Shown here: positions 1-32,000 of the stretch, in pieces
Layout of the letters: the number at the start of each line of letters is the position of its first letter
How positions within the stretch are numbered: the first letter of the stretch is position 1
Assembly (NCBI RefSeq): GCF_003072485.1
Contig: NZ_CP025989.1
Coordinates: forward strand, 480,001-512,000
Direction of reading: 5' to 3'
Source of the DNA: Candidatus Fokinia solitaria
GTDB taxonomy: Bacteria > Pseudomonadota > Alphaproteobacteria > Rickettsiales > Midichloriaceae
DNA: 32,000 nt
Notes under the pieces: generated by a model
What the model was told of the DNA's origin: nothing
Database searches by the model: none
Seen by the model: only the letters and a program-made list of their open reading frames with translations
Made by a program: the position numbers and the translations under genes

Positions 1-108
1 GACTCTTAAAAGGCAAGAAACGAATGTAACGAGTCATTAAAACAAGAAGAACACATACATAACTTAGCCATCAAACATAAATAAAAGCAGCCTAAAAGAT
101 ATACTTCG

Positions 109-183
109 TGGTGCCAAAGATAGGAATTGAACCTACGACCTACTGATTACGAATCAGTTGCACTACCACTGTGCTACTTTGGC
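109..183 (-). tRNA. tRNA-Thr (anticodon CGU), 3' CCA encoded
   Basis: The reverse complement of 109-183 folds by hand into a cloverleaf. Acceptor stem GCCAAAG/CUUUGGC; D stem GCAC/GUGC; anticodon stem ACUGA/UCAGU with loop UUCGUAA (anticodon CGU); variable loop AGGUC; T stem GUAGG/CCUAU with loop UUCAAUU; discriminator A followed by CCA. Length 75 nt. Confidence 0.85.
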
Positions 184-184
184 A

Positions 185-934
185 CTAATCTCTCCTTCCG
201 CTTACAAATCTAAGAAGCTGCAGCACATTAATGAAGAGATTGATGAAATCCATATATAACGTCATAGCACCATAAACTGCAACTTTTTCCGTCATCGCAG
301 AATCTTCTCCTCCAAGTACATAGTATGTATCTCTTACTCTTTGAGTGTCGTATGCTATCATGATAGTGAATACTAACACACCGACAGCAGATAAAACATA
401 GTACATCGCAGAGCTTTGTAAAAAGATGTTTATGACAGATGCAATTACCATTCCAATTAATCCCATTACTGCAAACGAACCGATACCGGAAAGATCACTC
501 TTCGTAGTATATCCGTATATACTCATTCCTCCAAACATTCCAGTAGTGATGATAGCTGCGCGCATCGCTAAATCAACGCCGGAGGCAATGCTAATTATTG
601 AGACAGAAACTCCTATAGAAGCTGCTAATAGCCACAACATAGTACGCACCTGAGAATGCGACATTGTCATAAATTTCGCGCTACTATACCAACCTATTGC
701 GAGAGGAGCAAACATAAACACCATATAAAGTGGAGTGCCAAACAGCAACCGCTGCAAAGGCGGAAGCAACATGATGAGAAAAGCAACAAAAGCCGTGATC
801 CCTAAAGAAATAGCCATATCGCGATATACCTTTATCATATATGCGCGCAATCCTACATCATAAGTGACAGAACTTGCATGAGAGCTTCTAGCATTCTCTA
901 CATTTGCATAGTAGCGCTTTTCATAACGACTCAT
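185..934 (-). CDS. Bax-inhibitor-1/YccA family integral membrane protein
   Basis: 249-aa ORF, hydrophobic along almost its whole length with about 7 helices. The N-terminal stretch DVGLRAYMIKVYRDMAISLGITAFVAF matches the conserved DxGLRxYMxxVY lead-in of BI-1/YccA (UPF0005) proteins. The charged C-terminus is typical of the family. Confidence 0.8.
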   Translation of the reverse strand: MSRYEKRYYANVENARSSHASSVTYDVGLRAYMIKVYRDMAISLGITAFVAFLIMLLPPLQRLLFGTPLYMVFMFAPLAIGWYSSAKFMTMSHSQVRTMLWLLAASIGVSVSIISIASGVDLAMRAAIITTGMFGGMSIYGYTTKSDLSGIGSFAVMGLIGMVIASVINIFLQSSAMYYVLSAVGVLVFTIMIAYDTQRVRDTYYVLGGEDSAMTEKVAVYGAMTLYMDFINLFINVLQLLRFVSGRRD

Positions 935-1147
935 TGTTTTGGCAAAAATATTAAATGTTTTTACAAGTTGATGTTAACATATTACATACAGGAAAAAAAG
1001 AAGATTAGACAATTTAGATCGATAAATCTCATTCATCATCGAAAATCAACATAACATACATTTGTATTTCATGAGATTAACTTCTGAATGTAGAAAATAC
1101 TTATACGTTCATATATACATAAAGTGGAGGAATTCAAAAAGCGCTTA

Positions 1148-1741
1148 ATGCACAAGATTATCAAATCCATACCGAACTTTATCACTCTGCTTCGTATACT
1201 GTTCATACCAGTTTTAGTAATGTCATTTTACATACCTGGAACAATAGGATGTTACACTGCTACTGCGATATTCATATTCGTCAGTATTACAGACTTAGTA
1301 GATGGTTACTTAGCGCGTACGCTAAAATCTCAAAGTAACTTCGGCAGAGTATTCGATCCAGTAGCGGATAAAATGTTGATCGCGGCTGTTTTATTAATGA
1401 TAGCAGAGCAAAAAATAGTGCCTACACCACTAATAGTGATAATACTATGTCGAGAGATGTTTGTATCAGGTATGAGAGAGTACTTAGCAGTGATGCACGT
1501 TGAAATATCTGTCAAACTACTCGGGAAAGTAAAGACTTGTGTACAGATGGTAGCTATAACATTTCTATTGCTTTCTAGGGAACACTTAGTGAGAGAAGAA
1601 GTTAGTATCGCAATTGGATTTGATGTATATTTTGCCGGAGAATACTTGATGTGGAGTGCGGCATTTCTGACGTTAATTTCAGGACTCGCATATCTAATGG
1701 AAGGGATGAAAAAACTGAATGAATATAATAATATTAAGTAG
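1148..1741 (+). CDS. pgsA: CDP-diacylglycerol--glycerol-3-phosphate 3-phosphatidyltransferase
   Basis: Perfect CDP-alcohol phosphatidyltransferase motif D-x2-D-G-x2-A-R-x8-G-x3-D-x3-D in DLVDGYLARTLKSQSNFGRVFDPVAD. N-terminal IPNFITLLRI as in PgsA; multi-TM protein. The start is uncertain: ATG at 1148 is chosen here, but the longest ORF starts at GTG 1124. Confidence 0.88.
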   Translation: MHKIIKSIPNFITLLRILFIPVLVMSFYIPGTIGCYTATAIFIFVSITDLVDGYLARTLKSQSNFGRVFDPVADKMLIAAVLLMIAEQKIVPTPLIVIILCREMFVSGMREYLAVMHVEISVKLLGKVKTCVQMVAITFLLLSREHLVREEVSIAIGFDVYFAGEYLMWSAAFLTLISGLAYLMEGMKKLNEYNNIK

Positions 1742-2207
1742 CAACTTCGCGCCGTCTGATGAGAGTAGTATTCGCCATTGCAAAGGGATATTGATCACTC
1801 ATGGACAAGGATGTATGAAACTCTTCTGTAAATTTAGTACTGCTACTCCAAAACGGCGCTCCTCTTTCGTTTTGTAAAATCTCCATATCTTTAAATTTCA
1901 AGTGAACGCAGATGCCACAACCTAAAGCTTTTGAATATGACTCTTTCGCTGCAAATCTTTTTGCAATATAGCTTGCAATATCTATTATTACATTTCGACC
2001 GCTCAGTTCGTCAGAATCTATTGTAAATATGAAACCTTTTCTTACATATTTCTGATATTTATTGAAAAAGCATTCTATCTCTTTCTTCGTGAAAATCCTA
2101 TTGAGAAACTTCATACCATTCTCAGAAATTATCCTCTCCACTCTGTGTATATTCACTATATCCACCCCTACTCCTATATATGAAGGTAAAAATGACACGT
2201 CTGTCAT
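1734..2207 (-). CDS. acpS: holo-[acyl-carrier-protein] synthase (4'-phosphopantetheinyl transferase)
   Basis: IGVGVDIVNIHRVERI at the N-terminus and AKRFAAKESYSKALGCGI in the core match AcpS (compare E. coli LGTDIVEIARIE and LAKRFAVKEAAAKAFGTGI). The start ATG overlaps the ackA stop (ATGA). The 3' end overlaps pgsA by 8 bp. At 157 aa it is longer than typical AcpS. Confidence 0.85.
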   Translation of the reverse strand: MTDVSFLPSYIGVGVDIVNIHRVERIISENGMKFLNRIFTKKEIECFFNKYQKYVRKGFIFTIDSDELSGRNVIIDIASYIAKRFAAKESYSKALGCGICVHLKFKDMEILQNERGAPFWSSSTKFTEEFHTSLSMSDQYPFAMANTTLIRRREVAT

Positions 2208-3364
2208 CGCCCTGTGCGAATGAAAGTTCTAATACGGTTTATTATTATGGCTTCTTCATTGACTTTTGCAATAGCGATGTGAGTTTTGCTATTATCAGAT
2301 GAAATTAAAGTTGAATTCTTTTCATTCGTCGAATCGTCCAATGAAAGTCCAAAAATAGACAATGCATCTATAATTCTTTTTCTTATATAAAATGAATTTT
2401 CACCAACGCCTCCGGAAAAAGTTAATACATCTACTCCTCCTAAAACTGTGATAAGTCCAGCAATCTCTTTTACTATTTTATAAAGAAACACCTCTATCGC
2501 AAACTTAGCGCTTTCTGCATCGCTACTCAGAAGCTTCCTCATATCATTACTAATACCAGATATAGCTTTTAATCCTGATTCTTTATTCAGAATGTAGTGC
2601 ATCTCAGTAGCAGAAATTTTGTACATCTCCTGTATAAGTAGCGGTATTGCAGGATCGACTTCTCCACATCTTGTACCCATCATACATCCTTCCACAGGCG
2701 TTGTGCCCATCGTTGTGTCAACACTTCTACCATCATTGATTGCACAAGCACTTACTCCACTACCAATATGAACAGCAACTATTCTAGAATGAACCTTATG
2801 AGGAAGTATATTAGAGATGCTTTCCATCACGCTTTCATAAGCAATACCATGAAAGCCATATTTTATCATGCCATCTTTAGTATACTGCTGTGGTATACCA
2901 TATACCCTTCTATGCATAGGGATCGTTCTGTGAAATCCAGTATCAAAGTACGCATATTGCAGTATATTAGAATGCTTTAACTTCTCCATATTTTCTAATA
3001 CATATGGCTGATGTAAAGGGCCAAATTTTACAAGATTTTTGATTTTTTGCAGCACTTCGGTATCGACAGATAATAAATCGTACATTTCGGTGCCTCCATG
3101 CAACACTCTATGACCTATTGCGATAAGCCTTGCATTATAATGTTCTTTTATATATTCAACGCAAAAATTTATTGCTTCTGTACCATTCTTAATCTCTACA
3201 TCGCGTACAGATTTATCGTCTTTTACTAAACATACAGCACTGTTTAGCAGAAAATCTACATGTATTACTACATCCGTTCCTTTACCTTTATCCAGTGGGC
3301 TCGCTGTAACTTTTAAACTGGAAGAACCACCATTAGCGACAAGAATGTAATCTACCATTATCAA
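2204..3364 (-). CDS. ackA: acetate (propionate) kinase
   Basis: Both acetate-kinase signatures are present: ILVANGGSSSLKV (N-terminal phosphate-binding motif) and IVAVHIGSGVSACAINDG. Also GHRVLHGG, GTRCGEVDP and FSGGVGENS. Confidence 0.92.
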   Translation of the reverse strand: MIMVDYILVANGGSSSLKVTASPLDKGKGTDVVIHVDFLLNSAVCLVKDDKSVRDVEIKNGTEAINFCVEYIKEHYNARLIAIGHRVLHGGTEMYDLLSVDTEVLQKIKNLVKFGPLHQPYVLENMEKLKHSNILQYAYFDTGFHRTIPMHRRVYGIPQQYTKDGMIKYGFHGIAYESVMESISNILPHKVHSRIVAVHIGSGVSACAINDGRSVDTTMGTTPVEGCMMGTRCGEVDPAIPLLIQEMYKISATEMHYILNKESGLKAISGISNDMRKLLSSDAESAKFAIEVFLYKIVKEIAGLITVLGGVDVLTFSGGVGENSFYIRKRIIDALSIFGLSLDDSTNEKNSTLISSDNSKTHIAIAKVNEEAIIINRIRTFIRTGR

Positions 3365-3405
3365 AACAAAAATGACGTATAAAACTATTATAGCGAAATT
3401 TATTT

Positions 3406-4875
3406 TTATATGTCACTTTCTTTTAATTTCTTTAATAAAAGTTCATTAATCTTAGTAGGATTTCCTTTTCCTTTAGATTTTTGCATCACTTTTCCAACAA
3501 AATATCCAAACAACTTTTCTTCACCGTTTCGATATCTATTTACTTCATTTTTGTTTTCTTCAAGCATAACGTCAATCATCTGCGTAAGCTCTTCCTCATC
3601 AGAAACTTGACTAAGATCCATCGCATCAACTACATAAGATGGTTCTTTACGATAGTACTGAGAATTAATATCGCATATTTCATTTACTACATTCTTTGCA
3701 GCACTGAATGAAATCATACCCCTCTCTATCATTATACATAACTCCGACAACATTTTCGCAGTTAAGCCTAATTCTTTCGTGGAGATTTTATACTTTTCAA
3801 TAATTCTAAATAACTCACACGTGACAATATTTGCAATACTTTGTGAAAGATGAATATGCTCCGATATTGCTTCGTCAAAATACTTCGCGATAGATGGCTC
3901 AGAAGCTATGATTGCAGCTTCAGCTTCTCTTATTTTCAATTGCGTAACATATCTCACCATCTTTTCCATAGGAAGTTCTGGAATAGTCATTTTTATCTTT
4001 TCTATAATCTCTTCCCTTATATATATCGGCATTAAATCCGGATCTTTGATATATCTGTAATCCGCTACATCTTCCTTAGAACGAATTGGTACTGTCACTC
4101 CGTTAAACAGCATCGTTTCATTTGATATCACTCCTCCGTTTTGAATAATCTCGATCTGCCTTCCAGCTTCATAATCAATCGCATCAGCTATACTTTTAGT
4201 AGAGTTCAAATTTTTTATCTCAACTCTCGTACCATACTTTTCATCTCCTTTCTTTCTCACGGAAATATTCACATCACAACGCATATCTCCGTTTTCCATG
4301 TTACCATTACAAACTTCAGTACATATTAGAATTGCTCTGAGATTTTTAAAACATTCTACTGCCTCCTTTTTAGATCTTATATCAGGCTTTGTAACAATCT
4401 CTATAAGCGCTGTACCACATCTATTAAAATCTACATATGTAGTAGAATCTCCATGTACGCATTTAGCCGCATCTTGCTCAATGTGAAGCTCATTTACTGC
4501 AATGTCTTTCTTCACACCATCTACAACAATGCTAATTTTCCCTCCTGTAACTATTTGAACGGATTGAGTAATTTGATACCCCTGCGGTAAATCAGGATAA
4601 AAGTAATGCTTTCTATCCCATGATGAAATAGTACTAACCTTTCCGTTTAGCGCCAGTCCTGCCTTTATAGCTTGCTGAATGCAATCAAAGTTTGGTATCG
4701 GTAATACGCCTGGAAGCGCTATATCATGCCAGCTTGTATTACTATTCGGCGCAACATTGGTACTACTCTCTGAAGCAGAAACAGAATCTGAAAAAAGCTT
4801 CTGCTTCGATATCAGTTGCGCATGTACTTCAAGCCCTATAACCAATTCCCAGTCACCGTACTGAAATTCTATCAT
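3406..4875 (-). CDS. gatB: Asp-tRNA(Asn)/Glu-tRNA(Gln) amidotransferase subunit B
   Basis: WELVIGLEVHAQL, DRKHYFYPDLPQGYQITQ, CDVNISVR, and the C-terminal YqeY-like tail LFGYFVGKVMQKSKGKGNP. The N-terminal region (LFSDSVSAS...WHDIALPGVLP) lacks the Cys cluster, as I recall for Rickettsia GatB. Confidence 0.95.
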   Translation of the reverse strand: MIEFQYGDWELVIGLEVHAQLISKQKLFSDSVSASESSTNVAPNSNTSWHDIALPGVLPIPNFDCIQQAIKAGLALNGKVSTISSWDRKHYFYPDLPQGYQITQSVQIVTGGKISIVVDGVKKDIAVNELHIEQDAAKCVHGDSTTYVDFNRCGTALIEIVTKPDIRSKKEAVECFKNLRAILICTEVCNGNMENGDMRCDVNISVRKKGDEKYGTRVEIKNLNSTKSIADAIDYEAGRQIEIIQNGGVISNETMLFNGVTVPIRSKEDVADYRYIKDPDLMPIYIREEIIEKIKMTIPELPMEKMVRYVTQLKIREAEAAIIASEPSIAKYFDEAISEHIHLSQSIANIVTCELFRIIEKYKISTKELGLTAKMLSELCIMIERGMISFSAAKNVVNEICDINSQYYRKEPSYVVDAMDLSQVSDEEELTQMIDVMLEENKNEVNRYRNGEEKLFGYFVGKVMQKSKGKGNPTKINELLLKKLKESDI

Positions 4876-4942
4876 CTTTGCAATAATTCTACATTTTATA
4901 TATAAGTAGTGAGTAGTGTTAAGTACAAATTCTACAAAATCA

Positions 4943-5374
4943 ATGATTTACGATACAAATTGGATCAAAAGTAAGCTACCACATAGATATCCTTTTCTAT
5001 TAGTGGATAGAATTTTAGAGATTTCTGAGAACAGTATAAGAGGATTGAAAAATTTTACTGTTAATGAATATTTCTTCTCTGGACACTTTCCTGAAAAAGC
5101 GATAGTACCTGGAGTACTTTTGGTAGAGGCAATGGCACAAGTCGCAGGAATACTGATATCTCATAAAAGTAATGATACTGAAAATCTAGGTTTCTTGGTA
5201 AATATAGAAAATGCCACATTTAAACAAATGGTTACACCTGGCGATTCAGTTGTATTAGAAGCGACAGTTGATAGATGTAGAGGTAATTTTTGGAAATTTC
5301 ACTGCTTTGCAAAGATTGAGAAGGATGACGTAGCATCTGCAAAAATCGCTCTCATGATGAGTAAAGCGCAATAA
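4943..5374 (+). CDS. fabZ: 3-hydroxyacyl-[ACP] dehydratase
   Basis: LPHRYPFLLVDRI and the hot-dog active-site region FSGHFPEKAIVPGVLLVEAMAQVAG. ATG 4943 is preferred because it leaves a 67-bp divergent spacer to gatB. The longest ORF starts at GTG 4916. Confidence 0.93.
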   Translation: MIYDTNWIKSKLPHRYPFLLVDRILEISENSIRGLKNFTVNEYFFSGHFPEKAIVPGVLLVEAMAQVAGILISHKSNDTENLGFLVNIENATFKQMVTPGDSVVLEATVDRCRGNFWKFHCFAKIEKDDVASAKIALMMSKAQ

Positions 5375-5376
5375 TA

Positions 5377-6078
5377 TCAAGATTTAGTACAACTATATAT
5401 TGCGCATATATTATTCATTACCTCACATTTTACGTCGCATCCACCGCATCTTGCTAAAGTATCTAACATCCATTCTTTTGCTATAAAGTTCGTTATGCTA
5501 TCAGCAAGATAACGGTAAGCATCATAATTATTCGCAAAGACTTTACCTAATACTGGTATGATATAACGCAAATAATGCTCATAAGTAGCCATCAAGACAG
5601 AAGATTTTTCATATCGCGGATTGAGAAATTCCATAAAGAGGATTTTACCTCCACTTTTTACTACTTTGAAGGAATTTGATACAGTATCTGCAAAATTACT
5701 ACTATTTCTTAAACCAAATGCATTTGAATAGAAGTCAAACTGTTCATCAACATTTAAATCGGTAGAATCTCCTAATTGCCACTTCATACGCTCTAATAAG
5801 CGCATCTCATCAGAATCCAACACATCTGCAAGCCCTTTCTTCAGCATATCTTGATTATTATCAATCACCAGCACTCTCTCTCCTCCTTTTCTTAAGAATC
5901 TCTTAGCTATATCTCCTGTGCCTCCTGCAACATCGATGAGAGTTTTTCCCCTTACATCGGTAAAGCACGCGATGAATTTTCTACGCCACAATCGATGAAT
6001 ACCAAGTGACATGATATCATTCATCACAGAATATCTATCACTCACATCGCTGAAGACTTTCTTTACAAAGCTTTCCAT
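5377..6078 (-). CDS. ubiE: demethylmenaquinone / ubiquinone biosynthesis C-methyltransferase
   Basis: RYSVMNDIMSLGIHRLWRRKF (UbiE hallmark YDxMNDxMSxGxHRxW), SAM motif I DVAGGTGD, then FGLRN and YRYLADSI. Confidence 0.9.
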   Translation of the reverse strand: MESFVKKVFSDVSDRYSVMNDIMSLGIHRLWRRKFIACFTDVRGKTLIDVAGGTGDIAKRFLRKGGERVLVIDNNQDMLKKGLADVLDSDEMRLLERMKWQLGDSTDLNVDEQFDFYSNAFGLRNSSNFADTVSNSFKVVKSGGKILFMEFLNPRYEKSSVLMATYEHYLRYIIPVLGKVFANNYDAYRYLADSITNFIAKEWMLDTLARCGGCDVKCEVMNNICAIYSCTKS

Positions 6079-6203
6079 CGTTTTAACGAATCATTCTTTA
6101 TTATACCTCATTACAACGGAGTAACGTACGCAATAAGTACCGTTCAGTTCAGCATATTGAGGCATACAGCTTTTGCAAATATATTTTTTTTTGTTACGAT
6201 GTG

Positions 6204-7130
6204 ATGGTGTTCAGCTCACTGCTTTATATGTCACTAAACTTAGATGCTAAAAACTCTCTCTTGATATCTGCCGTAATGGTAGGCACGTTCATGATATGCG
6301 AGTTCATTGCGAGTTCAATATCCGGTTCATTGATGTTGCTTGCTGATGCGACACATATGCTGACAGATTTATGCTCTCTTCTGATATCACTTATTTCTGA
6401 AAAAATATCGTTAAGATCAGCAGATCAGTATAGAACGTTCGGATATAGCAGAATTAAGGTAATAGCAGCTTTTGCAAACGGAATAATATTAATATGCTTA
6501 GCCGTTGCCATAATAAAGGAAGCAATATATGAAGTCATAACGCAAAAAAACGTCGAATATCTTGACGTTTCACTAATGATTACTACATCAACAATAGGAT
6601 TATCAGTCAATTGCTTTATATTTTTCATCCTTAAGAGAGCTAGCACTTTTAATTTAAATATAAAGGGCGCACTTTTTCATGTATTAGGAGATTTACTATC
6701 GTCGATAGCTGCTATTATAGGAGGATTACTGATATATTATACAAAAAATCCTATTTTTGATGCGGTAATCTCCATTGTGCTATCGATTAATATCACTGTC
6801 ATGACTATAGGGTTGTTAAAGGAATCGCTTCACATATTACTTGAAGGGAGGCCACAGCATGTACAGAATGAATGCGTAACAAATTCACTAATAAAGCACT
6901 TTCACTTAGTTGACGTTCATCATTTGCATATGTGGATGCTAAATGAAAATTATGTAATGTGCACAATGCATATTGTATTACCCTCCTCCGCGCAAGAAAC
7001 TTTTTTAGAAACAAAGCAAAATATAGTAACGGACGTGAAGGCATTTTTATTAAAACATCACAAAATACAACATGCAACTATTGAATTAGAATTGCAAGGG
7101 GAGAAATGTTCAGATACCGATGTTAGCTAA
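6204..7130 (+). CDS. cation diffusion facilitator (CzcD/ZitB-like) divalent-metal efflux transporter
   Basis: Six TM segments with the CDF metal-site motifs HMLTDL (TM2) and HVLGDLLSS (TM5). The cytoplasmic C-terminal domain carries VHHLHMWML. GTG at 6201 immediately precedes ATG at 6204. Confidence 0.85.
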   Translation: MVFSSLLYMSLNLDAKNSLLISAVMVGTFMICEFIASSISGSLMLLADATHMLTDLCSLLISLISEKISLRSADQYRTFGYSRIKVIAAFANGIILICLAVAIIKEAIYEVITQKNVEYLDVSLMITTSTIGLSVNCFIFFILKRASTFNLNIKGALFHVLGDLLSSIAAIIGGLLIYYTKNPIFDAVISIVLSINITVMTIGLLKESLHILLEGRPQHVQNECVTNSLIKHFHLVDVHHLHMWMLNENYVMCTMHIVLPSSAQETFLETKQNIVTDVKAFLLKHHKIQHATIELELQGEKCSDTDVS

Positions 7131-7135
7131 TTACC

Positions 7136-8023
7136 ATGAAAATAACATACGATCTTCCAAGTATAAAAGGAGAATATAAGTTTGATTTTGATTGTAGTAA
7201 AATATCATGGCTTCGCGTTGGAGGACGTGCTGATGTGCTATTCTCTCCATATGATGAGGAAGATTTACAACATTTTCTTCAACAAATATGCGGCAAAATA
7301 CCAATTACAATCATAGGCTTAGCTTCAAATATCTTAATAAGGGATAAAGGTATTAGAGGAGTAACAATAAGACTAGGGAAGAGATTTCGAGAAGTAACAA
7401 TGGATGATAGTACTGTCACTGTTGGATGTGCAGCTTCAGGTCTACAGCTTGCAAATTTCGGATTAGAAAATTCGATAGCAGATTTCGAATTTTTCTCAGG
7501 TATACCAGGCACTATCGGAGGCATGCTCGTCATGAATGCTGGCGCATTTGGAAATGATGTCTCAAAAATGCTAAAATCAGCTACATGTCTTAACTTAATG
7601 GGACAGAAAAAAGTGATAAACGTAGAAGAATTTGGCTATTCTTACAGAAGCAACTCTTTAAAAGAACAACATATCTTTGTCAAAGCATTATTTCATCGCA
7701 AACACGGCGCATATGAAGAGATTGCAAGAAAGATACAAGAAATCGGAAATACAAGAAAAATAACACAACCAAGCGCAAGAACTGCAGGTTCAACGTTTAA
7801 AAATCCAACAAATCATAAAGCGTGGGCTTTAATCAAAGCATGCAATACTCAGATGAGAGTTGGTAACGCGTACTTCTCTTCCCTACATTCAAATTTTATC
7901 GTCACAGAAGATGGCGCAACTGCGACAGATGTAGAAGCGCTGATATCACTTGCAAAAAATGCGGTAAAAGATAAATTCAACATAATGCTAAAAGAAGAAA
8001 TAGTTATATTAGGTGAAGAATAA
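7136..8023 (+). CDS. murB: UDP-N-acetylenolpyruvoylglucosamine reductase
   Basis: FAD-binding N-terminus WLRVGGRADVLF and GLASNILIRDKGIRG. Catalytic region YSYRSN and AGSTFKNP. Starts 5 bp after the CDF gene. Confidence 0.93.
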   Translation: MKITYDLPSIKGEYKFDFDCSKISWLRVGGRADVLFSPYDEEDLQHFLQQICGKIPITIIGLASNILIRDKGIRGVTIRLGKRFREVTMDDSTVTVGCAASGLQLANFGLENSIADFEFFSGIPGTIGGMLVMNAGAFGNDVSKMLKSATCLNLMGQKKVINVEEFGYSYRSNSLKEQHIFVKALFHRKHGAYEEIARKIQEIGNTRKITQPSARTAGSTFKNPTNHKAWALIKACNTQMRVGNAYFSSLHSNFIVTEDGATATDVEALISLAKNAVKDKFNIMLKEEIVILGEE

Positions 8024-8083
8024 TCACTGACTTGTGACGAAAGTACTCTTGCATTATCATTCTTGTAAAAACTCTTGTATCAC

Positions 8084-9862
8084 ATGTATATCATCTTTTC
8101 TCGAGTATTTCGCGTTCTGCCACATCTTTTAGCATTATTGTTCGGAGTTTTAATAACTTCTTATGTTTATGCATCGATAGATAATGATATCGACGTGTCA
8201 TTTGAGAAAAAAGATGACTATATAGAGATTTCCTTTGATTCGAGTTTGCAATCCATTGCGCTATTTTCTCATCATAAAAGCGGTATCGGAAAAAATTTCG
8301 AGATTACTCTAGATAAAAGTAAAAGCTATAACGTAGATGCGATAGAAGTAACATGGCCTACTCCTCAGCATTCAACAAAACACATAAACGACATCGTCAT
8401 TCCATACTCATACTACACACTTCCGCTAAAAATCAAAATCAAATGTCATAAACTCAATCATTCAATATATGAATATGATACAGCTCTTGAATTGCGGTAC
8501 TCGTTTTGCACAAATGACATATGTAAAATAGAAAAACACGCAATCGTTATAGAACATCGAAGAAATGCTGATTTAATTACAGTAATATTCATATGCATTG
8601 GTGCTTTTATAAGCGGGCTCTTACTCAATTGCATGCCATGCGTACTACCAGTAATTTCAATCAAGATATCATCTCTCTTTAAGTATTCATCATACAGCAA
8701 AAAAGCACTTGCGCTTCATATAACAGCAATATCATGCGGAGTACTAACGGTATTTGCAAGCATCGGTATAATGACAATATTTCTAAAGTATTGCGGACTT
8801 TCTTTTGGATGGGGGATGCATTTTCAATCTCCAATATTCGTAATATTTCTCGCTCTGATAATGATGTACTTCGCAAATAAATCTCTTAATCAGAATAGCT
8901 ATATTATGATACCACCATTCATCAATAGCATAGTTAATAAATTCTCCGCTTTGAAAAATGAGTATTTCTTAAGTTTTTCATTCGGCCTAAGTACCACATT
9001 ATTGGCAATTCCCTGCGCAGGACCGCTTCTTGCTCCAGCCATAGCATTCTCTATGAGTCAAGGATATATCTTTATAATAGCAATTCACGTAATCGTCGGC
9101 TTAGGAGTAGCTTCTCCATACGTTATACTGCTGTGCTTCTCGAGACTCGTGAAGTTCATACCTAGAAGCAGTATTGTATCGGAAGGTATAATTCTGTTTT
9201 TGACACTTCCTATTATAATAACTTACTGTTGGTTACTCTACATATTAGCGCGGCAAGTAAGCTATATATCGTACTCGATTATAATGTGCTCGATGTTGCT
9301 GCTACAAATATCACTTGCGAGAAAAACAATATATAAAATAGCAAGGATAATAAAAATCAAATACACGCAATATCAGAAACAGGAAAAATATAAGATACTG
9401 TACTACGCCATCTGGGTCACGCTACCAGTATCACGAGGTTGGCTTCATGTATCACACTCAATTATGAAGGGGATAATGTTGATATTACCCCTAGCATGCG
9501 TGCTTCATTGCGCAATTAGTAATCATATAATAATTGGTCTCAGTAAAAACGATATAGAATTACAAATACAGGAAAAGCAGCAAAACTATCAATCCATACT
9601 TGTGAATGTCACAGCAGATTGGTGTATTACCTGTAAAATCAACAAAATAGCAATCGATGAATTTATGAAGAAATACAGTAGTACTATAGGATTGGTAGAA
9701 CTGGATTATACGAATAAATCAGAAGGAATTTCGCACTACTTAGCAGAACATCATAGTAATGGTATACCATTGACTGTACTATATAGAAAAAACGGAACAA
9801 AGCTAATACTACCAACTATCATTACGGATAAAATTTTATTAAAAATTATAAAGGAAAATTGA
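8084..9862 (+). CDS. dsbD: thiol:disulfide interchange protein DsbD (three-domain, full length)
   Basis: Signal peptide ending ...SYVYA|SI. N-terminal periplasmic domain with the Cys pair FCTNDIC. CcdA/DsbD membrane core with NCMPCVLPV and AIPCAGPLL. C-terminal thioredoxin fold with WCITCK. ATG 8084 is preferred; the longest ORF starts at TTG 8075. Confidence 0.85.
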   Translation: MYIIFSRVFRVLPHLLALLFGVLITSYVYASIDNDIDVSFEKKDDYIEISFDSSLQSIALFSHHKSGIGKNFEITLDKSKSYNVDAIEVTWPTPQHSTKHINDIVIPYSYYTLPLKIKIKCHKLNHSIYEYDTALELRYSFCTNDICKIEKHAIVIEHRRNADLITVIFICIGAFISGLLLNCMPCVLPVISIKISSLFKYSSYSKKALALHITAISCGVLTVFASIGIMTIFLKYCGLSFGWGMHFQSPIFVIFLALIMMYFANKSLNQNSYIMIPPFINSIVNKFSALKNEYFLSFSFGLSTTLLAIPCAGPLLAPAIAFSMSQGYIFIIAIHVIVGLGVASPYVILLCFSRLVKFIPRSSIVSEGIILFLTLPIIITYCWLLYILARQVSYISYSIIMCSMLLLQISLARKTIYKIARIIKIKYTQYQKQEKYKILYYAIWVTLPVSRGWLHVSHSIMKGIMLILPLACVLHCAISNHIIIGLSKNDIELQIQEKQQNYQSILVNVTADWCITCKINKIAIDEFMKKYSSTIGLVELDYTNKSEGISHYLAEHHSNGIPLTVLYRKNGTKLILPTIITDKILLKIIKEN

Positions 9863-9914
9863 TTTCGGGTGAAAAATCGCTTACAATCCATAAAAGGAAT
9901 TGCAAGAATGAAAG

Positions 9915-12900
9915 ATGAGAAACAGTATAGGAAATGAAACTTTTCAAGCAGCCTTGGAACAAGCGATAGGCAACAACAAAGGATACATTGAAGCTGATGA
10001 GCTCTTAAAGGCAATAGAGCAATATAATAGTAAAAAACAAATAACAGTAAACGTAAATAAGGATTTCCATACTGTTATTGACGCACTCCATGCACAAAAT
10101 AGTGGAAATTATATAAGAGTAGAAGATGTGACTAATCTACTTGAGGGGCGAAAAATAGAAAAGCCAACAACACTTACTCAGGATGAGCTAACGCAAATGC
10201 TGCAATTAAATGAAGGTTTATTGAAAAATCTAGAAGAAATAGAAAAGGAAAATAAAACTCATCTAGAGACTATTACGCAATTAGAGAGTGCAAACAGTGA
10301 TTTAACTACAAAAATACAATTTCAAGAGCGAAAGGATGATCTCGCTGCTAAAGCGCTAAACGACATAGGAGACTTTGCATCTCGGCTCAATGAAAAGCTT
10401 CTAATACAACATAGTAACAAAGCAACGCTTTCCGAGCAATTGCAAACTGCTTTCAACAAGTTAGAAAATTCACATCAACAAGAAAAGAACCTAGCTGAGG
10501 CACTTCTTAAGAAGAAAGAAGATGAATTTCAAAACAAAATCAAAGCTCTTGAAGGGAAAATATCAGATCAAGAGACATTATTGAGCTTCACTAAAAGAAA
10601 TAATGAAACAGCAAAAACGCAAGAGAAGAGTACGCCTCCTACACGGCAATTTCAGAAAAACCTAGAAACAACGCCAAATCAAATACTTATAAAAAAAATC
10701 ACAGAAAGCAAAGCAGAAATCGAACGATTACAGAAAGAACTTGATGATGCTAAGAATGCAATGCAAAGCTTAAAGAGAAATTCTCATTTACAAATTTCGA
10801 CTTCAGATAAAGGAGTCAGTACCGAACTTTTTCAACATAACCTTGAACTTAAACAAGAAAAGGATAAAAGAATACTAGAAAATCAAAATCTCAATCGGCA
10901 ATTGACAACCATTGAACAAATCAATGCTAAACTAAAAGAAGAAAATGCTAAACTCCAACAGGACAAGCAAAACGCTGAACAAAACGCATTGCTTCAATTA
11001 GCAAAGGAACAGACAAAAGATCTAGAATCTAAGAAGGCATTTTTAGATGACAAACAAAATATTCGGCAAATAAAGGATAATCTTAATCAACTGCAACATG
11101 ATATCACCAAATTACAAGATGGCGATGCTAAAACAGAAAAAGAACAACTGCAAAAGCAATTTTCCGCTATTCGCACGCAACTTCTTACTGAACCTAAACA
11201 AGCAGAAGTAAGTGACAAAAAACTAGAAGTAAGTGACAAAGGACTGAAAGAGACTTTAGAAAAATCTAAGAAAAAACTCGCTACTGCTATAGAAAACTTC
11301 TTCACGGCTTACATTGCATTAGACTCAGATCAAAAACTAAAACTAGAGACGCAAGACGCGACGACTCATACTCAGCTAGACCAAGCTAAAAACCTAGAAT
11401 TAGTAACGCAAACCATAAAAATGCAGCTAACACAACTCCTCAGCAGTAAACAGAACTTGAGCATTGCCCGACAGAAACTACAAAAAGCACAGCATGAATT
11501 CTCCACTGCTAAAGACGCTATAGAACAATCAAATATTACACAACAAAAGCAGAAAATCACAAACTCTGAGATGCTACCTAACGCCACTCAACAGAATACT
11601 ACACAAGAGAATCAAGTAATAGAAAGTATTACACTGCTAGAACAGAAATGCACACAATCTGAGCAGCATACTACAGCACTCATTCAACTAGCAGAGGCCG
11701 TTACTACACTAGAAAAAGATGTTATTTCACTAGAAAAGAAAAAAGCAGCACTACAAGAGACCTTCTCTAAGGCTGAACAAGATTTCTCTGAAGCTAAGGC
11801 ACGACTAGAAGAAGCTAACAAAGCACATCTACAAATAGATGGGCAAAGAATACGACAGGATCTCGAAAGAAGAAAAGAGAAAATGAAAAATAAATCTATA
11901 ACATTGGAACAGCAACAAGTAGAAGAAAAGACAAAGAAGGAACTAGCAGAATCTGAAGAGAATGTTAAAAATGCACAAAATGAATTTCTCAAAGCTAAAA
12001 AACAACTTGATCTTGCGCAACAAGATACGAAAGAGGTAAAAATACAAGAAAGGAAATACGCAGAATCTCTACAAAAGCTCTCTACTAAAAAAAATCAATT
12101 AGAACTCTCCATTGCTAAAAATCAGCTTTCCATCGCTCAAGCACAAGCTAAAGAATCTCTACAAGAGACAATCAAAAATTATGAAGAGAAACTAGAAATC
12201 GCTAATAAAGAGACGAAAACACTACAACAGAATGCACAACAACTAAATCAGCAAATCCTAAACTATCAAAACCAACTCCAAGAATCTCAAAATAAAACCT
12301 CTGTACTACAAAAGGAAAGTCAAGAATATAAAGACAAACTAGAAATCGCTAATCAGCAACTCACAGAATCTGCTCAGAACCTAGCAAACGCTAATCAGCA
12401 AACCTCTGAACTACAAAACCAAATCAACTCCGCTGAACTACAAATCAAAGAATCTGCTCAGAACCTAGCAAACGCTAATCAGCAAACCGATGAACTACAA
12501 AAACAACTCAAAGAATCTGATAACAAGAAAAAACAACTAGAACAGCAAACCGATGAACTACAAAAGGAAATCCAAGAATCTCAAAACAAACTCAAAGAAT
12601 CTGCTCAAAAACTAGAAATTGCTAATCAGCAAACCTCTGTACTACAAAACAAACTCAAAGATTATGAAGACAAACTAGAAATCGCTAATAAAGAGAAACT
12701 AAAAGTAGAAGAGAAGGCACAACAACTACAAATCCAAATCCAAGAATCTCAAAACAAACTCACCTCCGCTAATCAGCAAATCAAAGATTATAATGACAAA
12801 CTAGAAATCGCTAATAAAGAGAAACTACAACTACAAAAGGAAATCCAAGAATCTCAAAACAAACTCAAAGAATCTGATAACAAGACAAAACAACTAGAAC

Positions 12901-13415
12901 TAGATAAACAACAACTAGAACAGCAAACCGATGAACTACAAAAACAACTCAAAGAATCTGATAACAAGAAAAAACAACTAGAACAGCAAACCGATGAACT
13001 ACAAAAGGAAATCCAAGAATATAAAAAACAAATCCAAAACTATCAAAACAAACTCCAAGAATCTGATAACAAGACAAAACAACTAGAGCGAGATAACCAA
13101 AAACTACAACAGAATACGAAACAACTACAAAAGAATCTCATAAAATCTCAAAAACAGCGTAAAGCTTCTCTTGAAAAAATCGACAATTCTTTGCAGAACA
13201 GACTACGTCTAATGATAGAGCAGCTACAATCATTGACATCTAGTTTAGAAGAAGCAGAACGGAAAAAAAAGACAGGAAAGAGCGGCTTACCTCTTCGTAA
13301 AGTAAACAATATTCTGCAGAGTATGCAGCAAGATCCCTCTAGAATAGCAGCGCAAAGCGGCATTTTACAATCGACTCAGAAGGAGCGGCAGCCTTCTTCT
13401 CTACACAAGCAATAA
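9915..13415 (+). CDS. hypothetical 1,166-aa coiled-coil repeat protein (Q/K/E/N/L-rich); no recognisable catalytic domain
   Basis: Uninterrupted 3.5-kb ORF. The translation is almost entirely heptad-like low-complexity helix, with one Cys and no Trp. No signal peptide, no TM segment, no Walker motifs, and no beta-barrel or aromatic C-terminus. It has a short non-coiled N-terminal module and a basic non-coiled C-terminal tail. In-frame DNA repeats preserve the reading frame, which argues it is truly coding. Confidence 0.8.
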   Translation: MRNSIGNETFQAALEQAIGNNKGYIEADELLKAIEQYNSKKQITVNVNKDFHTVIDALHAQNSGNYIRVEDVTNLLEGRKIEKPTTLTQDELTQMLQLNEGLLKNLEEIEKENKTHLETITQLESANSDLTTKIQFQERKDDLAAKALNDIGDFASRLNEKLLIQHSNKATLSEQLQTAFNKLENSHQQEKNLAEALLKKKEDEFQNKIKALEGKISDQETLLSFTKRNNETAKTQEKSTPPTRQFQKNLETTPNQILIKKITESKAEIERLQKELDDAKNAMQSLKRNSHLQISTSDKGVSTELFQHNLELKQEKDKRILENQNLNRQLTTIEQINAKLKEENAKLQQDKQNAEQNALLQLAKEQTKDLESKKAFLDDKQNIRQIKDNLNQLQHDITKLQDGDAKTEKEQLQKQFSAIRTQLLTEPKQAEVSDKKLEVSDKGLKETLEKSKKKLATAIENFFTAYIALDSDQKLKLETQDATTHTQLDQAKNLELVTQTIKMQLTQLLSSKQNLSIARQKLQKAQHEFSTAKDAIEQSNITQQKQKITNSEMLPNATQQNTTQENQVIESITLLEQKCTQSEQHTTALIQLAEAVTTLEKDVISLEKKKAALQETFSKAEQDFSEAKARLEEANKAHLQIDGQRIRQDLERRKEKMKNKSITLEQQQVEEKTKKELAESEENVKNAQNEFLKAKKQLDLAQQDTKEVKIQERKYAESLQKLSTKKNQLELSIAKNQLSIAQAQAKESLQETIKNYEEKLEIANKETKTLQQNAQQLNQQILNYQNQLQESQNKTSVLQKESQEYKDKLEIANQQLTESAQNLANANQQTSELQNQINSAELQIKESAQNLANANQQTDELQKQLKESDNKKKQLEQQTDELQKEIQESQNKLKESAQKLEIANQQTSVLQNKLKDYEDKLEIANKEKLKVEEKAQQLQIQIQESQNKLTSANQQIKDYNDKLEIANKEKLQLQKEIQESQNKLKESDNKTKQLELDKQQLEQQTDELQKQLKESDNKKKQLEQQTDELQKEIQEYKKQIQNYQNKLQESDNKTKQLERDNQKLQQNTKQLQKNLIKSQKQRKASLEKIDNSLQNRLRLMIEQLQSLTSSLEEAERKKKTGKSGLPLRKVNNILQSMQQDPSRIAAQSGILQSTQKERQPSSLHKQ
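12365..12488 (+). repeat. perfect 40-bp direct repeat pair (12365-12404 and 12449-12488)
   Basis: agaatctgctcagaacctagcaaacgctaatcagcaaacc occurs twice, checked base by base. The offset is 84 bp, which is 28 codons. Confidence 0.95.
12480..12579 (+). repeat. perfect 100-bp direct repeat, copy A
   Basis: cagcaaaccgatgaactacaaaaacaactcaaagaatctgataacaagaaaaaacaactagaacagcaaaccgatgaactacaaaaggaaatccaagaat is identical to 12921-13020, compared base by base. It contains an internal 23-bp duplication (cagcaaaccgatgaactacaaaa). Confidence 0.95.
12921..13020 (+). repeat. perfect 100-bp direct repeat, copy B
   Basis: Identical to 12480-12579. The offset is 441 bp, which is 147 codons and therefore in frame. 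Encodes QQTDELQKQLKESDNKKKQLEQQTDELQKEIQE. Confidence 0.95.
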
Positions 13416-13421
13416 AATCTT

Positions 13422-14222
13422 TCAAATCTCTCTAAAAAACTTATTACGCATATCATTTCTATCAAACAATGCGAAAAAATTATCTGTAGTAATTTTACCT
13501 ATTTCTTCTATCGTCACTCCGCGCAAAATAGCAATTTTTTTCGCTATCTCTACAACATTTCGTGGAAAATTCGTTTTACCACGATAAGGTACTGGAGCGA
13601 GATACGGAGAATCTGTCTCAATAAGCACTTTATCCATAGGTATTTTAGAAGCGCATTCTCGTATTATGTCGGCACCGTTAAAGGTGATAATTCCTGAAAA
13701 TGATATATAAAATCCTAAGTCAATATACGATACAGCCATATCATATGTGCCAGTAAAACAATGAATCACTCCTCTTACTCGTCCCTTAAACTTTTGAAGC
13801 GTTCTCAACATCTCATCATGAGCATCTCTCTGATGTATGACAACTGGTAAATTGCGCATCGTAGATACTTCTAACTGATACTCGAACGCTTCTATCTGTC
13901 TTACTTTATTGACATTCGGCAAATGAAAATCCAATCCTATTTCTCCTATACCTATCATTTTATGATGAGATACATACTCTTCGAAAGAGCATGTCGTTAT
14001 ATCACTATCATCAACATTTAGAGGATGAACTCCTACCGTATAGAATACGCAGTCATTCGCTAGTGCAACGCTATGCAGCTCTTTCCACTCACTTCTTTTA
14101 GTAGAAATTGTATTCAAAAGAAACACTCCAGCACGATTAGCCTCTTCTATTATAGATGCGCGATCTGCAAGCGCATTAAGATTTAGATGACAATGAGAAT
14201 CAACGAACACACGCGGATACAT
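13422..14222 (-). CDS. tatD: TatD-family metal-dependent hydrolase/DNase
   Basis: Canonical TatD motifs VDSHCHLN, GEIGLDF, VVIHQRDA, HCFTG and ETDSPYLAP. Confidence 0.9.
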   Translation of the reverse strand: MYPRVFVDSHCHLNLNALADRASIIEEANRAGVFLLNTISTKRSEWKELHSVALANDCVFYTVGVHPLNVDDSDITTCSFEEYVSHHKMIGIGEIGLDFHLPNVNKVRQIEAFEYQLEVSTMRNLPVVIHQRDAHDEMLRTLQKFKGRVRGVIHCFTGTYDMAVSYIDLGFYISFSGIITFNGADIIRECASKIPMDKVLIETDSPYLAPVPYRGKTNFPRNVVEIAKKIAILRGVTIEEIGKITTDNFFALFDRNDMRNKFFREI

Positions 14223-14235
14223 GATTCACCGATTA

Positions 14236-14676
14236 TTAATCCTCTACACGTAATCCCATTGATCTTGCCGTACCTTCGACTACTTTCATTGCAGCTTCTA
14301 AATTATCTACGCCTATATCTTCCATCTTTATAGTAGCAACTCTCTGTACTGCTTCTCTCGTAATCTTGATGAATTCATCACGTCCAGGAGATTTTGCACC
14401 ACTTTCAAGCTTCGCTTCTTCTTTGAGTAAGAAAGACACCGGAGGCTGTTTTATTTCAAATTTGAAGGAGCGATCAGAATAAGCTTGAATCATCACAGGT
14501 ATAGGAGTTCCCTTTTTCATACCTGAAGTTCTATCATTGAACTCCTTACAAAAGGCAGCTATGTTAAGCCCTTTTTGACCAAGTGCAGGACCTATAGGAG
14601 GAGAAGGAGTAGCTGCTGCCGCAGGCACCACCAACTTTATCGTCCCTACTAACACCACATTTTTACTACCTTTCAT
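14236..14676 (-). CDS. rplK: 50S ribosomal protein L11
   Basis: IKLVVPAAAATPSPPIGPALGQKGLNIAAFCKEFN carries the L11 signature PPxGPALGQ. Length is 146 aa and the C-terminal RNA-binding domain ends GTARSMG. Confidence 0.95.
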   Translation of the reverse strand: MKGSKNVVLVGTIKLVVPAAAATPSPPIGPALGQKGLNIAAFCKEFNDRTSGMKKGTPIPVMIQAYSDRSFKFEIKQPPVSFLLKEEAKLESGAKSPGRDEFIKITREAVQRVATIKMEDIGVDNLEAAMKVVEGTARSMGLRVED

Positions 14677-14710
14677 ATCAAGATAAGATAACTATTAACA
14701 AAAAGACGTA

Positions 14711-15073
14711 TTACTTACGTAGATAATTATTTTCAGCTCTGATACGTGCTGCTTTTCCTCTCAAATTTCTGAGATAGTACAACTTCGCACGTCTCACACG
14801 CCCTACTCTCACTACCTCTATCTTTGTTACTATCGGAGAGTGAAGTAAAAACACTCTCTCAATTCCTTCATCATCTACCACTTTTCTCACTCTAAAAGTT
14901 GATGAAAAACCATTATTATGACGTGCTATACAAATGCCTTGAACTATCTGTATACGCTCATTATTACCATCTTTAATTCTAACGTGCACCTTCAATGTGT
15001 CACCGCTTTTGAAACTAGGATGTTGTTCTGATGCTGCTTTCTTTTTTTCAACATAACTCTCAAGCAAGTTCAT
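14711..15073 (-). CDS. rplS: 50S ribosomal protein L19
   Basis: [45 protein letters not shown] and [18 protein letters not shown] are typical of L19. Confidence 0.95.
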
Positions 15074-15158
15074 AGCGGTAATATATGATCACAAGATAGC
15101 GTGAGTATAATGAAAGCTATTACCAAAGTAAATCTCAATTATTAAACTGATCTATGAC

Positions 15159-15848
15159 TTACATGAATTCATATCTCATAATCAAAAAGTTGAATACGCT
15201 CTCTCCACGCAATACTGCGCTTGCATCAGGCATTTGAAACTCGATATGCACTCTTGAATTTTGAACATTCTGAACATTTCCAAGTACATCTTTCTCATAA
15301 GATGCAAATTCAATAATACAGCCGGACGGTACATCGTTATACGGCAAAAACATCACTTGTGTAATGTTAATTGTTCTACTCTTTGAATTGCCATAAAGTA
15401 ATATCGGACTATCTGAATTCTCACTTGGCTCAATAGTACTTCTATAATCATCAGCCACCATCTCTGATGACATGGCAAGTATTTTTTGAATCACGTTCTC
15501 TCTCGATTTCTCATTTATTAAAAGTGGAGTATACGTTTCTCTCAGCACTACATAGTACTGTAACATATACTCAGCGATAGAGGCGTTAACGTCGTACTGT
15601 ACATTTAATGGTCTTACTTTTTTCACAGTAATACCCGCATTTTCATTGTATAGTACAAATGATCGCTTTTTAACCTGCGCTCCATTCAAGTATGTAGAGA
15701 AATTTAATATAAGTGTAATAGTAGCGAGAATCAGCACTATTAAGAGGAATACAAAATCTCTATAATGCGATAGATATTTTGTAAAATACCAGCATCGCAC
15801 ATCGTCAAAATATTGTTGTAGATCCATTTTATCTGTACTGTTATTCAT
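15159..15848 (-). CDS. divergent VirB8-like type IV secretion component (bitopic membrane protein)
   Basis: Architecture: cytoplasmic N-terminus with YFDDVRCW, one TM segment (FVFLLIVLILATITLIL), then a periplasmic domain of about 180 aa. Matches to VirB8/RvhB8 blocks recalled from memory: EYMLQYYVVLRETY vs KYFLxxYVxxREGY; AMSSEMVADDY vs MSSxxVAxxY; terminal FNFLIMRYEF vs NPLGFxVxSYR. The longest ORF starts at TTG 15875. ATG at 15848 or 15827 is more plausible given the folE start at 15903. Confidence 0.6.
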   Translation of the reverse strand: MNNSTDKMDLQQYFDDVRCWYFTKYLSHYRDFVFLLIVLILATITLILNFSTYLNGAQVKKRSFVLYNENAGITVKKVRPLNVQYDVNASIAEYMLQYYVVLRETYTPLLINEKSRENVIQKILAMSSEMVADDYRSTIEPSENSDSPILLYGNSKSRTINITQVMFLPYNDVPSGCIIEFASYEKDVLGNVQNVQNSRVHIEFQMPDASAVLRGESVFNFLIMRYEFM

Positions 15849-15902
15849 GACGATAAGTATACGTACATAATCCAAGATTAATTAGAATTTACGCAAATAG
15901 AA

Positions 15903-16478
15903 ATGTCAAAAGTAAAAGAACATGAAATTGAAAACTCAATCAGAAAGATATTAGAATATATAGGAGAAAACCCTGATAGAGAAGGACTATCAGAAACTCC
16001 GAAAAGAGTAGTTAAGGCATTTAAAGAGTACTTCAGCGGATATAATCAAAATCACCACGAAATACTTGGAAAAACTTTCACAGAAACTGCTGGATATAGC
16101 GATATGATAGCACTCACAAATCTCAGAGTGCAATCTCATTGCGAACATCATATTGCGCCAATAACAGGACAAGCAATTGTTGCATATATTCCAAAAAATG
16201 CAGTAGTAGGCATTAGTAAAATTTCTAGACTTGTATCAATGTATTCTCACAGACTTCAATTGCAAGAAAGACTTACAAAACAAATACTTGATGCAATAGA
16301 TGAAGTACTGACACCATATGGCACAGCGGTATATATATCAGCATCTCACTCATGTCTTTCCAAAAGAGGGATATGCGATGATGAAGCAATGGTTCAAACA
16401 TTTGCTTTTAGTGGAGATTTCCTAAATTCACAACTCGACTATAAACAAAGATTTATCGCACTAACTCAACGCGTTTAA
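15903..16478 (+). CDS. folE: GTP cyclohydrolase I
   Basis: REGLSETPKRVVKAF, the zinc/active-site block SHCEHHIAPITG, then VGISKISRLV and RLQLQERLTKQI. Confidence 0.93.
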   Translation: MSKVKEHEIENSIRKILEYIGENPDREGLSETPKRVVKAFKEYFSGYNQNHHEILGKTFTETAGYSDMIALTNLRVQSHCEHHIAPITGQAIVAYIPKNAVVGISKISRLVSMYSHRLQLQERLTKQILDAIDEVLTPYGTAVYISASHSCLSKRGICDDEAMVQTFAFSGDFLNSQLDYKQRFIALTQRV

Positions 16479-17075
16479 TCGGTATATCATACGTATTAAC
16501 GTAGTATCTCCATATTTTTTTTGTTTTACATCACGTATTTTTGCACGGCAGTTTGCTAACATCTCTATTATTGCTGATGTTGCGCTTGATGGTATTTCAT
16601 AAAATATCATCCCCTCTTCTCTCATAAAGCTGAAACTACGCAATAACATAAGCATGCATTCAATAGCATTTATTGAGTGCTCGTATGGAGGATCAAAGTA
16701 TAATACATCATATGTTTTTCGAAGATTTGGAATGATATTTTGAAAATCTCCTCTTATTACTTCGATAGAATTACCGAACTCTGCATATGCTTTTATGAAT
16801 CTCTCAACATTTTTCAGTATTTGAGAATAAACTCTTCCATCCATTTCTATCATAGTAACAGCATCAATGCCATTTGATAACGCTTCAAAAGAGCATGCGC
16901 CAGTACCTGCGCAAACATCAAGGAAATTGCTATCTTTGAGTACTATGCCACTGTTGTGTAAAATATTAAACACCGCTTCTTTTACAATACTTTTTGTAGG
17001 CTTATATCCTGAAATATTTTGAGTAACGGAGGTAGTAAAGGGAAAGTCTTTGCATTTACCGGATAGAATTTTCAT
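16461..17075 (-). CDS. rsmD: 16S rRNA (guanine966-N2)-methyltransferase
   Basis: RsmD layout: MKILSGKCK...KPTKSIVKEAVFNIL, SAM motif LDVCAGTGACSFEALSNG, and catalytic FDPPY. The 3' end overlaps folE by 18 bp (convergent). Confidence 0.8.
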   Translation of the reverse strand: MKILSGKCKDFPFTTSVTQNISGYKPTKSIVKEAVFNILHNSGIVLKDSNFLDVCAGTGACSFEALSNGIDAVTMIEMDGRVYSQILKNVERFIKAYAEFGNSIEVIRGDFQNIIPNLRKTYDVLYFDPPYEHSINAIECMLMLLRSFSFMREEGMIFYEIPSSATSAIIEMLANCRAKIRDVKQKKYGDTTLIRMIYRLNALS

Positions 17076-17157
17076 TTTTAATACATGAGTAAAAAAGTTG
17101 ACTATTATATAAATGGCATGTAGACAGTTATATTGTACATATGCTTGACAGCCTTAT

Positions 17158-17610
17158 ATGTTCATCACTACTAGAACGCAATACGCAGTAATAGCTTTAC
17201 TGGAATTACAAAATAATGAAGGAAGATACATCACGTTATCGAGTATTGCAAATAAGCATTCTATCGAGCTTTCGTATCTCGAGGTAATATGTGCAAAATT
17301 AAGAAGAAATGGTATTCTTAAAGCTGCTAAAGGGCCAGGTGGTGGATATTCTCTTGTAAAGCCTGCAAATCAAATTTCACTTTTATCAGTACTTACGGCT
17401 GCCGGAGAGAAAATAAAGCTTACAAGATGTAAAGGAAAACATGGATGTATGAAAAATAATCAAAAGTGCGAAACGCACGAGTTATGGACTAGTATGGAAA
17501 GGCACATCAAGGATTATCTTCATTCTATAAATCTACCTTCCCTTAAGAGTGGTTCAGGATGTAATTTTATGCGCAGAATTATTTCTCAATATAGCAATGA
17601 TATACCTTGA
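17158..17610 (+). CDS. iscR: Rrf2-family transcriptional regulator, IscR-like
   Basis: Rrf2 winged-helix N-terminus TRTQYAVIALLEL...GGGYSL. Three clustered Cys (CKGKHGCMKNNQKC) sit in the position of the IscR Fe-S ligands. It lies directly upstream of the cysteine desulfurases. Confidence 0.8.
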   Translation: MFITTRTQYAVIALLELQNNEGRYITLSSIANKHSIELSYLEVICAKLRRNGILKAAKGPGGGYSLVKPANQISLLSVLTAAGEKIKLTRCKGKHGCMKNNQKCETHELWTSMERHIKDYLHSINLPSLKSGSGCNFMRRIISQYSNDIP

Positions 17611-18742
17611 TCATAATGCCACTACACATCTTGACGAAGATGTATTAGCTTTCTTAAGAGAAATAGAAGGAGAACCGCAAAATGCATCCTCTATACACTC
17701 TTATGGTGAACGTGCAAAGCGAGCACTAGATTCTGCAAGAGTTAGCGTATTGGACACACTCGGATGTGATAAGAAATTATATAATGTAGCTTTCACTTCT
17801 TCCGGCACAGAGGCAAATAATATCGTAATTAATAGCTGGATAAGCAACGACTACAGCATACTTACACCTGCTACTGAACATAAATCCATTTTAGAATCGG
17901 TAAAACGTTCACAGAAATACGAAATAATAAATGTTCACTCTAATGGCACGTTGGATTTTTCAAATTTAGAAAAATCGATTATCGAACTGAAGCGGCGTAA
18001 TAATAAGGTCGCAATATCGGTGATGTACGCTAATAATGAAACGGGCGTTATTCATCCACTTAAGGAAATATATGCACTTAGCCAAAAGCACGAGTGCATA
18101 CTACATACCGATATATCGCAAGCATTAGGAAAGATGCATCTTTCCTTTCACGAGATAAAATCGGATTACATTACATTTAGCGGACATAAGATAGGCGCAA
18201 TGACAGGTACAGGATGTTTGCTATTCAAAAATCATGTGCCAATAGAAAAAATGATGTACGGTGGCGAACAAGAATATGGCATAAGGCCAAGTACTCAGAA
18301 TTCAGTTGGAATTGCCACCATCGAAATAGCACTACGAAACACGTCTCAAAAGATCCAACAAATGGACACTACTATCAGAATTCTAAGAGATAAAATTGAA
18401 AAAGAGTTGTTAGAATATAGTATTTCTTCTGACACTAATAAGCTCTTCTTTATAGGAAATGAAGTAGAGAGAATACCAAATACGTCATGTATAGGTATAA
18501 AAGGAGTAGATGCAAACACTCAAGCTATAATACTTGATATGATGAAATGTGCAGTAGGAATAGGTGCGGCCTGTTCTTCTGGAATAACTGAAGCTTCTCA
18601 CGTTTTACTTGCGATGGGGTATTCATCAGAAGAAGCAAGTAACGCTATCAGAATTAGTCTCGGCAGAAAAAATACCGATGACGAAATAGAGGCATTTCTC
18701 AATGCATGGAAAAACATGTATTCAAAAGTCACTAAAAAATGA
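17597..18742 (+). CDS. cysteine desulfurase, NifS-like paralogue (class V aminotransferase)
   Basis: [12 protein letters not shown]-lysine motif FSGHKIG, and catalytic Cys loop [19 protein letters not shown]. It lacks the IscS C-terminal extension. ATG 17597 is chosen and overlaps the iscR stop by 14 bp. The longer ORF from 17549 would run through the iscR 3' end. Confidence 0.88.
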
Positions 18743-18758
18743 ATTTACGATCACTACA

Positions 18759-19982
18759 ATGACAGCAAAAAAAATATATATGGATTATCAAGCAACTACA
18801 CCTACAGATCCTAGAGTATTGCAAGCGATGCTTCCGTTCTTCTCAGAGAAATTCGGCAATCCTCATTCTCGCAGTCACGCATTTGGCTGGGAATCTGAAA
18901 GTGCTGTAGAAGATGCACGCTCAATAATAGCAAACGCTATTAATGCATCTCACGACGAGATTATCTTTACTTCTGGTGCTACTGAATCCAATAACATCGC
19001 ATTAAAGGGAGTAGCACGATTTTATAGTAAAAACTTCAATAAGAATCACATTATTACACCAGTTACCGAACATAAATGCATTCTGGACTCTTGTAGAACT
19101 CTGGAAGATGAAGGCATTGAAGTCACTTACTTACCAGTAGAAAACGATGGAATGCTAAATCTTGATACCTTGAAAAAAGCTATTAAAGCTAACACTGCAT
19201 TAGTATCGGTGATGATGGTAAATAATGAAATAGGAGTAATACAGCAAATAAAGTCAATAGGTGAGATTTGCAGAGAAAGAGGCGTAATATTTCACACTGA
19301 TGCGGCACAAGCATTTTGTAAAATACCAATAGACGTGAGAGACATGTGTATCGATATGCTAAGCATCTCTGGGCATAAAATATACGGCCCTAAAGGAGTA
19401 GGTGCTCTTTTCGTAGGTAAGCATCCAACACGAGTAAGATTACAGCCTATGATGAGTGGAGGTGGACAAGAAAGAGGAATGCGCTCAGGAACGTTACCTA
19501 CCCCTCTTATAGTAGGCTTAGGAGAAGCTACTAAATGCAGCATACAAGATATGCAAAAAGACTATGCGCATGTTTCCCTTCTTGGAAAGCAATTTATACA
19601 AGAAATGCTAAAAATACCACATGTGATATTAAATGGCAGCCTTGATGCGCGTTACCCTGGCTGCATCAATCTCAGCTTTGCATATGTAGAAGGTGAATCT
19701 TTAATACTCGCACTAAAAGACATTGCAGTTTCTTCAGGGTCTGCATGTACATCAAATTCTCTTGAGCCATCTTATGTTGTGCAAGCTTTAGGAGGAGATA
19801 AGGATTTAGCACATTCTTCAATAAGATTCGGATTCGGTAGATTTACTACACAAGAAGAAGTTGATATCACAATACGATCCGTGAAAAATGCCGTCTCTAA
19901 ACTAAGAGAAATGAGTCCATTATGGGATATGGTACAAGACGGTGTAGATCTTTCTTCGATAAATTGGAAGAGTGATCATTGA
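18759..19982 (+). CDS. iscS: cysteine desulfurase IscS
   Basis: [38 protein letters not shown], catalytic loop [16 protein letters not shown], and the IscS-type C-terminal tail. ATG 18759 is chosen because the upstream extension from 18702 overlaps the preceding gene. Confidence 0.93.
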
Positions 19983-20028
19983 AAAATACGTACACCTTCA
20001 TCATTTTATAACAAATATTCTTTAAACA

Positions 20029-20418
20029 ATGGCATATAATAGCAAAATCATCGATCATTACGATAATCCACGTAATGTAGGCTCATTTTCAAAAGACGAA
20101 AAGAACGTTGGTACTGGATTAGTAGGTGCACCATCTTGCGGAGATGTAATGAAATTACAGATTAAAGTTGATCCGCAAAGTAATACAATACAAGAAGCAA
20201 AATTTAAGACATTTGGCTGTGGTTCTGCAATTGCCGCAAGTTCATATGCTACGGAATTATTGAAAGGTAAGACAATAGATGAAGCTTTAAATATTAAAAA
20301 CGAAGATATATTAGAAGAACTATCTTTACCACCTGTCAAAATTCATTGTTCCGTACTTGCAGAAGAAGCAATTAAAAGTGCAATCCAAGACTGGAAAGAA
20401 AAGCATTCCACTGAATAA
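20029..20418 (+). CDS. iscU: Fe-S cluster assembly scaffold IscU
   Basis: YDNPRNVGSF, plus the three ligand Cys in GAPSCGDVMKLQIKV, FKTFGCGSAIA and KIHCSVLAEEAIK. Confidence 0.95.
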   Translation: MAYNSKIIDHYDNPRNVGSFSKDEKNVGTGLVGAPSCGDVMKLQIKVDPQSNTIQEAKFKTFGCGSAIAASSYATELLKGKTIDEALNIKNEDILEELSLPPVKIHCSVLAEEAIKSAIQDWKEKHSTE

Positions 20419-20476
20419 TTGTATCTTTCATAAAGATGATTAATATCGCATCATAATATGTATTAATTCAAATATT

Positions 20477-21172
20477 ATGTTTGGTAATAACGAGAAGTTA
20501 AATATAGAAAATAGAGACGGAAAGCATTTAAAGGTAACGGAAATATTTCATACTATTCAAGGAGAAGGACCTAACGCGGGGAGAGTGGCGATATTTATCA
20601 GATTAAGCGGATGTAATTTAGCATGCTCTTTCTGCGATACGCAATTTGATAAATATGTACAACTCGCAATTCAGGATATCTTAGAGAAAGTCCTAGAAGA
20701 GAAGACAAAAATGTACTCTGATACAGAGATACAACTCAATACACACAGGATTCTTGCAGTAATTACAGGAGGAGAACCATTTAGGCAGAATATCGGCATT
20801 TTATGCCAACTTTTAGAAGAGAATGGTTTTGAAGTTCAAATCGAAACAAATGGTACGTTATACTTTGAAGTGCCGCATAATACCACAATAGTATGCTCTC
20901 CAAAAATAGTAAATAACACGTATTTCCCTATAAGACATGATGTACTGCAGAAAACAATTGCCTTAAAGTTTATCATTTCTTCTCATTTAGAAGGATATGG
21001 TGATATTCAAGAAGTGGGACAACAAACATTCAACATTCCTGTATATGTGCAGCCAATGGATGAATATGATCAAGAAAAAAACAGTAAAAATATTGATCAA
21101 GCTATCAAAGTTGCAATAAAGCATAATGCAATTATTTCGATGCAATTGCATAAGATAATGAATATTCGGTAA
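20477..21172 (+). CDS. queE: 7-carboxy-7-deazaguanine synthase (radical SAM, queuosine pathway)
   Basis: EIFHTIQGEGPNAGRVAIFIRLSGCNLACSFCDT contains the QueE IQGEG lead-in and a CxxxCxxC radical-SAM cluster motif. ITGGEP follows. Confidence 0.8.
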   Translation: MFGNNEKLNIENRDGKHLKVTEIFHTIQGEGPNAGRVAIFIRLSGCNLACSFCDTQFDKYVQLAIQDILEKVLEEKTKMYSDTEIQLNTHRILAVITGGEPFRQNIGILCQLLEENGFEVQIETNGTLYFEVPHNTTIVCSPKIVNNTYFPIRHDVLQKTIALKFIISSHLEGYGDIQEVGQQTFNIPVYVQPMDEYDQEKNSKNIDQAIKVAIKHNAIISMQLHKIMNIR

Positions 21173-21183
21173 TCAATTATTTT

Positions 21184-21212
21184 CTTGAAAATACCCTTTC
21201 ATAGCATAGATA
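21184..21212 (+). promoter_or_regulatory. possible RpoH (sigma-32)-type heat-shock promoter for clpB (weak call)
   Basis: CTTGAAA at 21184-21190 matches the sigma-32 -35 core exactly. About 14 nt downstream, GCATAGAT retains only the CAT core of the CCCCATNT -10 element. The site is about 30-50 bp upstream of the clpB ATG. In an AT-rich spacer this could be chance. Confidence 0.25.
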
Positions 21213-21241
21213 TATTCATAATTAATATATGTACCTAAGCA

Positions 21242-23794
21242 ATGAAACAGGAAAAGTTCACAAATAAAGCTTTAGAGGCATTCAGAGAGGCACAATCTAA
21301 AGCTTTAAATTCCAATCATCAAACTCTTACTCCGGAGCACATAACATATGGACTATTACAGCATGATAATAATGTAATATCCGCAATACTTGCTTCATCA
21401 AATATCACAAAGGAAGAATTACTTCAAAAAACAGAGGAAAATTTGCACAAATTACCAGTTGTGATAGATACAAATCACAGTCTTAATATGTCAAATGCAC
21501 TAGCAAAGGTAGTAGCAAAAGCAGAAGGGATTGCGAAAGAACATAATGATGCTTTTATTACAAGTGAGGTATTATTCATAGCACTTGCATGTACTCATGG
21601 TACCGTCGTTTCCGATACTCAAATAAATGAAAATAATGCAATCGCAATTCTCAAATCTTATCGAACCTCGAGAAAAGTTACTTCTCAAAATGCAGAAGAT
21701 ATAATGGATGCAATTAAAAAATATACCGTAGATCTTACAGATAAAGCACGTGAAGGTAAATTAGATCCTGTAATAGGTCGAGATGAAGAAATAAGACGTA
21801 CAATCCAAATCCTTGCACGTAAAAGCAAAAACAACCCTGTCCTTATAGGAGAACCTGGAGTTGGAAAAACAGCTATCGTAGATGGATTAGCGCAGAGAAT
21901 CATCGCAAAAGACGTGCCAGAAAGTCTACATCACGTTTCAGTAAAAGTACTAGACTTAGGCGCTTTAATAGCAGGCGCAAAATTTAGAGGAGAGTTTGAA
22001 GAGAGATTAAAAACCGTACTTACAGAAGTATCAGAAATAGGCAATATCATACTATTCATAGATGAAATGCATACGCTGGTCGGCGCAGGGGCAGCTGAAG
22101 GCGCTATGGACGCTTCAAATCTGTTAAAACCAGCACTTGCAAGAGGAGAACTACACTGCATCGGCGCAACAACTCTTGTAGAGTATAGAAAGTATATAGA
22201 AAAAGACGCAGCACTTGCTAGAAGATTTCAGCCAATACATTTATCTCCATGCACGGTAGAAGAAACCATATCAATTCTCAGAGGAATAAAGGAAAAATAT
22301 GAAGCACATCACGGTATTCATATATCTGATAATGCTATAATTAGTGCTGCAAAATTATCCGATAGATACATAAATTCACGCTTCCTTCCAGATAAAGCGA
22401 TAGATCTTATAGATGAGGCGGCAAGTCATATTAGAATGCAAGTTGAAAGCAAACCAACAGCATTGGAAGACGTCGAAAGAAAAGTAATGCAAATGCAAAT
22501 TGAAAAAGCAGCTCTGATGAAGGAACAGAACGAACAGGTAGCAGAACGTCTTGAAAAAATAGATAAAACTCTCGAAGAATTGCAACAGCAATGCGCTGCT
22601 ATCTCATCTACTTGGAATAACGAAAAGAAATATCTAGAAGAAAGAAAATTACTTAAAGAACAGTTAGAAAAAGCAAAAATCTCCATGGAAAAAGCAGAAA
22701 GAGATGGAGATTTTACAAAAGCAGGAGAACTTAAATACGATACTATACCATCCATAGAAGCAAAAATAACAGAATTCTCAAATAAGAAAAGTACGATCTT
22801 AAAAGAAGCAGTAGATGAATTCGAGATAGCTTCTATTATCTCAAAATGGACCGGTATACCTGTGAATTCTTTAATTGAAACGGAAAAACAAAAACTTTTA
22901 GGAATGAAAGAACATATATCAGAATTCGTAATAGGACAAGAAAAAGCAGTAGAAGCGATCAGTAATGCTGTAATACTCTCAAGAACTGGATTATCTGAAT
23001 CAAATAAGCCTATTGGCGTATTTCTATTTCTAGGTCCTACAGGAGTAGGAAAAACAGAATTAGCAAAAGCTTTAGCTTTATTTTTATTCGATGACGAAAG
23101 AGCATTACTACGCATAGACATGTCCGAATATATGGAAAAACATTCTATTTCGAGATTAATAGGAGCGCCTCCAGGGTATGTAGGATATGATGAAGGTGGC
23201 CTTTTAACTGAATCAATACGTCGAAGACCGTATCAAGTTATATTATTTGATGAGATCGAAAAAGCGCATCATGATATCTTTAACATATTTCTACAAATCA
23301 CCGATGATGGAAGAATAACTGATTCACAAGGTAGAACTATTGATTGCAGAAATACTATAATCATCATGACATCGAATATTGGTTCAGAATTTATACTATC
23401 TGAATCAATGAACAGTACGGAAATAGAAAATGCCGTATATGAAAACATGAAAAACTTCTTCAAGCCGGAATTCATTAATAGAATAGATAAAACAATAATG
23501 TTTCACAGATTAACATTAGATGACGTCGTGAAGATTGCTAAATTACAACTGAAAAATTTCTCTAAAGTACTACATGATAAAGCACTCGGTTTTGAAGTAA
23601 GTGAAGAAGCTATCTCGTGGATTGCACACAATGGATACGATAACGTATATGGCGCTCGTCCTTTAAAAAGGCTAATACAAACAGAGATCAAACAAAAAGT
23701 AGCAAATTTGATGCTAAACGAAAGCATTTCTGAAGGTAATACAATTTTCGTAGATTGCGTTAACAACTGCATCACAGTAACAGTAAAGGCATGA
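21242..23794 (+). CDS. clpB: ATP-dependent chaperone/disaggregase ClpB
   Basis: Two AAA+ modules with Walker A motifs GEPGVGKT and GPTGVGKT. A long middle coiled-coil domain separates them, which is the ClpB rather than the ClpA arrangement. Also has a Clp N-domain, [19 protein letters not shown] and [10 protein letters not shown]. Confidence 0.96.
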
Positions 23795-23803
23795 AGTACG
23801 CTT

Positions 23804-25615
23804 TTACCGCATAATAGACAATTCTTTAAGCATACTCTTCATCTCACGCAACTGCTGTTGTGTGAGAGTTGTAGGTGCACCCATTAACGTATCTTCTCCA
23901 TTTTGGTTCAGCGGAAACAGTATTATATCTCTCAAATGCTTTTCTCCTGCTAGTAACATAATCATTCTATCAATACCTGGCGCAATACCACCATGTGGAG
24001 GCACTCCGTACTTGAGCGCTGTCACAATTGGCTTAAAATTACTACTTACAGTCTCTCTACTATACCCTGCTTTTGCAAAGCATTTATATAACAACTCCAA
24101 ATCATTATTTCTGATAGCGCCACTCGACAACTCAACACCATTACAAACAATATCATACTGGTACCCCTTGATATTGAGTATATCCTCTACAGACTTCGCA
24201 TTATCAATTACTTCATGCCCTCCTATAGGCATCGAAAAAGGGTTGTGAGAAAAAACTATCTCATCCGATAATTCATACATCGGAAAATCTACTATCCAGC
24301 AAAAGGCAAATTTACTCTCGTCGATCATATTAAGCATTTCAGCAATCTTTACTCTCAATTTTCCTGACAATTTCTCTGCATTCGACTTCACATCGCATAC
24401 AAAAAAGCATGCATCAAATTTCTCATAAATACCCTCAGAATGGATTTTATTTAACACATCTCCATTAATAAATTTCGCTATAGGTCCTTTAAACGTTCCA
24501 TCATTATCCCATGTCACGTAAGCTAATCCCTTTGCACCAAGCTCCTTCTCTGCAAATTGAGAAAGAGTATCATAGAATGAGCGTGGCTGCGCTTTACATT
24601 TTACAGGAATCACACGTACAACATTTCCACTTTGAATCGCATTTTTGAATATGGAAAAATCAGAATTTTTAAATTCTTTCGTAAAATCGCATATCTTTAT
24701 ATCTATTCTTAAATCAGGTTTATCGGTACCATACATAAGCATTGCATCATTGTACGCAATTCTTGGAAATAAACCTTTTGCTACTTTTTCCTCTCCGCCA
24801 AACTTTGCAAAAATATCTCTTATTATAGGTTCTATAGTATTTAATACATCATCTTGCTCTACAAATGCCAATTCTATATCTAGTTGATAAAATTCACCAG
24901 GCGCTCTATCAGCTCTACTATCTTCATCCCTAAAGCAAGGTGCTATTTGAAAGTAGCGATCAAAACCTGAATACATTACAAGCTGTTTAAACATTTGCGG
25001 CGCTTGAGGAAGAGCATAGAATTTACCAGGATGCAATCTGCTAGGTACTAGAAAATCCCTCGCTCCTTCCGGAGAACTTGCTGTTAAAATTGGCGTTTGA
25101 AATTCAATAAAATTATTCTCAAACATTTTATCTCTGATGTAGCGTATAACATTGCTTCTGAGTAGCATTCTTTCTCTCATCCACTCCCTTCTAAGATCTA
25201 AGAATCGATATTTAAGACGCAACTGCTCAGATACATCTGATGCGCCTAAATCAAAAGGAAGGACAGCAGCGCGCGATAATACTTCGCAATGCTTTATCAG
25301 CACTTCGATCTCGCCTGACTTCAGAGTGTTATTTACGTTATTTTCCTCTCTCTTCACAATAACACCTTTTACCATAATCACACTTTCGCATGAGATTCCT
25401 TTTATCAAATCCACTAAGCTACTATTTTCATGCTCATCTGAAATTACGCATTGAACAATACCGTGCGCATCGTGTAAATCGATAAAACATAGCCTACCAT
25501 GATCACGTTTCGTTCGGATCCAGCCTGATATAGTAATTTCTTGACCGATATTACTAGATGATAATTCAGTAGATATATGAGTTCTATATTTTGATAGCAA
25601 TTTTTTCATCATCAT
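23804..25615 (-). CDS. aspS: aspartate--tRNA ligase (probably non-discriminating)
   Basis: OB-fold N-terminus ISGWIRTKRDHGRLCFIDL. Class II motif 2 CFRDEDSRADRAPEFYQLD-like (CFRDEDSRADRAPGEFYQLD). Bacterial insertion domain. Motif 3 GGIAPGIDRMIMLL. The non-discriminating function is inferred from the presence of gatB. Confidence 0.95.
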   Translation of the reverse strand: MMMKKLLSKYRTHISTELSSSNIGQEITISGWIRTKRDHGRLCFIDLHDAHGIVQCVISDEHENSSLVDLIKGISCESVIMVKGVIVKREENNVNNTLKSGEIEVLIKHCEVLSRAAVLPFDLGASDVSEQLRLKYRFLDLRREWMRERMLLRSNVIRYIRDKMFENNFIEFQTPILTASSPEGARDFLVPSRLHPGKFYALPQAPQMFKQLVMYSGFDRYFQIAPCFRDEDSRADRAPGEFYQLDIELAFVEQDDVLNTIEPIIRDIFAKFGGEEKVAKGLFPRIAYNDAMLMYGTDKPDLRIDIKICDFTKEFKNSDFSIFKNAIQSGNVVRVIPVKCKAQPRSFYDTLSQFAEKELGAKGLAYVTWDNDGTFKGPIAKFINGDVLNKIHSEGIYEKFDACFFVCDVKSNAEKLSGKLRVKIAEMLNMIDESKFAFCWIVDFPMYELSDEIVFSHNPFSMPIGGHEVIDNAKSVEDILNIKGYQYDIVCNGVELSSGAIRNNDLELLYKCFAKAGYSRETVSSNFKPIVTALKYGVPPHGGIAPGIDRMIMLLAGEKHLRDIILFPLNQNGEDTLMGAPTTLTQQQLREMKSMLKELSIMR

Positions 25616-25715
25616 GACTTATAAACAACATTACCGATAGAAGGCTAGTATACCATATCGGTAAGTGTCAACATCAACGCAACTTATAAACGATCGAATG
25701 ATTCTTATTGTTAAT

Positions 25716-26900
25716 TTATACCGTAATACACATAGCAACTCCCATACCTCCACCTACACATAAAGTAGCGAGTCCTTTTCCTCCGCCTCTTTTACGTAAA
25801 GCATGTATGAGTGTGACTAATATTCTTGCACCTGAGGCGCCAATTGGATGACCTAATGCAATTGCACCTCCATTCACATTCACTATATCTTCGTTCCACA
25901 GCATTTCTTTATTTACTGCTATGGCTTGCGCGGCAAAAGCCTCATTTGCTTCAATCAGATTTAAATCCGCAACTTTCCATCCTGCATACTGTAATGCTTT
26001 TCGCGATGCCGAGACTGGCCCTATCCCCATAATTGCAGGATCAACGCCGGATTGCGCAAATGATTCTATCGTTGCAAGTATAGTCAAATTTCTACTCTTC
26101 GCATAAGCTTCCGATGTAAGGATAACATATGCAGCACCATCATTAATAGGAGAAGAGTTACCTGCCGTAACCGTACCATTCTTCTGAAAAGCTGGACGAA
26201 GAGTAAAGATCTTTTCAAGATCTGCTAATTTTACTGATTCATCTAAAGTAAATACTATCTCTCCTTTTTTGTGATCTTGCGTAACAATTGGCGCAATCTC
26301 ACTAAGAAATGCATCATTTTTTCTTGCAAGATTAGCTTTTTCCTGCGATTTCATCGCAAAAGCATCTTGTTCTTGTCGGCTAATATTATACTTTATCGCG
26401 AGATTTTCTGCAGTAATTCCCATATGTATATTATTGAACGGATCTAAAAGACCATCAAATATCATAACATCCTGTAATAATGCATTGCCAAGCTTTGTAG
26501 CACTACGTAAATGCGTAGCATGAGGCACTTTAGACATACTTTCTTGCCCTCCTGCTATTACTATACTATTTTCATTATCATGAGAATTGAATATAGAGTT
26601 CATGCCAAGATGTATCGCTCTCAAGCCAGAACCACACACTTGATTCACAAGCCAAGCCGGAGTATGCGTCGGTATTTTAGCGCCTAGAGAAAGCTGTCTT
26701 GCAGGATTTTGTCCGCATAATGATGTCAATACTTGCCCTACAATGACTTCAGTGATTTCTTGGTGTTTTACTCCTACTTCCGATAGTAGTTTCTCTATCA
26801 CCTGTATCCCTATTTCATGAGCGTGTAATTTCTTCAAAGCACCGCTAAGCATACCAATTGGACTGCGTTTCGCGCCTACTATAACAATTTTGTTACGCAT
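25716..26900 (-). CDS. acetyl-CoA C-acetyltransferase (thiolase II)
   Basis: Active-site Cys in NQVCGSGLRA. Then NGGAIALGHPIGASGARIL and the C-terminal CVGGGMGVAM. Confidence 0.93.
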   Translation of the reverse strand: MRNKIVIVGAKRSPIGMLSGALKKLHAHEIGIQVIEKLLSEVGVKHQEITEVIVGQVLTSLCGQNPARQLSLGAKIPTHTPAWLVNQVCGSGLRAIHLGMNSIFNSHDNENSIVIAGGQESMSKVPHATHLRSATKLGNALLQDVMIFDGLLDPFNNIHMGITAENLAIKYNISRQEQDAFAMKSQEKANLARKNDAFLSEIAPIVTQDHKKGEIVFTLDESVKLADLEKIFTLRPAFQKNGTVTAGNSSPINDGAAYVILTSEAYAKSRNLTILATIESFAQSGVDPAIMGIGPVSASRKALQYAGWKVADLNLIEANEAFAAQAIAVNKEMLWNEDIVNVNGGAIALGHPIGASGARILVTLIHALRKRGGGKGLATLCVGGGMGVAMCITV

Positions 26901-27291
26901 TCTAATAAATCAAATTATTAGCTCTTTTAAAAAGCACATAATATGATTATATAATACATATAAATTTAATACAAGAAGATATTATATCAATGAAAAGTAT
27001 GCTTTCTTGGATTTTTCACTATAAAATCGATCACTATATCAGTAAAAGGTAAGATGATAGTTAGCAATTCTCTTTATTGACAGAACTTCTATTATCAATA
27101 TCTTCATTTGAAAGACGAAAGACCTCTATCTTTGAGAGAAATCGATAGCAAAAATGAATTCTTCTTCTCTCTTAAGGAAATAAAGAACTAACCATGCACT
27201 TCATCCAACACTAGGACACCGATAAAACTCTATATCTGCTTTGATAGAACTACTAGAGATATGTCATTATCCAGCTTCGAAGCTTCACTTA

Positions 27292-27328
27292 TCTTGTGAG
27301 AACAGAAGAAGCACGTGTTCTCACAAGA
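27292..27328. repeat. inverted repeat / hairpin (12-13 bp perfect arms, 11-nt loop) downstream of rpoC
   Basis: cttgtgagaaca (27293-27304) and tgttctcacaag (27316-27327) are exact reverse complements, and t27292/a27328 extend the stem. It lies about 80 nt past the rpoC stop on the minus strand. No U-tract follows on either strand, so it is not a canonical intrinsic terminator. A 12-bp palindrome agcttcgaagct sits at 27273-27284. Confidence 0.85.
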
Positions 27329-27406
27329 AGAGTGAAAATTACAAAGAAAATGCACGTTATAATGTGCGAAAACACTCCACAACAAATATTTTCTAATATT
27401 TCAGAA

Positions 27407-30400
27407 TTATTGTCCTTTTTTCGCAGCTACATCAGACATATCCATAACTCTCTTCTCCATATTAATTTGCTCAGCTTCTTTCTTTTCTAAATCCTCGATA
27501 ATCGAATCTGCATTCTTCACCATTAAGTCATAATGAAATCCAGTACCTGCTTTGATAAGTTTTCCGCATATAATACTTGCTTTTAAGCTTTGTGCATAAT
27601 CTCTTTTCCCTTTTATCGCAGCTTCAATGAGAACATTGGTAGTTTCCTGGAATGAAGCAGCGGCTAAGAAAGAAGGATTACTCACAGCGATATTACTAAT
27701 TCCCTGTAATACGACTTTCACCTCTGGAAGCACAGCTTTATTAAGTGGCACTTTGATATTTTTCTTAGCTTTTATCAAGTCCTCTTCATTAATAATCTCT
27801 CCTTCTACTAAATTTGTGCTACCTGCGCTAATTACCTCCATTCTTCCCATCATCTGACGTAATAACACTTCTATATGCTTATTATGGATACTTACTCCCT
27901 GTAATCGATATACTTGCTTTATTTCAGATATCATATACCTCGCAAGTGCTTCTTTTCCCATTACGCTTAGAATCTCACTAGGAGAAACATCCCCCTCTAC
28001 TAACAAAGCTCCTCGCTTTACAAATTCTTCAGAATTAACAACTACGTTTCTATATCTAGGCACAAAATACTCGTGCGGTTTTTCATTCTCATTTAAAGGC
28101 GTGACTATAAGACGTCTCTTGGATTTATAATCCTTTCCGAAACTTACAACGCCGTCTATTTCGCTTATAATTGAATGCTCTTTCGGCTCTCTAGCTTCAA
28201 ACAATTCTACAACTCTCGGCAATCCTCCTATGATATCTCGTGCTTTAGATGAGCCTTTAGGTACTCTCGCCATGATATCTCCAATCTCTACATTCTGTCC
28301 TTCTACTACACTTAAAACAGCGTCTTTTGGTAAAACATATCTAACTATTGTCTCATCGGCATATTTCACTGGCTGCTCATCTTCTCCTAAGATAACAATG
28401 CTAGGTTCTAATTTTATGTCTCTCCTATTACATTCATTTACTACGATCGTAGCACGACCGGTAATATCATCAAAAAGCTCATTAATAGTTACTCCATCTA
28501 CAAAATCTACAAATTTTATTTTTCCTTTTTTCTCGGTAATTACAGGAATTATCAAAGGTTCCCATTCAGCAATCGGAGTACCAATTACCACTGCATCTCC
28601 ATCTTTCAGAAGCATTTTTGATCCATAAGGAATTTTATAGATCGCTTTAGGATAATTTACTTCATCTACAACTACAGCTTCACAATTTCTACTCATTACA
28701 ATAACTTCTCCATTCTCACGAGTAACAAAATTTTGATGCTTGACGCGTAGAATACCGTTATGTGAACTAATTACGAAGGACTCAACATCTGATTGCTGTA
28801 CTGCACCACCTATGTGAAAAGTTCTTAACGTAAGCTGAGTACCAGGCTCGCCGATAGATTGCGCTGCTATCACACCAACAGGCGTACCTAAATCCACAAG
28901 CTTATCACTTTTATATGCTAAATCAGTACCATAGCAAACACTGCATATACCGCTATTAGGCGCTTTACAAAATAAAGACGATCTCACACCTATAGATTCG
29001 ATGCCATTTTCCTCAAGCAATACGACATCCTTAGCATTAAGAACTTTTCCTTTGGATAAAAGAAGCTGACCATCATTTCTACTAAATACATCATGCGCTA
29101 ACACTCTTCCGGATGCCATAGCTACAAAAGTAGATACCAATTCTCCACTATCTATCTCCGCAGAACAGCTTAAAAACTCTTCAGTACCACAATCATACAT
29201 ATTAATCACAGAATCCTGTGCAGCATCAATCAATCTTCTCTCTAAGTAACCAGAATCTGCAGTCTTCAAGGCAGTATCTACTAACCCTTTACGCGCACCG
29301 TAAGTAGAAAGGAAATATTCTATAGGACTAAGTCCTTCTTTGAAGTTGGACAATATCGGAGTTTCAATGATTGTACCGTCCGCACGCGCAATAAGTCCAC
29401 GCGCACCTGATATCTGTTTTAGCTGCGCAGGAGAGCCTCTTGCGCCAGAAGCGATCATCATCCACAATCCATTTCCTCTTGCCTTTGCATCATTCTGCAA
29501 AGCAAATACAACATCATTACCTATACTTTCATTACATCTTAGCCAAGCATCGACAGCTTTATTATATTTCTCACCTGATGTAATGAAGCCATTTTGATAT
29601 TGCTGATCGTAAAGCTCAATCTCTCTCGTTGTTACGTCAATATGTCTTTTCTTTGAATCTGGAACTACTAAATCATCTTTACATATAGATACTCCTGCGA
29701 TTGTGGCGTAGCGAAAGCCAAGCTCCATTATCGCATCAAGAAATTCTGCTACAAAATTTAGCGAAGTAAACTCATGAACATGCTCGACAAGTTCGCTAAT
29801 TTCTTTTTTCGCAAGTGCTTTATTTGCATATTCTATGCGTATCTCTTGATGATCAGGTAATTTCTCCATGACTAACACTCTTCCAGGTGTAGTCGTAATG
29901 ATCTTCATGATCACATTTCCATCGATATCGTAAAGCTTTTTTCTAAAATAGATCTTCTTATGTAAAGGAATTTTTTTATGAAATAAAGCCAATTTTAACT
30001 CTTGAATAGAGTAAAAAATCGGTATGTCATCAGTTTCATTTTCATCCATACCAAGCGTCAGATAATACAGTCCAAGTATCATATCTTTTGCAGGAGTCAT
30101 AATGCACTGTCCATTTGCAGGATTCAGAATATTCTTAGCTGAATGCATCAACAATAATGCTTCAATCTGTGCTTCTATTGTAATAGGTAGATGCACAGCC
30201 ATTTGATCTCCGTCGAAATCCGCATTGAATGCAGCGCACACAAGAGGATGAAGTTTAATTGCAACACCTTCGACTAGCACCACTTCAAAAGCTTGTATAC
30301 CAAGCCTATGAAGAGTAGGAGCACGATTCAGCAAAACAGGATGATCTCTCACTACTTGAGGTAAGATCTTAATGACCATTGGATCGTGCTTCTGCACCAA

Positions 30401-31591
30401 GTTTTTTGCTTTTCTAAAAGTCGATACCTTTCCTGATTTCTCGAGTGCCGCTATCAAAAAAGGTTTGAATAATTCTATTGCCATATGGTACGGCAATCCA
30501 CATTGATGAAGCTTAAGATTAGGTCCTACAACTATTACTGCACGCCCTGAATAATCGACACGTTTTCCTAAAAGATTTTGTCTAAACCTACCTTGCTTTC
30601 CTTTTAGCATATCGGTCAATGATTTTAGAGGTCTTTTAACACTTCTCCCCATTACTCTATTACCCTTATTCTCTATGAGAGTATCAACAGCTTCTTGCAA
30701 CATTCTCTTCTCATTGCATACGACAATATCAGGCGCATTAAGATCTAAAAGCTTCTTCAATCTGTTGTTTCTGTTGATCACTCTACGATAAAGCTCGTTT
30801 AAATCAGAAGTAGCGAATCTTCCACCTTCTAAAGGAATGAGAGGTCTAAGATCAGGCGGCATCACTGGAAGTACATCTAATACCATAAAAGATGGCGCAT
30901 TCTTCGATTCAATAAAATCTTCCACTATCGATAACCGCTTCTTCAATTTTGTTTTCTTCAATTCTGATCCAGTCTGAGATATAGCTTCAAGAATACGATT
31001 TCTCTCATATTTTACATCAATATCAGAAAGCAAGCTTTTTATAACTTCCGCTCCTGTGCCAGCTTTAAACGATCCATCTTCACACTGTCTAGAGGCAATT
31101 TTAAATTCTGCTTCTGAAATTATATCGCCTTTTTTAAGCTGAGTATTAGATGGCTCAAGTACTATATAACTTTCAAAGTATATTATCTTTTCCAAATCTG
31201 ATGGAGAGATATCTAGCAACAATCCTATCCTGCAAGGTAGTGATCTAAAATACCACGTATGAACAACAGGCACTGCTAGTGTAATATGCCCCATTCTGCG
31301 TCTTCTTTCACTTGCAGATGTTACCTCAACTCCACATTTATCACATACTATCACATTGTATTTCATGCCTTTATACTTTCCGCATAAGCACTCATAGTCT
31401 TTGAGAGGGCCAAATATACGCGCACAGAAGAGTCCTCCTAATTCCGGTTTATAACTTCTATAATTTATAGTATCAGGCAAAAGAACTTCTCCATAAGACC
31501 AAGCTAAGACATCACTAGGAGAAGCAAGCGTTACATGTACACTATTAAAATCAGTTCTACTGAACATACCTATATTTTGTGATGTATACAT
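27407..31591 (-). CDS. rpoC: DNA-directed RNA polymerase subunit beta'
   Basis: Zinc-finger region CLCGKYKGMKYNVIVCDKCGVEV, catalytic NADFDGDQMAVH, and bridge-helix/trigger-loop blocks (GARKGLVDTALKTADSGYLERRL). Length 1,394 aa. Confidence 0.98.
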   Translation of the reverse strand: MYTSQNIGMFSRTDFNSVHVTLASPSDVLAWSYGEVLLPDTINYRSYKPELGGLFCARIFGPLKDYECLCGKYKGMKYNVIVCDKCGVEVTSASERRRRMGHITLAVPVVHTWYFRSLPCRIGLLLDISPSDLEKIIYFESYIVLEPSNTQLKKGDIISEAEFKIASRQCEDGSFKAGTGAEVIKSLLSDIDVKYERNRILEAISQTGSELKKTKLKKRLSIVEDFIESKNAPSFMVLDVLPVMPPDLRPLIPLEGGRFATSDLNELYRRVINRNNRLKKLLDLNAPDIVVCNEKRMLQEAVDTLIENKGNRVMGRSVKRPLKSLTDMLKGKQGRFRQNLLGKRVDYSGRAVIVVGPNLKLHQCGLPYHMAIELFKPFLIAALEKSGKVSTFRKAKNLVQKHDPMVIKILPQVVRDHPVLLNRAPTLHRLGIQAFEVVLVEGVAIKLHPLVCAAFNADFDGDQMAVHLPITIEAQIEALLLMHSAKNILNPANGQCIMTPAKDMILGLYYLTLGMDENETDDIPIFYSIQELKLALFHKKIPLHKKIYFRKKLYDIDGNVIMKIITTTPGRVLVMEKLPDHQEIRIEYANKALAKKEISELVEHVHEFTSLNFVAEFLDAIMELGFRYATIAGVSICKDDLVVPDSKKRHIDVTTREIELYDQQYQNGFITSGEKYNKAVDAWLRCNESIGNDVVFALQNDAKARGNGLWMMIASGARGSPAQLKQISGARGLIARADGTIIETPILSNFKEGLSPIEYFLSTYGARKGLVDTALKTADSGYLERRLIDAAQDSVINMYDCGTEEFLSCSAEIDSGELVSTFVAMASGRVLAHDVFSRNDGQLLLSKGKVLNAKDVVLLEENGIESIGVRSSLFCKAPNSGICSVCYGTDLAYKSDKLVDLGTPVGVIAAQSIGEPGTQLTLRTFHIGGAVQQSDVESFVISSHNGILRVKHQNFVTRENGEVIVMSRNCEAVVVDEVNYPKAIYKIPYGSKMLLKDGDAVVIGTPIAEWEPLIIPVITEKKGKIKFVDFVDGVTINELFDDITGRATIVVNECNRRDIKLEPSIVILGEDEQPVKYADETIVRYVLPKDAVLSVVEGQNVEIGDIMARVPKGSSKARDIIGGLPRVVELFEAREPKEHSIISEIDGVVSFGKDYKSKRRLIVTPLNENEKPHEYFVPRYRNVVVNSEEFVKRGALLVEGDVSPSEILSVMGKEALARYMISEIKQVYRLQGVSIHNKHIEVLLRQMMGRMEVISAGSTNLVEGEIINEEDLIKAKKNIKVPLNKAVLPEVKVVLQGISNIAVSNPSFLAAASFQETTNVLIEAAIKGKRDYAQSLKASIICGKLIKAGTGFHYDLMVKNADSIIEDLEKKEAEQINMEKRVMDMSDVAAKKGQ

Positions 31592-31632
31592 GATGAATAA
31601 ATATTAAATGATAAAAGAAAAAGATTGTAAGT

Positions 31633-32000
31633 TTATGATTTTACTTCAACATCATCCTTTCTTATTTCTACGTCCTTTATTTTTGTATATGTGCCACGAG
31701 ATTGAAATCCTTCATCATAAGATAGCTTTACATGTAATCCAAGAGATCTCATCTCGCTTAAAAGGATGTAGCTAGATTCAGGCATAATAGTACAATAACT
31801 CATTGCACGTATATGCTCCATAAGCTTACATATATCTCTAAATGCAGCATTACGTCCATCCACAGAATCCGATTTGATCGTTAGCATCTCATATAAATTA
31901 TATGCAGCACCATATCCTTCTAATGCCCACACCTCCATTTCTCCTAAACGCTGTCCTCCTCCTTTAGCTTTTCCTCCTAGAGGTTGCTGTGTTATACACG
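31633..32000 (-). CDS. rpoB: DNA-directed RNA polymerase subunit beta, C-terminal fragment (gene continues beyond the window)
   Basis: The reverse translation reads ...[46 protein letters not shown]..., the conserved RpoB C-terminal block. The stop is 41 bp upstream of the rpoC start, so the two genes are separate rather than fused. Confidence 0.95.

Follow-up and report, generated by a model that had tools for sequence, protein, structure and literature searches.

A long, apparently genus-restricted coiled-coil protein of Candidatus Fokinia solitaria as a candidate host-interface tether or scaffold

What one very large protein of no recognisable family does in a strongly reduced endosymbiont genome is the question raised by a reading frame in a 32,000-nucleotide stretch of the chromosome of Candidatus Fokinia solitaria (contig NZ_CP025989.1, positions 480,001 to 512,000; hereafter the window). 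This member of the Rickettsiales is a Paramecium endosymbiont with an 837-kb genome, the smallest Rickettsiales genome reported at its publication in 2018, and about 0.4 % of it is taken up by this single orphan protein. An earlier note, made from the sequence alone, had singled it out as the only large gene in the window that fits no housekeeping family, and it is indeed the sole orphan there, the remainder being housekeeping genes. One orthologue, of at least 1,543 codons, was revealed by synteny in Candidatus Fokinia cryptica.

The gene and its neighbourhood

The reading frame of 1,166 codons with one cysteine (C579) and no tryptophan, as described previously, is borne out by translation; the protein contains 9 Pro and 15 Gly and is composed mainly of Q (14.6 %), K (13.6 %), L (12.3 %), E (11.2 %), and N (7.8 %). 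Given the base composition, which corresponds to a per-codon stop probability of about 0.066, the probability of 1,166 stop-free codons is about 3e-35; the longest open run among 500 shuffles was 169 codons, and this strand, read in the two alternative frames, contains 92 and 111 stops across the ORF. The GC3 of the gene is typical for the F. solitaria genome. The choice of the ATG start is supported by the N-terminus of the F. cryptica orthologue, which is co-linear.

Upstream of the start a σ70-type promoter footprint consists of the −35 hexamer TTGATT (9859-9864), a 17-nt spacer, and the −10 hexamer TACAAT (9882-9887). The F. cryptica counterpart is TTGATT/TATAAT, with hexamers and 17-nt spacing kept and the spacer sequence diverged, and its GAGG lies at a distance from the start similar to that of AAGGA in F. 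solitaria. Thus, the ORF is a genuine gene with its own conserved promoter. The 52-nt gap that separates it from the dsbD-like gene was given correctly in the earlier note; since a promoter footprint of its own is kept in both species, the shared direction with dsbD and murB that was pointed out there does not mean co-transcription. The VirB8-like gene does lie 1.7 kb away (15159..15875; Pfam VirB8, E=1.2e-8), but its use as support for an effector fails, as it is found at the same location in F. cryptica with 79 % identity, a housekeeping-like rate. It is one of the scattered T4SS genes usual in Rickettsiales and favours neither export of the coiled-coil protein nor its retention in the bacterium.

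Table 1. Features of the coiled-coil gene (positions within the window) and the evidence for them
Feature	Positions	Strand	Remarks
σ70-type promoter footprint	9859..9887	+	consensus scan and F. cryptica alignment
Possible ribosome-binding site AAGGA	9895..9899	+	15 nt 5' of ATG, read from sequence; weak assignment
CDS	9915..13415	+	ATG start, 1,166 aa, 134.6 kDa, pI 7.6
Head domain, aa 1-77	9915..10145	+	resembles degenerate EF-hand pair, helix-loop-β-helix twice
Linker, aa 78-88, GRKIEKPTTLT	10146..10178	+	register map, AF2
Rod segment 1, aa 89-224	10179..10586	+	non-repetitive coiled coil, co-linear with F. cryptica
Linker with Pro, Ser, Thr, aa 225-257	10587..10685	+	register map, AF2
Rod segment 2, aa 258-423	10686..11183	+	register shifts; F. 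cryptica alignment limited to initial ~30 aa
Linker, aa 424-445	11184..11249	+	register map, AF2
Rod segment 3, aa 446-550	11250..11564	+	register map
Linker, aa 551-574	11565..11636	+	register map, AF2
Rod segment 4 (main rod), aa 575-1117	11637..13265	+	register map, AF2
Single-register heptad coiled coil, aa 747-1075	12153..13139	+	329 aa, about 49 nm if extended
Degenerate tandem-repeat zone	12339..13153	+	TRF; 62-81 % matches
Tail, aa 1118-1166	13266..13412	+	pI 11.2, net +7; predicted disordered past motif helix
Conserved C-terminal motif LPLRKVNNILQSM, aa 1125-1137	13287..13325	+	predicted short helix; F. cryptica counterpart PPLDKVSNIVKEV

Head, rod, and tail

According to the register map and the AF2 model the protein consists of a head, a rod (aa 89–1117) of four coiled-coil segments, and a tail. 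The previous description as nearly continuous helix is contradicted by the globular, non-coiled head of about 77 aa and by five linkers at which the helix is broken or terminates (aa 78-88, 225-257, 424-445, 551-574, and 1118-1166), while the peptides with Pro/Ser/Thr breaks that it had named were located at aa 238-256 (KSTPPTRQFQKNLETTPNQ) and aa 290-304 (SHLQISTSDKGVSTE). In the AF2 model, which is of low confidence, 79 % of residues are helical.

For the head the Pfam profiles EF-hand_6/7/1 rank top in both species, all of them below threshold (EF-hand_6 with 18.7 and 21 bits in the two species versus the cut-off of 25). Troponin C, calmodulin, or CDPK account for 12 of the 15 best PDB profile matches, and the best 50 Foldseek matches are mostly EF-hand proteins, none of them significant (E≥0.13), with the CRACR2a EF-hands in complex with a dynein LIC peptide (6psd, E=0.16) at rank 2. 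The AF2 topology, H6-19/E24-26/H27-41 and H49-61/E66-68/H69-76, is of low confidence (pLDDT 54). When the head was aligned by hhalign with genuine EF-hand pairs, a probability of 77 % was obtained for hand 1, and the score of 27.8 exceeded all 300 column shuffles (maximum 20.9); hand 2 alone scored 20.4, which is borderline. The EF-hand assignment thus draws on signals that are sub-threshold or of low confidence, and of the two hands the first alone is statistically sound. A canonical Ca-binding loop of 12 residues has Asp at position 1, Asp/Asn/Ser at positions 3 and 5, Gly at position 6, and Glu/Asp at position 12, and the aligned heads of both species depart from it. Position 1 is occupied by Ile or Leu in loop 1 and by Ala or Ser in loop 2; loop 1 in addition carries Lys at position 5 in F. 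solitaria and Gln at position 12 in F. cryptica. The head loops therefore probably do not bind Ca.

With a value of 3.66, the hydrophobic power of the protein at period 3.5 exceeds that of shuffled sequences (mean 0.17, maximum 1.18) by about 20 SD, and it reaches 4.89 in the single-register stretch of 329 aa, where 69 % of the a/d positions are hydrophobic and whose length compares with a shuffled maximum of 81 aa. The TRF periods of the tandem-repeat zone (21, 42, 84, 105, 126, and 147 nt) are all multiples of 21 nt (7 aa), and the amino-acid autocorrelation peaks solely at multiples of 7.

At the C-terminus the basic, disordered end announced by the earlier note was recovered, with the charge, pI, and disorder prediction given in Table 1. 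The net charge is +8 and +2 in the last 50 aa of the two orthologues and +3 and +2 in the last 25 aa, and this basic C-terminus may weakly resemble a T4SS (VirB/D4, rvh) signal. As the maximum 19-residue Kyte-Doolittle mean is just 0.94 and the N-terminus is hydrophilic, the protein has neither a TM segment nor a hydrophobic signal peptide, in agreement with what had been read from the sequence before. The rejection of an autotransporter likewise stands, the C-terminus being helix and disorder and not a β-barrel, and by hydropathy and AF2 the features of an autotransporter or a Sec-exported surface fibre were not found. T1SS substrates have many LDAVTSIF and few KHPMWC residues among their C-terminal 50 aa (PMC3417381); here the values are 42 % and 36 % for the former residues and 24 % and 30 % for the latter, which is not the pattern of a TRP-like T1SS substrate.

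Divergence between the Fokinia species and search for relatives

Despite extreme genome reduction, both Fokinia species sequenced have kept the gene intact and at the corresponding site of the chromosome. The orthologues are about 26 % identical over the best 290 aa, compared with 65-95 % for the 15 flanking genes, and the gene thus diverges several-fold faster than each of its neighbours. Conservation between the species extends only to the head (31-37 % identity), about 200 residues at the start of the rod, about 60 aa at the C-terminus, and the σ70-like promoter. In F. cryptica the rod repeats are 33-nt (11-aa) units, and identity between long copies reaches 97-98 %; the two rods arose by independent tandem amplifications, of 7-aa multiples in F. 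solitaria and of 11-aa units in F. cryptica.

The earlier note had left the protein without a family and proposed looking for homologues beyond the immediate lineage. No curated family matched above threshold, and word-indexed, profile, and exhaustive HMMER searches of 5.8 billion and 1.84 billion proteins returned no homologue, so that the protein appears confined to the genus Fokinia. Weak matches to SMC, Rad50, JetC, tropomyosin, crescentin, and tape-measure proteins are all restricted to the coiled coil. SMC/MukB/Rad50 membership was rejected: a regex search found neither Walker A nor Walker B, as noted before, NCBIfam SMC_prok_B scored 62.5 versus the cut-off of 567 and aligned over the arm only, and for a hinge or zinc hook there is a single Cys, no CxxC, and no profile match beyond the coiled coil. 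Crescentin was set aside as well (Pfam Rod_CreS, 21.9 bits versus the cut-off of 100). Tropomyosin shares the unbroken heptad coiled coil and is the best PDB and Pfam match (aa 754-1035); however, its Pfam profile (PF00261) reached 35.7 bits versus the gathering threshold of 38.6, over aa 793-1035 alone and not full-length, and the PDB matches gave 20-24 bits. This match spans no more than a quarter of the protein and is a matter of composition and periodicity, not homology.

Possible roles of the protein

The protein is tentatively regarded here as an exported tether or scaffold at the host interface, a reading given a little less than an even chance. Sequence comparison tilts towards such a role through the outlying rate, the species-specific repeats, and the conserved termini, as evolution far faster than that of the neighbour genes would favour a part at the host–symbiont interface. 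Two chains would pair in parallel into a rod of 50 to >100 nm; selection may act on the length and periodicity of this rod rather than on its sequence, in which case the rod would be a spacer. The head would be a Ca-independent module binding a protein or peptide, and the conserved C-terminal motif together with the basic tail could serve as export signal or anchor. Outside the bacterium the protein would bind a host component, and its fast divergence would mirror the differing hosts and niches of the two species, F. solitaria lying naked in the cytoplasm and F. cryptica in a vacuole, without a halo (PMC5118934 for F. cryptica). The protein may also add to the fibrillar, ribosome-free rim around F. 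solitaria, a circumstantial link that is weakened because the halo-less, vacuolar F. cryptica retains the gene.

In the Ehrlichia tandem-repeat effectors, orthologues sit in synteny and keep their ends, but each species has repeats of its own. This is the pattern of the Fokinia gene, and their documented secretion (PMC3417381) was counted for export. Like the Fokinia protein, the Ehrlichia/Anaplasma TRPs (TRP47, TRP120, and relatives) are lineage-specific in Rickettsiales, combine syntenic loci and conserved flanking parts with species-specific tandem repeats, and have no Sec signal, their export information being C-terminal (PMC3417381). They differ as acidic, Ser-rich, largely disordered T1SS substrates with LDAVTSIF-rich, KHPMWC-poor C-termini, whereas the Fokinia protein is near neutral and built as a heptad coiled coil with a basic, K- and P-rich C-terminus, and there is no sequence similarity between them. 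Effectors confined to single lineages have been called typical of Rickettsiales (PMC10847448), and the F. solitaria genome paper reported multiple secretion systems and no pili, adhesins, or flagella (PMC5905368). Against export stand the missing signal peptide, the weakness of the C-terminal likeness to a T4SS signal, the housekeeping neighbours, and the genome-typical GC3; the uncertain EF-hand signals of the head count against this reading as well. Moreover, coiled-coil rods constrained by pattern alone can drift fast where endosymbiont populations are small, and the outlying rate could stem from relaxed constraint.

Doubtful, but a serious possibility, is an intrabacterial IF-like cytoskeletal scaffold that would self-assemble without nucleotide in the manner of crescentin, FilP, Scy, or Mycoplasma HMW2 and organise the shape, poles, or division of the thin rod-shaped cell. 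Known bacterial CCRPs, too, are confined to particular lineages and little conserved, and the tripartite plan, in which a segmented heptad rod broken by linkers and register shifts lies between a head and a tail, is the IF-like CCRP layout. The Q/K/E/L-rich heptad rod and the absence of a nucleotide-binding motif are likewise common to both, and Scy and HMW2 are similar in size to the Fokinia protein. There is no confidently recognisable export signal, the gene adjoins the envelope genes murB and dsbD-like in conserved synteny, its near-consensus promoter suits an abundant structural protein, and its GC3 is that of the genome. However, the low Rod_CreS score speaks against such a scaffold; the divergence of the head, set against 65 % identity for the least conserved neighbour, would be unexpected with a conserved bacterial partner, and heptad versus hendecad-type repeats in proteins of 1,166 versus at least 1,543 aa would be unusual in a lattice-forming filament. 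Crescentin, FilP, Scy, and HMW2 have no EF-hand-pair-like head, nor is a rod rebuilt with another repeat periodicity in a sister species a feature of theirs. Among Rickettsiales, no characterised cytoskeletal CCRP is known.

It is unlikely that the ORF is degenerating, functionless low-complexity sequence or that its product organises the nucleoid or chromosome as a stand-in for SMC-like functions. Very rapid divergence and a repetitive gene would suit decay, but the frame is intact in both species at the stop probability given above, with promoter, head, and C-terminus conserved. The long coiled-coil arms of SMC, MukB, Rad50, and JetC are the site of the weak local matches (SMC, Rad50, and JetC arms), but the protein lacks Walker motifs, matches to head or hinge, and an ABC signature head, and its scores are 62 versus 567 (SMC) and 27 versus 1087.

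Very unlikely is a fuller picture in which a secreted mimic of eukaryotic scaffolds with an EF-hand pair and a coiled coil (dynein/endocytic adaptors) would join the bacterium or vacuole to ciliate motors or membranes, with its rod length retuned for the cytosolic or vacuolar niche by in-phase repeat amplification and with the rim and "tail" as its visible product. Also very unlikely is exported mimicry of an EF-hand dynein activating adaptor (CRACR2a, Rab11-FIP3, ninein) or an Eps15-like EH/coiled-coil protein, where the head would grab a host motor/adaptor peptide and the rod position the bacterium: the domain order, a predicted N-terminal paired helix-loop-helix followed directly by a long, presumably dimeric coiled coil, is shared with CRACR2a, Rab11-FIP3, ninein, and Eps15/intersectin, 6psd ranks second in Foldseek, and the TEM authors, who left fibrils and a trailing "tail" of F. 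solitaria unexplained, deduced that the bacteria move within the cell and are distributed in a distinctive way (PMC4701390), but those proteins are eukaryotic, all fold matches are non-significant, the loops have no Ca ligands, the Spindly motif L(F/A)xE is not conserved (F. solitaria has a single LAKE, at aa 362, and F. cryptica none), NPF and DPF motifs are absent, and EF-hand pairs are generic, so that the likeness is architectural alone.

In summary, the protein is a genus-restricted orphan of an already known kind. If it is exported, as tentatively preferred here, it would be a first concrete candidate for the way Fokinia handles its Paramecium host; if it stays inside the bacterium, no IF-like scaffold would have been described from Rickettsiales before it. 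The orthologue pair offers a natural example, useful for research on spacer or ruler proteins, of a rod whose ends are kept while its length and repeat periodicity have been rebuilt independently.

A genuine and genus-restricted gene

Candidatus Fokinia solitaria is an endosymbiont of Paramecium from the family Midichloriaceae (Rickettsiales) with a genome of 837,348 bp, and its orphan coiled-coil gene is a genuine gene with its own promoter, restricted to the genus. The open frame of 1,166 codons (accession AWD33264, as implied by AWD33262, AWD33265, and AWD33266 of its neighbours) does not arise by chance, since at a stop probability of 0.066 per codon it has P≈3e-35, none of 500 shuffles gave an open run longer than 169 codons, and stops occur 92 and 111 times in the remaining two sense frames. 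The antisense open frames of 71–102 aa within the gene were rejected as low-complexity artefacts, being a Cys-, Ser-, and Phe-rich mirror of its repeats. One Cys, no Trp, the overall composition, the lack of a hydrophobic segment, two quoted Pro/Ser/Thr breaks, and a basic tail were found as an earlier note on this DNA had described them.

The GC and GC3 contents are those of the neighbouring genes, GC3 being genome-typical, and recent horizontal transfer was rejected on this ground; repeat amplification together with an A-rich composition accounts for the weaker correlation in codon usage (RSCU r=0.62). Between window positions 10001 and 13000 the coding strand is A-rich and T-poor, with an AT skew of 0.37–0.51 versus ≤0.3 elsewhere, and codon choice in the gene is unusual (CTA in 63 of 144 Leu codons; AAC for 45% of Asn versus 21% in neighbouring genes), which probably reflects the amplification of a few repeat units.

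The 52-nt gap 3' of the dsbD-like gene carries a σ70-like promoter (TTGATT, 17 nt, TACAAT), and its counterpart in Ca. Fokinia cryptica (TTGATT, 17 nt, TATAAT) keeps the hexamers and spacing, while the spacer has diverged. Judged from sequence, the conserved hexamers are a promoter footprint, which argues for independent transcription. At the other end the gene is convergent with tatD, with 6 nt between the stop codons and no terminator-like hairpin. Pfam recognises only the C-terminus of the dsbD-like neighbour, by thioredoxin-like models; PCxxP-type membrane motifs (MPCVLPV, IPCAGP) can be seen in the protein, and its N-terminal ~160 aa have no assignment. Its listed start codon is TTG, and the alignment with the F. 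cryptica orthologue begins at residue 4.

The gene is the sole orphan in the window, as the earlier note had stated. With the exception of the VirB8-like gene, Pfam assigns every other sizeable open frame to a housekeeping family: rpoC, the end of rpoB, thiolase, aspS, clpB, an isc/suf-type cluster, folE, rsmD, L19, L11, tatD, murB, a CDF transporter, ubiE, fabZ/A, gatB, ackA, acpS, pgsA, and a Bax-inhibitor family protein.

The check for homologues beyond the immediate lineage, which the same note had proposed, found none: word-indexed searches with the full-length protein and its N-terminal 191 aa, and a two-species head profile, gave no homologue in 5.8 billion proteins, exhaustive phmmer with the N-terminal 110 aa returned nothing at E≤1e-3 from 1.84 billion representatives, and metagenome scans with the head and DsbD-like alignments gave no matches. 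Known coiled-coil families were rejected as well. The matches to SMC (62.5 versus a cut-off of 567), Rad50 (26.8 versus 1087), and the JetC arm (28 bits, local) are limited to the arms, within the coiled coil, and a motif search confirmed the stated absence of Walker motifs; tropomyosin (35.7 bits versus 38.6, weak and local; PDB entries 20–24 bits) and crescentin (Rod_CreS, 21.9 bits versus 100) scored under threshold, again in the coiled coil only. A phage tape measure was dismissed (26.7 bits, local match, no phage context), and so was a WH2-like actin-binding motif, since LRKV at aa 1127 does not follow an amphipathic helix and is replaced by LDKV in F. cryptica. NPF, DPF, LIR, PxxP, LPXTG, and RGD motifs are absent or unconserved in the two Fokinia proteins.

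Features of the coiled-coil gene, its protein, and the two Fokinia loci (L019, the F. cryptica locus in CP110343)
Feature	Position	Strand	Remark
Coiled-coil gene	window 9915–13415	+	1,166 aa
Head	aa 1–77		non-coiled-coil
Linker after head	aa 78–88
Rod segments	aa 89–224, 258–423, 446–550, 575–1117
Linkers between rod segments	aa 225–257, 424–445, 551–574
Tail	aa 1118–1166		short predicted helix over motif LPLRKVNNILQSM, then disordered basic stretch, pI 11.2
Antisense open frames	window 11087–11305, 11372–11587, 11684–11992, 13148–13363	−	low-complexity artefacts
σ70-like promoter	window 9859–9887
Promoter counterpart	L019 about 15925–15955	−
N run in orthologue	L019:12126–13252
dsbD-like gene	window 8075–9862
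VirB8-like gene	window 15159–15875		between rplS and folE
folE	window 15903–16478	+	convergent with next; 3' ends overlap 18 nt
rsmD-like methyltransferase	window 16461–17075	−
Cysteine-desulfurase (Aminotran_5) paralogues	window 17549–18742, 18702–19982		adjacent, 41-nt overlap; 3' of Rrf2 regulator gene, 5' of iscU

Conserved ends and a freely changing rod

The syntenic locus of F. cryptica, reached via its L11 protein, has the same gene order as the window (CDF–murB–dsbD-like–orthologue–tatD–L11–L19–virB8–folE…). The orthologue occupies one frame, at least 1,543 codons long, which the deposited annotation splits into two products of 885 and 282 aa because a run of 376 N codons sits in its repeats; this run lies within near-identical 33-nt repeats, keeps the reading frame, and may represent either a gap in the assembly or masked sequence. 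No strain variation is added by the Logan contig L020, since its sequence matches the F. cryptica genome exactly.

The head, the proximal rod, and the C-terminus are conserved between the two proteins, while the main rod turns over freely, and the rate of divergence is exceptional. The sequences are co-linear over aa 1–290 (26% identity, E≈1e-12), the last ~60 aa also align (35%), with the PL.KV.NI motif included, and each head finds the other as its best match (37% identity over 71 aa), with no head paralogue within the 52 kb of available sequence; the 15 flanking genes are 65–95% identical between the species.

The heptad periodicity of the F. solitaria protein is ~20 SD above shuffles, and aa 747–1075 keep 329 residues in a single register versus a shuffled maximum of 81. 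The heptad rod of the earlier note is present, but its helix is not nearly continuous, since coiled coil is lacking from the first 77 residues and the helix is broken or terminated by five linkers. The whole-protein AF2 model is 79% helical, being a single-sequence model of low confidence (pLDDT 50). The C-terminal half contains degenerate tandem repeats with periods of 21, 42, 84, 105, 126, and 147 nt; all are multiples of 21 nt, and amino-acid autocorrelation peaks only at multiples of 7, so the duplications kept the heptad phase. The F. cryptica rod is assembled from 11-aa units (33 nt) together with longer copies, whose identity reaches 97–98%, and it has a hydrophobic period of 3.56 and not 3.50, which indicates that the two rods were amplified independently; in F. 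cryptica the amplification is recent.

The head domain

EF-hand models are the top Pfam matches for both heads, under threshold; AF2 models the head as helix-loop-β-helix twice (pLDDT 54); troponin C, calmodulin, and CDPK make up 12 of the 15 top PDB matches of the two-species profile (E 0.2–0.9); and EF-hand proteins make up most of the 50 best Foldseek matches, among them the CRACR2a/dynein LIC peptide complex, though no Foldseek match is significant. When the head was compared by hhalign with a genuine EF-hand pair alignment, the first hand obtained 77% probability, and the score of 27.8 was reached by none of 300 column shuffles (mean 10.3, SD 2.1, maximum 20.9); the second hand alone scored 20.4. 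In the two-species alignment position 1 of the loops is not the canonical Asp, and substitutions affect further ligand positions. According to these profiles and models the head most likely consists of a pair of EF-hand-like motifs, degenerate and Ca-independent; support is good for the first hand, and the second is no more than plausible.

Possible roles: exported tether or intrabacterial scaffold

The favoured reading, a tentative one, is an exported, dimeric, rod-shaped tether or scaffold at the host interface: two chains would pair into the rod, and once exported the protein would serve as tether or scaffold. The main rival, an intermediate filament-like scaffold inside the bacterium, is possible and somewhat less probable; the head–rod–tail plan and the housekeeping neighbourhood fit it, and no export signal is recognisable. 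A type I (T1SS) C-terminal signal, by which Ehrlichia TRPs are secreted (PMC3417381), was rejected, because the C-termini of the Fokinia orthologues depart from the composition of the TRP signals; these C-termini are, however, net basic. The nearby VirB8-like gene, used in the earlier note as effector support, is syntenic and slowly evolving (79% identity with F. cryptica), so functional linkage was rejected and the gene is evidence for neither reading; from sequence it appears to behave as a conserved scattered T4SS component and not as an island with the coiled-coil gene. Of that interpretation, the orphan status and lack of a family stood, while the virB8 link did not.

The exported tether was chosen because conserved ends, species-specific repeats, and synteny are the pattern of known secreted Rickettsiales repeat effectors, because even the globular head diverges far faster than any neighbouring gene, and because the intracellular niches of the two species differ. 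Cells of F. solitaria lie naked in the cytoplasm of the host; around them is a narrow rim, free of ribosomes, with fine fibrils and at times a trailing "tail". They lack flagella, and movement within the host was suggested by the authors (PMC4701390). F. cryptica has no halo and inhabits a symbiontophorous vacuole (PMC5118934). The F. solitaria genome is reported to encode multiple secretion systems as well as putative secreted proteins and to lack flagella, pili, and adhesins (PMC5905368), and lineage-specific effectors have been described as the rule in Rickettsiales (PMC10847448). A link of the protein to the fibrillar rim is attractive and circumstantial, and it is weakened by the fact that F. 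cryptica retains the gene without a halo. Mimicry of a eukaryotic adaptor, combining an EF-hand pair with a coiled coil, seems very improbable.

In summary, the protein joins a known kind, the long coiled-coil or repeat proteins of obligate intracellular bacteria, as a new and genus-restricted member, in which the putative EF-hand-like head is unusual, and the two Fokinia orthologues represent a clear case of a rod rebuilt independently with its phase preserved.
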